A DNA stretch of 64,000 nt from Bacteroidota bacterium (lineage in GTDB: Bacteria; Bacteroidota; Bacteroidia; Bacteroidales; UBA12077), in assembly GCA_020444275.1 (NCBI GenBank), contig JAHLLG010000001.1:583773-647772 (forward strand). Direction: 5' to 3'. The position numbers were made by a program, and so were the translations under genes. Within the stretch, counting starts at the first letter, position 1. Every line of letters starts with the position of its first letter. Below, in pieces: positions 1-64,000 of this stretch. The notes under the pieces are model-generated. The model worked only from the letters and a program-made list of their open reading frames with translations, was not told where the DNA came from and searched no databases.

Positions 1-504
1 TTGTCTCAGGTTACATCGTTTGAGTTGCCTTTAACTTTAGGTGTTATTGCAATTGCTATGCAATATCAAACACTGAATATTACAGAAATTGTTGCTGCTC
101 AGCAGGGTGGATTTTTAAACTGGACAGTCATAACTAATCCTTTTGCAGCAGCTGCAATGCTAATAGCATTTCTTGGTGCTATGGGACGTTCTCCTTTTGA
201 TGTAGTTCTAGCACCACAAGAAATTCCAATTGGACCACCAACAGAATTTCATTCCGGTTTATTGGGTGTTTTGCAATTGAATCGTGCAATTTTTCCTGTT
301 GCTAAATTGATTCTTTTTATGAATCTATTATTTGGTGGAGCAACCAATTGGTTTGAGTTAATAGTAAAGACATTTTTTATTTATATGTGGTCTGTTTTTG
401 TTGGGGTTGTTTACCCACGATTCAGAGTAGACCAATCAGTGCGATGGTTTTTAACAGTACCATTAATTATTGGAATCATTGCAATTATTTTAATTCGATT
501 TTAA
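1..504 (+). CDS. NuoH/EchB/HyfC-like polytopic membrane subunit of an Ech/Ehr-type complex; C-terminal part, 5' end lies outside the window
   Basis: Open from base 1. Hydrophobic helices plus a loop ..SPFDVVLAPQEIPIGPPTEFHSG.. resembling the PFD..AE.E...G..TEYSG loop of NuoH/HycD-type subunits. Stop is 3 nt before the NuoB-like gene. Confidence 0.7.
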   Translation: MSQVTSFELPLTLGVIAIAMQYQTLNITEIVAAQQGGFLNWTVITNPFAAAAMLIAFLGAMGRSPFDVVLAPQEIPIGPPTEFHSGLLGVLQLNRAIFPVAKLILFMNLLFGGATNWFELIVKTFFIYMWSVFVGVVYPRFRVDQSVRWFLTVPLIIGIIAIILIRF

Positions 505-507
505 GAA

Positions 508-1146
508 ATGAAAGAAGATTTTAAAAAACGGACGGTAATATCACCTGATGGTAAACCGATTGAAATAGATCCTGTTAAAGATTATTTTAGTGATGCTAAG
601 CCTAAGGTATACAAACCTGCGCATCCTGTAATTGAGAAGTTTGCCAATTGGGCACGTGCTAACTCGTTGTGGGTGCTTGGATTTGGAACAGGTTGTGGTG
701 CAATTGAAATGCGTCCGCTGATGACACCCCGATTTGATGCTTACAGATATGGTATTCAGTGGAGACCAACACCAAGACAATCCTCGGTATTTGTTATTTC
801 AGGATACTTATCGGTTAAAACACTTAAACGAGTGGTTCGTACCTATGAGCAGATGCAGAATCCAAAGTTTGTAATTGCCTTGGGTAGCTGCACAATAAAT
901 GGGGGAATGTACTGGGATAGTTACAACACAATCAATCGATTGGATCATTATTTGCCTGTTGATGTGTATGTAGCAGGATGTATGCCTCGTCCGGAATCCT
1001 TATTAACAGGATTCGAAGAATTAAAGAAAATTATAAAAGAAGGTCGTGGAGAAGGTGCTAACAAGTATGCAGAAAATTTCGATTGGTACAAAGCAAACCA
1101 AAAGAAGATTATTAAAGATTGGGATATGCCGGATTATAACTGGTAG
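508..1146 (+). CDS. NuoB/EchC-like (20 kDa, hydrogenase small-subunit-like) Fe-S subunit
   Basis: Motifs FGTGCGAIEM, GSCTINGG and AGCMPRPE match the NuoB FGLACCAxEM / GxCxxxGG / GCPPRPE pattern. The second cysteine of the tandem CC is Gly here. Confidence 0.85.
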   Translation: MKEDFKKRTVISPDGKPIEIDPVKDYFSDAKPKVYKPAHPVIEKFANWARANSLWVLGFGTGCGAIEMRPLMTPRFDAYRYGIQWRPTPRQSSVFVISGYLSVKTLKRVVRTYEQMQNPKFVIALGSCTINGGMYWDSYNTINRLDHYLPVDVYVAGCMPRPESLLTGFEELKKIIKEGRGEGANKYAENFDWYKANQKKIIKDWDMPDYNW

Positions 1147-1186
1147 AAGTAAATATCTTGTAATATAAATACTTAATATTAAAAAA

Positions 1187-1714
1187 ATGAAAGACATAAT
1201 TGACCGAATAAAAACAAAATATACAATATCAGAAGTTGTTGAACAGAGGAAGAATCTAAGTTTTGTAACTGTTTCCAAAGAACAGGCTATCTCCATTATA
1301 ACATTTTTGAGAGATATTGAAGGATTTAAACATCTGGTTTTACTTACTGCAGCTGATTGGATTGAGAATGATAAATTTCAGTTAACTTATTTATTAAATA
1401 ATCCGACTGAAAAGATTGATTTAGGAGTAAGAGTTTTTATTTCCCGAGAGAATGCAAGCATGGAATCAGCTCATCATCTTTGGGAGCAGGTAGCTACTTA
1501 TCAACGTGAATTAAAAGAAATGTTTGGGATTGATTTTCCTGATAGTCCGGGTGTTGATAAACCCTTTATTTTAGAAGGTTGGGAAGATATACCACCTTAT
1601 CGACGTGATTTTGATACAAAACAATATTCTGAAGATACATATTTCCCAAGACCGGGAAGAGAATCAAATGATCCGGCAGAATATATGAAGAAAAAGCTTT
1701 ATCCGAATGAATAA
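1187..1714 (+). CDS. NuoC/EchD-like (30 kDa) subunit
   Basis: 175 aa. Lies between the B-like and D-like genes and overlaps the next gene by 8 nt. The region ..WEQVATYQRELKEMFGIDFPDSPG..PFILEGWE..PPYRRDF resembles the Complex1_30kDa core (ERE..dmfGi.f.gHP..r.il). Confidence 0.7.
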   Translation: MKDIIDRIKTKYTISEVVEQRKNLSFVTVSKEQAISIITFLRDIEGFKHLVLLTAADWIENDKFQLTYLLNNPTEKIDLGVRVFISRENASMESAHHLWEQVATYQRELKEMFGIDFPDSPGVDKPFILEGWEDIPPYRRDFDTKQYSEDTYFPRPGRESNDPAEYMKKKLYPNE

Positions 1715-2897
1715 GAAAAGATTTACCATAAACGAAGACAGATCATTATTCCCAGAAAAAAATGCTGAAGGGAAAATTGATATTGATTTAAGTTCGCATA
1801 AATATCTAAAATTGTGGCAAGGTCCGCAACATCCTGGTATAACCGGTAATATGTCGCTTGAGTTAACAGTACTTGGCGATGAAGTAATGGACTGTGAAAC
1901 ACATGTTGGATATTTACATCGTGGATTTGAAAAATTAATGGAACGACGTAAGTATATTCAATGTTTTCCAATTGTATGTCGGGTAGCTGTACCAGAACCG
2001 GATTTTAATGAGTATTGTTTTGCTTCGGCAATGGAAGAACTTGCAGGCATTGAAGTGCCTGAAATGGCTCAATGGTTAAGAACATTGGTATTGGAAATGT
2101 CTCGACTACAGTCTTATTTAATGTGGATTGGTGGTCAATCCGGTGCTTTTGGTTCCGGAATAATTGGACAATGGTCAATTTACTTACGTGATTTAGTTTT
2201 AGATCGTTTTGAAGAACTTACCGGTGGGCGCGTATATCATATGTATCAATTGCCCGGTGGAGTTCGTGGTTTGTTACCAGACGGATTTAAACAACGCATG
2301 GAAGAAACATTGCTAACCATAGAGAAATTTATGGATGATATCGATAAGGTAATGTTTAACAACGCTGTATTTAAAAAACGTTCGGTAGGAATGGGATATA
2401 TTGATCCTTCATGGGTAAATAAATTCGGAATTACTGGTCCTAATGCACGTGCTGCAGGAATACCTTTAGATGTTCGAAAAGATTATCCATATCTAAAATA
2501 TCCTGAACTGGACTTTGATGTAGTTGTTGGTAAAGATTCTGATATATATACACGTGCAGATATAAGACGAAAAGATCTATTATTAAGTGTTGACCTAATA
2601 CGCCAGATTTTTGCCAAAATGCCTGAGAAGGGTGATATTAAAGCAAAAACACCAAATGTGTTGCACTGGAAGGTGCCAAAAGGAGAAACATATAGCCGTG
2701 CCGAATGTACACGAGGTGAATATGGTTACTATATGGTTTCTGATGGCACTGAATATCCAAGAAGAATCAATGTTCGCGGACCTAGTTATACACATGCAGT
2801 TGCATTGTTAGAAAAAATGATCATTAACACAAATATAGCTGATGTAGCAGGATTAATGGTATCCTTGCATACTTATCCGCCGGAAATTGAACGATAA
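1707..2897 (+). CDS. NuoD / group-4 [NiFe]-hydrogenase large-subunit-like protein lacking NiFe ligands
   Basis: GPQHPG..G start motif, 396 aa. N-terminal R-x-C-G-x-C position reads CRVAVPEP. C-terminal DPCxxC position reads HTYPPEIER. C-terminus is NuoD-like (..GEVDR). Confidence 0.85.
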   Translation: MNKKRFTINEDRSLFPEKNAEGKIDIDLSSHKYLKLWQGPQHPGITGNMSLELTVLGDEVMDCETHVGYLHRGFEKLMERRKYIQCFPIVCRVAVPEPDFNEYCFASAMEELAGIEVPEMAQWLRTLVLEMSRLQSYLMWIGGQSGAFGSGIIGQWSIYLRDLVLDRFEELTGGRVYHMYQLPGGVRGLLPDGFKQRMEETLLTIEKFMDDIDKVMFNNAVFKKRSVGMGYIDPSWVNKFGITGPNARAAGIPLDVRKDYPYLKYPELDFDVVVGKDSDIYTRADIRRKDLLLSVDLIRQIFAKMPEKGDIKAKTPNVLHWKVPKGETYSRAECTRGEYGYYMVSDGTEYPRRINVRGPSYTHAVALLEKMIINTNIADVAGLMVSLHTYPPEIER

Positions 2898-2939
2898 GTT
2901 TATTATTCAAATCAATAAATAAACGAATAAATAGTCATT

Positions 2940-4736
2940 ATGAAACTTAAAGATATATTATCTCCATTTACCGCCTGGAAACATGTAGTAAGAGAGCCTG
3001 TTACCATAAAAGATCCTTTTTCACGCGAAGGAGCCGACAGGTATAGGGGATTTCATAAAAATGATATTGAAACATGTATTGGCTGTGGTACTTGCGAAGA
3101 TATTTGCCAAAATGCAGCTATTGATATGGTTCCCGTAGAAGGTATAGAAACAAAAGACGGTGATAGTGGATTACGTCCACAGATTGATTATGGGAGATGC
3201 TGTTGGTGTGCTTTATGCGTAGATGTTTGTACAACCAATTCATTAAGTCTTTCTAATCATTTTACCTGGGTTGATGAAGATGCTGATGTATTCAGATTCA
3301 TACCTGGTGTAGATAAAAAAGATTGGGATAACGAAGAGCGTGGTTGGAAAAAACCGGAACCAAATTATGAGCTTTACGAAAAGGAAAGAGTTCCAATGCG
3401 AGAGCTTCATCCGGAAGAAAGAGATAAATCTTTTATTGAAATGGTTAAAGGTTATTCCAAAGAAGAAGCTGAGCGCGAAGCAGACCGTTGTGTTGAATGT
3501 GGTATTTGTATTGCTACTTGTCCTGCTCACATGGGTATTCCTGAGTATATCAAGGCCGTTCGTGAAGATAATATCGAAGAAGGATTTAAAAAATTATACG
3601 AAACCAATCCATTACCGGAAATTTGTGGACGTATTTGTACTCATAAATGCGAAACAGTCTGTTCTGTAGGTCATACAGGTGATCCGCTTTCTATTCGCTG
3701 GCTAAAAAGATATATTGCTGATCAGGTTGAATCAGAAGATTATAAGAATATCTTGGGAACAGATGGAATAGAAAATAATGGAAAAAAGATTGCTATTATC
3801 GGATCAGGACCATCCGGTTTATCTGCTGCTCATTATCTTGCATTAATGGGTTATCAGGTTAAAATATTCGAAGCATTTGATAAAGCAGGTGGTATGATGC
3901 GTTATGGAATTCCAGAATATCGTTTGCCTTATGATCAAATCGATAAAGATATTAACTACATATTATCTTTAGGTGTTGAAATTCAATATAATACTAAGGT
4001 AGGAAAAGATGTTTCTTTAGCTGATCTCGAAAAAGAATATGATGCCGTATTTGCAGGAACCGGATTACATTTAGGAAGAAGTACACGTATTCCAGGATCA
4101 GATCATGAAAATGTATACTTTGCTACTGATTTGCTGCGTGAAATTACACAAGGAAAAGAAATTCATGTAGCAGAGAAGATTGTCGTAATTGGAGGTGGTA
4201 ATGTGGCAATGGATATTACTCGTTCGTTAGCACGTTTACAAAACCAGAAATATGGTAAGGTTGATGTTACTGCTACTTCATTAGAATCTGAAGATATAAT
4301 GCCTGCCGATCGCGAAGAAATTGTAGAATCTCGTGAAGAAAAAGCAATCGTTGATCCGGGATGGGGACCTACTTCCATTGAAATTGAAAATAATAAGATT
4401 AAAGGATTACATGTTCAAAAATGTACTTCTGTTTTCGATGAAGAAGGTCGTTTTAATCCTAAGTTTGACGAATCGCAAACAAAATTCTTTGAAGCAGATA
4501 TGATTGTTGAATCAATCGGTCAGGGAATGGATATTGAATATATCAGTAAAGATATTCGTGAACAAATGGAGTTTGATCCACGCGGTAGAATAATTGTTGA
4601 TGATTATTTCCAATCGGGAGCTAAGTGGTTATTTGTTGGTGGAGATATTATTCAAGGACCAGATGTGATTCATGGTATTGCTAATGGACACAGGGCAGCA
4701 ATCGGAATTGATAAGTATTTAAACGAAAAAGCTTAA
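2940..4736 (+). CDS. Fusion protein: NuoI/EchF-type 2x[4Fe-4S] domain plus GltD/NfnB/PreT-like NAD(P)H-FAD oxidoreductase
   Basis: N-terminal CIGCGTCEDIC and CCWCALCVDVC (two CxxCxxCxxxC). Then CVECGICIATCP...CGRICTHKCETVC (GltD N-terminal Fe-S region). Then IAIIGSGPSGLSAA (FAD) and VVIGGGNVAMD (NAD(P)H) Rossmann motifs. Confidence 0.8.
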   Translation: MKLKDILSPFTAWKHVVREPVTIKDPFSREGADRYRGFHKNDIETCIGCGTCEDICQNAAIDMVPVEGIETKDGDSGLRPQIDYGRCCWCALCVDVCTTNSLSLSNHFTWVDEDADVFRFIPGVDKKDWDNEERGWKKPEPNYELYEKERVPMRELHPEERDKSFIEMVKGYSKEEAEREADRCVECGICIATCPAHMGIPEYIKAVREDNIEEGFKKLYETNPLPEICGRICTHKCETVCSVGHTGDPLSIRWLKRYIADQVESEDYKNILGTDGIENNGKKIAIIGSGPSGLSAAHYLALMGYQVKIFEAFDKAGGMMRYGIPEYRLPYDQIDKDINYILSLGVEIQYNTKVGKDVSLADLEKEYDAVFAGTGLHLGRSTRIPGSDHENVYFATDLLREITQGKEIHVAEKIVVIGGGNVAMDITRSLARLQNQKYGKVDVTATSLESEDIMPADREEIVESREEKAIVDPGWGPTSIEIENNKIKGLHVQKCTSVFDEEGRFNPKFDESQTKFFEADMIVESIGQGMDIEYISKDIREQMEFDPRGRIIVDDYFQSGAKWLFVGGDIIQGPDVIHGIANGHRAAIGIDKYLNEKA

Positions 4737-4747
4737 AATAAAATAGT

Positions 4748-5728
4748 ATGATTGACCTTTCGACAGAATACATGGGTTTAAAATTAAAGAACCCAATAAT
4801 TGCAGCTAGTTCAGGTATGACTGATTCAGTTGATAAAATCAAAAAGTTAGCTGATAATGGAGTTGCTGCTGTGGTTTTAAAATCTCTTTTCGAAGAACAA
4901 ATCCGAATGGAGATTGATTCTTTGGGTATGAATAATATGTTCAATTCCTATTCAGATACAGAAAGTTATATTGCCTTTTATACCAAGCAAAACGCCGTTA
5001 GTGAATATTTAAAATTGATTCAGGTTGCAAAAAAAGCTGTTGATATTCCTGTTATTGCTAGTATAAATTGCTATTCTATGGGAGAATGGGTTGAATTTGC
5101 TGAGAAAATTGAAAAAGCAGGCGCTGATGGTATAGAGTTAAATATGTTTATTTTACCTGGAGATACTGAAACCAAAGGTGAAGAAATAGAAAAAAAATAT
5201 TTCGATATTATCGAAAATGTAACAAAACATACTAGTTTGCCGGTTTCAGTTAAGTTGAGTCATTATTTTTCCGGAATGGGAGAGATATTTAAGAGAATTT
5301 CTGAAACACGGGTTAAGGGGATGATTTTATTTAATCGCTTTTATAGTCCGGATGTGGATTTGGATAATGAGGAGATTGTTTCATCAAGAGTTCTTAGTTT
5401 ACCTGAAGAAAATTCAATGTGTATTCGCTGGATAGGAATGTTATCTAATAAAGTATCATCAGATTTATGTGCATCTACCGGAATTATGGATGGTAAGGAT
5501 GCATTAAAAAACATTCTTGTTGGAGCCAAAGCAGTGCAAGTAGCATCTACACTTTATAAAAACAAACCTGAGCAAATAGGTGTAATGTTGAAGCAAATAG
5601 AAGATTGGTTAAAACAGAAAGGATATAAATCCATAGATGAAATAAGGGGAAAACTGAATACGTCAAAACTGAATATGGAACGATACGAAAGAGCTCAATT
5701 CATGAAATATTATTCGAACTACGAATAA
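4748..5728 (+). CDS. Dihydroorotate dehydrogenase-like (DHOD/PreA-like TIM-barrel flavoprotein) protein, copy 1
   Basis: N-terminal L.L.NPII.ASSG, ..ADGIELN.., ..GI..G.DA.k.il.GA.AVQvaS typical of the class-1 DHOD/DPD FMN domain. Starts 11 nt after the GltD-like gene. Confidence 0.75.
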   Translation: MIDLSTEYMGLKLKNPIIAASSGMTDSVDKIKKLADNGVAAVVLKSLFEEQIRMEIDSLGMNNMFNSYSDTESYIAFYTKQNAVSEYLKLIQVAKKAVDIPVIASINCYSMGEWVEFAEKIEKAGADGIELNMFILPGDTETKGEEIEKKYFDIIENVTKHTSLPVSVKLSHYFSGMGEIFKRISETRVKGMILFNRFYSPDVDLDNEEIVSSRVLSLPEENSMCIRWIGMLSNKVSSDLCASTGIMDGKDALKNILVGAKAVQVASTLYKNKPEQIGVMLKQIEDWLKQKGYKSIDEIRGKLNTSKLNMERYERAQFMKYYSNYE

Positions 5729-5733
5729 GAACT

Positions 5734-5761
5734 AAACCGGCTTGGACAGTCGGTTTTTTTA
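5734..5761 (+). terminator. Rho-independent terminator ending the Ech-like operon
   Basis: Hairpin AAACCGGCU / AGUCGGUUU (loop UGGAC) followed by a U run. Confidence 0.6.
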
Positions 5762-5845
5762 TGTACCAAACATCTAATTATGTATATGTGTTGATTTGTT
5801 GTAAATTTATATGTAAATTTACTTTTCAAATAATAATTTAGTCGT

Positions 5846-6328
5846 ATGAAAGTAAGTGAAATATTAGACAAAAAGAAGGAGCAGGGTATAAACAAAATTT
5901 ATACTGTTTCTGAAGTAAGTACTGCATTCGATGCAATTTCTAAATTGGATAACTTAAAAGTGGGATCATTACTTGTTGTAGATTCGAAAGATGAAATAAT
6001 TGGAATTGTATCTGAACGTGATATTTTATATAAATGTTACAATTCCGGAATTCCATTAAAAGAACGTAACATTAAGGATTTGATGACACCAAAAGATAAC
6101 CTGATTATCGGAAAACTAGATGATAAAACCGATTATTTGAGAAGTGTGATGACCGATAGACGAATTCGTCACATACCAATTATTGATGATTCAAACCAGG
6201 TTGTTGGAATAATCTCTTCCGGAGATATTCTTAAAAATGAACTGGAAGTTACCGAAGCAGAAGCACATTTGTTAAGAGAACATATTAAAAATCCTTTTGG
6301 TGTTCATACCTATAAATCTGAAGATTAG
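5846..6328 (+). CDS. CBS domain pair protein
   Basis: 160 aa with two CBS-like units (..VGSLLVVDSKDEIIGIVSERDIL.. and ..IRHIPIIDDSNQVVGIISSGDIL..). Confidence 0.8.
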   Translation: MKVSEILDKKKEQGINKIYTVSEVSTAFDAISKLDNLKVGSLLVVDSKDEIIGIVSERDILYKCYNSGIPLKERNIKDLMTPKDNLIIGKLDDKTDYLRSVMTDRRIRHIPIIDDSNQVVGIISSGDILKNELEVTEAEAHLLREHIKNPFGVHTYKSED

Positions 6329-6353
6329 ATAAAAGTTATATATTTTTTAAACT

Positions 6354-6381
6354 AAAGCCCGGAACTAATTCGGGCTTTTTG
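6354..6381 (+). terminator. Rho-independent terminator
   Basis: AAAGCCCG / CGGGCUUU stem, 9-nt loop, U run. Confidence 0.65.
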
Positions 6382-6461
6382 CTTATGCAGCTTTTTTTGA
6401 TTAAAACATTTAATCTTTTTATCTTGTTCTATCTAAAAGTAGAAATTAAACCATAACAGAA

Positions 6462-7439
6462 ATGATAGATCTCTCAACAAATTATATGGGGTTTAAATTA
6501 GAAAACCCAATTATTGCAGCCAGCTCAGGAATGACAGATAGTGTTGATAAAATAAAAAACCTGGAAGTGAATGGAGTAGGTGCCGTAGTACTGAAATCAT
6601 TATTCGAAGAGCAAATCATGATGGAGATAGACAAAACTACGGCTCAAAACTTATATAATACATATGGTGATGCAGAGGAATACATCGAGTATTATACTCG
6701 TAAGCATAACATAGATAATTATTTACATCTGATTGAAAAGTCAAAAGCTGAAGTGGATATTCCTGTTATTGCAAGTTTAAATAGTTTCTCTGTTGGGCGT
6801 TGGGTTGATTTTGCTGAAAAAATAGAATCTGCAGGAGCGGATGGAATTGAATTGAATCTTTTTTTACTACCAGGTGATCAAAAGTTTAGCGGGCAGGAAA
6901 TAGAGAATATTTACCTGGATATTATCCGAAGCGTGAGGAAAAATACAACCTTGCCCATTGCAGTTAAGTTGAGTTCATATTTTACCGGTTTGGCCGATTC
7001 GCTCATCAAAATGTCTAAAGAGCAAGTATCAGCCATGGTATTGTTTAATCGTTTTTATAGCCCCGATGTTGATTTGGAGAATGAGCAAATTGTTTCGTCA
7101 AGAATTTTTAGCTTACCCGAAGAAAATTCAAACTGTATTCGTTGGATTGGAATACTTTCTGATAAAGTGGATTGCGATTTAGCGGCATCAACAGGAATAG
7201 TCGATGGCTACGATGCACTTAAGAATTTATTGGTTGGCGCAAAAGCGGTTCAGGTTGCATCTACACTTTATAAAAATACTGCCAAACAAATTGGTATCAT
7301 GAAACATCAAATGGAAGTTTGGATGAACGAGAAAGGATATAAATCTCTGGATGAGATTATAGGAAAACTCAGCTATAAAAAGATTGAAAAGCCAATGATT
7401 TATGAGCGTGCACAGTTTATGAAATACTTTCAGAAGTAA
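6462..7439 (+). CDS. Dihydroorotate dehydrogenase-like protein, copy 2 (paralogue of 4748-5728)
   Basis: Collinear with copy 1 over its full length (MIDLST.YMG.KL.NPIIAASSGMTDSVDKIK...). Same substituted active-site stretch. Confidence 0.75.
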   Translation: MIDLSTNYMGFKLENPIIAASSGMTDSVDKIKNLEVNGVGAVVLKSLFEEQIMMEIDKTTAQNLYNTYGDAEEYIEYYTRKHNIDNYLHLIEKSKAEVDIPVIASLNSFSVGRWVDFAEKIESAGADGIELNLFLLPGDQKFSGQEIENIYLDIIRSVRKNTTLPIAVKLSSYFTGLADSLIKMSKEQVSAMVLFNRFYSPDVDLENEQIVSSRIFSLPEENSNCIRWIGILSDKVDCDLAASTGIVDGYDALKNLLVGAKAVQVASTLYKNTAKQIGIMKHQMEVWMNEKGYKSLDEIIGKLSYKKIEKPMIYERAQFMKYFQK

Positions 7440-7463
7440 TAATTCATATGTTAATAGTTAACA

Positions 7464-7493
7464 AAAGTCAGCATGTTATTTGCTGACTTTTTA
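7464..7493 (+). terminator. Rho-independent terminator
   Basis: AAAGUCAGCA / UGCUGACUUU 10-bp stem, 7-nt loop, U run. Confidence 0.65.
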
Positions 7494-7507
7494 ATTATAT
7501 TTGTTTT

Positions 7508-8764
7508 ATGATGAAAACAATCTTATTTATAATAGTTGTTATTTTTAGTTTTATTTCTGCTCAGAGTCAGGAAGTTTTTCAAGACAAAATCTTTAATAAA
7601 AACATTAAAACAGTTTTAATGTATCTCGGTGATGATGATATGTCTTTCCCGATTTGGGATTTGGGTAGTAGCAAGCAATTAACGCTCAGTTTTGATGAGT
7701 TAAATGCAAGCGTAAAGGATTATTACTATACTATAATTCACTGCAACTCGGATTGGACAAGATCAAACCTGGATCAAAGTGAGTATATCGAAGGATATTT
7801 TGAAGATCAGATTTCTGAGTATCAATCATCGTTTAATACCACTGTAGATTATACACATTATGAGCTAAAGATTCCGAATGATTATATGCGCCCGATGATA
7901 TCCGGGAATTACGTAATTGAAGTTTTTGATAGTTCAAATCCTGATAAGGCCATATTCAGAAAACGTTTTATGGTGGTTGAGCGAAAAACCAATATCGAAA
8001 TGAAAGTAAGCAACATGAATCAGGGAGCGTATTTTTATAATGATCAGGAACTGGAAATTGTCGTAGATTATTTCCAGAATGATTTTTATGATATCAGTCA
8101 AAATCTTGAAGTTCAGGTTTTAAAAAATTACAACTGGGTACAGCTACTTGTTCTAAAACAACCAAATATAATCAAGGATAATGAGTTTACCTTTAATGAT
8201 TTTTCAAAATTAAAATTTAAAGGTGGTAACGAGTTTCATCACTTTAATACAAAGGATATCCATTATAATGCCGAAAATATTAAGAACATTAGCTTTATGG
8301 ATAATCAGTATCATTTTCAATTAGTTGAGAATAAAGATCGAACATTTGATGATTATCAGTTTGTACCCGATATTAACGGGTTATATAAAATTGATGTATC
8401 ACAAAGTGATTATCCTGAAACAGAAGCCGATTATACATATGTTTATTTTACCTTAAATATGAATGTACCTTTACAGCAGGGTGAAATGTATGTTTGGGGA
8501 GCTTTAACCAATTATGAGTTTACCAACGATAATATGTTGCGATATAATTTCGAACAAAAAGCATACGAGGGACGTTTGCTTTTAAAGCAAGGATACTATA
8601 ATTTTCAGTATGTAACTTTGGAAAAAGGAAAGCCTGATTTTACATACATTGAAGGCAATCATGCACTGACAGAAAATAGCTATACTACATTGGTATATTA
8701 TCACGATTTTAGTGGTGGATATGATCGGTTAATCGGGCATACCGAAATTTCTACAAGAGAATAA
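7508..8764 (+). CDS. Secreted DUF5103 / type IX secretion plug-like domain protein
   Basis: Signal peptide, then ..IKTVLMY..FPIWDLGSSKQLTLSFDEL...YYYTIIHCNSDWT.S.L...EYI.G......Y..S.NT..DYTHY.L.IPN....SGNYVIEVF. I recall this as the DUF5103 N-terminal signature. Confidence 0.5.
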   Translation: MMKTILFIIVVIFSFISAQSQEVFQDKIFNKNIKTVLMYLGDDDMSFPIWDLGSSKQLTLSFDELNASVKDYYYTIIHCNSDWTRSNLDQSEYIEGYFEDQISEYQSSFNTTVDYTHYELKIPNDYMRPMISGNYVIEVFDSSNPDKAIFRKRFMVVERKTNIEMKVSNMNQGAYFYNDQELEIVVDYFQNDFYDISQNLEVQVLKNYNWVQLLVLKQPNIIKDNEFTFNDFSKLKFKGGNEFHHFNTKDIHYNAENIKNISFMDNQYHFQLVENKDRTFDDYQFVPDINGLYKIDVSQSDYPETEADYTYVYFTLNMNVPLQQGEMYVWGALTNYEFTNDNMLRYNFEQKAYEGRLLLKQGYYNFQYVTLEKGKPDFTYIEGNHALTENSYTTLVYYHDFSGGYDRLIGHTEISTRE

Positions 8765-8779
8765 TTAAAAATAAATATT

Positions 8780-9694
8780 ATGTTACAAGAAATTTTTACA
8801 AAAAACTTTTGGTCAAGTATTTTGGATAATTTAATGGAATGGTTTGTAAATGTTGCACCATCCATAATTTTACTGATTATTCTGATATTTATCTCCTTAA
8901 AGTTGTTAGGAGTTCTTATTCGTAGATTAAATAAAATCCTTATTAGCAGGGCAACAAAAAATGTTAGCGTGAATACATTGGAGGCTACCAAGCGAATAAA
9001 TACTTTACTGGGCATACTTAAAGGAATAGGTAATATTATTGTATGGACCATTTTTATAATGATTTTATTAAAAAAGTTGGGAATAGACATTGGACCAATT
9101 TTGGCTGGTGCCGGAATTCTAGGTTTGGCCATTGGTTTTGGGGCACAGGAGTTAGTTCGTGATTTTATTTCAGGATTTTTTATTTTACTGGAAAACCAGG
9201 TACGTGCCGGCGATGTAGCCATTATTAACGGAACCGGAGGACTTGTAGAAAAAATCGAAATGAGAACCATGACTTTACGTGACTTTTCAGGTGTAGTTCA
9301 CGTTTTCCAAAATGGTAAGATAAATACATTGTCGAATATGACAAAAGAGTGGTCGGCTATTGTATTCGATATTGGTGTAGCTTACAAAGAAGATATTGAT
9401 CGGGTTATTAAGATTATGCAACTGGTTGGCGAAAAAATGATCAACGAAGAGGAATATAAAGAGGTAATTACTGAGCCCCTCGAAATTTTTGGATTAGATA
9501 AATTTGGCGATAGTGCTATTGTAATAAAAGCTCGTTTAAAAACTATTCCGGGCGAACAATGGCGTTTGGGAAGAGAATATCGTAAACGACTAAAGGTTGC
9601 TTTCGATAAAGAAGGTATTGAAATTCCTTTCCCACATACAACAGTTTATTGGGGTGAGAAAATCGATCCGTTAAAATTGGATGTTAAGAAATAA
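8780..9694 (+). CDS. Small-conductance mechanosensitive channel (MscS family)
   Basis: N-terminal TM helices, GAGILGLAIGFGAQELVRDFISGFFILLENQVRAGD, then a beta-domain. Classic MscS core. Confidence 0.85.
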   Translation: MLQEIFTKNFWSSILDNLMEWFVNVAPSIILLIILIFISLKLLGVLIRRLNKILISRATKNVSVNTLEATKRINTLLGILKGIGNIIVWTIFIMILLKKLGIDIGPILAGAGILGLAIGFGAQELVRDFISGFFILLENQVRAGDVAIINGTGGLVEKIEMRTMTLRDFSGVVHVFQNGKINTLSNMTKEWSAIVFDIGVAYKEDIDRVIKIMQLVGEKMINEEEYKEVITEPLEIFGLDKFGDSAIVIKARLKTIPGEQWRLGREYRKRLKVAFDKEGIEIPFPHTTVYWGEKIDPLKLDVKK

Positions 9695-9703
9695 AGATAA
9701 GTG

Positions 9704-9740
9704 AAAACCCTGTCAGGGTTTTAAATCCTGACAGGGTTAT
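9704..9740. terminator. Bidirectional terminator between convergent genes
   Basis: AACCCTGTCAGG (9706-9717) pairs with CCTGACAGGGTT (9727-9738), a 12-bp stem with A/T runs on both sides. Confidence 0.6.
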
Positions 9741-9753
9741 ATTTAATTCATAC

Positions 9754-12270
9754 TTACAAATTCTTTTCCGGATACATATCATTCCATTGTTGAGGCTGAT
9801 CTTTTAACTTCATATCGAACCACGACATAATGGTGTAATGCCATTCAATTCTTTTATGATAATCTAAAATCCAGTGTTCCTGATTATCTACCAATACCAT
9901 TTCAACCTCTTTTCCTAAGATTTTTAAAGCTGCATAGTACTGTAAACTTTCACCAACGGGCACATTCGGATCTGTTGTTCCGTGTAATAACAATATGGAA
10001 TTATTAAATTTATCTGCATTATAAATCGGGCTGTTATCAACATAAATATCTTTCCTGTTCCACGGATAGCTGAATTTAGCAGCTCCGGTATTATAAGTAT
10101 ATCCCCAATAACCTTCGCCCCAGTAACTTGTTAACGAACTAATTCCGGCATGCGAAATGGCTGTTTTAAAAATATCTGTTCGGGTTTGCAATAACATGGT
10201 GGTATATCCACCGTACGATGCACCAATGCAGCCCATATTTTCAGCATCAGCTGTTGGATGCGATTCAAGGAATTTTTTGGTTCCTTCAATAATATCATCG
10301 GTTTGATCAAAACCCCAACCATTAACATGCAGTGCTGAGAAATCCTGACCAAAACCTGTTGCACCGCTTGGTTGTAAAACATAAACAATATATCCACCGG
10401 CGGTATATACATTAATTGGATATCTGCCACCAAAAGATCGCTCAATGGGCGATGTGCCGCCATAATAATTTACAATTACAGGATACTTTTTAGAAGCATC
10501 GTAATTTGGCGGATAGTATACCCGGCCATAAATTGTTGTACCGTTTTTATTGGTGAAATTCCATGGTTCAGTTTTGCCAAACTGGATATTTTTAAATCGC
10601 TCTTTTTCTGGGAAAGCTAAAACTGTATTTATTCCTTTTTTTAGATCAATCGAATACAATTTCTTTGGAGTAGAGATGCTTGTTCCGGTATATACAGCAA
10701 CAGGCTTATTATACGCAAAATCAATATCATCAAGAACTTCTACAAGTAAGTTCACTTTACTAAACGATTTGGATTTGAGATTATACTTGTAGAGGTTACC
10801 ATAATCTCTATCGATAACAGAAACATAAATCTCATTATCATTTGTCCAAAAAGCATCACTAATGGCAGGATCAAAGTTTTTAGTTATAGGTTCAACATTT
10901 TTTGAGGCCAAATCAAAAAGATACAACTGAGAATCATACTTGTTCGGAATTCTACCTTTGCTAACATTTACACCCAAATCTCCAAAACTTTCAGGTCCAC
11001 CCTGAACTAAAAGTTTTGTTCCATCTAGTGAATACTGACAATATCCATCATAAAGTTTATCTTCCCAAATGGTATTTATCTGGAACGTGTTGATATCCAA
11101 TTCATACAGATTCTGCTTGAAAAATGGAACTTCATTATAATCCGTTTTCGAGGTCGAGAATAAAATTTTACTTCCGTCAGGTTTAATATCGTGTAAATCG
11201 GCTGATAAATTACCTGCTGTAAGCTGAGTAATCAAACCGGTTTTTGCATCAATTTTGTGCAAGAACGATCGGTTTCTAAAGTAGGGTAAACGATCTTCGT
11301 TTCCATAAATCCTTTTTAGATCACCTGGTTTTGTTGCTGTAATATGATCAGTATAAATAATATACTCTTCAGTTGGCGACCAGGCATACGATGATAGATT
11401 TTCGATTTCTTTAGCAATGCTTGTTTCTGTTCCGGCTTCAATATCATAAACCAGGATTTCTGTTTTTCCTTCGAAATCTAACGAGTAAGATAAACGGTCG
11501 GTTCTTGGTAACCAGCTTACATGATCTATGTTCTTGCTTCGTAAAATTTCAACGTTCTTTTCTTCCTCCAGGTTATAAATAACACTATATTTTTTTGTTT
11601 TGCCACTTCCGGGCACAACCTCTTTGTAATCTATTAAAACGTACTTTCCAGAAGGTGAAATGCTGGCAGCAGAGACATTTTTACCTTCCAATACATCATG
11701 AATGGTAAAATACCTTGTCGCATCCAGACTGGTTTTTGGATTACAGTCTTCATATTCTCCTGCATATTCAAAATTGGCAGCAAGCTTAATTTGCTCATCA
11801 ATGGTAATTGCTTTAATAGTAATTCGATGGTTGCCTCTGTTAAGTTTAAGGTCAATTGCAGTTTTTTCTATATCAGAATTCGATTTTGATTTAAGTTTTT
11901 CGCCATCAACATAAACGTCATATAAGGCATTCAGTGTAAGGTTTAAAGTCCCTTTAGTCCATCGGTCGACCGACAAGTTGGTTTCAAGAAAAAATAGATT
12001 GTATGCCGTTGATTGCAGAAACACAATACTATCAGCACTTAATTTTATGGTATTCCAGCTAAGATTAGCAGTGGAAGCATCGAGCTGTGTAGAATTCATC
12101 AGATTTGATACTTCAAATTCTTTTCCATCGATATTCTTCGTATCAGCAAAAGCAGGCATCTTAATTTCAGGAGTATCTGAAATCTTCCAGCTATTAAGCT
12201 GAATAGAATTTTGAGCAATTGAGAACTGTGTTGCAATTCCCAAAATGAATAGGATAATAAGTTTTTTCAT
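9754..12270 (-). CDS. S9 family serine peptidase (prolyl oligopeptidase/DPP-like) with N-terminal beta-propeller region
   Basis: Signal peptide. C-terminal alpha/beta hydrolase with nucleophile elbow GASYGGY, then ..LLLHGTTDPNV.. and ..QEHWI.. (Asp/His). Confidence 0.85.
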   Translation of the reverse strand: MKKLIILFILGIATQFSIAQNSIQLNSWKISDTPEIKMPAFADTKNIDGKEFEVSNLMNSTQLDASTANLSWNTIKLSADSIVFLQSTAYNLFFLETNLSVDRWTKGTLNLTLNALYDVYVDGEKLKSKSNSDIEKTAIDLKLNRGNHRITIKAITIDEQIKLAANFEYAGEYEDCNPKTSLDATRYFTIHDVLEGKNVSAASISPSGKYVLIDYKEVVPGSGKTKKYSVIYNLEEEKNVEILRSKNIDHVSWLPRTDRLSYSLDFEGKTEILVYDIEAGTETSIAKEIENLSSYAWSPTEEYIIYTDHITATKPGDLKRIYGNEDRLPYFRNRSFLHKIDAKTGLITQLTAGNLSADLHDIKPDGSKILFSTSKTDYNEVPFFKQNLYELDINTFQINTIWEDKLYDGYCQYSLDGTKLLVQGGPESFGDLGVNVSKGRIPNKYDSQLYLFDLASKNVEPITKNFDPAISDAFWTNDNEIYVSVIDRDYGNLYKYNLKSKSFSKVNLLVEVLDDIDFAYNKPVAVYTGTSISTPKKLYSIDLKKGINTVLAFPEKERFKNIQFGKTEPWNFTNKNGTTIYGRVYYPPNYDASKKYPVIVNYYGGTSPIERSFGGRYPINVYTAGGYIVYVLQPSGATGFGQDFSALHVNGWGFDQTDDIIEGTKKFLESHPTADAENMGCIGASYGGYTTMLLQTRTDIFKTAISHAGISSLTSYWGEGYWGYTYNTGAAKFSYPWNRKDIYVDNSPIYNADKFNNSILLLHGTTDPNVPVGESLQYYAALKILGKEVEMVLVDNQEHWILDYHKRIEWHYTIMSWFDMKLKDQPQQWNDMYPEKNL

Positions 12271-12352
12271 TCGACTTTTATTTTGAGTTTAGCTTTTGAC
12301 CTGACACTTATTGTTACGTTTAATTAAGCTATAATTGATAAATATACATGAA

Positions 12353-12360
12353 CAAAGTTA
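12353..12360 (-). promoter_or_regulatory. Candidate Bacteroidota -7 box (TAACTTTG) upstream of the S9 peptidase gene
   Basis: The minus strand reads TAACTTTG, matching TAnnTTTG, about 83 nt upstream of the ATG at 12270. Motif match only. Confidence 0.25.
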
Positions 12361-12442
12361 ACATAAATTTAATTTGCGAATCACTGAATGTTTTGTTTTC
12401 CCGGTGCATATTTTTTAAATTGTATAGCTAAAACTGGAAAAT

Positions 12443-13015
12443 ATGAAAAGGCACTTTTTTACACTGATTGTTTTGCTTGTAATCTTTTTTGAAGGCTTAT
12501 CGCAAAATGTCGATAGTATTTTAATGAATGATATTCAGAAGGTTAATCAGAAGATGGATCGTGTAATTAATTCTCTTGAAATGAAAAATGAGGTGTTACT
12601 GAAAGAAAATAATAGCTTATTAGTATGGAATAAGCAATTAATGGAAAAGCTAAACCAAATTGAAAATCAAGCAGAAAAACAATATGCAGAAAACAAAACC
12701 ATCCTGATTGAAGAAAACCAGCAGTTAAAAAATGCAATTGGGAATGTAAATAAAAATATAAAGCCCAAATTTATTGCATTATATGTTTTATTAGGTGTTG
12801 CAATTCTTCTGATTTTATACTTACTTATTATTTTAAGAATTTCCAGAAGAGAATCTATAGAATACCTATTATCACAAACAGATGGGCTAAGCAAGCAAAA
12901 TCACGAGATTATTGAAAAGGCAAAAGACCTTAAAAAGATAAAGAAAAACCTAAAAGAGCTTATTAAGCAGCAAAAGGCTGAGAAGAGCAAGAAAAAGAAG
13001 AAAAAGAAAAAGTAA
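12443..13015 (+). CDS. Hypothetical signal-peptide / coiled-coil / single-TM protein with poly-Lys C-terminus
   Basis: N-terminal signal-like helix, heptad-rich middle, TM helix FIALYVLLGVAILLILYLLIIL, tail ..KSKKKKKKKK. Confidence 0.45.
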   Translation: MKRHFFTLIVLLVIFFEGLSQNVDSILMNDIQKVNQKMDRVINSLEMKNEVLLKENNSLLVWNKQLMEKLNQIENQAEKQYAENKTILIEENQQLKNAIGNVNKNIKPKFIALYVLLGVAILLILYLLIILRISRRESIEYLLSQTDGLSKQNHEIIEKAKDLKKIKKNLKELIKQQKAEKSKKKKKKKK

Positions 13016-13016
13016 T

Positions 13017-13745
13017 CTACTGGTTGTTTGTTAGTTTATGTAATACCTTGTCTTTATAACTGCGACTTATAGGGATTTCATGTTTACCAATTCCAATGGT
13101 TTCATTAGTAAATGAGTCAACTGACTTTAATGAAATAATAAATGATCGGTGTGTTCTAATGAAATCTTTTTGAGGCAGTTTAGCTTCAATGTTTGAAATG
13201 GTTTCTCTTGTGATAACTGTATTATCTGTAAGATGGATTTTTATGTAATCACTTAAACTTTCAATGTAAGTAATTTCATCAAAATTAATTTTGATCATTT
13301 TTCGGTCTGATCGTACAAAAAAGTGATCATTTTTTTCAGGAATTATCTTATCGGGAATGCTATTTACAACAGTGGTTTCATTAAAGTACTTATTCATTGC
13401 CTGTAGCAACCGGTCGAACGATATAGGCTTTAGTAAATAATCAACAGCTTGCAGATCAAAGCCATCCACTGCATATTCTCTGTAAGCTGTAGTAAAAATA
13501 ATTTTGATATTAGTGTTAATTGATCTGGCAAAAGATAAGCCGGAAATTTCAGGCATATTAATATCCAAAAAAATGAGATCCACATGCTCTGCATTGATTT
13601 TATTAAACGCTTCGACAGCATTCTTACAGCTTCCCACAACCATTACAGAGTTAATTTTATGTAAATGATTTTCGAGAATTTCCCGTGCTGTTGGTTCATC
13701 ATCAACAATTAAGCAGTGTATTGTTTTAGTCATTTTTAATGACAT
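13017..13745 (-). CDS. LytR/AlgR (LytTR DNA-binding) family response regulator
   Basis: REC domain (LIVDDE.., DLIFLDINMP, LLKPI) plus a C-terminal LytTR-like region (..I.YIES..DYIKIH...RSFIISL). Confidence 0.9.
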   Translation of the reverse strand: MSLKMTKTIHCLIVDDEPTAREILENHLHKINSVMVVGSCKNAVEAFNKINAEHVDLIFLDINMPEISGLSFARSINTNIKIIFTTAYREYAVDGFDLQAVDYLLKPISFDRLLQAMNKYFNETTVVNSIPDKIIPEKNDHFFVRSDRKMIKINFDEITYIESLSDYIKIHLTDNTVITRETISNIEAKLPQKDFIRTHRSFIISLKSVDSFTNETIGIGKHEIPISRSYKDKVLHKLTNNQ

Positions 13746-14793
13746 TTAAGTTAGAAATCAGCAGGTTTACCGAATACCAGTTGTTTGTTGTATCATAAGT
13801 CAGCTTGTAATGATCACTATAATTTAAATCGAGTCTCTTTTTTATATTTTCCAATCCAATTCCTGGTTCTTGATTTTGGTTTTCCTTGTTAAAGGTGTTT
13901 CGAATGGTAAAATCCAGACTATTATCAGAAATTTTTATATGAATCTCGATTGATAAAAATTCATCGATAATATTGCCGTGTTTAAATGCATTTTCTACAA
14001 ACGGAATTAAAAGCATTGGAGCCACCTGAATATCATCTCTAATTTCATCTGCATTAAAAACAACTTTTAGTGTATCTTGAAAACGTATTCTTTCTAGTTC
14101 TATGTATTCTTCAATATGTAAAACTTCTTCTTTTAGGCTTACACGCGGTTTGTTGATTTGATATAAGATATAATCCAATAAATTGGAAAGCTTTAGAATA
14201 ATATCCGGAGTTTGCTTCGCTTGTTTCAATGCAAATCCATAAATGGTATTGAGTGTATTGAATAAAAAATGTGGATGAATTTGTCTTTTCAAGTAATGCA
14301 ATTCCTGCTCTTTTAATTGCAATTGCGTTTCCAGGATTTTGTTTTGCAGCTCTTTATTTCTCGAAATGGTTTTAAAATTCTGATTTAGAATACTAATGAA
14401 ACTTACCAAACCAACCACCAAATAAACCATGATTAGTATAAAAACAAAGTTCTTACTCATAGGCGGCATAATGCCAATATCCAAACTTAACAGGAATATC
14501 AGGCAACCGTAAATAATCATTACAATTAAATACGATGAAGCAACCAGTGTATAAAAACTGAATAACGCAAATCGAAGATATTGCTTGGTTAGAAGGTATT
14601 TTGGAATAAGAAAATAAACCACAAAATAAGTAGTTGCTATTGTAAGGGGTAATAACAAACTGGCAAACCAAACAGGATATTCAATGTTCTCAGAGTTGTA
14701 ATTAAAAAAATAGATAAAGAAAAACCACACAGCAATCCATAATAATACATGCATTACGGCAGTTCCGATTTTTTTATTCTTCACCAACTTCAT
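13726..14793 (-). CDS. LytS-type sensor histidine kinase
   Basis: Multi-TM N-terminus, then LKRQIHPHFLFNTLNTIY (His_kinase/LytS H-box) and an ATPase region. Overlaps the regulator gene by 20 nt. Confidence 0.85.
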   Translation of the reverse strand: MKLVKNKKIGTAVMHVLLWIAVWFFFIYFFNYNSENIEYPVWFASLLLPLTIATTYFVVYFLIPKYLLTKQYLRFALFSFYTLVASSYLIVMIIYGCLIFLLSLDIGIMPPMSKNFVFILIMVYLVVGLVSFISILNQNFKTISRNKELQNKILETQLQLKEQELHYLKRQIHPHFLFNTLNTIYGFALKQAKQTPDIILKLSNLLDYILYQINKPRVSLKEEVLHIEEYIELERIRFQDTLKVVFNADEIRDDIQVAPMLLIPFVENAFKHGNIIDEFLSIEIHIKISDNSLDFTIRNTFNKENQNQEPGIGLENIKKRLDLNYSDHYKLTYDTTNNWYSVNLLISNLNVIKND

Positions 14794-14901
14794 AAAAACA
14801 ATATTACATAAAATCGTTGAATCAACCTTTATTTATAGATGAATAACCGGATTAAAGTCTTTTTCTACAAAATAAGGGTAGTAAATTTCATTTCGTAACT
14901 T

Positions 14902-14909
14902 TATATTTG
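14902..14909 (+). promoter_or_regulatory. Candidate -7 box TATATTTG
   Basis: Matches TAnnTTTG about 99 nt upstream of the ATG at 15008. Motif match only. Confidence 0.25.
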
Positions 14910-15007
14910 TTGAAAAGCGACTTGATTTTATCATTCGTCGCAAATAAAAAAATGCAGTTCATATTCTTCATACATTTGATTTAGTATTAATTAAAAACGA
15001 AAACATT

Positions 15008-15379
15008 ATGAATCTTTTCACACAAATTATTGACAAATGTAACGAAGGAGGACCTTTCTTCACGTATCCGATTTTAATTGTACTTTTTATTATTATAGGG
15101 ATTTTTATTTATGATCTACTAAAGAAAAAAGATTACAGTAAAACAATTTCATTAATTTCTCACCTGGGTTGGTTTGCCGTTGCCTGGGGATTCTGGGGTC
15201 GGACCATAGGATTAATTGCCGCATTTGACAGTATTGAAGCTCATGGTGAAATAACCATAGGAGCATTGGCTTCGGGATTAAAAATTGCTTTACTCGATCC
15301 TGTTTTCGGAATTTTTGTATTCATTGTTGCACGAATTGGAATCATTGCACTTACCCTCATGCAAAGAAAAGAACAGTAG
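15008..15379 (+). CDS. Short MotA/TolQ/ExbB-like proton-channel family membrane protein
   Basis: 123 aa. ..WGFWGRTIGLIAAFDSI...GEITIGALASGLKIALLDPVFGIFVFIVA resembles the G..GTv.Gmi.aF..i...g......la.Gi..AL.tT..Gl core of MotA/ExbB. No ExbD/TonB gene nearby. Confidence 0.45.
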   Translation: MNLFTQIIDKCNEGGPFFTYPILIVLFIIIGIFIYDLLKKKDYSKTISLISHLGWFAVAWGFWGRTIGLIAAFDSIEAHGEITIGALASGLKIALLDPVFGIFVFIVARIGIIALTLMQRKEQ

Positions 15380-15382
15380 ATT

Positions 15383-15568
15383 TTATTGCATCGCTTTCGT
15401 TTTCCTGTTTTTCAAAACACTGTGAATTATTACACCTGAAAGGATGAAGGTTGCACCAACCAATTCTTTCGGGTTTAATGTTTCATTTATAATAAAATAT
15501 CCAAAAAGAGCAGCAAAAACCGATTCAAGAGAAAAAATAATAGCTACTTTTAAAAGCTGACCATAAAT
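15383..15568 (-). pseudogene. Remnant of the 3' end of an EamA/DMT transporter gene (duplicate of the 3' end of 16449-17294)
   Basis: 15408-15547 aligns without gaps to 16456-16595, about 122/140 identical by hand. Minus-strand frame reads ..LKVAIIFSLESVFAALFGYFIINETLKPKELVGATFILSGVIIHSVLKNRKTKAMQ*. An in-frame stop lies just upstream and there is no start codon. Confidence 0.6.
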
Positions 15569-15688
15569 TTATATAATCCTTGGTTGTTTAGCTAAATACC
15601 TAAGAACTCAGAAGCATTAACGTATAATAATAACCGGGTTTGACCAGCCATATTTCAATGGTTTTTATAGTATGTATTTGATCTGAGA

Positions 15689-16345
15689 TTATATCTTCAT
15701 CGCATTCGAGATTTCATCACTATTGAAAATATCTTCCATTTTAGCTTTAAAGAATTTACGGGTTTCTTGTTTTAAATAATCCCAGGCTTTTTTCTTCGAA
15801 AAACCCATATTCTCTTTTTCTGTATAGTCTGATTCTTCGGCAATTAGAACACCTTCTGCATCATAAACTTGAAGTACAAAATCATACTTAATATCTGCAT
15901 ATCCTCCATAACCATCAGATTGCCATTCTTTTAATGTGAGAATTACAATGAGGTCAGCATTTAATTTTTGACAATTATCCAGGACTTCTTCCGGAGTTTG
16001 CTCAATTTTTGTTTTAACAACTTTTGTATCGAATCCTTTTAGTTTAAAAGAGTTACTAAATACTTCACTCATTACGTCAGCAAGCGGTTGCTTTGATGTC
16101 GTGCTAGTGGGGTAAGCCATTCCAACAGCATTTCTAAGATAACCTGCAAAATCAGGAATCCTGGTTCCATCAAGGATGTATGGTCTTTGATCGTGAGTTG
16201 CAAATGCTATTGAATTATTTCCTGTTGCTACAATATCTAATACTATATCATTGTATTTAAATCCTTTTTCTTTAGCAGCAATAGCACTATTTAGAGGATA
16301 AATAAGAATCAACGCAAGAATTATGGCAAAAGATTTTCTTTTCAT
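15689..16345 (-). CDS. Hypothetical secreted protein
   Basis: ORF runs to 16405, but the signal peptide MKRKSFAIILALILIYPLNSAIA begins at the internal Met (16345). I recognise no family. Confidence 0.5.
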   Translation of the reverse strand: MKRKSFAIILALILIYPLNSAIAAKEKGFKYNDIVLDIVATGNNSIAFATHDQRPYILDGTRIPDFAGYLRNAVGMAYPTSTTSKQPLADVMSEVFSNSFKLKGFDTKVVKTKIEQTPEEVLDNCQKLNADLIVILTLKEWQSDGYGGYADIKYDFVLQVYDAEGVLIAEESDYTEKENMGFSKKKAWDYLKQETRKFFKAKMEDIFNSDEISNAMKI

Positions 16346-16448
16346 AGCATTGTAATTTAGGTGATTAGAAATTGAATTTAGTAAATTTAAAAGAAATATC
16401 TTCAAATGTCAACAAGGGTGTGTGATTTAAAGAATATCTTAGAGGATA

Positions 16449-17294
16449 TTATTTATTTTTCAAAACACTATGTACTATTACACCTGAAAGGATAAAGGTT
16501 GCGCCAACCAGTTCTTTCGGGTTTAATGTTTCATTAATTATGAAATAACCAAAAAGGGCAGCGAAGACAGGTTCAAGGGAAAATATAATAGCAACTTTCA
16601 GAGAGGAAACATACTTCTGCACCCAAACCATTACGAAATAGCAAAACAGAGTGCCGATCAATCCAAGGTAAAGTAAACTACTCCATGCTTTTGTGCTAAT
16701 TAGTATAGGTTCATTATTAGTTATGAGGAAAGCAGCCAAACTAACAACAGATGCCCCAAAAAACTGATATGTAACAAGAGTAACTGTATCTGTTTTTTTT
16801 ACAAACTTTCCCGCTATCACAACATGAAAAGCATAAGACACAGCCGTTATTATCGTTATCATATCACCGATATTCATACGGGTTTCAAAATCATAAGTTA
16901 GTAAGAATAGTCCCGAAAATACAATTGTTACAGCAAGAATATCTATTTTGAGCAGCTTTGCTTTAAAAAAGAGAAATAAAATAAAAGGTACTATAATTAC
17001 AGCGGAGCTTGTTATAAATGCACTATGTCCTGTGCTGGTATATTTTAAACCGATAGTTTGTGCGCCATAAGTTATTGCTAATAATAGTCCAATGGTTAAT
17101 CCATAAATAAAAGCCGTTTTGTTCATTAACTCTTTACGATTTCTAAAAAGTTGATAGATCAACATTACCAGAAAAGCCTGAAATGATCTTATGAATACAA
17201 TCAAATATTCATTAACCGTCGATACAGTGTCTTTTATAATAAAAAATGTCGATCCCCAAACAATAGTAACCAGTACAAGCCAAAATGTTTTCAT
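16449..17294 (-). CDS. EamA/DMT superfamily transporter
   Basis: 281 aa, 10 predicted TM helices in two EamA-like halves. Its start shares one base with the pgeF stop (TAATG). Confidence 0.85.
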   Translation of the reverse strand: MKTFWLVLVTIVWGSTFFIIKDTVSTVNEYLIVFIRSFQAFLVMLIYQLFRNRKELMNKTAFIYGLTIGLLLAITYGAQTIGLKYTSTGHSAFITSSAVIIVPFILFLFFKAKLLKIDILAVTIVFSGLFLLTYDFETRMNIGDMITIITAVSYAFHVVIAGKFVKKTDTVTLVTYQFFGASVVSLAAFLITNNEPILISTKAWSSLLYLGLIGTLFCYFVMVWVQKYVSSLKVAIIFSLEPVFAALFGYFIINETLNPKELVGATFILSGVIVHSVLKNK

Positions 17295-18076
17295 TATTTA
17301 TTGTTTATCATGATTCCAGATGCCAGTCGGCCACATTTCACACCATCTCTTCGGGCCGAATAAAATAGTTCGGTATTTGAATATGTACACATTTTCGCAA
17401 TTTGAATATTTTCTTCAGATAAACCTGATTCCATCAGGATTTGTTTATTGGCTTCCCAAAGATTTAACAGTGATTTATCAGAATCTTGAATTGAGGCTAA
17501 AAGATTGTTGTTAGGGAACTGTTCCTTATATTGATCAGCAACTTCTGGTCCAACCTCATATACATCTGGTCCGATAGAAGGGCCTATACCGGCAACAATA
17601 TTCTGCGGTTTAGTTCCAAATTTATGCTGCATTAATTCAATGGTTTTTTGTGATATTCTTTGGATAGTACCTTTCCAACCGGAATGAATTGCAGCAACTA
17701 CTTTTTGAACAGGATCAAAAAGTAAAACAGGTACACAATCGGCAGTACGAATTGCTATACAAATTCCGGGAATATTAGTTATTAGTGCGTCAGTATTGGG
17801 AAATGTATTTTGGTCGTTTTCAACAATTCCAATGTTTTTACTATGTGTTTGTTTTGGGAAAACGATTTTTGACTGGTTATTAGTTATAGAATTTTGGAGT
17901 AATTCTATATTTTTAGTCACGTTTTGAGGATTATCTCCAACGGTGTATCCAAGGTTAAATCCTTTAAGAATGCCCTGACTGTATCCACCTTTGCGAGTAG
18001 TGGAAAAATGTCTTAATTCCGAATACCTTAGCAGATTCTCAAATTGTAATAACTCAATACTGTTTATTTCTGACAT
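17294..18076 (-). CDS. pgeF: Peptidoglycan editing factor PgeF / YfiH (DUF152, laccase-domain) family protein
   Basis: ..HS..I..V......DALIT......I.I.TADCVPVLL.D......AA.HSGWKGT.. is the characteristic YfiH motif set. Confidence 0.85.
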   Translation of the reverse strand: MSEINSIELLQFENLLRYSELRHFSTTRKGGYSQGILKGFNLGYTVGDNPQNVTKNIELLQNSITNNQSKIVFPKQTHSKNIGIVENDQNTFPNTDALITNIPGICIAIRTADCVPVLLFDPVQKVVAAIHSGWKGTIQRISQKTIELMQHKFGTKPQNIVAGIGPSIGPDVYEVGPEVADQYKEQFPNNNLLASIQDSDKSLLNLWEANKQILMESGLSEENIQIAKMCTYSNTELFYSARRDGVKCGRLASGIMINNK

Positions 18077-18162
18077 GTAGATTACATAATTTTTCTACAA
18101 AGGAAACAATTCGTCTGATATTTTTATATTACAAAGGGTATAAAATATATTCCCGAAGTAGC

Positions 18163-18828
18163 TTATTTTTCAAAAACCAGTGAATCTGTTTCCGCACCTA
18201 AACCCTCTAATGCTTCTGTAATATTTTCTGTCATTTTTGGAGGTCCACAAACATAAAACTTTGCAGAAAAGTCATCTATATGGTCTTTAAGGAAATCCTT
18301 ATCAATAAATCGATGAATATATTGGTCTGTTTTTTCGTGGGTAATTACATTAATAAAGTTATCTCCAAGTATTTTTTCGAATTCGCTTTTTAAGATGATA
18401 TCTTGCTCTGTTTTATTTGAAAAAAACAAGGTATTACCTTTCAATTTATTCTTTTTGTCAAGATCTCTGAAAATTGCTATAAAAGGAGTAATTCCTGCAC
18501 CTCCCGCAATAAAATAACCAGGCCCTTTATAGTTAATTGCACCCCATGGCTGTTCAATAATAAGTTCATCAGACTTTTTTAACTGGCCTAATTCTTTGGT
18601 TACACCATCATGATCTGTATAAATTTTAATAATAAATTCCAAGTGGTTGTCGGAATTTAGCGAAGTAAAAGTAAAGGGACGTTTTTTATCTTTCCAGTTA
18701 TCTTTATTTATAGAAACTGTTGTAGCTTGTCCGGGTTTAAAGTTATAATTATTAGGCTTTTCTACTGTGAATTTTAATACATCATGCGTAACTTCTTCAA
18801 TATTCAGAATTTTTACAATATGTGTCAT
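18163..18828 (-). CDS. Ferredoxin/flavodoxin-NAD(P)+ reductase-like FAD-binding oxidoreductase
   Basis: RPFTFTS (FAD RxYS-type motif), GGAGITPF (NAD(P) binding), C-terminal ..YVCGPP.M. Confidence 0.7.
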   Translation of the reverse strand: MTHIVKILNIEEVTHDVLKFTVEKPNNYNFKPGQATTVSINKDNWKDKKRPFTFTSLNSDNHLEFIIKIYTDHDGVTKELGQLKKSDELIIEQPWGAINYKGPGYFIAGGAGITPFIAIFRDLDKKNKLKGNTLFFSNKTEQDIILKSEFEKILGDNFINVITHEKTDQYIHRFIDKDFLKDHIDDFSAKFYVCGPPKMTENITEALEGLGAETDSLVFEK

Positions 18829-18922
18829 GGTTTTTCTCTTTTGGTTTTATCTTTACAACAAATCATATCGAAAAGTGTTTGATTGAATTAAAGATACGAA
18901 TTAGATAAATCAATTGAAAATT

Positions 18923-19600
18923 ATGTTGGACGTTAAAATATCTAATGCACTAATATCAAAGTGGAATAAAATAGCCATTGGTTTATTGGAGGCTGATATT
19001 GTAGTAAAATCTTCTGATCACGAATTAATTGATGAGCTGGATCGGGCGTGTAATAATTTTGCTTTAAAATATAAAGTGGAAGATATATCGAAAATACAAG
19101 TTATTTCAGATTCAAGAAAAGCATATAAAGCATTTGGGAAAGATCCCGCAAGATACCGACTTTCATCAGAAGCCTTATTGCGAAGAGTTGTAAAAGAAAA
19201 AGGTATCTATCATATCAATAATATCGTAGATATCAATAATTTGATTTCAATCACTTCCTTTTATTCTATTTGCGCATTTGATAAATCTAAGCTTAAAGCT
19301 CCTATTAAATTTACCATTGGCACTAAAGAAGATGAATATTACGGAATTGGGCGAGGATTATTAAATATTGAAAATCTTCCGGTTTTTGAAGATATTGATG
19401 GAAAGTTTGGCAGCCCAACCAGTGATTCCGAGAGAGTGAAAATTACTGATGAAACCAAACAGATATCCATGAACATCATCTCTTTCAGTGGAAATCTGAA
19501 TTTAGATTATCACCTAAAAAAGCTAAAGGATAAATTAATTCAATTTGCAGAAGCAAAAAACGTTGAGACCAGGATTATTTCTTTTCAGGCACAAACTTAA
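18923..19600 (+). CDS. B3/B4 tRNA-binding-domain-like protein
   Basis: ..AYKAFGKDPARYRLSSEALLRRVVKEKGIYHINNIVDINNLIS.. resembles the PheT B3/4-domain stand-alone family. The ORF opens with TTG at 18914; first ATG is at 18923. Confidence 0.55.
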   Translation: MLDVKISNALISKWNKIAIGLLEADIVVKSSDHELIDELDRACNNFALKYKVEDISKIQVISDSRKAYKAFGKDPARYRLSSEALLRRVVKEKGIYHINNIVDINNLISITSFYSICAFDKSKLKAPIKFTIGTKEDEYYGIGRGLLNIENLPVFEDIDGKFGSPTSDSERVKITDETKQISMNIISFSGNLNLDYHLKKLKDKLIQFAEAKNVETRIISFQAQT

Positions 19601-20006
19601 GCGATATAGAATTCACACAATGTCTTGTGTTTTTGGGAGTGAATCCTTCGCCAATAAAAACATGACCTAAGTGAGCACCGCAATTAGCACATACAATCTC
19701 TGTTCTCATTCCATCAGCATCTGGCACTCGTTTTACTGCACCATCTACTTCATCGTCGAAGCTTGGCCATCCGCAATGCGAATTAAATTTGTCTTCCGAT
19801 TCGTATAAAACAGCTCCGCAACGTTTACAGGTATAAACTCCTTCTTCTTTGTTATCCAGGTATTTTCCTGTCCATGGAGCTTCGGTTCCTTTGTCTATAA
19901 TAACTCTTTTTTCAGCCGTTGTAAGTTCGTTGTATTTCATAGTGTCTTGTGCAAATGAATAGTTGATAGTTAGTATGAAAATAATTAAAATATGAAGTCT
20001 TTTCAT
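19575..20006 (-). CDS. msrB: Peptide-methionine (R)-S-oxide reductase MsrB with N-terminal signal peptide
   Basis: CKRCG...CANCG Zn site, GHVF, catalytic RHCVNS. N-terminus is MKRLHILIIFILTINYSFAQ. Confidence 0.9.
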   Translation of the reverse strand: MKRLHILIIFILTINYSFAQDTMKYNELTTAEKRVIIDKGTEAPWTGKYLDNKEEGVYTCKRCGAVLYESEDKFNSHCGWPSFDDEVDGAVKRVPDADGMRTEIVCANCGAHLGHVFIGEGFTPKNTRHCVNSISLKFVPEKK

Positions 20007-20295
20007 GGTGTTTTATTTATTAAACAAATTATAAATAATTTGGTTTAAATATAATTGCCGTATTAGAATATTGCTTAACGTGCATAAGATACCTCAACAG
20101 AATTCATACAATTTTTATCATTTAACACTTAATATTGATAAAAATTTAATATTCTCTTAAAAGGGAAATTTTAAGTACCAATAAAAGCCAGATGATACCC
20201 CTGGAAGCTATCTATTTAACCAAGAAAAATGATTGAGATAGTATTTTAAACCTTTTTTTATTTCAAGAAAATCCCCAAAATGTTAAACAAATATA

Positions 20296-20303
20296 TACAT
20301 TTG
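20296..20303 (+). promoter_or_regulatory. Candidate -7 box TACATTTG upstream of the SulP gene
   Basis: Matches TAnnTTTG, 38 nt before the ATG at 20341. Motif match only. Confidence 0.3.
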
Positions 20304-20340
20304 CAAAATTTTTCTTGCTAACCTTTTATATAATTGTCAG

Positions 20341-21998
20341 ATGTTTGTTCCTAAGTTGTTTACTGTATTTCAGGAAGGATATTCCCGATCTCAGTTTATT
20401 AAAGATCTAATTGCCGGTTTAATTGTTGGTGTAGTAGCTTTGCCTTTAGCAATAGCTTTTGCAATTGCATCTGGTGTTTCTCCTGAAAAAGGACTGGTAA
20501 CAGCTATTATTGCAGGATTTATTATTTCCGCATTTGGTGGTAGCCGGGTTCAGATTGGTGGTCCCACAGGAGCATTTATTATAATTGTTTTTGGTATAGT
20601 TGAAAAGTATGGAATTTCAGGATTAACAATTTCTACATTTATAGCTGGTTTTATCATCATAATTTTAGGATTGACCAAACTTGGATCAGTTATTAAGTTT
20701 ATTCCACAATCTGTGGTAGTAGGGTTTACAAGTGGTATTGCATTAATCATTTTTTCTACTCAAATAAAAGATTTCCTGGGACTTGAATTAGATTCTGTTC
20801 CATCTGACTTTTTAAGTAAGTGGTTATGTTACTTTAAAAATATTCATTCTCTTAATTGGTATGCGGTCTCAATAACCTTACTTACAATTATAATTTCTGT
20901 TTATTTACCAAGAGTTACAAAAAAAATTCCCGGTTCACTAGTAGCTATTATTCTGTCTACTTTAATAGTGAATTTTTCAATTTACCTGTTGAAACAATTT
21001 ATAGTAAATTTGGGGAAATACCGTCAACTTTTCCAAAACCAGAATTACCAACTATAAATTTAACAGTTATGAAGGAATTAATTGAACCGGCTTTTGCTAT
21101 AGCTTTGTTAGGTTCAATTGAATCTTTATTATCAGCTGTTGTATCTGATGGAATGATTGGTGGAAAACATCGTTCGAACATGGAATTGGTTGCTCAAGGA
21201 GCAGCGAATATTTTTTCATCTATATTTGGAGGTATCCCGGCAACAGGTGCAATTGCACGTACAGCAACAAATATTAAAAATGGAGGAAGAACTCCCATTG
21301 CAGGTATAGTCCACGCCATTACTCTGTTAATTATCATGTTGTTTGTTGGGAAATGGGCAAAACTTATTCCAATGGCTAGTTTAGCTGGAATACTAATTGT
21401 TGTTGCATATAATATGAGTGAATATAAAGCATTTATTTCATTAACAAGAGGCCCTAAAAGTGATGCAGCTATTCTTTTAATAACTTTTGGATTAACTGTC
21501 CTTGTTGATTTAACAGTAGCTTTGGAAATTGGTATGGTACTGGCAGCCTTTTTATTTATGAAAAAAATGGCCTCAATTAGCCATATATATGAAATTACTC
21601 ATGAAATAAATGATGTTAAAGATATTGAAGATCCTGAAGCTACAGGAAACTATGTAATACCTGAAGGAGTAGAAGTTTATGAAGTTAACGGACCATTGTT
21701 TTTTGGTGCAGCCTATAAGTTTAGAGATGCATTAAAGCTTTCCGACAAAAAACCAAAAATATTAATTATTCGTATGAGGCATGTTCCAACGATTGATGCC
21801 ACAGGATTACATCATTTAAAAGAAATTGTAAAAGATTTTAAACACAAAAATATTAAGGTTATTATTTCAGGTATTCAACCTGAAGTGTATAGAGAACTTG
21901 AAAAAAGTCGTATTGCTTTTCTCATAGGAAAGAAAAATATAAAAAACCACATAAAACTTGCTATAGATCGTGCTGTAGAAATTGGTAACCCGAAGTAA
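20341..21998 (+). pseudogene. SulP family anion permease with C-terminal STAS domain, interrupted by a frameshift
   Basis: ORF 20341-21057 (..GGSRVQIGGPTGAF..) and ORF 20856-21998 (..SIESLLSAVV.D......N.EL.AQG.ANI.., STAS-like end) are the N- and C-terminal parts of one SulP protein. They lie in different frames and switch at the T5 run 20973-20977. Confidence 0.8.
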
Positions 21999-22088
21999 TA
22001 AAATAAACTTTTATAATAATGATTTGTTAAACTCATTGAATCATTTCTTTTCTTTAATTTTAAAGGATGTAACCTGAGAATCTGTACT

Positions 22089-22649
22089 ATGGATTATAGA
22101 AAGTTAATTGAAGCGCTTGACTTTGCTGCATATCGTCATAAAAACCAAACAAGGAAAGGCGTTGGTAAAGTTCCTTATATAAACCATCCTGTTAAAGTAG
22201 CTAAGATATTAGCAGATGCCGGAGAAGAAGATTTACCATTATTAATCGCAGCATTATTACATGATGTAATTGAAGATACAGCAAAAGGTGAAGAAGAAAT
22301 TCAGGCACTATCCCATAGTATAGCTGATATCTTTGGGCAAGACGTATTACAGATCGTGTTGGAGGTTTCTGATGATAAATCGTTACCGGTAGAGGAAAGA
22401 AAAAGATTACAGGTAGTTCATACTCCAAATCTTTCGGATCAGGCTAAGAAACTAAAAATCGCAGATAAGATTAGCAACATTCAGGATATAGAAATTGATC
22501 CACCTGAAAGCTGGACCAAAGAGAGAAAATTAGCTTACCTTGATTGGGCCAAACAAGTTGTTGAAGGGGCAGGAGGATTAAACCATGAACTTGATCAATA
22601 TTTTAATCGGGTTTATCATGATGTTTACAGTAAACTAAATCAGCCTTAA
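22089..22649 (+). CDS. HD-domain (p)ppGpp hydrolase-like protein (Mesh1/SpoT-hydrolase-type small alarmone hydrolase)
   Basis: ..AAYRHKNQTRKG..PYINHPVKVA.IL......D..LLIAALLHDVIEDT.. matches the RelA/SpoT HD hydrolase motif. Only 186 aa, no synthetase domain. Confidence 0.7.
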   Translation: MDYRKLIEALDFAAYRHKNQTRKGVGKVPYINHPVKVAKILADAGEEDLPLLIAALLHDVIEDTAKGEEEIQALSHSIADIFGQDVLQIVLEVSDDKSLPVEERKRLQVVHTPNLSDQAKKLKIADKISNIQDIEIDPPESWTKERKLAYLDWAKQVVEGAGGLNHELDQYFNRVYHDVYSKLNQP

Positions 22650-24607
22650 TATGATCTGCCTACAAATCTTACGATTAAAAATAAGACCAACAATCCAGCT
22701 GGGAATAATATCCACGAAGAAACTCCAAAAGCCGAAGGTATAGTTCCAATTATTATTGAAACTCCGCCGACTGTAAGTGCATATGGCAGCTGCGTTCTAA
22801 CATGTTCTATATGATTACAAGAGCTTGCCAGAGAACTTAAAATTGTGGTATCAGAAATAGGAGAGCAGTGGTCGCCCAGAACTGAACCAGCCAACACGGC
22901 CGAAACCACATTATGGAATATATCTAAAGAACCTTCGTGATCTAACCCGAAATTTTGAGCAATTAACCACGATGCAGGTAAAATCAGGGGGTATAAAATA
23001 GCCATGGTTCCCCAGCTCGATCCGGTTGAGAATGCAACAAGAGCAGCAAAGATAAAGGTTAAGGCCGGAATGAACTGCGGCGAAATATTAACAGTTACTA
23101 AACTATGCGAGATAAAATCGGCAGTGTGTAAGTGTTTTGTTACCAAAGCAATAGACCAGGCTAAAACAAGTATGATAATTGCAGTTAACATGGTTCTAAA
23201 GCCATTAATTAGACTGTCTATTGTTGTTTTTAAATCTAGTATTTTCTGAACCAGGGTTAGTAGAATGGCAACTAGAACTCCTGAAATAGACGACCATAAC
23301 AAAGCTTTATACGAATCGCTATTCCCTATAATGGCAGATAACTTTGTTGAAAATGCCAATCCCGGATCATTCCAAACACTTTGATCCCAACCGGTATAAA
23401 ACAGTCCCGCTAAAGTTCCAAAAATTACTATAAAAACAGGTATCGCAGCATTATACCATTTGGGGGTAATGTGTTCGGGTATTTCGAGCTCATTGAGTTT
23501 GTTTGAGAAAGAAGTGCTGTCATCATCAGCCGGAGTATCTTTTTGTTCCCTGGCTTTCTTTTCTGCATTGAACATAGGGCCAAAGTCAACTTGTTTACGA
23601 ATCAAAATTAAAATAAACAGTAATGCAAAAATAGGATAGAAAGCATAACCCAATGAGTTGATAAAAATACCATAAGGACTCTCATCAATACCGATGGTGG
23701 TAATTCCATCCTGAATATAACTTAATTCGGCTCCAATCCATGTGGTTACAAATGCGATGGCGGCAATAGGTGCAGCAGTTGAATCTACAATATATGCTAA
23801 CTTTTCTCTCGATATTTTTAATCGGTCGGTTACAGGACGCATTGTATTACCAACCACTAATGTATTGGCATAATCATCAAAAAATATAGCAATTCCCAGT
23901 AACCAGGTAACAAATTGCCCTGATCGCGGATTATTAGCATATTTTGATAAGATATTGACAATACCTTTCATTCCTCCGTTACGGGTAATAATATTTACCA
24001 TGGCACCAATTAACATTGAAAAAATAATGATGGCCATATGGCCTCCCTCGGTTAAAGCATCTAATACATAGGTGTCGACTATTGCAAACATACCTTTAAA
24101 AATTGCCGGAATTAAAGCGGTATCCTGGTACCAGAAAATTGTTGTTGTACCTACAAGTATGCCAATGAAAAGAGCGGTAAAAACTTCTTTAAAAATAAGT
24201 GCAAATAAAATAGCAATAAGCGGAGGAATAATGGAAAACCACAAAGGTATGGGAGTTACTTTTTTTGTAAAGCTATACTCTCCCAGTGTAATATTAAAAT
24301 CTTCACTCTTTGTAAATTTATAAGTAAATGTTGCATTTCCCTTTACAACTCTAACAACAACCGGTTTATCATTAACTTTTATTGTTATGGGGTATCCTTC
24401 AAAGCGTTTTCTGAACTCCTGATCTTTAAACACAAGTTTTATATCTGTTTCAATGTTTTTTACGATAACATCGGTCATCTCAACTGAAATATCATTTTGT
24501 TTTAGCTCAGGCAATTCTGCTATATTATTGGTAAAGCCAATAGCAGCTACATTGATGATCAGAATTAAAGATAGCAGAGTTCTTTTTAATAAGGAATTCA
24601 TTAGCAA
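22646..24607 (-). CDS. NhaC-family Na+/H+ antiporter with N-terminal extracytoplasmic extension
   Basis: Twelve or more TM segments with NhaC-like stretches (..FFDDYANTLVVGNTMRP..DSTAAP..). About 110 aa of non-membrane N-terminal domain after a signal anchor. Confidence 0.75.
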   Translation of the reverse strand: MLMNSLLKRTLLSLILIINVAAIGFTNNIAELPELKQNDISVEMTDVIVKNIETDIKLVFKDQEFRKRFEGYPITIKVNDKPVVVRVVKGNATFTYKFTKSEDFNITLGEYSFTKKVTPIPLWFSIIPPLIAILFALIFKEVFTALFIGILVGTTTIFWYQDTALIPAIFKGMFAIVDTYVLDALTEGGHMAIIIFSMLIGAMVNIITRNGGMKGIVNILSKYANNPRSGQFVTWLLGIAIFFDDYANTLVVGNTMRPVTDRLKISREKLAYIVDSTAAPIAAIAFVTTWIGAELSYIQDGITTIGIDESPYGIFINSLGYAFYPIFALLFILILIRKQVDFGPMFNAEKKAREQKDTPADDDSTSFSNKLNELEIPEHITPKWYNAAIPVFIVIFGTLAGLFYTGWDQSVWNDPGLAFSTKLSAIIGNSDSYKALLWSSISGVLVAILLTLVQKILDLKTTIDSLINGFRTMLTAIIILVLAWSIALVTKHLHTADFISHSLVTVNISPQFIPALTFIFAALVAFSTGSSWGTMAILYPLILPASWLIAQNFGLDHEGSLDIFHNVVSAVLAGSVLGDHCSPISDTTILSSLASSCNHIEHVRTQLPYALTVGGVSIIIGTIPSAFGVSSWILFPAGLLVLFLIVRFVGRSY

Positions 24608-24837
24608 CTATTTTACGTAAAATTACATCTCTAAAATAGAGAAAAAAAGTATACAATCTTTCATTTTGACTTTATACCTTTCAGATAGTTTAAGATATTT
24701 TATGAAGGATCACTTTTTTACTTACAAATTTGAGCCAAATAGTAGTCTTTTATATCAGGTTAACTTGTTGTTAATATTTGTAACAGATTTTGAATTTTAT
24801 TAAAAATTATTTAATTTGTAGTTATAATATTTGAATC

Positions 24838-25431
24838 ATGGGAATGTATCTCGATTTTGATTTTCTGAACATTGAACACGAAAATCTAACTCCAAAGCAA
24901 GGTCGGATACTTATATCAGAACCACTGTTATCCGACACCTATTTTAAACGATCCGTGGTATTTATAACCGAATATTCGGATAAGGGTGCAGTGGGTTTTG
25001 TTTTAAATAAACCTGTTGATTTACCTATTAGTGAGGTTCTGGCTGACTTTCCCAACTTTAAAGCTAATGTTTATATTGGTGGCCCGGTAGCTAAAGATAC
25101 TATTCATTTTTTGCATACGCTAGGTGAGCTTGTTCCTAATTCGGTTCATGTTATTGATAATATTTACTGGGGAGGCGATTTTGATAGTTTAAAAGAGTTA
25201 ATTAACGAAGGTATTGTTCAGCCCGATCAGGTTCGGTTCTTTTTAGGTTATTCAGGGTGGAGTCCAAATCAGTTGGAGGGAGAAATTGAAGATAATGCCT
25301 GGTTAGTAGCTACAGTTGACCCATCAAGAGTTATGATGGCAGATAATGATATCTGGAAAAAAACACTTGAGCAGTTGGGAAAAAAATATAAGGTATGGTC
25401 TAATTTTCCTGAAAATCCAGCCATGAACTAA
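24838..25431 (+). CDS. YqgE/AlgH family (UPF0301) protein
   Basis: ..G.ILISEP.L.D..F.RSVVFI.E....GAVGFVLNKP.......IGGPV......FLH......W.GYSGWSP.QLE.EI..N.W is the typical family pattern. Confidence 0.8.
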   Translation: MGMYLDFDFLNIEHENLTPKQGRILISEPLLSDTYFKRSVVFITEYSDKGAVGFVLNKPVDLPISEVLADFPNFKANVYIGGPVAKDTIHFLHTLGELVPNSVHVIDNIYWGGDFDSLKELINEGIVQPDQVRFFLGYSGWSPNQLEGEIEDNAWLVATVDPSRVMMADNDIWKKTLEQLGKKYKVWSNFPENPAMN

Positions 25432-25439
25432 TCGTAACC

Positions 25440-26294
25440 TTACGAAAAAGCTTCCATATTTAATTTGTCTACAAACTGACGGGAAATATTATTAAAGTAT
25501 CTTCTGTCTTTATACGCTAATACCCAACGGATTCCTGTAATAGAGTTTGTTAAAAATACTTCATCTGCTTCTAAAAGATCCGATTCTTTAAGTGATTGTT
25601 CATGATTAACTTTTAAACCATATTTGTCCGCTATTTTAAGAATCTGCTTACGCATGATACCTGCAACAGGTCCATCTTTTAGCGGAGGTGTTGAAACAGT
25701 ATCGCCCTTTACTAAAAATAGGTTGGAACTTACTCCTTCAACCAAATGATTATGTTCGTTGAGAAGGATACAATCTCCCAGGTCTTTATTCTTAGCATAT
25801 AAGCCTGCCATAACATATAAAAGTGCATTGGCCGATTTTAAGTTGGCCAATTTATTTGCCGGCTTTTTAATATCTTTAAAAAGATCAATAACTAATCCTT
25901 TTTGATTAATTTCATAGTGATCATTCTCGATATACTCTGTTTCTGCTAGGTAAGATATAGTATTATTTTGTGGTGTATATTTTCCGCCTTCGTTTCTAAA
26001 CACGGTTAATCTGATCCGAACACCCTGGTAGAGCTTATTTTTATGTAATAGTTTGATTAACTCCTTTTCAATATGCCCTGTTTCAATTACTGAAGGTATT
26101 TCCATTTTAAGAATGTCCATACCATACATTAAACGGGTAATATGATCGCTGAAAAACTGAATTTCGGTTCCGTTACCATGCATGGTTTCGAACAGAGCAT
26201 CGCCATAGCAGAATGCCCGGTTTTTATAACTTAAACCGAATTCGTCTTTAAAATGATATTCACCATTGTACAATATAAAAGAATTAACAGCCAT
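25440..26294 (-). CDS. Class IV aminotransferase fold protein (branched-chain aminotransferase / aminodeoxychorismate lyase-like)
   Basis: ..YGD.LFET........H..RL.........N.LY..A......D..L.N....V.E..SSN.F.VK...V.TPP...G...GI.R is the class IV PLP pattern. Confidence 0.7.
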   Translation of the reverse strand: MAVNSFILYNGEYHFKDEFGLSYKNRAFCYGDALFETMHGNGTEIQFFSDHITRLMYGMDILKMEIPSVIETGHIEKELIKLLHKNKLYQGVRIRLTVFRNEGGKYTPQNNTISYLAETEYIENDHYEINQKGLVIDLFKDIKKPANKLANLKSANALLYVMAGLYAKNKDLGDCILLNEHNHLVEGVSSNLFLVKGDTVSTPPLKDGPVAGIMRKQILKIADKYGLKVNHEQSLKESDLLEADEVFLTNSITGIRWVLAYKDRRYFNNISRQFVDKLNMEAFS

Positions 26295-26301
26295 TTGGAA
26301 T

Positions 26302-26796
26302 TTATATTTGCTGATTTAAAATTAAATCGACATATCCTTTGATATTCTTGTTAATCTCAACTTTTATACCCTTAACACCAGCATTTTCAGCGCATTCTAT
26401 ATCGCGGGGTTTATCGCCTAGCATATACGACTTTTTTGGATCAATGTTAAATCGCGCCAGTGCTTTTTCAATCATCAATGAGCTTGGTTTTCTGCATAAA
26501 CATTTTTCATGAATACTATGATGAGGGCAATAATATATTTCTGCAAGTTCTGCATCTACTTTTTTTAATTCATGATGTAAATATTGATGAATTTCCTCTA
26601 CATTTTGATGCGTGTAAAGCTTTTTCGAAATTCCACCCTGATTTGTTATGAGTATTAGCAGATAACCCTTATCGTATAGTTTCTTAAGATTTTCAATAAT
26701 ACCATCGTTAAGTTTAAATTCACTCAGGTTATATGTATAATCACCGGGGTCGTGATTTATCACTCCGTCTCGATCTAAAAAAATTGCTTTATTCAT
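26302..26796 (-). CDS. gmhB: D-glycero-D-manno-heptose 1,7-bisphosphate phosphatase-like HAD-IIIA hydrolase
   Basis: AIFLDRDGVIN (DxDxT-type), ITNQGGI, Zn-type C.H....C.CRKP, GDK.RDIE.A.NAG. Confidence 0.75.
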   Translation of the reverse strand: MNKAIFLDRDGVINHDPGDYTYNLSEFKLNDGIIENLKKLYDKGYLLILITNQGGISKKLYTHQNVEEIHQYLHHELKKVDAELAEIYYCPHHSIHEKCLCRKPSSLMIEKALARFNIDPKKSYMLGDKPRDIECAENAGVKGIKVEINKNIKGYVDLILNQQI

Positions 26797-26797
26797 G

Positions 26798-27415
26798 TTA
26801 CATGTTCAAAAGTTGGCTCAAAAATACATTTATTAATTTAGGGTCGAGCAATAACGGAAATAAAAATCCGAATACAGCACCAATAAAGTGTGCATCGTGA
26901 TTAATATTATCGCCACCGCGTTTACTCATATAGTGCGAGTATCCTAAATATAATATGCCAAAAACAATTCCCGGAATTGGAATTATAAAATAGATATAAA
27001 GCATTTGCAATGGTGAGAAGAAAATATGTGTAAACAGAACTGCTGATACAGCTCCAGAAGCACCAACCGAATTGTACCAGATGTTATCTTTTTGTTTTGC
27101 AAGAGTAGTAACTGTTGCAAATACCATGCTGGCAAAATAAAGTAATACATACGTTAAAATCGGTGATTTAATAATTCCAGCAGCTGCAAGTTGTTCAAAG
27201 TTTTGTTCAACCGAAGTTCCAAAAAAATAGAGAACAAACATGTTTACAAACAAATGAACCCAGTCTGCATGCAAAAAACCATGAGTTATAAGCCTGTGCC
27301 ATTGTTTTTTATGATAAACCTGGTATGGATTGAGTTGTAATTTATCAAATACATCTTTATTTCGAAATCCTAATATTGATATAGCTGAGGTTATTACTAT
27401 TAGTAAAATTGTCAT
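26798..27415 (-). CDS. Rhomboid family intramembrane serine protease
   Basis: Six TM segments. HGFLHADWVHLFVNM and GASGAVSAVL (catalytic Ser), with a downstream His (HDAHFIGAVFG). Confidence 0.8.
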   Translation of the reverse strand: MTILLIVITSAISILGFRNKDVFDKLQLNPYQVYHKKQWHRLITHGFLHADWVHLFVNMFVLYFFGTSVEQNFEQLAAAGIIKSPILTYVLLYFASMVFATVTTLAKQKDNIWYNSVGASGAVSAVLFTHIFFSPLQMLYIYFIIPIPGIVFGILYLGYSHYMSKRGGDNINHDAHFIGAVFGFLFPLLLDPKLINVFLSQLLNM

Positions 27416-27424
27416 AATAAAACT

Positions 27425-28429
27425 TTAATGTAGAATTTTATACACTAACTCTTTTAATAATTCGCCAGGTGGAGTACTTACGTTATTGTAACCTTTCGAT
27501 TTTAAATCGTACTCACGCAACAAACTTATAATTTCTACTGTTTTTTTAGGATTATAATATTTTGCCGCTTTTTCGTAATCGCCCACAAAAAAAGGAGGCA
27601 CTTTTAAGGTTGCTGCAACACTTCTCCGGTCTCTTTTATCTTTTATAAAATGATAGGTTAATGTTTTGCTATAAAACTGATACAGCGTGGCAATAGTCAT
27701 GGTAAACGGATTATCCTTTGGGTTATGACTAAAGTAGTTAACAATACGATTGGCCTTAAGAACATTTTTTTGTCCTAACGCTTTATTTAATTCAAACACA
27801 TTATAATCTTTACTAATACCAATGTTTCGTTCGATATGAGTTGTGGTGATATTGAATTCTCCATCGGGCAGTGTAATGATTAATTTCTCTAATTCGTTGG
27901 AGATTTTCCCCAGATCGTTTCCCAGGTATTCTGTTAAAAGCATTCCTGCTCCAGGATCAATCGTTCTGTTCTTTTTCTTTAAATAGGCATTAATCCAACC
28001 AGGAACTTCATTATCATAAAGCTTTTTCGATTCAAAAAGAACCCCTTTTTGATTGATTACTTTATACAGTTTCTTTCTTTTATCTAGTGTTTTGTACTTG
28101 TAATTGATAACCAGTAATGTTGAGTTTAAAGGATTTTCGGCATAATGAATAAGATCATCAATATTTTTTATGTTTTGAGCTTCTTTTACAATTACCACCT
28201 GGTGATTTGCCATCATGGGAAAACGCTTTGCTGTATTTATTACAGTATGAATCTCGCTTTCTTTACCATAAAGTACAGTTTGGTTAAATGACTTTTCGGC
28301 ATCGGTTAAGACATTATCATGAATATATTTAGTTATTAGGTCGATGAAATAAGGCTCATCGCCTGAAAGAAAGTAAATTGGTTTATAAATTTTATTTTTT
28401 AAATCTGATATGATTTGCTCAAAACTCAT
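27425..28429 (-). CDS. holA: DNA polymerase III delta subunit
   Basis: 334 aa. N-terminus ..IYFLSGDEPYFID.. and overall delta-subunit architecture. Sits beside an HsdR_N-type gene, a neighbourhood I recall for Bacteroidota holA. Confidence 0.75.
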   Translation of the reverse strand: MSFEQIISDLKNKIYKPIYFLSGDEPYFIDLITKYIHDNVLTDAEKSFNQTVLYGKESEIHTVINTAKRFPMMANHQVVIVKEAQNIKNIDDLIHYAENPLNSTLLVINYKYKTLDKRKKLYKVINQKGVLFESKKLYDNEVPGWINAYLKKKNRTIDPGAGMLLTEYLGNDLGKISNELEKLIITLPDGEFNITTTHIERNIGISKDYNVFELNKALGQKNVLKANRIVNYFSHNPKDNPFTMTIATLYQFYSKTLTYHFIKDKRDRRSVAATLKVPPFFVGDYEKAAKYYNPKKTVEIISLLREYDLKSKGYNNVSTPPGELLKELVYKILH

Positions 28430-28441
28430 TTCAAATACTAA

Positions 28442-29212
28442 TTAAAAACGTAAGTGCTTTACCGATTCTTTATTTTCTTGAATTTCTTTTAATGCTTCAA
28501 TTCCTATTCTAACATGAGCTTCAACATATTTTTTGGTGACTAATTCGTCACTTTTCGATGTTTTAATTCCTGAAGAAATCATAGGTTGATCCGAAACTAA
28601 TAGAACGGCACCTGACGGAATTCCATTCGCAAAACCAACTGTAAAAATAGTTGCAGATTCCATGTCAATAGCCATTGATCGAGTTTTTTGCAAATATTTC
28701 TTAAAGCGGTCATCATATTCCCAAACTCTTTTATTTGTTGTGAAAACGGTCCCGGTGAAATAATCTAGCTTATGATTTCTTATAGCAGTTGAAACTGCCA
28801 TTTGCAATTTAAATGCTGGAAGAGCAGGAATCTCTGGAGGAAGATAATCATTTGAGGTTCCCTCACTTCGAATAGCAGCAATAGGTAAAATAAAGTTTCC
28901 TAATTCGTTTTTTCTTTTTAATCCACCACATTTTCCAAGGAATAAAGCAGCTTTAGGTCTTATGGCACTTAACAGGTCCATTATGGTAGCAGCATTTGCA
29001 CTTCCCATTCCAAAATTGATCATGGTTATTCCACCTGCTGTTGCACATTGCATATTTGCGCTTGGATCAACTATTTTCGTGTTGTTCCATTCTGCAAATA
29101 ATTCCAGGTAATGCGAAAAATTAGTTAACAATATATATTCACCAAAATTTTCAATTGCGCATCCGGTATATCTGGGTAACCAATCTTTAACAATTTCATC
29201 TTTAGTTTTCAT
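28442..29212 (-). CDS. Nucleoside phosphorylase-fold protein (short AMP nucleosidase-like)
   Basis: PNP_UDP_1-like ..GMGSANAAT..DLL....P.A..FLGKCGGL......G.F.LP.AAIR.EGTS..Y.......MESATIF. Confidence 0.65.
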   Translation of the reverse strand: MKTKDEIVKDWLPRYTGCAIENFGEYILLTNFSHYLELFAEWNNTKIVDPSANMQCATAGGITMINFGMGSANAATIMDLLSAIRPKAALFLGKCGGLKRKNELGNFILPIAAIRSEGTSNDYLPPEIPALPAFKLQMAVSTAIRNHKLDYFTGTVFTTNKRVWEYDDRFKKYLQKTRSMAIDMESATIFTVGFANGIPSGAVLLVSDQPMISSGIKTSKSDELVTKKYVEAHVRIGIEALKEIQENKESVKHLRF

Positions 29213-29270
29213 AGGATGGTATTTTATTGCTTTACTTTGTTATTTTTATATCTGCAAACTGGCAATTTTT

Positions 29271-29726
29271 ATGAAGAGGTTAAATTTACCAACTTATTCG
29301 TTCAATATAAAATTAATAGAACAAAGAAAACACATTTTTGATTTTATTCGAAAAAAATTTGTGATATTAACTCCTGAAGAATGGGTTCGGCAAAATTTTC
29401 TAAGATATTTGGTGGATGAAAAAAATTATCCTGCCTCATTAATAGCTATAGAGAAAGAATTTAAGTTAAATAATTTGTCTAAAAGGAGCGATGCTGTTGT
29501 GTATAATAAAATGGGAAAACCATTTTTGATTGTAGAATTTAAGGCTCCTGATGTAAAAATTGATCAAAAAGTATTTGACCAAATTGCACGTTATAACATG
29601 AAATTGAAGGTGAATTACCTTATGGTATCAAATGGTATGGAACACTATTGTTGTATGCTTGATTATTCAAAGAATTCATATGTTTTTTTAAAGGAAATTC
29701 CCAATTTCTTTGATGTTTTGGAGTAA
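29271..29726 (+). CDS. Type I restriction enzyme HsdR N-terminal-domain-only protein
   Basis: 151 aa. ..PEEWVRQNFL.YL......P..LIA.E.......KRSDAVVY......FLIVEFKAP resembles the PD-(D/E)xK-like HsdR_N domain. No R-M partner genes nearby. Confidence 0.55.
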   Translation: MKRLNLPTYSFNIKLIEQRKHIFDFIRKKFVILTPEEWVRQNFLRYLVDEKNYPASLIAIEKEFKLNNLSKRSDAVVYNKMGKPFLIVEFKAPDVKIDQKVFDQIARYNMKLKVNYLMVSNGMEHYCCMLDYSKNSYVFLKEIPNFFDVLE

Positions 29727-29729
29727 TAA

Positions 29730-29765
29730 GAAAGCCTTGCTTATTTAAGGCAAGGCTTCATTTAA
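29730..29765. terminator. Hairpin between convergent genes
   Basis: AAGCCTTGC / GCAAGGCTT 9-bp stem with a 9-nt loop. A T run follows on the + strand. Confidence 0.5.
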
Positions 29766-29780
29766 TTTGTCAAAATATTT

Positions 29781-30452
29781 TTAGCGAATTGATTTTTCTG
29801 TTGATCGTTTACTTGAAGATGATTTTTCATCTAATTCAGGAGCTACCTTATTATAGTTGTTATTTTGTAATCGAGATTCTTTATCCCTTTTTTTATCAAA
29901 AACATCAGGGCCTTTTTCTTGAGTATAGTTCTGTTTAGTACTTGAACTTGAAATATCCCTTTTAGTTTCTAGCTCTTTGTTTAAAACTTCCATGTCTTTA
30001 TCGTTTGAAGGTATGTAACTTGCAGAGGCTAGTCTATTGGTTTCGGCTGTCCTTTCTTTAAACGAAAGCGTAATTGAAGATGGATAAAAATCTCCCTGAT
30101 ATTTATTACTGGCTATGTAAGATGCCATTCCATAGTCATCTCCCGCAAAATAGTAGTATTCATAAATCTGTGGGTCTTCAAAAAGATGTCTGTATTCTTG
30201 CGTAAACCAATAATAATAATCGGCCCAGCTTTCAATGCAATAATATTCATTATTATGCACATAAAATTCTTTACCATTGAATACTTGAGAGAGTGAATCA
30301 CTGTAATATCCATATCCTTTTATAATCGGACTAGGACTTACTTTAAACGTTTCCGGATTTGACCAATTGAAATAATCAACACTTGTAGTGTTTTGACCAA
30401 TTACTAATTGGAAGGCTAATAATGCAAAGGTTAATAAACTAATTTTTTTCAT
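29781..30452 (-). CDS. Hypothetical secreted Tyr-rich protein with a charged, Ser/Lys-rich tail
   Basis: Signal peptide MKKISLLTFALLAFQLVIGQ. No family recognised. Confidence 0.45.
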   Translation of the reverse strand: MKKISLLTFALLAFQLVIGQNTTSVDYFNWSNPETFKVSPSPIIKGYGYYSDSLSQVFNGKEFYVHNNEYYCIESWADYYYWFTQEYRHLFEDPQIYEYYYFAGDDYGMASYIASNKYQGDFYPSSITLSFKERTAETNRLASASYIPSNDKDMEVLNKELETKRDISSSSTKQNYTQEKGPDVFDKKRDKESRLQNNNYNKVAPELDEKSSSSKRSTEKSIR

Positions 30453-30508
30453 AATAAATTTTTTTAGGATTTACTATGAACAAAACAAATTTGATGCCAG
30501 AAAAAGGA

Positions 30509-31063
30509 CTAATAATCTGTATTAATTAATTGAAACATAAACTCATCTTTTAGTCCTTTAGGGAATATGAGCCAGTCTCTTTTTGTTCCTATGAGTTGAA
30601 ATCCTTTCCGTTGAAAAAGCGAAAGACTATCGTCATTATCTTCGGTAATGTTGCAATACAATTGATGTAACTGGAGTGTATGGAAACTGTATTTTATTAA
30701 AGTATCCAGAGCATCTGAGGCATATCCTTTTTTACGATCTTCTTCGTTCGCAATTAATATTCCAATACCGGCGCGTTTGTGCAGTGGATCAAAATCGAAA
30801 AGATCGATTGTGCCTATCGTTTCAGTAGGGGTAGTATCGGTTTTATCAATCATTAACCGAAGTTGTTTTAACTGAAAAATATCCTGGTGTGAATTATCAA
30901 TGAATTGCTTAATTACATGTTTTGAGAAAGGTGTAAGTGTATTGCTTAACTGCCAAATGGTGCTATCATTTTCCCAGGCATAAATCAAATCAATATCATT
31001 AGGTTCTATTGCTCTTAGTTTGGTTGTTTTTCCTGTAAGTATATCTTCCTGAATTGTTCTCAA
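30509..31063 (-). CDS. GNAT family N-acetyltransferase (RimJ/RimL-like)
   Basis: ..LRAIEP.D..LIY.WEND..... then ..RKKGYASDAL..LI.Y.F..L.LHQLY..I...N..S..LF.K.GF matches the acetyl-CoA-binding motif. Confidence 0.8.
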   Translation of the reverse strand: MRTIQEDILTGKTTKLRAIEPNDIDLIYAWENDSTIWQLSNTLTPFSKHVIKQFIDNSHQDIFQLKQLRLMIDKTDTTPTETIGTIDLFDFDPLHKRAGIGILIANEEDRKKGYASDALDTLIKYSFHTLQLHQLYCNITEDNDDSLSLFQRKGFQLIGTKRDWLIFPKGLKDEFMFQLINTDY

Positions 31064-31073
31064 AACTTTGTGT

Positions 31074-32366
31074 TTAACGCTGAGCTGATATGTTTAGCTC
31101 TAATTTAACAATATCTTCCTGACCGTATCCGTTTTTGTCATATTTGGAAATGTATGCTTTTGTTCCATTCTCAACCGGATAATAAAACAGATTATCATCG
31201 GTGGTATTTACGGGATAACCCATATTGGTTGGTTTACTCCACACATTCTGCTCAATATTTTCGCTGTAAAAAATATCAAACCCTCCCATGTTATAATGTC
31301 CTTCTGAGCTAAAATACAATGTTTTATTATCCTGACACATTACAGGTGTTTCTTCATTAAACGGAGTATTGATTTCACTACCTAGATTAATTGCTACACC
31401 CCAGTCCTGTGCTTTTTCATCATATTGACTTTTATAGATATCTGTTCCACCGAATCCTCCTTTTCTGTTGCTAACAAAAAATAGTGTTTTACCATCGCAT
31501 GATAAAGAGGCGAAAGTTTCCTGAAAACGGGAATTAATGTTCTTATTCAGTTTTACAGGAGCCGACCATTTATTATTCTTAAGATAGCTCACATAGATAT
31601 CACTTGAAAAATTTTCCTCTTTATATAATAGTAAGGTTTTTCCATCTGAAGATAAAAAACATGGATAAATGTCTCCATTAGAATTAAGATCTGGTGTTAT
31701 GTTAACCGGAGTTGTCCAGGTATCATCTTTCTTCACAGTATAGAATATGGCATCGTAAAATTTGAGCTTACTCATGTAAACCATGCTTTTTTCGTTGGCA
31801 GAAATAAGCGGCCTAATATTTGGAAACTGGTCGTTAATATATTCTCCAATATTGATTTCATGTACTTCTTTAGGTTTGCTTATCAGATCTTTAGCGGCAT
31901 TACACGATTGAATTTGTTTGTAAACGTAGTCAAGATTATAGTTGTTATTGCTTGCAACTAGCTCTTCAAATTTTTTAAATGTTTCGATAGCCTTTTCCAG
32001 TTCATTATTTTGCTGGTAGGCACACGCAAGATAGAAGAGTGTTCGGTACGGTGCTTTAGTTTCTTTTATTGAACCTTCCTTAATGTCATCAGATAAATTA
32101 TTACAAGCTTCTTCAAGAAAAGGAATTGATTTTTCTTTCTGACCTGATATTTGAAGATAACACTCTCCAATCCGGTGTTTTATGTATGCGTTATCTAAAC
32201 CCTTATTATGAAGATCTATATAGAGAGCCAAAGCTTCCGGATAATCTTCGTATAAGATAAAATACTCAGCTTCTTCAAATGTTTCTTTTAAGACATCTTT
32301 ATTTTGCGAAAAGCTGATTAAATATACGAATATACTTAATACAGTAAATAATAGTTTTTTCCCCAT
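31074..32366 (-). CDS. TPR plus PD40 (TolB-like beta-propeller repeat) periplasmic/outer-membrane-associated protein, paralogue 1
   Basis: Signal peptide from the internal Met (MGKKLLFTVLSIFVYLISFSQ; ORF extends to 32414). N-terminal TPR region, then repeated ..S.DGKTL.F.SNR.GG.GG.DIY.. PD40-type units. Confidence 0.7.
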   Translation of the reverse strand: MGKKLLFTVLSIFVYLISFSQNKDVLKETFEEAEYFILYEDYPEALALYIDLHNKGLDNAYIKHRIGECYLQISGQKEKSIPFLEEACNNLSDDIKEGSIKETKAPYRTLFYLACAYQQNNELEKAIETFKKFEELVASNNNYNLDYVYKQIQSCNAAKDLISKPKEVHEINIGEYINDQFPNIRPLISANEKSMVYMSKLKFYDAIFYTVKKDDTWTTPVNITPDLNSNGDIYPCFLSSDGKTLLLYKEENFSSDIYVSYLKNNKWSAPVKLNKNINSRFQETFASLSCDGKTLFFVSNRKGGFGGTDIYKSQYDEKAQDWGVAINLGSEINTPFNEETPVMCQDNKTLYFSSEGHYNMGGFDIFYSENIEQNVWSKPTNMGYPVNTTDDNLFYYPVENGTKAYISKYDKNGYGQEDIVKLELNISAQR

Positions 32367-32444
32367 AAGACGACCAAAGTAGATTGATGATTTACGAGTA
32401 CAATTTACTGACAATTAATAAAAAAAACCAAAATAAAAAGTTAA

Positions 32445-35378
32445 TTATGACCTGTTTTTCCTGTTTTCTTTATTGCGTCTGCGATTAAAGTAAATAATAA
32501 TCCATGCCAATAAAACTCCGGAGATTGCTCCAAAAATAATCAGCCATAAATTAGTGCCTTTTTGCTTATCCTTAACTGCAACTGGCAGTTGCTCAGTATC
32601 TTTCTCAACGGATGCTTTGTTAGCTATAAGTATTCCTTCCATTATGGCAAAGATTTGCGATAATTCCTGATCGGAGTACTTACCTGACTGGATTAAATAC
32701 TTTTTAAAATCGTCGATAGATACCATGTTAATTGCAGAAGCATCAATGTTTGTTAGTATGCTTGCAATGTCTGTATTTATTAACGATTCAAGCTTTGCCA
32801 ATAGTTCTTGTGTAGATATTTCAGATTGTTTCAGATAATCTTCGAGTAAACGAATAATATCCTTATGATTATAGTTATAAGCATTGGATTGTACTTCCAA
32901 TTCCTGAATTACTTCAAGGTTTGTTTGGTAACTGCTCTGATTATTTTGAATTGAATCAAGTACAACTTTTAAATCACCTTGCGCAATATTGAGTAAGGAT
33001 GCAATAAACTGCTCTGTATTATTTGTAGAATTTATTACCAGAGCAATGATGAGTGCTTGTGCTTGTTCTTTAGATAATCCTAATGAGGCAGCTTTTTGGT
33101 AAATATGGTTTATTAATTCGTCTGCTGATTTTAATGCTATTACGTCGTTCGATTTAAGTAATTCCTGATATCCTTTGTTGTTGAAACTAACAATTCCCGT
33201 AAGCACTTGAGCGAAATTTTCGTTAACCGGTGTGTGTGATACTAGTACCTCCTGATTGGAAACATTATTGTGTTTATCTACTAATTTGAAGTTAATTTTA
33301 GATTGTTGACCTTTTGGTTCAAATTCATATATAAAACTTTCTTTACCAACATTGAACTGTTCGGTATTAACTAATTTATTATCGACATATGTTTCAACAA
33401 ATAACTTGGATCCTTTTTCTACCGATAGTTTTATTTTTACTGTTTTATTTCCATTAGCTCCTAAGCTAATAATTTTTTCAGCAATGCTTAATTCGGCTTT
33501 AGTATCTCGAGGTAGATATGAAACTGTAACCTCCTCGCTTTTTGCATTATTATTTTTGTCTACAAGTGTAAATTGAAGCTTACTTTCTCCTACCAGAGGT
33601 TTATACTCATAAATAAAATTATCCTTTTTAATATCAAACTCCTCGGTATTAATTAACTGGTCTTTATAAAAAGTATGAACTATAAGTTTATTTCCTTTTT
33701 GAAGTGAAAGTTTAATTTTAATATTTTCCTGGTCGGTTTTAACCAAATTTGTATCTAAAGATATTTCGGGCAGGGTATCTGCCAGTGCGATTTCTTTTGT
33801 TTCTTTAATCTTCGATTGAAAAACTTCTTTAACTTCATAGTCTGTAGAAATAAAGTACTGTGTTTGATTATCATCATCAAAAGTACTTTCATAAACCAAA
33901 TGATTTTTACCTAATGGTGTTCTGTACTGGTAATTTTCATTATCTGTATCAGGGTTTAATACTGCAATGGTGTCGTTTGTTGTTTGATCAATGATATTTA
34001 TGCTGAAATCTTTTTTATTGCGATCAACTTCATTATCCATGGTTAACTTACCTTCAACCAGGATATTTTCATAATCAGGTATATGAAATAACTGATAGTG
34101 ATAAATGTCCTGTCCTCCATATCCTTGCTGAGAAAACTGAGAACAGTATGCAAAACTGCCATCTTCAAATGGTACAAAGAAAATGTCATTGTCGGTGGTA
34201 TTTATTGGATATCCAATATTTACTGGTTCTGTCCAAGTCTGATTTTCTTTACGTTCTGAATAAAAAATATCATAACCACCCATTCCTTGATGACCTTCCG
34301 AACTAAAAAATAATCGTTTCCCATCCGGAGTTAGAAATGGAGTGTTTTCATTCCACTGTGAGTTAATTACTTCACCAAGGTTTTTTGCTACTCCCCAGGT
34401 GGTATCTGTTAAGCGTTCAGAAACATAAATGTCGAGATCTCCATATCCACCTTCCCGGTTACTAACAAAGTAAAGTTTGTTATTATCAGGCGATAAAGAT
34501 GCATGAGATTCCCAGTATTTTGTGTTAATATTTTCGCCAAGTTTACGAACTTTTGTCCAGATACCATTTTTTAGGTAACTTACATAAATATTGCCATCAA
34601 AATCATCGTCGCGATAAATGTATAATTCGGTACCATCATAAGAAAGCCCCGTTGTTGCACTATTATCATCAACGCCTAATTGTCCCATTAAATTTATTGG
34701 ATAACTCCACTCACCAGTGCTATCTTTTTTTGAATAAAAAATCCCATCATAAAATTGCAACGAGGCTGTAAAAACCATTGTTGATCCATCACCAGAGACT
34801 ACTGCATTAAATTCATTAAACCTTGAATTTACTTTATTTCCAACATTTTTGGCAATAAAACTAATCGGTTCGTACTGAAACTGAATTGCATTTCTACAGG
34901 CATCAAATTGGCGCTGAAGATATTCTAAATCGTATATGTCTCTATTCGCAGCTTTTTGTGTGCGCGAAATGGCATTTTGAAAACCTGAATAAGCATCAAT
35001 TGCTTCGTTAATTCGGTTATTTACTAGATATGCATTGCCCAGATAAAAAAGTGCATCTACCGGAGCATCTTTTTCGGTATAAGTATTTTTTCGGTAATTG
35101 AACGTAGTTTTATTTATCGCATTTTCAAGATAAGGAATCGATTTATGTTTCTGTCCTGGAATATGTAGGTAACAGAACCCAATTTTATACATTACATTAT
35201 AATTTAAAGAGTCGGCTTCTAATACCCTTAGAAATAGGGGTAATGCTTCTTCATAATCTTCATAAAAAAACCATGAATCTGCATCCAGAAACATTTCTTC
35301 AAGCTCGTAGTATTCCTGCGTATAGGTATTCGCTACAAAAACAATGCTTAGTATAGAGAGTATAAACAGCCTTTTCAT
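32445..35378 (-). CDS. TPR plus PD40 protein with long C-terminal extension (tandem beta-sandwich-like repeats, helical region, C-terminal TM anchor), paralogue 2
   Basis: Same N-terminal architecture as its neighbours; likely start MKRLFILSI.. (ORF extends to 35399). Then about 500 extra aa ending in LWLIIFGAISGVLLAWIIIYF-NRRRNKENRKNRS. Confidence 0.7.
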   Translation of the reverse strand: MKRLFILSILSIVFVANTYTQEYYELEEMFLDADSWFFYEDYEEALPLFLRVLEADSLNYNVMYKIGFCYLHIPGQKHKSIPYLENAINKTTFNYRKNTYTEKDAPVDALFYLGNAYLVNNRINEAIDAYSGFQNAISRTQKAANRDIYDLEYLQRQFDACRNAIQFQYEPISFIAKNVGNKVNSRFNEFNAVVSGDGSTMVFTASLQFYDGIFYSKKDSTGEWSYPINLMGQLGVDDNSATTGLSYDGTELYIYRDDDFDGNIYVSYLKNGIWTKVRKLGENINTKYWESHASLSPDNNKLYFVSNREGGYGDLDIYVSERLTDTTWGVAKNLGEVINSQWNENTPFLTPDGKRLFFSSEGHQGMGGYDIFYSERKENQTWTEPVNIGYPINTTDNDIFFVPFEDGSFAYCSQFSQQGYGGQDIYHYQLFHIPDYENILVEGKLTMDNEVDRNKKDFSINIIDQTTNDTIAVLNPDTDNENYQYRTPLGKNHLVYESTFDDDNQTQYFISTDYEVKEVFQSKIKETKEIALADTLPEISLDTNLVKTDQENIKIKLSLQKGNKLIVHTFYKDQLINTEEFDIKKDNFIYEYKPLVGESKLQFTLVDKNNNAKSEEVTVSYLPRDTKAELSIAEKIISLGANGNKTVKIKLSVEKGSKLFVETYVDNKLVNTEQFNVGKESFIYEFEPKGQQSKINFKLVDKHNNVSNQEVLVSHTPVNENFAQVLTGIVSFNNKGYQELLKSNDVIALKSADELINHIYQKAASLGLSKEQAQALIIALVINSTNNTEQFIASLLNIAQGDLKVVLDSIQNNQSSYQTNLEVIQELEVQSNAYNYNHKDIIRLLEDYLKQSEISTQELLAKLESLINTDIASILTNIDASAINMVSIDDFKKYLIQSGKYSDQELSQIFAIMEGILIANKASVEKDTEQLPVAVKDKQKGTNLWLIIFGAISGVLLAWIIIYFNRRRNKENRKNRS
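33229..33746 (-). repeat. In-frame tandem duplication (2 x about 85 aa) inside paralogue 2
   Basis: ..IKIKLSLQKGNKLIVHTFYKDQLINTEEFDIKKDNFIYEYKPLVGESKLQFTLVDKNNNAKSEEVTVSY aligns with ..VKIKLSVEKGSKLFVETYVDNKLVNTEQFNVGKESFIYEFEPKGQQSKINFKLVDKHNNVSNQEVLVSH. Confidence 0.6.
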
Positions 35379-35504
35379 AAAATCCTTATTTTCAAACACA
35401 CGAAATTAGATAAAAATAATGAAAAATTTGCGTATAGCTATGGAATAATAACTAAAATTATTTGATTCTAACTAAATATGTGACAAAGGGATAAAAATAT
35501 TAGA

Positions 35505-36842
35505 TTAATCTTCGGAGATGTAGTTTTCGTTATTATTTAACTCTTTTTCTTTCTCAGGAATATTTTCTCTTTCAAATATTTGAATTCTATAGATGTCATT
35601 GTCCCCATAACCTGTTTCCTTAAATTTGGAGTAATAGGCTATTTCTCCGTTTTTTAATGGGAAGAAGAACAAATCATCGTCTGTAGTATTAAATGGTAGT
35701 CCAAGGTTTTCAGGCTTACCCCAGTCTGTACCTTGTATTTTAGCTGTAAAGATATCGAAACCACCAATATTAAAATGGCCTTGGGAAGAAAAATATAAAG
35801 TTTCTTCGTCTTCTGTAATAAAAGGAGTAGCTTCATCAAAAACAGTATTTATGGTTGCTCCTAAATTTTCAGGCGGACCCCAATTTCCTTCATTATCGAT
35901 TCTTGACCTGTAAATATCGAAACCACCAAAACCTCCTTCTCTATTGCTTGTAAAGTAAAGCGTTAATCCATCATCAGAAACGCATGCGTGTGTTTCTGAT
36001 GCACTTGTATTAATATTGCTGTTTAATTTTACAGGAGGTCCCCATATTCCATCATTAAACCGGCTAGTGTATAAGTTAAGATCATCGTTATCGTTTCGAA
36101 CTAAGTATAATGTATTACCATCTCTTGTTAAATATACCGGAGTTAAAGGATTTTCGGAGTCAAAATCCAAGGAAATATTTCTTGCAGGTAACCAAAAACC
36201 ATCTCGCTTTTTAGATGCGAAAATTCCATCATAAAATCTTAACTGACTTACAAAAACAATAGTTTCTTCATCTTCAGAAACTAAAGGATTAATATTATTA
36301 AAAGAGCTGTTAATATTTTTTCCCAGATTTTTTTCTATAATACTCGTAGGAATTTTTGATAGTTCTAATGCATTGTTACAGGCTGTTATTTCTGCATCTA
36401 CAATTTTTTGTTGCTCCTGATCATTTGGATCAAGGAGTTCTTTATATTTTTTAAAAGCTACAATGGCTTCTTTTAATTTATTATTAACTCTGTATGCTCT
36501 GCCCAAATAAAGATAAGCCTCTATAGGCGCTTCGCGTTCGTTATAATTACCAACACTATAATTCGTATTTATGTTTTCAACAGCTTCTTCAAGATATTTA
36601 ATGGCTTTGTCTTTTTCATTGGGGATGTTTAAATAACATAAACCTATTCTGTGTTTAATGTTGGCATCTCTTCTTCCTGCATCATATAATTCTAAAAAAT
36701 AGGGTAATGCTTCGCGATATTCTTCATAGATTAAAGAAAATTCACCATTAATAAAGGCTCTTTTTAGATCCTTTTTGGTTTGGGCATTGATATTTCCAAA
36801 CAGAAATGAAATAAAAATTGATAGAATCAAGATTTTTTTCAT
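35505..36842 (-). CDS. TPR plus PD40 protein, paralogue 3
   Basis: Signal peptide MKKILILSIFISFLFGNINAQ, TPR region, PD40-like units (..S.DGLTLYFTSNREGGFGGFDIY..). Confidence 0.7.
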   Translation of the reverse strand: MKKILILSIFISFLFGNINAQTKKDLKRAFINGEFSLIYEEYREALPYFLELYDAGRRDANIKHRIGLCYLNIPNEKDKAIKYLEEAVENINTNYSVGNYNEREAPIEAYLYLGRAYRVNNKLKEAIVAFKKYKELLDPNDQEQQKIVDAEITACNNALELSKIPTSIIEKNLGKNINSSFNNINPLVSEDEETIVFVSQLRFYDGIFASKKRDGFWLPARNISLDFDSENPLTPVYLTRDGNTLYLVRNDNDDLNLYTSRFNDGIWGPPVKLNSNINTSASETHACVSDDGLTLYFTSNREGGFGGFDIYRSRIDNEGNWGPPENLGATINTVFDEATPFITEDEETLYFSSQGHFNIGGFDIFTAKIQGTDWGKPENLGLPFNTTDDDLFFFPLKNGEIAYYSKFKETGYGDNDIYRIQIFERENIPEKEKELNNNENYISED

Positions 36843-36905
36843 GGCGGTTAAATTAGTGCACGTGAAAACAAATGTAATAAATTTTCTTTAAAATCCTTAG
36901 TATAA

Positions 36906-36936
36906 ACCAAAAACACCAGCAGGTTGCTGGTGTTTT
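36906..36936 (-). terminator. Rho-independent terminator of the E2 gene
   Basis: The minus strand reads AAACACCAGC-AACCU-GCUGGUGUUU followed by UUGGUUUA. Confidence 0.6.
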
Positions 36937-36945
36937 AAATGAGAC

Positions 36946-38301
36946 TTATATATTTCTTTTTATGTCGAAATCCTCAAGATAGTCGGATATTCGTTTTAAG
37001 AACATACCACCAAGTGCACCATCAACAACCCTGTGGTCGTATGCTAACGATAGAATCATTTTATGACGAATAGCGATAGCGTCACCGGTTGGAGTTTCAA
37101 TAACTGCCGGTTTCTTTTCAATAGCGCCAACTCCTAAAATAGCAACTTGTGGCTGATTAATAATTGGTGTACCAGAGGTATTGCCAAATGTACCAAAGTT
37201 GGTTATGGTAAATGTACCACCTTGTATTTCGTCTGGTTTAAGTTTATTGTCACGAGCCCTTGTTGCTAAATCATTAACTCCTTCTGCTAATCCGATGAGG
37301 TTTAATCTATCTGCATTTCTAATAACAGGAACTATTAAATTGCCACTTGGCAGTGCAGTAGCAATTCCAACATTAATGTTTTTCTTTTTAATGATTTTAT
37401 CTTCATCAACTGAAACATTAATCATTGGATAATCTTTTAAAGCTTTAACTACTGCTTCAACAAATATCGGAGTAAATGTAATTTTAACCCCATCTTTTTC
37501 AAGGATTCTTTCTTTGTTTTTATTTCTCCAGTTAACCAGATTGGTTACGTCCGTTTCAATGAATGAAGTAACATGTGGAGATATCTGTTTGGATTGAACC
37601 ATATGTTCAGCAATTAGCTTACGCATTCGGTCCATTTCCACAATTTCGTAATCGCCCGAATATACAGCGTCTTTATTAACTGATGGTTTTGGAGCAGCAG
37701 CTGATTTTGGTTTTTCAGTAACTTTTGGTTCTGACTCGGGAGCTATACCAGAGCTTGTTCGTGTACTGATATAGTTTAATATATCATTTTTAGTTATTCT
37801 TCCTGTATTTCCGCTTCCATTAATTCTATCCAACTCATCAAGGGTAACATTTTCTTTTTCGGCAATACTTCGCACCAGTGGTGATAGGAATTTTCCACCT
37901 GGAGTTTTAGATACTGTTAAAATACTTGCTTGTTGTTCTCCCTGATCATGAGTTAAATTAACTCCGGGGATTTCTTCTGTTTTCGTTTCGGTCTGCTCTT
38001 TCTCAACATCATCTTGCTTTTCTACACTTTCTTTTTCAGTACTTTCCTCCGAATCAGCTCCATTTGTAGATAAGATGGCTATGGTGTCTCCAACTTTTGG
38101 AATATCATCTTCGTTAAAAAGTAATTTTTCAATTACACCATCTTCCGGAGCAGGGATTTCAGAATCTACCTTATCGGTTGCCACTTCAACCAACGATTGA
38201 TCTTCTTCAACTTTATCACCTTCTTTAACAAGCCATTTTGTTATTGTAGCTTCAATTATTCCTTCACCCATTGCAGGTAAAAGTATTTCAATTTTTGCCA
38301 T
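36946..38301 (-). CDS. 2-oxoacid dehydrogenase complex E2 component (dihydrolipoamide acyltransferase)
   Basis: Lipoyl domain (..VEVATDKV..), E3-binding domain (SPLVRSIA.E..V.L....GSG..GRITK.D) and catalytic domain ending ..LSLAYDHRVVDGA. Confidence 0.9.
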   Translation of the reverse strand: MAKIEILLPAMGEGIIEATITKWLVKEGDKVEEDQSLVEVATDKVDSEIPAPEDGVIEKLLFNEDDIPKVGDTIAILSTNGADSEESTEKESVEKQDDVEKEQTETKTEEIPGVNLTHDQGEQQASILTVSKTPGGKFLSPLVRSIAEKENVTLDELDRINGSGNTGRITKNDILNYISTRTSSGIAPESEPKVTEKPKSAAAPKPSVNKDAVYSGDYEIVEMDRMRKLIAEHMVQSKQISPHVTSFIETDVTNLVNWRNKNKERILEKDGVKITFTPIFVEAVVKALKDYPMINVSVDEDKIIKKKNINVGIATALPSGNLIVPVIRNADRLNLIGLAEGVNDLATRARDNKLKPDEIQGGTFTITNFGTFGNTSGTPIINQPQVAILGVGAIEKKPAVIETPTGDAIAIRHKMILSLAYDHRVVDGALGGMFLKRISDYLEDFDIKRNI

Positions 38302-38331
38302 TGTAATTTATTTTGAATGTTTTAAACTCTG

Positions 38332-40305
38332 TTAATTCTTAACCTTTCGGCCAATTTGTTTAAAACCTTTCAGAAGTATGTTTAGATCAACCCAAAAACT
38401 GTAATTTTTAGCATATGCTAAATTTGCATTTTTGATAAAAGAATCGGTTAATTCTTTTTTTGATCCAGCAACAAGTGGAGTTAAAATTCCTCCCTTAATT
38501 TTTGGAAGTTGAACAGCATTAACCGCACTTCCTGTTGCATACCCTATCCAGGTTTTATTTCCTAACAAAACATTTACCGAATTGTTTATTAAGTTAAGGG
38601 GTATTTTAAAGAAAAGCAATATTAAGGGACTGAATATTAGAATTAACAGTGAGGTAATTATGTCAAATAATCTTTTGTTTCGAATGTTTTTTGTATTTGT
38701 AATCGAATTGATTTCAACGGTGTAAAGCTCTCCGGTTGTTTCAATAGAATTACTTCCGATTACCGTTAATGTATCTGGCTGAGCAATTTTATAATCGAGG
38801 TTATAATTTGCTAAGCGAAGCATATTGGAAATAATCTGGTTTGATGGAATATCTTTAGCACAAAAAACAATTTCATCAACTTTGTGAATCTTGATCATCT
38901 CTTCCAGTTGATTAATCGACCCGATATGGTATTTCTGCTCTTTCTGGTTGTTTGGCGAAACATAGCCTACAATTAAAGGGCTAACCTCGGCTTCATCAAT
39001 AATCTTTTTAATCCGATTAATTTCATCTGTAAAGCCTACTATAATTATTCTTAATCTTCTTCGGGGTTTAAATTTCTGAGGAATGAAATGTATAAAATGA
39101 ACAATGAATCGATTTAAAGTACTTAGAATGATTGTTAGAAATGCACCTGCTATGATTAGTGCGCGAGAGAATCTTAACGTTTCAGGGAGCAGTGCATAAA
39201 CTGCCAGTATAAAAATAGTTCCTACGCCTATTCCTCTTAAAAGTTTAAGAAACCGAATGTGTTTTGAATATCCACCATTAAACCAAATGCTAATAATCCA
39301 GATTAAAATATATGACGGAACTACATATTTTAAAAATTCATCGGGATATTGTCCGCTACCCTGAAACTTATAATTTTCCCAAACAGGTTCAATAAAAAAG
39401 TAGGCCAGAAAAATAGTCACAAAATCGACAATTGGAAGAAAAGCATTTTTTATAAATCGTGAAACTATAGCTAAAAGTGCTCTGAAATAAATTGCAATGT
39501 TAATAATTAAAGAGAAAGCCTTTGCATTTTTTTGCGAGAAATGCTTTTGTGCAAAAATGATCATGGCTTTGTAAAAAACATACACATAATTCAGGCTACC
39601 CTTTTTGGTGCTTTCTCCTTTGTAATGAATGATGGTGCTTTCGGGGTAGTAATAATTTTTATAGCCAGCTTGTTTAATTCTATATGACAAGTCGATATCT
39701 TCGCCATACATAAAATAATCTTCGTCAAGAAGTCCGATTTTGACTAATGTCTCTTTTCTAAGAAACATAAACGCTCCGGGTAAAATTTCTATTTCGTTGG
39801 TGTCATTTTCGCTTAAATGCCCTAAATAATATTTGGCATATCGTTTTGATTTAGGAAACAATCGTGCAAAACCAAATATTTTATAAAACGAAACAATAGG
39901 TGTAGGCAGGGCTCTTTTTGATTCGGGTAGAAAATTTCCTTTGCCATCGATCATTCGTACAGTAAGCCCTCCTGCATCAGAGTTAGAATCCATAAACTGC
40001 AAACATTTCTCGAATGTGTTTTCCTCGACAACCGTATCTGGATTTAAAAGCAGAATGTATTCTCCTGAAGCCTTTTGTATGGCCTGGTTATTGGCAGAGC
40101 TAAATCCAACATTCTTTTTATTTTCTATAAGAGTAACCTGCGGGAATCTTTCCTTAATCATTGCACATGAGCCATCAACCGAATTGTTATCTACAACAAA
40201 AACTTCTGTATTTATATTGCCACTGGCATTAAACACAGAAATTAAGCACTGCTCAAGAAAGTGCCTGACATTATAATTTACTATAATAATGGAAAGTTTC
40301 GTCAT
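38332..40305 (-). CDS. Family 2 glycosyltransferase fused to a polytopic membrane / sugar-transferase-like C-terminal region
   Basis: N-terminus LSIIIVNYN......CL.S.........E..VVDN.S.DGS and the DxD region ..EDIDLS.R are the GT2 signature. Followed by several TM helices and ..KRLFDIITSLLILIFSPLILL.. Confidence 0.7.
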   Translation of the reverse strand: MTKLSIIIVNYNVRHFLEQCLISVFNASGNINTEVFVVDNNSVDGSCAMIKERFPQVTLIENKKNVGFSSANNQAIQKASGEYILLLNPDTVVEENTFEKCLQFMDSNSDAGGLTVRMIDGKGNFLPESKRALPTPIVSFYKIFGFARLFPKSKRYAKYYLGHLSENDTNEIEILPGAFMFLRKETLVKIGLLDEDYFMYGEDIDLSYRIKQAGYKNYYYPESTIIHYKGESTKKGSLNYVYVFYKAMIIFAQKHFSQKNAKAFSLIINIAIYFRALLAIVSRFIKNAFLPIVDFVTIFLAYFFIEPVWENYKFQGSGQYPDEFLKYVVPSYILIWIISIWFNGGYSKHIRFLKLLRGIGVGTIFILAVYALLPETLRFSRALIIAGAFLTIILSTLNRFIVHFIHFIPQKFKPRRRLRIIIVGFTDEINRIKKIIDEAEVSPLIVGYVSPNNQKEQKYHIGSINQLEEMIKIHKVDEIVFCAKDIPSNQIISNMLRLANYNLDYKIAQPDTLTVIGSNSIETTGELYTVEINSITNTKNIRNKRLFDIITSLLILIFSPLILLFFKIPLNLINNSVNVLLGNKTWIGYATGSAVNAVQLPKIKGGILTPLVAGSKKELTDSFIKNANLAYAKNYSFWVDLNILLKGFKQIGRKVKN

Positions 40306-40351
40306 ATCCTGAATACAAATATAACGAAATGTAAGAAGTGTTATTTGATTA

Positions 40352-40386
40352 TGAAAATAAAAAAGGGCTGTTTATTTCAGCCCTTT
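40352..40386 (-). terminator. Rho-independent terminator of the aminotransferase gene
   Basis: The minus strand reads AAAGGGCUG-AAAUAAA-CAGCCCUUU followed by a U-rich run. Confidence 0.6.
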
Positions 40387-40392
40387 CTGATT

Positions 40393-41607
40393 TTATTCAA
40401 TTCCCATTTCTTCTTTAATGGCTTTTGCCAATCGTTTAACTCCTTCGGTTGTTTTATCTTTAGGCATATACGAGAAGTTAATTCTCATGGTGTTTTTTCC
40501 GCTACCATCGCAGTGGAAAACGCTGCCTAATACAAATGCAACATTATTTTCGATTGCTTTGTGAAATAAGTTTTCGGCATCCATGCCTTCGGGTAAGGTA
40601 AGGAATAAGAATAATCCACCTTCAGGCTCGGTCCATTTTACTCCTTCCGGCATATAATCTCTGAATGCCGTAAGCATATTATCTCTTTTTTCATGATACT
40701 GCTTGATGATTTCTTTTAAGTTTTCATCAAAATATCCTTTTTCAATGTATTTATGGGCAATTTTTTGATTTAATGTTGGAGTACATAAATCCGTTGATTG
40801 TTTTGCAACAACAAATTTATCAACGATTGCCTCGTGGGCAACAACCCAACCAATTCTAAAACCGGGAACGAAAATTTTTGAGAAAGTTCCTAATAAAATT
40901 ACATGGCCGCTTCCATCCAGTTCGAAAATTGTTCGTTGAGCTTTTCCTTCAAAACGTACCTCACGATATGGGCTATCTTCAACAATTAGCACATCGTACT
41001 TTTTAGCAATATCAATAATTTCTAATCTTCGCGACTCTGGCATGGTAATACCTGCAGGGTTCTGAAAATCAGGAATAATATATATGAATTTTGGTTTTAT
41101 CCCTTGAGACTTTAGTTCACCTAGTTTTTCATCTAATAAATCGGCACGCATTCCCTGTTCGTCGAACTTAATACCAATCATTTCGGCACCATACGAATTG
41201 AATGCTCCTAAACCACCTAAGTATGAAGGTAATCCGCAAATAACTTTATCGCCACGGTTAATAAAGATTTTAGCTAATAAATCTAATCCTTGTTGCGAAG
41301 ATGTTGTAATTACCAGGTTTTTCAATTCAATGTTCATCCCTTGAGCATTGTATCGGTCAACCATTAATTGACGTAATTCTGTTACTCCTTCAGTAGCGCC
41401 ATATTGCAACGCAGCTGGACCGTCCTGATCAAGTACCTCACAGGATATTTCTTTAAGTTGTTCAATTGGGAATGATTCAGGTGCTGGTAATCCTCCCGCG
41501 AAAGAAATAATTTCAGGTCGCTGGGTTAGTTTAAGAAGTTCGCGAATTGCAGACTTCTTCATTCCTTTAATATTGGTTGAATAAATTTGTTCTAAATCAC
41601 TTATCAT
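40393..41607 (-). CDS. Class I/II PLP-dependent aminotransferase (2-aminoadipate/aromatic aminotransferase-like)
   Basis: ..ISFAGG.P.PE.FP.....Y....G...LR......Y.IPDFQNP.G......RR..........ED.PY..L.F....GTFSK...PG.R.GW is the fold-type I pattern with the SK Lys. Confidence 0.85.
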   Translation of the reverse strand: MISDLEQIYSTNIKGMKKSAIRELLKLTQRPEIISFAGGLPAPESFPIEQLKEISCEVLDQDGPAALQYGATEGVTELRQLMVDRYNAQGMNIELKNLVITTSSQQGLDLLAKIFINRGDKVICGLPSYLGGLGAFNSYGAEMIGIKFDEQGMRADLLDEKLGELKSQGIKPKFIYIIPDFQNPAGITMPESRRLEIIDIAKKYDVLIVEDSPYREVRFEGKAQRTIFELDGSGHVILLGTFSKIFVPGFRIGWVVAHEAIVDKFVVAKQSTDLCTPTLNQKIAHKYIEKGYFDENLKEIIKQYHEKRDNMLTAFRDYMPEGVKWTEPEGGLFLFLTLPEGMDAENLFHKAIENNVAFVLGSVFHCDGSGKNTMRINFSYMPKDKTTEGVKRLAKAIKEEMGIE

Positions 41608-41811
41608 TATGTTTTTCCTCCTAATTATATTTTGTTTGTACGAAGTTGATGCGAATTTCCGAAAACCATTTTAGATTTACAAGAAAAGCAAGCTGTTGTA
41701 CAATACAATGTTCTGTGTGTATTATATATATTATATATTGAATTGTTGGATGTGATTATATTTTTTTTGTAAATTCAACAAAAATATAGTGGAAGCTTAA
41801 TAGTTTATTAG

Positions 41812-44580
41812 ATGGATCTTTCTAAAAACGATTTTTACTCAGATAGTTTCATGCAATTAATTAGCTCTAATATCTTAAGAGTTATTGATGATAGTATAAT
41901 TGCAACCAATTTAAATGGTAAGATTGTTTACTGGAGTAAAGGTGCGGAAAGAATTTTTGGATATTCTGCAAAGGAAATGTTGGGTAAATCTCCTGTAATA
42001 CTATATCCGGATATGAATGAAGAAATGCTAAAGGTAGATCTGGAAAAAATAATTAATGGAGAAGATTATATAGGAGAGTGGAAGGGAAAAAGAAAAAACG
42101 GGAAAGATGTTTGGATAAGCATTCACACAACAGTAATGAAGAATGCCGAAGGTGAGATTACCGGTTTTATTGGTGTTTCACAAGATATTACTGAAAGAAA
42201 AAGATTGTCAGCTTATCGTGCTGAGCTGGCCAATATCATTGAAAACTCAGATGACGCCATTGAAAGTATGGATTTGGAAGGAAATATTCTAAGTTGGAAT
42301 AGAGCTGCTGAGAAAATTTATGGCTACACTGCAAAGGAAATGATTGGCAAAAATGCAAGTATTTTATACACTAAAACAAGTAAAGATGAGTTAAATGGAA
42401 ATTTGCTAAAAATTAAATCTGGCAAATCGATCAAAAATCTTGAGACTAAACGAAAAAATAAAAACGGAGAAATAATCCATGTTCTAATTAGTTTTTCCCC
42501 ACTGAAAGATGAAAATAACACAATAATAGGAGTATCGGTAATTACACGTGATTTAACTGAACATAAACAAACGGTTAAGGAGCTGCTCGAGAGTGAAATA
42601 AAGTATCAGGCTATATTTGAAAATAGTGGTGAAGGACTATTGTTAATGACAGATTCATTTATAGACTGCAATAAGAGATTATGCGATATGTGGGAGTGCA
42701 CAAAGAAAGATATTATCGGGAAAAACCCAGGAGAATTTTCACCTAAATTTCAAGCAGATGGATTACTATCAGAACAGAAAGCAAAGCAATATATTGAAGA
42801 AGCATACCGAACAGGTTACCAAAGTTTCTACTGGCAACATTTAACCAAAAAAGGGAATAAACTGGAAACTAAAATTACCCTGAGTAGAATTAAGATTAAA
42901 GGGGATCAGCACCTTATTGCGGTTGTACAAGATTTAACAGAAATGTTTAAATATCAGAATAAGCTAAAAACTAAATCAAAAGAGTTACTCGAACACAACG
43001 AAGAAATAAACCAACTTAACGATGAACTCAATGAAAGTAATCTTCGATTAAAAATAATTAACAAACAAATCGATTTAAGCGAAAAAAAATTTAGAGCGGC
43101 TTTTAAAACAAGCCCCGATGCCATAAATATAAATCGCTTAAATGATGGGGCATATATAGAAATTAACAGTGGTTTTACTAAAATGACAGGATTTACCGAT
43201 GAAGATGTTCTTCATAAAAATCCGTATACAATTAATATTTGGTACAATGATAAGGATCGAGAACGGTTAATTAACGATCTAAAAAAGAAGAAGGAACTTA
43301 CTAATTACGAAATAAATTATAAGACCAAAAACGGTGATGTAAAGACCGGTCTTTTATCTGCAAGTATTATAGAAATAGATGGTGTTGAACATTATATTTC
43401 TATAACCCGGGATATTTCAGAACGTAAGGAGTACGAAGAAAAACTTAAAGAAGCCCGAAAAAAGGCTGAAGAAAGCGACATGTTAAAATCAGCTTTTTTA
43501 GCAAATATGTCGCATGAGATCAGAACTCCGATGAATGCTATTCTGGGATTTGGACAATTGCTTAGAGAAAAAAAACTTGATAGAGAAAAGCAAAATAAAT
43601 TTTTAGATATCATTGTGGTTCGTTCAAAAAACTTATTGCAAATTATAAATGATATTATCGATATTTCAAAGATAGAGGCAAACCAGCTAAATCTTGAGAT
43701 ACGGCAGTTTTCATTAAACAAGGTTTTATACGAACTTTTCTCAAGCTTTGAAGCCGAGCTGGCAGCTCAAAATAAAGAAGGATTAAAGTTAGAATTTAAA
43801 GCTGAGTTGGATAGGGATGCCAGTCATATTGAATCCGATGAGGTTCGGCTAAAGCAAATCCTAACTAATTTAATTAGTAATGCCATAAAATTTACAGAAA
43901 AAGGCAAAATAGAGTTTGGTTATAAGGTAGAAAAAGAAGTGCTTCACTTCTTTGTTCAAGATACCGGAATTGGGATTCCCCAAAGTGCAATGAAACATAT
44001 ATTCGAAAGGTTTAGACAGGCTGATGATTCGAACACAAGACAGTTTGGAGGAACCGGTCTTGGATTATCTATAAGCAAACAATTGGTTCAAATGATGGGA
44101 GGTGAAATTTGGGTTGAATCAGAGGAAAATAAAGGATCGGTATTTCATTTTACGATACCATTTAATCCGGTTAACAAGAACTTAGAAACAGAAAAGATGA
44201 AACAAGAAGAGCTTGATCTTTCTAAAAAGTGTTTTATGTTGGTTGAAGATGACACCATTAGTATGGCTTATCTTGAAGAGATCTTACAACCTACAAAAGT
44301 AAAAATTATAAAAGCTTTTGATGGTGAGCAGGCCGTTGAAAAATTCAGAACCGAAGAAGTTGATCTAATATTAATGGATATCCATTTGCCCAAAATGAGC
44401 GGAAATACGGCTACTAAGGAGATAAGAAAAATAGATAAATCAATACCTATTATAGCTCAATCAGCTTTTGCAATGCCTGGTGATAAAAAAGAAAGCTTTG
44501 AACATGGTTGTGATGAATATATAACAAAACCTATAGACAGCAGGCTACTATTTTCAACAATTAAAAAACTCTTAATTTAA
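41812..44580 (+). CDS. Hybrid sensor histidine kinase/response regulator with four PAS domains
   Basis: Four PAS-like units (..IVYWSKGAERIFGYSAKEMLGKS.., ..ILSWNRAAEKIYGYTAKEMIGKN.., ..CNKRLCDMWECTKKDIIGKN.., ..INSGFTKMTGFTDEDVL..). H-box FLANMSHEIRTPMNAI, N/G boxes (..NAIKFT.., DTGIGI, GGTGLGL). C-terminal REC (LVEDD, LILMDIHLP, ITKPI). Confidence 0.9.
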   Translation: MDLSKNDFYSDSFMQLISSNILRVIDDSIIATNLNGKIVYWSKGAERIFGYSAKEMLGKSPVILYPDMNEEMLKVDLEKIINGEDYIGEWKGKRKNGKDVWISIHTTVMKNAEGEITGFIGVSQDITERKRLSAYRAELANIIENSDDAIESMDLEGNILSWNRAAEKIYGYTAKEMIGKNASILYTKTSKDELNGNLLKIKSGKSIKNLETKRKNKNGEIIHVLISFSPLKDENNTIIGVSVITRDLTEHKQTVKELLESEIKYQAIFENSGEGLLLMTDSFIDCNKRLCDMWECTKKDIIGKNPGEFSPKFQADGLLSEQKAKQYIEEAYRTGYQSFYWQHLTKKGNKLETKITLSRIKIKGDQHLIAVVQDLTEMFKYQNKLKTKSKELLEHNEEINQLNDELNESNLRLKIINKQIDLSEKKFRAAFKTSPDAININRLNDGAYIEINSGFTKMTGFTDEDVLHKNPYTINIWYNDKDRERLINDLKKKKELTNYEINYKTKNGDVKTGLLSASIIEIDGVEHYISITRDISERKEYEEKLKEARKKAEESDMLKSAFLANMSHEIRTPMNAILGFGQLLREKKLDREKQNKFLDIIVVRSKNLLQIINDIIDISKIEANQLNLEIRQFSLNKVLYELFSSFEAELAAQNKEGLKLEFKAELDRDASHIESDEVRLKQILTNLISNAIKFTEKGKIEFGYKVEKEVLHFFVQDTGIGIPQSAMKHIFERFRQADDSNTRQFGGTGLGLSISKQLVQMMGGEIWVESEENKGSVFHFTIPFNPVNKNLETEKMKQEELDLSKKCFMLVEDDTISMAYLEEILQPTKVKIIKAFDGEQAVEKFRTEEVDLILMDIHLPKMSGNTATKEIRKIDKSIPIIAQSAFAMPGDKKESFEHGCDEYITKPIDSRLLFSTIKKLLI

Positions 44581-44667
44581 TCAATGCAAAACAATTGCTT
44601 ATCAAATAACTATGTTTTGTAAATAAAAAAAACTTACCTTTAATAAAATTCATAAAGCAATACATTA

Positions 44668-45636
44668 ATGAGAAAAATCTTATTAATTGAATCTAACAAA
44701 CAATTACTTGATAAAACGATAAAATTTTTAACGGATAATAATTACAATGTAATTGTTACAACAGAGGGTACCGCCGGAATACAAAAGGCATTAGAGTTTT
44801 TACCTGATCTTATCTTATGTGATTCAGAGGTTCCCGGATTAAACGGGTATGAGATTTTTAATACATTACTTCAAATTAATTCAACTGCAATTATTCCTTT
44901 TGTTTTTCTTCTAAATCAAGCAACAAATGAGGATGTTCGGGCAGCTATGAACCTTGGTGCCGACGATTATCTTGAAATACCTTTTAATAATAATGACTTG
45001 TTAAAACTAATTGAAATTCGATTAGAAAAGCAAGAGAAAATTATGAGCCTGGCCGATGAGAAATTCAACACGCTAATGGAGCACTCTAGCGATGGAGTAT
45101 TTATATATCAGGATGAAAAACTTTCATATGTGAATAAAAAGTTTTGCGATTTAATGTCGTATTCAAAAAGAGAACTTATAGGTATGAATCTGGTTAATAT
45201 TATTTACAAAGATGATATTCATCTGGTAATTGATAAAATCAGCAGGCTTCAAAAGGGAATTCATAAAGATTTTCAATCTAACTTTAGAGCAATAACCGGA
45301 GATCAGAAAATTAGTAATTTTATACTTTCAGGTAACAGTATAAATGTAAATGGTAAGAAAAGTATTGTTGGTACGATAAAACTGCAGGAAGAAAATACTA
45401 ATCAAGGCTTTGTTCCAAAAGAATGTGATATAAAAATTACCGAACGTGAGTCAGAAGTGCTAGAACTTATATGTCTCGGATATTCCAATTCGGAAATTGC
45501 CAAGGAACTTAATATCAGCGATAGAACAGTAGAAGGACACAGAGCGAATTTACTCAATAAAACCGGATCCAGAAACACTGCAAGCTTGGCTATCTTCGCA
45601 GTAAAATATGGTTTTTTTCAAATAAAAGATGAATAA
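44668..45636 (+). CDS. REC-PAS-LuxR(GerE HTH) transcriptional regulator with a degenerate receiver
   Basis: REC-like N-terminus (DLILCDSEVPGLNG), a central PAS-like unit (..YVNKKFCDLMSYSKRELIGMN..). C-terminus LTERESEVLELICLGYSNSEIAKELNISDRTVEGHRANLLNKTG is a LuxR/FixJ HTH. Confidence 0.85.
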   Translation: MRKILLIESNKQLLDKTIKFLTDNNYNVIVTTEGTAGIQKALEFLPDLILCDSEVPGLNGYEIFNTLLQINSTAIIPFVFLLNQATNEDVRAAMNLGADDYLEIPFNNNDLLKLIEIRLEKQEKIMSLADEKFNTLMEHSSDGVFIYQDEKLSYVNKKFCDLMSYSKRELIGMNLVNIIYKDDIHLVIDKISRLQKGIHKDFQSNFRAITGDQKISNFILSGNSINVNGKKSIVGTIKLQEENTNQGFVPKECDIKITERESEVLELICLGYSNSEIAKELNISDRTVEGHRANLLNKTGSRNTASLAIFAVKYGFFQIKDE

Positions 45637-45640
45637 ATAC

Positions 45641-45652
45641 ACGTATTTATAC
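45641..45652 (+). promoter_or_regulatory. Conserved 12-mer ACGTATTTATAC, copy 1 (embedded in the palindrome ATAAATA-CACG-TATTTAT)
   Basis: Exact 12-mer. Starts 5 nt after the stop of the LuxR-type regulator gene. Confidence 0.35.
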
Positions 45653-45748
45653 GTACTCGCATGCAGGATTTACATAAATTGTTCATTAATAATTAATCTT
45701 AATAGCTGTTAATCAGATTTATAAACAACTGGTTTTAATTCCACACAT

Positions 45749-45760
45749 ACGTATTTATAC
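45749..45760 (+). promoter_or_regulatory. Conserved 12-mer ACGTATTTATAC, copy 2
   Basis: Exact 12-mer ending 83 nt upstream of the ATG at 45843. Confidence 0.35.
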
Positions 45761-45811
45761 CTATTTTAATATTTAGGTATTAATCCTGTACCTAGAATTT
45801 TCTAAGATAAA

Positions 45812-45819
45812 TATCTTTG
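45812..45819 (+). promoter_or_regulatory. Candidate -7 box TATCTTTG
   Basis: Matches TAnnTTTG, 24 nt upstream of the ATG at 45843. Motif match only. Confidence 0.3.
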
Positions 45820-45842
45820 AATACAGTAGAATGTAAGATAAG

Positions 45843-46232
45843 ATGAAAAGGAAAATACTAATCATAGATGAACTATCACCTTATACATACTTTATAAAAA
45901 GAGTATTAAGCAATGAAGGTTACGAGGTAGGTGTTGCTGAAATATTACCAGATCATTTGCACGAATTAGATCAGAACAGAGTTGATTTAATTTTATTGGA
46001 TATTAAGATTGATAACGGACAGGGATTAAACTACCTCAAACAAATTTCACAAAATATTAATCTCGATATACCGGTAATCGTAATTTCAGATAGTAAAAAT
46101 TTAACTGAAATAGAAAATGCATTTAAGAGTGGAGCTTATGATTATTTAATAAAACCTATTAATTTAAGAGATATGAAAAATAAAATAGAGCATGCATTTA
46201 AAAGTAAATATATCAAAAAGGCAAGATCTTAA
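45843..46232 (+). CDS. Stand-alone receiver (CheY-like) protein
   Basis: 129 aa, REC only: IIDE, DLILLDIKI, VIVISD, YLIKPI. Confidence 0.85.
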   Translation: MKRKILIIDELSPYTYFIKRVLSNEGYEVGVAEILPDHLHELDQNRVDLILLDIKIDNGQGLNYLKQISQNINLDIPVIVISDSKNLTEIENAFKSGAYDYLIKPINLRDMKNKIEHAFKSKYIKKARS

Positions 46233-46251
46233 TTGTAATAATTCTCAATAG

Positions 46252-46701
46252 ATGAAAAAAAATACCTACCTGACATATAAAATTGAAAAGTGGTTATTTG
46301 CATCAAACTCAAAAGAAGTTCGACGTATTTTGGATATTAAATATTTAGAATCGTTAAAAAAACATCAAGGTAACAGAAGTTATGAGGCTGAAATAATTGA
46401 AAAAATTAAACTTATCAAAAACATTGACCATGCAAAAACTGAAGATGGCAAAAATAATTGTTTATTGATTTTAGAATCTAAAGGATTAGTGAATCAGCAG
46501 GTTGGAGTTGCTGTTACTAAAGTAAATAAATTAATTGATGAGGATGAATTGACATATATTGAGAAACCTCAAATTGGGATATTATATGATGATTATTTCG
46601 TAGAAAAATATGCTATGTTAGATAACGAAATAATTGGCATAATAGATGTAAATAGAATTGTTAATAAAAACATCCAATGTAAGCGGAGGACGCAACTATA
46701 A
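46252..46701 (+). CDS. Divergent CheW-like domain protein
   Basis: YLTYKIEKWLFASNSKEVRRILD.. / ..CLLILESKG..QQVGVAVTKVNKLIDEDELTYIEKP.. / ..IIGIIDVNRIVN aligns by eye to the CheW blocks [21 protein letters not shown] / [25 protein letters not shown]....I.P.P / LILVNIEKLLN. The central RG.i.PvvDL block is not conserved. Confidence 0.4.
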   Translation: MKKNTYLTYKIEKWLFASNSKEVRRILDIKYLESLKKHQGNRSYEAEIIEKIKLIKNIDHAKTEDGKNNCLLILESKGLVNQQVGVAVTKVNKLIDEDELTYIEKPQIGILYDDYFVEKYAMLDNEIIGIIDVNRIVNKNIQCKRRTQL

Positions 46702-46807
46702 ACAAAAATTACAGAATAATTATTTAATCAAATATGTGGTTAAAAATAATTATGAGTAAAGAAAAAATTATATATTTAGCGGAAGAGCAGATGTTTAAAT
46801 ATTAAGT

Positions 46808-47191
46808 ATGGATGAAAAGGCACATATAAACTGGAGTGAAAAAAGAATATTAGTAGTTGAAGATGATCTTTTTAGTGCAGAATATTTGGTAGAAGTATTA
46901 TCGGACACCAAAGTCGATGTTGTTTTAACAAAAGATGGCAGTGATGCGGTACAAAAAGTTAAAAACGAGAAATTCGATTTAGTATTAATGGATATACAAT
47001 TACCTGGTATTAGCGGCGACAAAGCTACACAGTTGATACGAGAGTTTAATCAATCCATACCAATTATTGCTCAAACAGCTCATGCCATGTCAAATGATCG
47101 GGAAAAGTATTTAAAAGCCGGATGTAATGATTACCTGGCAAAACCTATATTAATAACCGACCTTTTAATGATATTAAAAAAATATCTTTAG
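46808..47191 (+). CDS. Stand-alone receiver (CheY-like) protein, closest to the kinase's own REC domain
   Basis: ILVVEDD, DLVLMDIQLPGISG, IPIIAQTAHAM, DYLAKPI. Collinear with the hybrid kinase C-terminus (LVEDD..LILMDIHLPKMSG..IPIIAQSAFAM..EYITKPI). Confidence 0.85.
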   Translation: MDEKAHINWSEKRILVVEDDLFSAEYLVEVLSDTKVDVVLTKDGSDAVQKVKNEKFDLVLMDIQLPGISGDKATQLIREFNQSIPIIAQTAHAMSNDREKYLKAGCNDYLAKPILITDLLMILKKYL

Positions 47192-47340
47192 ATACTCTAC
47201 AACTTCTAAAGTGTTGACCTATGTTAAATTATTTGTTAGTATAATTTATAGCAAATTAATTCTTTCAAAAAAAATAACTACCTTCGTAAGTATAAAAAAG
47301 TTAAACCAAGTTTAGCTTATTTATTAGTTTGTTGTTGTTT

Positions 47341-47368
47341 AAGGAGGTCGTTAGGCCTCCTTTTTTTT
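47341..47368 (+). terminator. Strong Rho-independent terminator with no CDS directly upstream (orphan)
   Basis: AAGGAGGUC-GUUA-GGCCUCCUU, a 9-bp stem including one U.G pair, followed by U8. The nearest upstream stop codon is 150 nt away (47191). Confidence 0.6.
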
Positions 47369-47375
47369 ATAAATC

Positions 47376-47387
47376 ACGTATTTATAC
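47376..47387 (+). promoter_or_regulatory. Conserved 12-mer ACGTATTTATAC, copy 3 (within TATAAAT-CACGT-ATTTATA)
   Basis: Exact 12-mer ending 85 nt upstream of the ATG at 47472. An A10 run follows. Confidence 0.35.
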
Positions 47388-47471
47388 TTAAAAAAAAAAG
47401 AATAAAAATTTGTTTATTTGTTTCGATGATAGTTAAATTGATGTAAACAGGTATTAAATATAAAGCTATTT

Positions 47472-47855
47472 ATGGCTACACATGGTAAAATTCTTATTGT
47501 TGATGATATCTCAACACATTTATTGCTTCTTCAAACAATTTTACACGACGAGGGCTATCAAACTAAAATAACTGATGATTCTAAACGTGTTGTTGATATT
47601 TTATTAAAAGAAGAATTTCAGGTTGTGCTATTGGATATTATGATGCCGGGACTAGATGGTATACAGGTTCTGGAGAAGATTAAATCAAACGAAAAGCTCT
47701 CCTCAATTAATGTTATTGTAATTTCTGCTAAAACCGATTCATGGAGTATAAAAAATGCCATGGATAAAGGGGCATTTGATTATATTACGAAACCGATAAA
47801 TATTCAAGATGTACGGAATAAAGTAAAATCCGCTATGATTGAATCAATATTATAG
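47472..47855 (+). CDS. Stand-alone receiver (CheY-like) protein
   Basis: ILIVDD, VVLLDIMMPGLDG, VIVISA, YITKPI. Confidence 0.85.
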   Translation: MATHGKILIVDDISTHLLLLQTILHDEGYQTKITDDSKRVVDILLKEEFQVVLLDIMMPGLDGIQVLEKIKSNEKLSSINVIVISAKTDSWSIKNAMDKGAFDYITKPINIQDVRNKVKSAMIESIL

Positions 47856-47991
47856 TGTAATTTTGGGATTAGGAATTCATGAAAAGAATTAGGGGTTTAG
47901 GCACTAGATCTCTGATTTTTTTTGATTTTAATCCTTTTTTTATAATTTGGAAATTAACAATTAAAACTAGTATTAAGCAAAACTTAAACGT

Positions 47992-49218
47992 ATGAAAAGA
48001 TTTACATTTTTATTCATTCTGATTTTTTTAATGCCCTATTTTATCACAGCTCAGGATCAGCCGGAAAAACTTAGTGTTAATTTTAGTGGATATGTAGGTT
48101 ATAGTTTTTACTTCGACACCTATGAATCTGCTACAACTCGAGATGGACTGGTTTATTTATATCCATTGGCCGAAAATCTAGATGCAAATAACGATGATTT
48201 AAATAAAAACTTTCAGTCACAGATGTTGTCTGTTGAATCCAGAGCAAGATTAACTGCATCTGGCATATCAGCATTTGGAGCCAAATCAAAAGCCGTAATA
48301 GAAGGTGATTTTCTTGGAACAGGTCAACCTTCTACCAGATTGTTCAGACTTAGGCATGCTTTTGCGCAATTAGATTGGGAAAATTCACAATTAATTGTAG
48401 GTCAAACATGGCACCCACTATTTGTTACCGGATGTTTTCCCGGAGTTTTTTCATTTGGAGCAGGAGCTCCTTTTAATCCGCTAAACCGAGCACCACAAAT
48501 TAGATTTACATATAATCCAACTGCTAATTTGGATCTTATGGGAGCATTACTAATGCATGGTGATTTTAAAAGCTCAGGACCAGCCAATGCATTGCAAAAT
48601 TCGGGATTACCCGATATGCAGTTTCAATTCCGTTTTCACAATGATTTAGTATATACAGGATTTACTGCCGGATACAAAGTTTTACAACCCAGAACAGTAA
48701 CTGATAATGGAATTAAAACAGACGAAACCATCGGAAGTTATAATTTTCAAGCATTTGCAAAATTTACCACAAATCCGGTAATTGTAAAAGTACAGGGAAT
48801 TTATGGAGAAAATTTATCACACCTTGTTATGATTGGTGGTTATGGCGCTGATATGGGCGATATAGTTGCTGCAGAAGATGATTATTCATATGTTAATCTT
48901 AAAACATTCTCAATGTGGAGTGAGGTTGCAACTAATTTTAAAAAGCTAAACGGAGCTGTTTTCTTTGGTTATTCGCAGAATCTGGGTGCATCTGATGATT
49001 ATGTGTCGTTAGGATATGCCCGTGGTGAGAACTTACATAGTATCACAAGAATTTCGCCACGTGTGCAGTATACTTCAGGTAAATTAACTTTCATATTAGA
49101 ACATATGATGACAACTGCCATTTATGGCGAAACATTTGATACCAAACAGAAAGCTGACACAAAGGCTGATCCAACCATAAATCATCGTATCCAGCTTGGA
49201 GCTAAATATGCTTTTTAA
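47992..49218 (+). CDS. Putative outer-membrane beta-barrel porin
   Basis: Signal peptide MKRFTFLFILIFLMPYFITAQ, alternating amphipathic beta-strand pattern, C-terminal ..LGAKYAF (aromatic terminal residue). Confidence 0.5.
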   Translation: MKRFTFLFILIFLMPYFITAQDQPEKLSVNFSGYVGYSFYFDTYESATTRDGLVYLYPLAENLDANNDDLNKNFQSQMLSVESRARLTASGISAFGAKSKAVIEGDFLGTGQPSTRLFRLRHAFAQLDWENSQLIVGQTWHPLFVTGCFPGVFSFGAGAPFNPLNRAPQIRFTYNPTANLDLMGALLMHGDFKSSGPANALQNSGLPDMQFQFRFHNDLVYTGFTAGYKVLQPRTVTDNGIKTDETIGSYNFQAFAKFTTNPVIVKVQGIYGENLSHLVMIGGYGADMGDIVAAEDDYSYVNLKTFSMWSEVATNFKKLNGAVFFGYSQNLGASDDYVSLGYARGENLHSITRISPRVQYTSGKLTFILEHMMTTAIYGETFDTKQKADTKADPTINHRIQLGAKYAF

Positions 49219-49245
49219 TGAAACACAATAAATATTAAAGTAGAA

Positions 49246-49275
49246 AAAGGAGAGTTTTGCTCTCCTTTTATATTT
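49246..49275. terminator. Hairpin terminator between convergent genes
   Basis: AAAGGAGAG-UUUUG-CUCUCCUUU followed by U-rich sequence. Confidence 0.55.
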
Positions 49276-49288
49276 TGAATGAAATAGT

Positions 49289-50035
49289 TTATTGATTTTT
49301 TAACTTGATACAATGTGTAATAACCATTCTACAAGCATTTGTATTACCTAATTCACATGCTTTGTGAAAATCATCACATGCTTCTGCATCTTTAACTTGT
49401 TTTAGATGTATCATCCCACGATTGTAATATGCAAAAGGATTTTCAGGATCGATCTCTATAACAATGTTAAAATCTCTTAAAGCTTCTTCATATTCGTTGG
49501 TTTTATAAAACAAATAACCTCGGTAAAGAAAAACATTTGGATTATTGTCGTTAAGCTGAATAGCCTTTGAATAATCACTTAAAGCAGCATCGTATTTTAA
49601 TAATTTCTGATAAGCTGCTCCTCTGTTAACATAAATTTTATTTTCCAGGAGTTTGTCGTTCGAACCTTTCGATAAATCAAGTGCCCTGTTTAAATCATCA
49701 ATGGCATCTTCGTATTTATCCTTATGAATAAGTATTTTCCCACGAGTAAGATAAAAATGAGGATAATCAGAGTTCTTTTTTATAGCATCATCAATTAGTT
49801 TCCCGGCAGCTTTATAATCTTCGAGCATAATTAGTAAATTGGCCTTACCGTCAATGGCTGGTGCGTATGACGGCAAATAATCTAAAGCTTCGTTGTATTT
49901 TTCAAGAGCTTCTTCAAACCGTTTGAGTTTTACCAGATCTTCGGCTATGCCAGTTATTGATCCCACATCGGCTTGCGCATGTCCGGTGAAATTCAGAGTA
50001 ACTATGAAAGAAAGTATTAGAAGAAGATGCTTCAT
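49289..50035 (-). CDS. TPR repeat protein (secreted)
   Basis: Signal peptide from the internal Met (MKHLLLILSFIVTLNFTGHAQ; ORF extends to 50119). Six or more TPR-like 34-aa units (..A...Y..A..L.P.....Y..RG..). Confidence 0.75.
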   Translation of the reverse strand: MKHLLLILSFIVTLNFTGHAQADVGSITGIAEDLVKLKRFEEALEKYNEALDYLPSYAPAIDGKANLLIMLEDYKAAGKLIDDAIKKNSDYPHFYLTRGKILIHKDKYEDAIDDLNRALDLSKGSNDKLLENKIYVNRGAAYQKLLKYDAALSDYSKAIQLNDNNPNVFLYRGYLFYKTNEYEEALRDFNIVIEIDPENPFAYYNRGMIHLKQVKDAEACDDFHKACELGNTNACRMVITHCIKLKNQ

Positions 50036-50102
50036 TTTGCAGAATTTTATCTTTACATGCTTTATGTGGTGAAAATAATAAATATTTTTCAAATATGTAA
50101 GC

Positions 50103-50723
50103 TTATATCGAAGATTCAAACAAAGTTCTGTTTACGATTGATCTTCCCAGTGTAATTTCGTCGGCATATTCTAACTCATCGCCAATAGCTACTCCACGAG
50201 CTAATGTAGTTATTTTAATGTCGTGTTGTTTAAATTTTTTATAGATATAAAAATTGGTTGTGTCACCTTCCATGGTAGTACTTAGAGCTAATATAAGTTC
50301 TTTTGCTTCGCCGTTTTCAATTTTTTTCTGTAGAGAATCTATTTTTAAATCATTAGGACCTATTCCATCCATAGGAGAAATAATTCCGCCAAGCACATGG
50401 TAAATGCCATTAAACTGGTGCGTGTTTTCAATAGACATTACGTCGCGTGCATTTTCAACCACGCATATTAAAGAATGATCGCGCGATTGATTACTACAAA
50501 TATTGCATATGTCCGTGTCGGATATGGTATTGCAACTTTTGCAATGTTTTATCTCATTGCGCAACTTTATAATGGTTTCCCCAAAATGATTCACATCTTC
50601 TTTATCCTGGTTAAGCAAATGTAGAACTAATCGTAGCGCGGTTTTACGTCCAATTCCCGGAAGTTTGGCAAACTCATCAACAGCACTTTCTAATAGTTTA
50701 GATGTAAAACTTTGTATATTCAT
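50103..50723 (-). CDS. recR: Recombination protein RecR
   Basis: ..L..LPGIG.KTA.RL..HLL......C..C........C.IC....RD....CVVE...D....E....F.G.YHVLGG..SP..GIGP is the canonical RecR HhH / Zn finger / Toprim pattern. Confidence 0.95.
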
Positions 50724-50843
50724 TAGTTGAGATTATTTCGGTACTTAATTCTGCTCAAAATTAATATCAAATAGAGCGATTAGCAATTTTTTGTTCAAAT
50801 TGTTTTTAGTATCCTTGCATTTATTCATTATAATTTTAGTGCT

Positions 50844-52292
50844 ATGTCTCCATATCTGGTTATATTCATTGTTGTAGCATATTTTTTAGTTCTTATTTCA
50901 ATATCCTATTTTACAAGTAGAAATGCCAATAACGAGGCTTTTTTCCTCGGGAACCGAAAGTCGCCCTGGTTTATTGTTGCCTTTGGAATGATCAGTGCAT
51001 CACTTTCGGGTGTTACTTTTATTTCTGTTCCGGGTTGGGTGGTCGATAGCAATTTTTCATATATGCAAATGGTGTTGGGCTATTTGTTGGGCTATGCAAT
51101 TATTGCAAATGTACTAATGCCCATGTATTACCGTTTAAATTTAACTTCAATATATACTTATTTAGGACAACGATTTGGAAAACACTCCTACAAAACAGGT
51201 GCATCATTTTTCTTGTTATCAAGGGTTATTGGAGCTTCGTTTCGGTTGTTTTTGGTAGCCAATGTGCTTCAAATCACGGTTTTTAATGCACTGGGAATTC
51301 CATTTTGGGTTACCGTGGTTATTACAATCCTGTTAATATGGCTGTATACTTTTAAAGGAGGAATAAAAACTATTATCTGGACAGATAGTTTGCAAACTGT
51401 TTTTATGCTTGCCGCAGTAGGTGTTTCAATAGTTTTAATCAGCAAACAGCTTAATCTTGATTTTAATGGATTAGTTCAAACCGTTGTCGAAAGCAAGCAT
51501 TCAAAATTATTTTACTTTGATGATTTTAGGGGAGCGAATTTCTTTTTTAAGCAGTTTTTTGCCGGCGCATTTATTGCTGTGGTTATGACAGGTCTTGATC
51601 AGGATATGATGCAGAAAAATCTTAGTTGCCGGAATATTCATGAAGCGAAAAAGAATATGTATTGGATGAGTATTTCGTTAGTGCCGGTAAATTTATTGTT
51701 CATGTCGCTTGGAGTGTTGTTAGTTGTGTTTGCACACCAGAATGGGATAGCCATTCCTGAACGTACCGATGATTTATTTCCTTTGATAGCCACACAAGGT
51801 TATTTAAGTCCTGTAGTTGCTGTATTTTTTATTATTGGGTTGGTTGCAGCAGCTTACAGCAGTGCCGATTCAGCATTAACGGCATTAACCACTTCATTTA
51901 CTGTTGATATATTAAACCCTCAAAATAAGACCGAAAAGCAACTAAAAGCTATCAGGAAAAAAGTGCACATTGGTGTTTCAGCAGCCTTAGTTGTGGTGAT
52001 TTTGATTTTTAATGCTATCAATGATGAAAGCGTGATTAGTGCGATTTTTAGAGTAGCTGGATATACGTATGGTCCATTATTAGGAATGTATACTTTTGGA
52101 ATGTTTACCAAACTTAAAACAAAAGATAAATATGTTCCTTTTGTTGCTCTTGCATCGCCTGTTATATGTTATGTGTTAAGTAGTTATTCCAGGGAATTAT
52201 TTAATGGATATGTTTTTGGTTTTGAGTTGGTTATTCTTAATGGATTTATAACATTTACAGGCTTGTGGTTAACAAGAATCCGAAAAAATTAG
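50844..52292 (+). CDS. Sodium:solute symporter (SSS) family transporter
   Basis: 482 aa, about 13 TM segments. ..FFLGNRKSPWF..ASLSGVTFISVPG.. and ..GGIKTIIWTDSLQ.. are typical SSS motifs. Confidence 0.85.
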   Translation: MSPYLVIFIVVAYFLVLISISYFTSRNANNEAFFLGNRKSPWFIVAFGMISASLSGVTFISVPGWVVDSNFSYMQMVLGYLLGYAIIANVLMPMYYRLNLTSIYTYLGQRFGKHSYKTGASFFLLSRVIGASFRLFLVANVLQITVFNALGIPFWVTVVITILLIWLYTFKGGIKTIIWTDSLQTVFMLAAVGVSIVLISKQLNLDFNGLVQTVVESKHSKLFYFDDFRGANFFFKQFFAGAFIAVVMTGLDQDMMQKNLSCRNIHEAKKNMYWMSISLVPVNLLFMSLGVLLVVFAHQNGIAIPERTDDLFPLIATQGYLSPVVAVFFIIGLVAAAYSSADSALTALTTSFTVDILNPQNKTEKQLKAIRKKVHIGVSAALVVVILIFNAINDESVISAIFRVAGYTYGPLLGMYTFGMFTKLKTKDKYVPFVALASPVICYVLSSYSRELFNGYVFGFELVILNGFITFTGLWLTRIRKN

Positions 52293-52336
52293 CATTGAAA
52301 GTATTGATTAAAATTAAAAAGCAATAAAAACACCTC

Positions 52337-54205
52337 TTATTCAGAGGCATTTTTCTTTATGGTATTTTTTATTCCATTCGTAATAGTAGTTACTGAGAAC
52401 CTTGATTTTTTAACGTTTGTTTGTTGTTTCTTTTCATGCTGATAGATCTCGGAAATAATATCAGCATATTTTTCATACACCACATTACGCTTTAACTTTT
52501 GCGTAGGAGATAGTTCGCCGGTTTGCGGGCTCCACTCTTCACACACTAACCGGAATCGTTTTATCTTTTCTGTTTCGCCCAATTCCTGGTTAAACTTGTT
52601 AATTTCTTTTTGGTACCGCGCTACAACTTCTGGTAGTTGAACTAACTCCTTGTTATCGCGATATTGAACCTTATGAATGGTACACCAATCGTGAAGAAAT
52701 TTAAAGTTAGGAGATATAAGCGCACTGGCAAATTTTTCGTTTTCGCCAATAACCATTAACTGCTCAATAAAGAACGATTCTTTCAATTTATTTTCAATAA
52801 CCTGCGGAGCAATGTACTTTCCACCAGATGTTTTAAACATCTCTTTTTTACGATCGGTAATTTTCAGGAATCCGTCTTTATCAATATAACCAATATCTCC
52901 GGTATGGAAATATCCGTCTTCATCGATAGCTTCTTGAGTTAACTCGGGTGCTTTATAGTATCCAAGCATGATATTTGGACCTTTTGCCAGGATCTCTCCA
53001 TCATCATCAATTTTAACATCAACATTTTCAAGTACTGGTCCTACAGTTCCAAATTTGCAGATTTTAGGTGTGTAAAAGTTAACGGCGATAACCGGAGCAG
53101 TTTCTGTTAATCCGTAACCTTCAAGAACCGGCATGCCTGCTGCCCAGAATATTTTTGATAATCTTTCTTGTAATGCGGCTCCTCCCGAAACAATTAATAG
53201 ATCTTCTCCACCAAGCGCTTCTTTCCATTTACTGAAAATAAGTTTTCGGGCAATTTTTAGTTTAATGTTATAAAAAAACCTGTATTTAGTGTTTAATTTA
53301 TACCTCAATCCAAGATTTACAGCCCAAAAGAATATCTGTTTTTTAACTCCCGATAAATTTCTTCCTTTTCCAATGATACCATCGTATACTTTTTCAAGTA
53401 ATCGAGGGACTGTATTAAAAATATGGGGTTTTACATCTTTAATGTCTGATGTAATGGTACCAAGGTTTTCAGCGTAGTAAATGCTTATTCCTTTATATTG
53501 AAAGTGATAATTCATCATCCGCTCATAAACATGACAAAGAGGTAAGAAACTCAATGTTCTGTGTCCATATCCTAAACCATGAGCTTTCGATGTGCTTATA
53601 AAATTGGTAACAAGGTTGTTGTGAGATAGCATTACACCTTTTGAATTTCCGGTTGTTCCTGAAGTATAAATAAGCGTAATCATCTCATGCTTATCGATTC
53701 CAGCTTTTATTTGCAACACTTCGTCTCTGTATTTATTTTCATTCTTTTTACCTTCTTCAATAATAATTTCCCAAGAAGGTAATTCTTCAAAATCATTGAA
53801 TGCATAAGCAGACTGGATGGAATCAACTGCTTCAACTACAGAACTTATCTTGTTCCAGATTAACTTACTGGATACAATTACTGCTTTAACTTCGGAGTGA
53901 TGTAGAATATAACTATACTCTTCAGAACTTATGGTTGGATAAATTGGAACATGAATAACTCCAATTTGGGCTAATCCCATATCTACAAAGTTCCATTCAG
54001 GTCGGTTATTTGATATGGTTGCTATCTTATCACCTTTTTTAAAACCAAGTGCTAATAAACCATAACTAAACCAATTTGCATAATTTATATAATCTTGCGT
54101 GCTATATTTAAACCACTCTCCATTTTTTTTACCCGACAATGCGGCTTCCAAAGGATATAATTCCTTATATCTATCTAATAAATCAAAAGTTCTTGTTATC
54201 TGCAT
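52337..54205 (-). CDS. Long-chain fatty acid-CoA ligase (AMP-binding enzyme)
   Basis: LIYTSGTTGNSKGVMLSH (AMP-binding motif), ..GYGLTET.., ..TGDIGYIDKDGFLKITDRKKE.FK.SGGKYI.P.. Start placed at MQITRTFDLL; ORF extends to 54235. Confidence 0.85.
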   Translation of the reverse strand: MQITRTFDLLDRYKELYPLEAALSGKKNGEWFKYSTQDYINYANWFSYGLLALGFKKGDKIATISNNRPEWNFVDMGLAQIGVIHVPIYPTISSEEYSYILHHSEVKAVIVSSKLIWNKISSVVEAVDSIQSAYAFNDFEELPSWEIIIEEGKKNENKYRDEVLQIKAGIDKHEMITLIYTSGTTGNSKGVMLSHNNLVTNFISTSKAHGLGYGHRTLSFLPLCHVYERMMNYHFQYKGISIYYAENLGTITSDIKDVKPHIFNTVPRLLEKVYDGIIGKGRNLSGVKKQIFFWAVNLGLRYKLNTKYRFFYNIKLKIARKLIFSKWKEALGGEDLLIVSGGAALQERLSKIFWAAGMPVLEGYGLTETAPVIAVNFYTPKICKFGTVGPVLENVDVKIDDDGEILAKGPNIMLGYYKAPELTQEAIDEDGYFHTGDIGYIDKDGFLKITDRKKEMFKTSGGKYIAPQVIENKLKESFFIEQLMVIGENEKFASALISPNFKFLHDWCTIHKVQYRDNKELVQLPEVVARYQKEINKFNQELGETEKIKRFRLVCEEWSPQTGELSPTQKLKRNVVYEKYADIISEIYQHEKKQQTNVKKSRFSVTTITNGIKNTIKKNASE

Positions 54206-54379
54206 AAATACATATGATTGATTCAGAGCATCCAAATATACGAAATTTTATCTTTACGATTATGGCTTTTTAACCTGCTGATTTTTTAATACTTAAGAAG
54301 GATTCAATAAATCTTTATGTAAGTTGTAATTGTATAAAAAAAGTTAATAAATTAGTCGGTCAAAAAAACAAATAATAAA

Positions 54380-55678
54380 ATGAAGAAAATAGTTGTAATC
54401 ACCTTGCTTATTGGATTGATTTCATGTCAAACCAAAACAAATTATAATGATGCTTTAAACACAATAGCAGAAGAATATGTAAAATTAGTTCTGGAAGTTG
54501 GCTTGTACGATTCGTATTATGTAGATGCATATTACGGACCTGAGGAATGGAAGCCTGAACCTCTAACTGAAGAAAATAAAACAATTCCTACAGAAGAGCT
54601 TCTGGTAAAAGTTGAAAAGTTAAGTTTAGAATTAGAGAAAATAGATCGGCAGAAATTAGAAAAGGAGATACAATTGCGACACACATACCTCCTTAAACAA
54701 CTGCGAGCTGTAAAAGGCAGAATTCAATATCTTGGAGGTAAACAATTTACTTTCGACGAAGAAACAGAAGTTTTTTATGATGTTGTAACACCTAATTACA
54801 GTCTTGAGCATTTTCAAGAGTTAATTGATGAATTAGATCAGCTTTTAACTGGCGAAGGAGATTTAACAGATCGATTAACGAAGTTTAAGAGCGACTTTAT
54901 CATTCCAAAAGATAAATTGGAACCTGTATTTAATGCTGCAATAACTGAAGCAAAGGAGCGAACAAAAAAGCATATCCAACTTCCGGAAAATGAAAATTTC
55001 GTTTTGGAGTTTGTTTCGGATAAACCCTGGGGAGGATATAATTGGTATAAAGGAAATAATTTTAGCTTAATCCAAATTAATACAGATTTGCCAATATATA
55101 TCGATAGGGCAATAGATCTGGCGGCTCATGAAGGATATCCGGGGCATCACGTATACAATAGCTTGCTTGAAACAAATATGGTAAAAAAGAATAACTGGGT
55201 TGAGTTTTCAGTTTATCCTTTATATAGTCCCCAATCTTTGATTGCAGAGGGAACTGCAAATTATGGAATTGAAATGGTTTTTCCTGGCGAAGAAAGGATA
55301 AAATTTGAGAAAGAGGTATTATTCCCACTGGCTGGATTAGATTCAAGTAAAGCTGAAAAATTTTATAAGGTGTTAGAGCTGGAAGCAAAAATTAGTTATG
55401 TGAGAAATGCTGCAGCAGAAGCCTATCTTAACAAAGAGAAAACCAAAGAAGAGACCATCGACTGGCTTGTTAAGTATGCATTAAGAAGCAGAAAACGTGC
55501 AGAGCAAAGTCTTAAATTTATTGAAGCGTACCGCAGTTATATTATCAATTATAATGTAGGAGAAGATATGATTAGAAATTATGTTGAAACTAATGCCGGG
55601 GAAAGTAATGATAAAAAGTGGGAATTATTTACCTATTTAATTTCAACTCCTCAGGTACCTTCAAACCTAGTAGAATAA
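54380..55678 (+). CDS. Lipoprotein, DUF885-like (putative metallopeptidase-fold) protein
   Basis: Lipobox LISC. ..AAHEGYPGHHVYN.. resembles the HE..PGHH motif I associate with DUF885. Confidence 0.45.
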   Translation: MKKIVVITLLIGLISCQTKTNYNDALNTIAEEYVKLVLEVGLYDSYYVDAYYGPEEWKPEPLTEENKTIPTEELLVKVEKLSLELEKIDRQKLEKEIQLRHTYLLKQLRAVKGRIQYLGGKQFTFDEETEVFYDVVTPNYSLEHFQELIDELDQLLTGEGDLTDRLTKFKSDFIIPKDKLEPVFNAAITEAKERTKKHIQLPENENFVLEFVSDKPWGGYNWYKGNNFSLIQINTDLPIYIDRAIDLAAHEGYPGHHVYNSLLETNMVKKNNWVEFSVYPLYSPQSLIAEGTANYGIEMVFPGEERIKFEKEVLFPLAGLDSSKAEKFYKVLELEAKISYVRNAAAEAYLNKEKTKEETIDWLVKYALRSRKRAEQSLKFIEAYRSYIINYNVGEDMIRNYVETNAGESNDKKWELFTYLISTPQVPSNLVE

Positions 55679-55688
55679 AAAATCACAC

Positions 55689-55739
55689 TTCGACATGCTC
55701 AGTGTGACAATAGAAAGTTGTCATGTTGAGCTTGTCGAA
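55689..55739 (+). repeat. REP-like imperfect palindrome / terminator hairpin between convergent genes
   Basis: 22-nt arms 55689-55710 and 55718-55739 with a 7-nt loop: 18 Watson-Crick pairs, 3 G.U pairs (plus-strand RNA only) and 1 mismatch. GC-richer than the flanks. Confidence 0.5.
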
Positions 55740-55772
55740 ACATTAACAACTTTCTAATAATTCTTTCAATGA

Positions 55773-58391
55773 TTATTGTATAAGCTCTTTAACCTTTTCA
55801 ATAGCAGCTTCAATGCCTTCCGGATTTTTCCCTCCGGCAGTTGCGTAAAATGGCTGTCCGCCTCCGCCACCCTGGATTTCTTTTGCGGCTTCGCGTATGA
55901 TTTGTGATGCATTCCAGCCTTTATCTTTCACCAACGACTCGGAAATCATAATAGATAAATTCGCTTTTTGATTTATCTCAGCGCCTAAAACTAAAACCAG
56001 ATTGTCTATTTCATTCTTCATTTGAAAAGCCAAATCCTTAATTGCACCGGCAGAATTCAATCCAACTTTATATCCAATAAAATGAACACCATTAATTTCC
56101 TGAATCTGTTCTTTCAAGTGCTTCTTAATTGCTTGCGCCTGTTCTTTGGTCATTTCATCAATCTGCTTATTAAGATTAGCAATTTCATCAAACAACGATT
56201 TTACGCTATCAACAATATTTTTAGGATTTTTAAATAACGATTTCACCTCATTTAATTCCTGCATTTGGTTAAAAACATACTCAACAACCTTTTCGCCTGT
56301 TATGGCTTCAATTCTTCGAATACCTGCAGCAATTGATCCTTCACTCATAATTTTGAAAAAACCGATCTGGCCTGTGTGCGACACATGTGTTCCACCACAC
56401 AATTCAACCGAATCATCAAACTTGATAACACGCACTGTGTCACCATATTTTTCGCCAAATAGTGCAATAGCTCCCATGTCCGATGCAGCTTTCATCGGAA
56501 TATTCCTATGTTCGTCAACCGTAATGTTTTGTCTTATCTTTTCATTTACCAGTATCTCAATCTCTCTGATTTCTTCATCGGTTAATTTCTGGAAATGACT
56601 GAAATCAAAGCGTAAATAATCAGGATGAACCAATGATCCTTTCTGCTCAACGTGCTCGCCCAGCACTTTTCGCAATGCATTATGCAGCAAGTGGGTTGCG
56701 GTATGGTTATTTGCTGTGGCTACTCTTTTACCTGTGTCAACTACAGCTTTAAACGTAGCTTTTGGATCAATGGGTAATTTATCTGTAATATGAATATTCA
56801 GGTTATTTTCCTTAATCGTATTTAGAATACGAACTTTCTCTCCATTGGCTTCAATATAACCCTGATCCCCAACTTGTCCACCACTTTCGGCATAAAATGG
56901 AGAAATGTTAAATACAAGCTGATAAAGTTCTTTTTTCTTTTGCTTTACCTTTCTATATCGTGTTATTTTTACTTCAGTTTCTAAATAGTCATAACCTACA
57001 AATTCTTCAACATCATCTTTTAAAAGCTCCACCCAGTCTTCCGTATCAATAGTTGCTGCACTTCTTGATCTGTTCTTCTGGTTTTCCATTTCTTCTTCAA
57101 ACTCCTTTTTATTAACAGCCAGATCGTTTTCACGTGCAATCAATTCGGTTAAGTCGAAAGGGAAACCATAGGTGTCGTAAAGTTCAAATGCAACTTTGCC
57201 GGGTATAACATTGTATTCTTGCTCTTTTGTGTTTTTTATGATTTTATCGAGTAAACGAATTCCTGTTTCCAGTGTTTTTAAGAATGATGTTTCCTCTTCC
57301 AGAATTACCTTTTCAATCAGCTCACGTTGATTGACTAATTCAGGATATGCCTCACCTAAAACATCAATAAGTACAGGTAACAGTTTGTACATGAAAGGAT
57401 CATTAAAGTTTAGGAAAGTATATCCATAACGCACTGCTCGACGTAAAATTCTCCGGATAACATATCCTGCTTTTACATTCGAAGGTAGCTGTCCATCGGC
57501 TATCGAAAAACTAATAGCTCTTAGGTGATCAGAAATAACTCGCATCGCAATATCTGCCTGCTCATTATTACCATACGTTTTACCACATGCTTTTGCAATA
57601 GCTTGGATTAAAGGTTGAAAAACATCGGTATCGTAGTTCGACTGCTTGCCTTGCAATACCATACAAAGTCGTTCAAAACCCATTCCTGTATCTACGTGCT
57701 TGTTAGGCAATAAAATTAATGAACCATTTGCTTTTCTATTATATTGTATAAATACAAGGTTCCAGATTTCAATTACCAATGGGTGATCTTGATTTACCAA
57801 TTTATCACCTGATAACTTTGTACGTTCTTCTTCACTTCTTAAATCAACATGCACTTCTGAACAGGGGCCGCATGGTCCTGTATCGCCCATTTCCCAGAAA
57901 TTATCTTTTTTCGATCCATGTAAAATACGGTCTTGAGGCAAGAATTTTTCCCAGTGTTTTTTTGCTTCATTGTCAAGTTCTAAATTATCTTCTTTGCTAC
58001 CTTCAAAAACTGTAGCATAAAGTCGATCCGGATCAATTCCCATCTCCTTTACAAGGAATTCATATGCCCATTCAATGGCTTCTTTTTTAAAGTAATCACC
58101 AAAGGACCAGTTGCCCAACATTTCAAACATGGTATGATGATAGGTGTCATGACCAACTTCTTCCAGGTCGTTATGTTTACCCGATACTCTCAAACATTTT
58201 TGTGAATCGGCTACTCTGGCATTTTGGGCAGAACTATTTCCTAAGAAAATATCTTTAAATTGATTCATCCCTGCATTAGTAAACATAAGGGTTGGATCGT
58301 TTTTAATTACCATTGGAGCTGATGGCACTATAGCGTGTTGTTTTGTTTCAAAAAAGCTTAAAAACTTACTTCTGATTTCTTTCGAATTCAT
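55773..58391 (-). CDS. alaS: Alanine-tRNA ligase
   Basis: 872 aa. N-terminus ..IR..FL.FF....H..V.S.P.......L.F.NAGM..FK..FLG, editing-domain HxxxH/CGGTHV and a C-terminal DHHA1-like region. Unmistakable AlaRS. Confidence 0.97.
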
Positions 58392-58487
58392 AAAAACCTA
58401 TTTTAAAAACAGTTAAAAGTTATTATTTAAAATATAAAATAAGATTGTTTTTATATTTTCAGGCTTGTAAAATTAATTTATTTAAGT

Positions 58488-58495
58488 TAGATTTG
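58488..58495 (+). promoter_or_regulatory. Candidate -7 box TAGATTTG
   Basis: Matches TAnnTTTG, 47 nt upstream of the ATG at 58542. A CTTG lies about 21 nt further upstream. Motif match only. Confidence 0.3.
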
Positions 58496-58541
58496 TCGCT
58501 AACGTTGTGTTTTTTTTAATATATAGATTAAGTTTATTAAT

Positions 58542-59513
58542 ATGCCTAAGATCAAATACCATTTTGATTCGAAAACGCTTACATTTAAAAAAGTTAAACT
58601 TGTATGGAAAGAAAAGGTTAAAAGAATATTAGCTTTTCTTTTAGTTACAGGTTCTACAGCTGTTTTAATTAATTTTGTATTTACCTCTTTTTATAAAACA
58701 CCAAAGGAAATTAATCTTGAAGAAGAAAGAGAGGTACTTTTATCAAAATATGACGGATTAAATAACCGACTTGGTGAACTAAACTTAATCATTGATGACA
58801 TACAGCAAAGAGACGATTATTTTTACCGATCAATCTTCGAATTAGAACCTATTCCTCCAACCGTTAGAGAAGCGGGTTTTGGTGGTACAAATCGTTATTT
58901 AGATCTGGAAGGATACGAAAACTCTGAAGTGATTATTGGTACAGCTAAGAAATTAGATGTGATTTCAAAGAAGATTTATGTTCAGTCTAAATCGTTTGAT
59001 ACGGTTATAGAACTTGCCAGAAATAAAGAAAAGATGATTGCCAGTATACCGGCAATTCAGCCTGTTGCTTTAAAGGATTTTACCAGGATAAGCGATTATT
59101 TTGGTGTTCGAAATGATCCGTTTACCGGAAAGAAACGTATGCATTATGGTATGGACTTTACAGGACCTGAGGGATCTGATATATTCGTTACCGGCGATGG
59201 AGTTGTCATTGAAGCCGGATATTCTATTTACGGATATGGTAACCGGGTAGTGATAGATCATGGTTATGGATATAAAACTATCTATGCACATCTTGAAAAA
59301 GTTCTTGTAGATGAGGGACAAAAAGTTAAACGTGGAGATGTGCTTGGAACATTAGGTAATACAGGGCGATCTACAGGAGCTCATTTGCATTACGAAATAA
59401 AACTAAACAGAAGACCAGTTAACCCAATTAACTACTATTTTAATGATATTAGTGAAGAAGAGTATGAATTAATGGTTGAAGCTTGCTCAAAAAGACGTAC
59501 TCCAATGGATTAG
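58542..59513 (+). CDS. M23 family metallopeptidase with N-terminal membrane anchor, copy 1
   Basis: TM helix near the N-terminus, coiled region. HYGMDF (HxxxD) and GAHLHYEI (HxH) catalytic motifs. Confidence 0.85.
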   Translation: MPKIKYHFDSKTLTFKKVKLVWKEKVKRILAFLLVTGSTAVLINFVFTSFYKTPKEINLEEEREVLLSKYDGLNNRLGELNLIIDDIQQRDDYFYRSIFELEPIPPTVREAGFGGTNRYLDLEGYENSEVIIGTAKKLDVISKKIYVQSKSFDTVIELARNKEKMIASIPAIQPVALKDFTRISDYFGVRNDPFTGKKRMHYGMDFTGPEGSDIFVTGDGVVIEAGYSIYGYGNRVVIDHGYGYKTIYAHLEKVLVDEGQKVKRGDVLGTLGNTGRSTGAHLHYEIKLNRRPVNPINYYFNDISEEEYELMVEACSKRRTPMD

Positions 59514-59529
59514 TTTTAAAATAATTCCT

Positions 59530-59537
59530 TATATTTG
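59530..59537 (+). promoter_or_regulatory. Candidate -7 box TATATTTG
   Basis: Matches TAnnTTTG, 21 nt upstream of the ATG at 59558. Motif match only. Confidence 0.3.
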
Positions 59538-59557
59538 ACCCGTAAATAACTGTATTT

Positions 59558-60529
59558 ATGGCGAAAGTAAAGTATAAATTTGATCACAACTCACTTAAAT
59601 ACGATAAAATTGTCTTAACCGGAAAACAAAAGTTTTATCGATTTCTTACTTACTTTACTGCTACACTTCTTATTGCTGTTATATATAATGTGATATTTGT
59701 TGTATTTTTTGATACTCCAAAAGAGAAGGGGCTCATTAGAGAAAATCAACAATTAGCAACACAGTATAAGATTCTGAACAATCGTTTTGATTTAATTGAA
59801 AAGACCCTTGAAGATTTACAAAAGCGTGATGACAATATTTATCGTGTAATTTTTGAAGCAGAGCCTATCCCACCTTCAGTTAGATCTGCTGGTTTTGGAG
59901 GAACAAACAGATATTTAGATCTTCAAGGATATAAAAACTCCGATTTGGTTATTGAAACAGCTCAGCGCCTGGATAGAATTACTAAAAAATTATATGTACA
60001 GTCAAAATCGTACGACGAAGTTATTGAGTTGGCAAAGAATAAAGAGCGAATGGTTGCTTGTGTGCCGGCAATTATGCCTATATCAAATAAAGATTTAAGA
60101 AGAACTGCTTCTGGTTGGGGATGGAGAATTCATCCGATATATAAGATTAGAAAATTTCATTATGGAATGGATTTTACTGCACCTACCGGAACAGAAGTTT
60201 ATGCTACGGGTGATGGAGTTGTTGAAATTGTAGAAAACTCTTTAAGAGGTTATGGTAAAAGGATTATCATTGATCACGGTTTTGGTTATAAAACATTGTA
60301 TGCACATTTGAACGGGTTTAATGTACGACGTGGACAAAAAGTAAAACGAGGTGAAGTGATAGGTTTTGTTGGATCAACGGGAACTTCTACAGCGCCACAT
60401 CTGCATTATGAAGTACTGAAAAATAACAAGAAAGTAAATCCTGTACACTACTATTTTAATGATTTAACACCAGAAGAGTTTGATAAGATGATTTTTATTT
60501 CATCAAATAGTGGACAGTCATTTGATTAA
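59558..60529 (+). CDS. M23 family metallopeptidase with N-terminal membrane anchor, copy 2
   Basis: Same length (323 aa) and collinear with copy 1. HYGMDF and APHLHYEV motifs intact. Confidence 0.85.
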   Translation: MAKVKYKFDHNSLKYDKIVLTGKQKFYRFLTYFTATLLIAVIYNVIFVVFFDTPKEKGLIRENQQLATQYKILNNRFDLIEKTLEDLQKRDDNIYRVIFEAEPIPPSVRSAGFGGTNRYLDLQGYKNSDLVIETAQRLDRITKKLYVQSKSYDEVIELAKNKERMVACVPAIMPISNKDLRRTASGWGWRIHPIYKIRKFHYGMDFTAPTGTEVYATGDGVVEIVENSLRGYGKRIIIDHGFGYKTLYAHLNGFNVRRGQKVKRGEVIGFVGSTGTSTAPHLHYEVLKNNKKVNPVHYYFNDLTPEEFDKMIFISSNSGQSFD

Positions 60530-60539
60530 AATACTTTAC

Positions 60540-62054
60540 ATGAAAATATTAACATTCATACTTTTTCCCCTGTTCTTGGGGAATTTTTTTTACACTCAGG
60601 CACAATCTGATACTACAAAACAAGTGCTTGCCCATTCTGTTAAGGCGATTAATGCTTCAATAGAACAACCAGATACTTGCACATATCCGCTTATTCAAAC
60701 ATTTTTGGGTAACTGGCAAAGAAATTATTATGGCGAAAATGCGCCAGATACTTTAGGGCTGGTTTGGAAGCATTATCTGGGTAAAGGAGAAACAGTAATA
60801 TCCCGGCGAATTGGAACAAAACTCTGGGCAGGTGCAGGCTGGACAGGTCAGCCACTTTTGGTTAAAGAAAAGGACAGCCTTTATTTAATACAAGGTGCTT
60901 ATGATCATCATTTGAAAAAGATTAATGCAGAGACCGGCGAGTTAATTTGGCAATATCAGTTCGACGATGTAATTAAAGGAACAGGAACAATATGGGTAAA
61001 TCATCATGCCGATGAACCGGAAAACCGGATAGTAATACTGCAGGGAAGCAGATTGGGTGTTGGTAATTATTTAGATACAAAACATATTCCAAGCTATAGA
61101 GCTATTTCATATTTTACCGGTAAGGAATTGTGGCGTATGGATCAGAAGTGGACACACAGCTATTCAAGAGATGTTGACGGATCGGCACTAATTTTAAACG
61201 ATACAGCCTATTTAGGTCTGGAGAATTCTTACTTTACTGTTTTTGATCCGGATTATAAAAATGGTAGAATGATTAATGGAATGTTCCAACCCAAAATAAT
61301 TCAGGAACGAAAGCTATATACAATGGATGATGTATATAAGCATAAAAATAATGTGGTTACAGAATCGTCTCCATCATTATTGAATCATCGGATTTATGTT
61401 GCTTCTGGTGCTGGCCATGTTTGGGGATATAATCTTAAAAAGAGAGAACTTGACTGGGATTTCTATATCGGATCAGACATGGATGGTTCTGCAATAGTTA
61501 CCAAGGATAGTTGTCTACTTGTGTCTGTTGAAAAGCAATATATTAAAGGTAAAGGTGGAGCTTTTAAGTTAAATCCATCCCGTGATCCTGAACATGCTGT
61601 ACTGTGGTATTTTCCGGTTGAGGATAATGATTTCGCAGGTTGGGAAGGAGGCATCATTGGTTCAATTGGTATTAGTGATAGCTATATTGATGAAAACCAA
61701 ACCCATTTGGCTGCCTTTGTCGGAATCGACAAGTATTTATATGTAGTTGATCATCGAAGAATTGATTCCACTGAACAAGTGCTTGGACCCGATAGTATAG
61801 CAGTATATAACAAACCAAACCTTATATTTAAATATAAAACCGGGCCATCTATTTCTACTCCAGTATTTGTCGATAATAAATTAATTGTAGCAGGGTATTG
61901 GGGAGTTTATCTTTTCGAATACGATGAGAATAATCATTTTAAATTATTAGATAAAAGAAATGGCTCATTTGAGTCAACACCAATTGTTTGGGCAGGGAAA
62001 GTATATATTGCCTCTCGCGATGGTTATTTATATTGTTTTGGATTCAAGAATTAA
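60540..62054 (+). CDS. Secreted PQQ-like / BamB-like beta-propeller repeat protein
   Basis: Signal peptide MKILTFILFPLFLGNFFYTQAQ (ORF opens at 60510). Repeated ..G.LIW.Y......G.. and ..DG.LYCF.. blade-like units. Confidence 0.55.
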   Translation: MKILTFILFPLFLGNFFYTQAQSDTTKQVLAHSVKAINASIEQPDTCTYPLIQTFLGNWQRNYYGENAPDTLGLVWKHYLGKGETVISRRIGTKLWAGAGWTGQPLLVKEKDSLYLIQGAYDHHLKKINAETGELIWQYQFDDVIKGTGTIWVNHHADEPENRIVILQGSRLGVGNYLDTKHIPSYRAISYFTGKELWRMDQKWTHSYSRDVDGSALILNDTAYLGLENSYFTVFDPDYKNGRMINGMFQPKIIQERKLYTMDDVYKHKNNVVTESSPSLLNHRIYVASGAGHVWGYNLKKRELDWDFYIGSDMDGSAIVTKDSCLLVSVEKQYIKGKGGAFKLNPSRDPEHAVLWYFPVEDNDFAGWEGGIIGSIGISDSYIDENQTHLAAFVGIDKYLYVVDHRRIDSTEQVLGPDSIAVYNKPNLIFKYKTGPSISTPVFVDNKLIVAGYWGVYLFEYDENNHFKLLDKRNGSFESTPIVWAGKVYIASRDGYLYCFGFKN

Positions 62055-62117
62055 CTTGGTTTAAACCATTTTATTTTTTAATTTTAGAGGTTAATCCATT
62101 GTAAAATAGAATTTATT

Positions 62118-62453
62118 ATGCCCTATAAAGAAAAGCGCGTTGAGAAACTATATTATAGTATAGGCGAAGTTGCGGAGATGTTTAATGTGAACACCTCACT
62201 CGTTAGATACTGGGAAAAAGAGTTTGATGTAATCAAACCTAAAAAAAATAAGAAAGGAAACAGATATTTTACCATCGAGGATATTGAAAACTTTCATATA
62301 ATTTACTACTTGGTTAAAGAGCTTGGTTTAACGCTCAAAGGGGCCAAGAAGAAACTCAAGGAAAACAAGGAGGGGACAAAGAATAATTTTGAAGTGGTGA
62401 AATCCCTGAAGGAGATAAAATCACTACTTTTGGAAATACGTGAGGATCTTTAA
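62118..62453 (+). CDS. MerR family transcriptional regulator (short)
   Basis: YSIGEVAEMFNVNTSLVRYWEKEF is the MerR-type wHTH N-terminus. 111 aa. Confidence 0.8.
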   Translation: MPYKEKRVEKLYYSIGEVAEMFNVNTSLVRYWEKEFDVIKPKKNKKGNRYFTIEDIENFHIIYYLVKELGLTLKGAKKKLKENKEGTKNNFEVVKSLKEIKSLLLEIREDL

Positions 62454-62467
62454 TCTCACGTTTTTTA
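62438..62467 (+). terminator. Hairpin overlapping the MerR stop codon (terminator/attenuator)
   Basis: ACGUGAG-10 nt-CUCACGU followed by U6. Confidence 0.45.
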
Positions 62468-62495
62468 TATACTATCAATCCTAATTTTTTAGATT

Positions 62496-63590
62496 ATGAA
62501 ACTAAAAGAACTTACTTCTTATATAGAATCAGTTGTGCCATTGGCATTTCAGGAAGATTATGATAATGCTGGTTTGATTGTTGGCAATCCTGATATGGAA
62601 TTAACGGGAACAATCCTTACTGTAGATGTTACAGAAGATGTTGTTGATGAAGCTGTTCAAAAAGGTGCAAATTTAATTCTTGCTCATCATCCAATTGTGT
62701 TTGCAGGATTAAAAAAGATTACCGGGAAGAATTATATTGAAAGAATAATTATTAAAGCGATAAAGAATGATATTGCAATTTATGCAGCACACACGAATTT
62801 AGATAGTATTTGGGGTGGTGTTAGCCATAAAATAGCCGATAAAATAGGTCTTGAAAATCAGAAGATATTAGCTCCAGCAACTAACCATCTTATGAAGTTA
62901 GTATACTTTGTTCCGACAGCACAGGCCGATGATACCCGCAAGGCTGTTTTTGAAGCAGGAGCCGGACATATAGGCGAGTACGATATGTGTAGTTATAACC
63001 TGGAAGGGAAAGGATCATTCCGGCCAGGCGAAAGCACCAATCCATTTGTTGGTAGTAAAGGCGAAATACACTTTGAAAATGAAACAAGGATAGAAACGAT
63101 CTTTCCAAAGCATCTGAAAAACAAGATTATAAGTGCTTTAATAAAATCTCATCCATACGAAGAGGTGGCATATGATATTTACCCGTTGGAAAATGCATAC
63201 GATAAAGCAGGATTTGGGGTCGTAGGCGAATTAGAGAAAGAGATTGATGAGATAGATTTTCTAAAAAAGTTAAAAAACATTTTTTCAGCTCAATGTGTTA
63301 GATACACAAGACTATTGAACAAACCAATTAAAAAAGTTGCAGTTTGTGGTGGTAGTGGTAGCTTTTTATTAAAAAATGCAATTCGTGAAAAGGCAGATGT
63401 TTTTGTGTCGGGTGATTTTAAATATCACCAATTTTTCGATGCTGAAGGGAAAATTGTAATTGCAGATATTGGGCATTTTGAAACAGAACAAATTACAAAA
63501 GAACTTTTTTATGAATTACTTACAAAAAAATTCCCTAAATTTGCAGTTCATTTGACAGAAATAAATTCGAATCCGATAAATTATTTATAA
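62496..63590 (+). CDS. Nif3-like dinuclear metal centre protein (YqfO/YbgI family, long form with PII-like insert)
   Basis: ..A.ED.DN.GL.VG.........L...D.T..V..EA...GA.LI..HHP..F..LK.I.......AHTNLD....G is the family signature. C-terminal ..GD.KYH.. block. Confidence 0.85.
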   Translation: MKLKELTSYIESVVPLAFQEDYDNAGLIVGNPDMELTGTILTVDVTEDVVDEAVQKGANLILAHHPIVFAGLKKITGKNYIERIIIKAIKNDIAIYAAHTNLDSIWGGVSHKIADKIGLENQKILAPATNHLMKLVYFVPTAQADDTRKAVFEAGAGHIGEYDMCSYNLEGKGSFRPGESTNPFVGSKGEIHFENETRIETIFPKHLKNKIISALIKSHPYEEVAYDIYPLENAYDKAGFGVVGELEKEIDEIDFLKKLKNIFSAQCVRYTRLLNKPIKKVAVCGGSGSFLLKNAIREKADVFVSGDFKYHQFFDAEGKIVIADIGHFETEQITKELFYELLTKKFPKFAVHLTEINSNPINYL

Positions 63591-63594
63591 AAAA

Positions 63595-64000
63595 ATGGCT
63601 AAAGTAAAGGAAAACACAGACTTAACTGTTGAGGAAAAATTAAAAGCTTTGTTTGAACTACAGATGGTAGATTCAAAGATTGATGATATAAAAAGATTAC
63701 GTGGAGAGCTTCCTCTTGAGGTTCAGGATTTGGAAGATGAAATTGAAGGGTTACAAACTCGAATTCAGAATTACGAAGAAGATCTAGTTAAGCTTGAGGA
63801 ATCGATAAGTAATAAAAAGAATGAGATTAAAGAAGCACAAGCTTTAATTAAGAAGTATACTGAGCAACAAAATAATGTTCGTAACAACCGTGAGTTTGAT
63901 TCTTTATCAAAGGAAATTGAATATCAAACACTGGAAATTGAGTTGTGCGAAAAAAGAATTAAAGAGTACACTGCAAAAATTGAGGAGAAGAAAGCTGTTA
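63595..64000 (+). CDS. Coiled-coil / C4 zinc-ribbon (DUF164-like) protein, 3' truncated by window edge
   Basis: ATG at 63595, open to the window end: MAKVKENTDLTVEEKLKALFELQMVDSKIDDIKRLRGELPLEVQDLEDEI... This family commonly follows nif3. It is not in the supplied ORF track. Confidence 0.55.
   Translation, partial: MAKVKENTDLTVEEKLKALFELQMVDSKIDDIKRLRGELPLEVQDLEDEIEGLQTRIQNYEEDLVKLEESISNKKNEIKEAQALIKKYTEQQNNVRNNREFDSLSKEIEYQTLEIELCEKRIKEYTAKIEEKKAV

Follow-up and report, generated by a model that had tools for sequence, protein, structure and literature searches.

A CheW-fold protein encoded beside a PAS hybrid kinase in a conserved signalling cluster of a gliding-type Bacteroidales bacterium

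In a Bacteroidales bacterium of the gliding type and without flagella, a conserved signalling cluster encodes a degenerate CheW-fold protein (CheWl) next to a hybrid histidine kinase (HK), a LuxR-type regulator (RPL) and single receivers (REC1 to REC3). The explanation favoured here, tentatively, is that a two-component locus with chemosensory links was rewired in this lineage, and that a divergent FrzB/CheV-like CheW would now be wired to a classical hybrid kinase.

The cluster and its genome

The window analysed is a stretch of 64,000 nt (C7:583773-647772). Six plus-strand genes had been predicted in it, and the ORF map places all of them exactly where they were drawn (Table 1). Pfam returned the domains originally proposed, namely a hybrid kinase, a REC-PAS-LuxR protein, three single receivers and a CheW-fold protein, and the 19-nt spacing between REC1 and the CheW gene is correct. 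The porin-like gene noted downstream also has the expected features (signal peptide, all-beta prediction, C-terminal Phe); its product matched no known family and gave a poor AF2 model (pLDDT 43). This gene has its own -7 box at 47858, and its synteny with RPL and REC3 is invariable. Cluster gene order is repeated in three further species of the genus and in five metagenome/Logan contigs, so these genes have not come together by chance. The contexts L062-L064 have the identical order.

Table 1. Features of the signalling cluster (positions in the window).
Feature	Position	Strand	Basis
Divergent intergenic region, aminotransferase gene (minus strand) and HK gene	41608..41811		ORF map, sequence
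HK, cytoplasmic hybrid histidine kinase, 922 aa	41812..44580	+	Pfam, NCBIfam sensory_box x4, sequence
RPL, REC-PAS-GerE(LuxR) transcription factor, degenerate receiver	44668..45636	+	Pfam, orthologue alignment
Palindrome copy 1, 5 nt past RPL stop	45641..45652	+	
Palindrome copy 2, 94 nt ahead of REC1 start, candidate RPL operator	45749..45760	+	
Bacteroidetes-type -7 box TAnnTTTG (TATCTTTG), 31 nt ahead of REC1 ATG	45812..45819	+	
REC1, canonical single-domain receiver, partner of the CheW-like gene, fast-evolving	45843..46232	+	Pfam (Response_reg only)
CheWl, degenerate CheW-fold protein, 149 aa	46252..46701	+	Pfam, AF2 + Foldseek
CheWl aa 36-68, in place of beta4-beta5 'GVxNLRGxxxPVxDL' hairpin	46357..46455	+	Alignments
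REC2, canonical single receiver	46808..47191	+	Pfam (Response_reg only), REC tree
Intrinsic terminator, 9-bp stem, 5 G-C pairs, T8	47341..47370	+	
Palindrome copy 3, 96 nt ahead of REC3 start	47376..47387	+	
REC3, canonical single receiver	47472..47855	+	Pfam (Response_reg only)
Porin-like outer-membrane protein	47992..49218	+	Signal peptide, predicted beta strands ~16-18, C-terminal Phe

By Pfam the kinase comprises four PAS domains, HisKA (aa 559-623), HATPase_c (676-785) and a canonical receiver (809-917), with the H-box SHEIRTPMN and receiver residues DD/D/S/K. No TM segment was found (maximum of 1.09 in a 19-residue Kyte-Doolittle window), and Pfam detected no Hpt domain. The missing Hpt does not set the island apart; in this genome it is the rule, as about 32 of 33 hybrid kinases lack one. 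A stand-alone Hpt of 118 aa is encoded outside the window.

CheA, MCP and Hpt had all been described as absent. This holds for the window, since every match in the genome lies outside it, but not for the genome. A complete che operon (STAS-CheY-CheA-CheW-MCP-CheR-HATPase-CheD-CheB) is found on the same contig as the island, along with two further CheW-MCP pairs elsewhere; outside the island the genome has three canonical CheWs and five MCPs. A CheW and a CheY belong to the operon itself, which does not alone account for the island genes. CheA and MCP are widespread across the genus. GldM was detected in the genome, and FlhA was not found in it.

A CheW fold with a decayed hairpin

The match of CheWl to the CheW profile PF01584 is marginal (24.9 bits, cut-off 23.5) and covers profile positions 2-135 of 138. 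Its AF2 model (pLDDT 72.7) confirms the fold independently, as the best 18 Foldseek PDB matches are all CheW or CheA-P5. CheWl is a marginal but genuine CheW-fold protein. It scores about 100 bits under the three canonical CheWs, a six-frame scan of the genome with the CheW HMM (E<=0.001) did not pick it up, and a homologue search returned only 8 matches in 1.84 billion representatives.

In CheWl a different segment stands in place of the beta4-beta5 'NLRG' hairpin, which is the CheA-P5 contact. This segment is rich in Lys and Glu and is disordered in the model (residues 39-65 with pLDDT below 50). A shallow alignment could in part give rise to such disorder. Within the clade the segment is 6-23% identical with dN/dS of 0.72-1.18, while the protein outside it gives 0.14-0.25, values which are rough because dS is close to saturation. 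In the window's clade, the hairpin has decayed into a neutrally evolving linker, with the remaining fold under purifying selection. Other CheWl clades (L028, L036/L037) retain a modified hairpin (ININGxEIP...), and therefore loss of the CheA contact may be limited to the window's clade.

Hydrophobic residues are kept at most equivalents of V36, I39, V87/88, V105 and V108, which we take from established CheW genetics to be receptor contacts in E. coli, so that CheWl may still be able to bind MCP tips. Throughout the subfamily, Ser takes the place of I33 and the counterpart of R62 has been lost or is Asn, and F16, A17, S18, R24, D28 and P106 are invariant residues specific to the subfamily. The reading frame is unbroken in at least 10 distinct sequences with identity down to 24%, and in relatives the REC1 and CheWl genes overlap by 4-8 nt, as in translational coupling.

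A related case is FrzB of Myxococcus xanthus, a divergent CheW which lacks beta4-beta5 and does not bind CheA (PLoS Genet 2019; PMC6952110). Both are small CheW-fold proteins without a functional beta4-beta5 hairpin, found in gliding, non-flagellated hosts alongside canonical CheW(s). FrzB, however, has a clean 20-aa deletion and lies inside the frz che operon with MCP and CheA, whereas CheWl keeps the length of the segment, has the Lys/Glu-rich linker only in the window's clade, and adjoins receivers and a hybrid kinase of the HisKA type, with neither MCP nor CheA nearby. Apart from belonging to the CheW family, the two are not related in sequence.

Descent, joint loss and competing explanations

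Further comparison revealed that sister species have HK-RPL-REC-CheW-MCP at the matching site flanked by glycosyltransferase (GT) and aminotransferase (AT) genes. Locus L060 reads GT-AT|HK-RPL-REC-CheW-MCP-HK-REC and L041 reads GT-AT-RPL-CheW-MCP; L039, L040 and L038 are also ancestral-like loci at this flank. Relative to the sister-species cluster the window lacks the MCP. The island is this cluster minus its MCP, an origin that was not visible to the original prediction, and REC1 and CheWl derive from the ancestral REC-CheW pair. In the receiver tree REC1 is sister (98/88) to the receivers ahead of canonical CheW in L060/L039. CheWl is monophyletic and emerges among canonical Bacteroidales CheWs on branches 5-10 times longer. 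The pair has evolved 5-10 times faster than its neighbours, with dN between the window and L028 of 0.07 (AT), 0.10 (REC3), 0.15 (RPL), 0.19 (REC2), 0.47 (REC1) and 0.74 (CheWl).

CheWl is present in 4 of the 37 species of the genus (G000, G024, G029 and G015), the only ones in which the subfamily HMM scores above the canonical plateau. In a survey that scored only 24 candidates per genome, full-length orthologues of the hybrid kinase were confined to the same four. According to the AT+RPL tree, the full cluster was ancestral in the derived clade and at least two joint losses of kinase and CheWl followed; in L029/L030 the two went through separate deletions. The strict co-occurrence and joint loss, which comprise few independent events (~2-3 loss lineages), support the proposal that the CheW-like gene is functionally tied to the kinase. 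Only in L029/L030, both without HK and CheWl, is the REC1 phospho-site changed from D to E, and REC1 dN/dS is relaxed there (0.23 vs 0.04-0.06 in neighbours). The change to Glu came after the loss of kinase and CheWl.

From these comparisons we infer the phosphotransfer pairs and binding partners. The ancestral locus encoded a PAS-HK, RPL, a REC-CheW pair with translational coupling and, after this pair, an MCP. Loss of the MCP took place in the window's clade, where a 4xPAS hybrid kinase lies upstream and REC1-CheWl would have been kept as a kinase-dependent accessory pair. The soluble kinase would sense a cytoplasmic cue and phosphorylate its own receiver as well as REC1 and REC2, directly or via the stand-alone Hpt. 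CheWl, having lost the docking hairpin for CheA-P5, would no longer couple to CheA and may be an adaptor that serves REC1, the kinase or both, in the manner of a CheV that is split and permuted. CheV proteins are CheW-REC fusion adaptors of Bacillus, Helicobacter and Campylobacter. The cluster has in common with CheV the functional pairing of a CheW module and a phosphorylatable receiver, and REC1 and CheWl are translationally coupled and co-accelerated; unlike CheV, with CheW before REC in one chain, they are separate genes with REC first, the phosphodonor is probably the PAS hybrid kinase and not CheA, and the locus encodes no MCP partner. Phosphorelays with Hpt in trans and receiver sinks are exemplified by LuxQ/LuxU, CckA/ChpT and the CheY-type sinks of Sinorhizobium. 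The cluster shares with these systems an Hpt-less HisKA-HATPase-REC kinase, a separate small Hpt and several stand-alone receivers, one of which is a kinase-receiver paralogue. It differs in that the Hpt is unlinked and probably common to ~30 hybrid kinases, that the unit includes a CheW-fold protein, and that the output regulator has a degenerate receiver.

Alternatively, CheWl could modulate arrays as FrzB does, without CheA binding but still binding the tips of the five MCPs; the kinase would phosphorylate REC1, and REC1 with CheWl, as a split CheV, would alter canonical array packing or coupling. In this way a cytoplasmic signal would pass from the island to the che system, which presumably steers gliding. 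This is in line with FrzB, which lacks beta4-beta5, acts on the receptor and shows no binding to the CheA FrzE (PMC6952110), with the conserved receptor-contact hydrophobics, with the CheA, CheWs and MCPs retained in the genome, with the MCP that adjoined the ancestral pair and with GldM in the absence of FlhA. It is nevertheless rather unlikely, since the local MCP loss coincides exactly with the clade of CheWl divergence, the altered I33 and R62 equivalents are subfamily-wide, and CheWl follows the hybrid kinase and not the genus-wide CheA or MCP.

The original prediction offered either a branched phosphorelay or phosphate sink, or a CheW scaffold for the kinase; the canonical stand-alone receivers fit the one and the CheW-kinase tie the other, although the organism does have CheA, MCPs and an Hpt. 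A plain relay or sink, in which receivers alone shape kinase output and CheWl is a decaying relic without a role, would explain the three canonical receivers (REC2 being paralogous to that of the kinase) and a CheWl gene that is the fastest-evolving of the locus, marginal in Pfam and deleted in sister lineages. It is improbable in view of the intact frames, the low core dN/dS (0.11-0.25), the subfamily-specific invariant residues, the coupling to REC1 and the link of CheWl loss to kinase loss. Least credible, and very improbable, is an ordinary fourth CheW paralogue joining MCPs to the single CheA in canonical arrays, its adjacency to the kinase incidental: the fold, the Pfam match and the che operon on the same contig agree with it, but the hairpin is lost and evolving neutrally, the bit score is far below those of the canonical CheWs, the six-frame search missed it, and synteny with the kinase is conserved up to joint loss.

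Receivers, RPL and operator-like palindromes

If the locus was rewired, REC2 would be a likely competitor or sink. REC2 is paralogous to the receiver of the kinase itself, with 46% identity between them and their clades sister at 98/92, and it clusters with that receiver and L060 REC133. REC3 is the best conserved of the three receivers (85-96% identity) and is retained even where the locus is minimal (RPL-REC3-porin). In the RPL receiver the acidic pair is E-S, the Thr/Ser site is Leu and the conserved Lys is Ile, with the phospho-Asp retained. Among orthologues, ancestral-like loci keep the Lys, whereas the window clade and L037 have I, L or M at this position. Simple phosphotransfer from HK to RPL is disfavoured by this degeneracy.

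A 7-2-7 palindrome (cACGTAT-TT-ATACGTa) occurs in the cluster. Its exact 12-mer has 3 copies in the 4.22-Mb genome, every one within the cluster, and its position is conserved in relatives; the ancestral-like L060, L039 and L040 have CAGGTATTT(A/T)TAC(C/G)T at the equivalent place ahead of the REC-CheW-MCP genes. It is a likely operator of RPL. RPL would thereby set transcription of REC1-CheWl-REC2 and REC3, and possibly of the porin, providing feedback. The REC1-CheWl-REC2 unit is bounded by the -7 box and the terminator. This box is one of just two intergenic matches within 41500-49300; the scan found none in the presumed HK-RPL promoter region (41608..41811). As with NarL/FixJ-family regulators on 7-2-7 inverted heptamers, a GerE-type HTH adjoins such palindromes upstream of putative targets; RPL differs from this family by its inserted PAS and its atypical receiver, with one acidic residue, no Thr/Ser and the Lys lost in the window clade.

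Gene content and transcription units of the island

The six plus-strand reading frames of the original prediction were recovered at exactly the same coordinates by the ORF map. They encode a PAS hybrid kinase (HK), a REC-PAS-LuxR regulator (RPL), three single-receiver proteins (REC1, REC2 and REC3) and a CheW-like protein (CheWl). The H-box and receiver residues of HK are normal and no LOV-type NCRFL motif was visible when its PAS domains were read. Hydropathy analysis found no hydrophobic segment in HK, which is therefore taken to be cytoplasmic. REC1, REC2 and REC3 each carry the complete set of canonical residues. RPL fails the canonical receiver residue set of NarL/FixJ (acidic pair, Asp, Thr/Ser and Lys), as it has E-S at the acidic pair, Leu at Thr/Ser and Ile at Lys, and retains only the Asp. 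Its GerE helix-turn-helix output domain is recognized by PF00196 (57 bits), and its top NCBIfam matches are NarL and FixJ, both under their equivalog cut-offs. The porin-like protein had no Pfam or NCBIfam match, and its AF2 model was too poor (pLDDT 43) to support a fold search.

Features of the island and of related regions in the source genome (G000). Coordinates are those of the window (C7:583773-647772) unless a contig (C7 or C9) is named.
Feature	Position	Strand	Content
HK	41812-44580	+	four PAS stretches, HisKA, HATPase_c and receiver in a single chain (Pfam)
RPL	44668-45636	+	receiver, PAS and GerE (Pfam)
Palindrome copy 1	5 nt past RPL stop		exact 12-mer
Palindrome copy 2	94 nt ahead of REC1		exact 12-mer
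Bacteroidetes -7 box	31 nt ahead of REC1		TATCTTTG
REC1	45843-46232	+	one receiver (Pfam)
CheWl	46252-46701	+	CheW-like domain (Pfam PF01584)
REC2	46808-47191	+	one receiver (Pfam)
REC2-REC3 spacer	47192-47471		280 nt, no ORF
Terminator	47341-47370		strong, downstream of REC2
Palindrome copy 3	96 nt ahead of REC3		exact 12-mer
REC3	47472-47855	+	one receiver (Pfam)
Porin-like gene	47992-49218		
TPR ORF	49289-50119	-	276 aa from a TTG start
che operon	C7:1180129-1189054		STAS-CheY-CheA-CheW-MCP-CheR-HATPase-CheD-CheB
che operon region (L023)	C7:1178309-1189054		also encodes a 599-aa unknown
RPL paralogue region (L058)	C7:1196564-1205366		~2600-aa PAS hybrid kinase, then RPL paralogue
Hpt-STAS region (L059)	C9 (L059:6028-6752)	-	stand-alone Hpt at L059:6396-6752 (118 aa, AHKAKS motif), then directly a 112-aa STAS-domain gene

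The 12-mer ACGTATTTATAC, a 7-2-7 palindrome, has three exact copies in the genome against about 1.9 expected, and all three lie within the cluster. CAGGTATTTATACCTG-like sites stand at matching places in relatives, including ahead of the REC-CheW-MCP genes of ancestral-like loci. RPL, being of the GerE type, is the obvious candidate binder, and we infer that it may bind there. A sigma-70 promoter scan showed no excess of matches (35, with 39 expected); that model does not apply to Bacteroidota, and the TAnnTTTG box was used in its place. The cluster is probably transcribed as the units HK-RPL, REC1-CheWl-REC2, REC3 and the porin-like gene. In the spacer between REC2 and REC3, the terminator is followed at once by the third palindrome copy and an A10 run, and Rfam had no match in 41500-49400, this spacer included. 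Further downstream, contig L055, which is near-identical, has the TPR ORF at 248 aa; the longer start overlaps the end of the recR gene and is probably wrong.

A CheW fold with a decayed hairpin

By sequence, the assignment of CheWl is marginal: PF01584 scored 24.9 bits, just over its cut-off of 23.5, across profile positions 2-135 of 138, NCBIfam gave no match, and a six-frame CheW HMM search of the genome at E<=0.001 missed it. A CheWl profile also matched CheWs in the PDB (1e-15 to 1e-22). In the AF2 model (pLDDT 72.7), the best 18 Foldseek matches in the PDB were all CheW or CheA-P5 (probability 1.0, TM about 0.5). The predicted structure is thus firmly that of the two-subdomain SH3-like beta-barrel of CheW.

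In canonical CheW, the beta4-beta5 hairpin (GVxNLRGxxxPVxDL, with Arg62 in E. coli) contacts both CheA-P5 and the receptor. In alignments, canonical CheWs have GVINLRGxVLPVIDL as beta4-beta5 (E. coli G57-L71), and where this hairpin should be CheWl has NRSYEAEIIEKIKLIKNID. Residues 39-65 of CheWl have a pLDDT below 50 and form no strands in the AF2 model. Within the clade of the window, the segment replacing the hairpin (residues 36-68) has a dN/dS of 0.72-1.18 and 6-23% identity, and the core of the protein a dN/dS of 0.14-0.25; these ratios are rough because dS in the comparison is about 1-1.4. They point to a fold under purifying selection and to a former CheA-contact hairpin that drifts as a linker. 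In other CheWl clades the hairpin survives in altered form, ININGxEIPxxxI, and lacks the Arg, and loss of the CheA-P5-binding beta4-beta5 is limited to the clade of the window.

CheWl belongs to a very small subfamily. An exhaustive HMMER search of 1.84 billion representatives matched only eight proteins at E<=0.001, six of which join CheWl as a subfamily and two of which are canonical CheWs. A word-indexed homologue search returned only CheWl itself and a search of genome contigs with a three-sequence CheWl alignment found nothing; related loci were gathered with an RPL alignment. The tree recovers the subfamily as a single clade (92/89) that emerges from within canonical Bacteroidales CheWs, with branches 5-10 times longer than theirs. 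With the subfamily profile, four further CheW-like ORFs of congeners (G023:C148:5664-6140, G031:C7:340524-340976, G026:C55:87774-88223 and G015:C9:925850-926302) scored 38-56 bits, well under canonical CheWs. Other divergent CheW lineages may be present.

Origin of the REC1-CheWl pair and loss of CheWl with the kinase

Orthologues of RPL were found in 15 of the 37 species of the genus. At the same site, flanked by glycosyltransferase (GT) and aminotransferase (AT) genes, locus L060 of genome G031 reads HK985-RPL-REC131-CheW167-MCP684-HK447-REC133, and L039 and L040 read HK-RPL-REC-CheW-MCP, with an MCP of 4HB-CZB-HAMP-MCPsignal architecture. L041, with the same flank, reads GT-AT-RPL-CheW-MCP, and in L038 RPL-REC-CheW-MCP lies downstream of a che operon. 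In these loci the CheW is canonical, and its gene shares 4 nt with the receiver gene ahead of it. In the receiver tree, the pre-CheW receivers of ancestral-like loci are the sister of REC1 (98/88), and REC2 groups with the REC133 of L060, with the receiver of HK itself as its sister (98/92). Because of the shared site and this tree, REC1 and CheWl are regarded as descending, by position and by phylogeny, from a REC-CheW pair that lost its MCP. The two closest relatives of CheWl lie in the same gene order, namely RPL-REC1-CheWl-REC2-REC3-porin in L062/L063 and HK919-RPL-REC1-CheWl-REC2 in L064.

Since dS between species is mostly saturated, rates were compared through dN ratios and the least diverged pairs. 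Between the window and L028, dN is 0.07 for the aminotransferase (91% amino acid identity), 0.10 for REC3 (85%), 0.15 for RPL (78%), 0.19 for REC2 (72%), 0.47 for REC1 (48%) and 0.74 for CheWl (27%). The strain contig L055 (99% nucleotide identity) has too few differences for dN/dS.

Over the 37 genomes, the subfamily HMM scored above the plateau of canonical CheWs (<=101 bits) only in G024 (219), G029 (202), G000 (189) and G015 (127), and full-length HK orthologues were found in exactly these four. In the tree of AT and RPL, the full cluster maps to the base of the derived clade, in which L036 and L037 form one branch and L028 and the window lie in the other; L029/L030 are sister to the window (100/98). 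L029/L030 retain RPL-REC1-REC2-REC3-porin and are missing both HK and CheWl, which, judged from the sequences, were removed by two separate deletions. Their REC1 has a Glu at the phospho-acceptor site and a dN/dS of 0.23, against 0.04-0.06 for its neighbours. In L031, L033 and L035 (second set), the locus is cut down to RPL-REC3-porin. The independent events linking HK and CheWl are few, and all go in the same direction. The fate of this CheW derivative tracks a classical hybrid kinase and not CheA, and one genus offers a natural series from canonical REC-CheW-MCP, through a CheW without an MCP whose hairpin is modified and a CheW whose hairpin has decayed, to deletion of the gene.

Two further observations concern these loci. 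Phospho-acceptor residues are replaced where the kinase was lost: besides the Glu in REC1 of L029/L030, the RPL Asp has become Asn (IILCNSD) in the kinase-less locus of G008 (L033:10001-10963). The Bacteroidales locus also occurs at 66-85% protein identity in bins labelled Gammaproteobacteria (L035, JASFYV010000234.1, 'Candidatus Marithrix'; L044, JBKHIH010000017.1, 'Thiohalospira'), which is probably a binning error.

Chemotaxis genes elsewhere and the possible roles of CheWl

The source assembly (4.22 Mb, 98.9% complete) represents an uncultured Bacteroidales genus. The absence of CheA, MCP and Hpt given in the original prediction holds for the window and does not extend to the genome. CheA and MCP genes lie ~550 kb from the island and on another contig: besides a che operon, whose MCP is a Cache-MCP and whose HATPase protein has 305 aa, there are two more CheW-MCP pairs, and the MCPs total five. 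The idea of a lineage without chemotaxis genes altogether is thereby ruled out. GldM was found (388 bits) and FlhA is absent; what the che system controls is presumably not flagella, and the locus bears on the role of che systems in gliding, non-flagellated Bacteroidota. No Hpt is present in the HK chain or in the window, and the only stand-alone Hpt is encoded on contig C9, where clpB adjoins and where the neighbouring gene is, as at the start of the che operon, a STAS gene. A rough census of the genome counted ~89 kinase cores, ~116 receiver ORFs, ~33 hybrid kinases and 3 Hpt matches. With so many hybrid kinases to so few Hpt matches, hybrid kinases lacking an Hpt are the norm here, and the missing Hpt is no peculiarity of HK.

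The best-supported reading, tentative and of somewhat less than even probability, is a PAS hybrid-kinase network wired transcriptionally by RPL, in which HK would serve several receiver branches and the orphaned REC1-CheWl pair would be a kinase-dependent accessory uncoupled from CheA. Canonical CheWs bind an MCP and CheA and are encoded alongside them, whereas CheWl has neither in the window. The pair would form a split and permuted CheV-like unit: in CheV, a single chain starts with the CheW domain and ends in a phosphorylatable receiver that is functionally coupled to it, whereas REC1 and CheWl come from two ORFs, with the receiver gene first. The D/D-E, D, S and K residues are in place in REC1, which appears to be translationally coupled to CheWl and co-accelerated with it. 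That CheWl is an ordinary CheW is most improbable because its hairpin has decayed, and that it is a functionless relic is very unlikely, since reading frames are intact in at least 10 divergent CheWl sequences and its core is under purifying selection.

The main rival is modelled on FrzB of M. xanthus, which also lacks the CheA-P5-binding beta4-beta5; CheWl would still bind MCP tips, so that HK modulates canonical arrays. Divergent CheWs of the FrzB kind keep a hydrophobic groove for receptor binding and act on an MCP. The absence of exactly these two strands leaves FrzB unable to bind FrzE, its CheA, and CheW function returns once they are grafted back (PMC6952110). FrzB showed that a CheW can acquire a new role through loss of a single hairpin. 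The loss in CheWl differs in being a decay and not a deletion. Most positions of CheWl that we take, from the E. coli CheW literature, to be receptor contacts are still hydrophobic in alignments (the equivalents of V36, I39, V87/88, V105 and V108). The position of I33 is taken by Ser and that of E38 by Arg/Asn, the R62 equivalent is lost, and the locus encodes no MCP. This rival is possible but doubtful. CheW domains are regarded as serving only the linkage of chemoreceptors to CheA. A CheW fold fully outside chemoreceptor arrays, with CheWl as a dedicated scaffold joining a HisKA-type PAS hybrid kinase to the stand-alone REC1, is unlikely; if true, it would be the first CheW-domain adaptor of a non-CheA two-component pathway, caught soon after MCP loss freed CheWl. 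Should the link between kinase and CheWl be physical, the CheW fold would reach into ordinary two-component signalling, and the locus would offer a tractable case of signalling-adaptor re-use after partner loss.

Between the che operon and a CheW-MCP pair, C7 encodes the giant PAS hybrid kinase and, right after it, a second RPL paralogue (51% identity). Linkage between regulators of the RPL type and che genes seems to be a recurrent feature of the genus.
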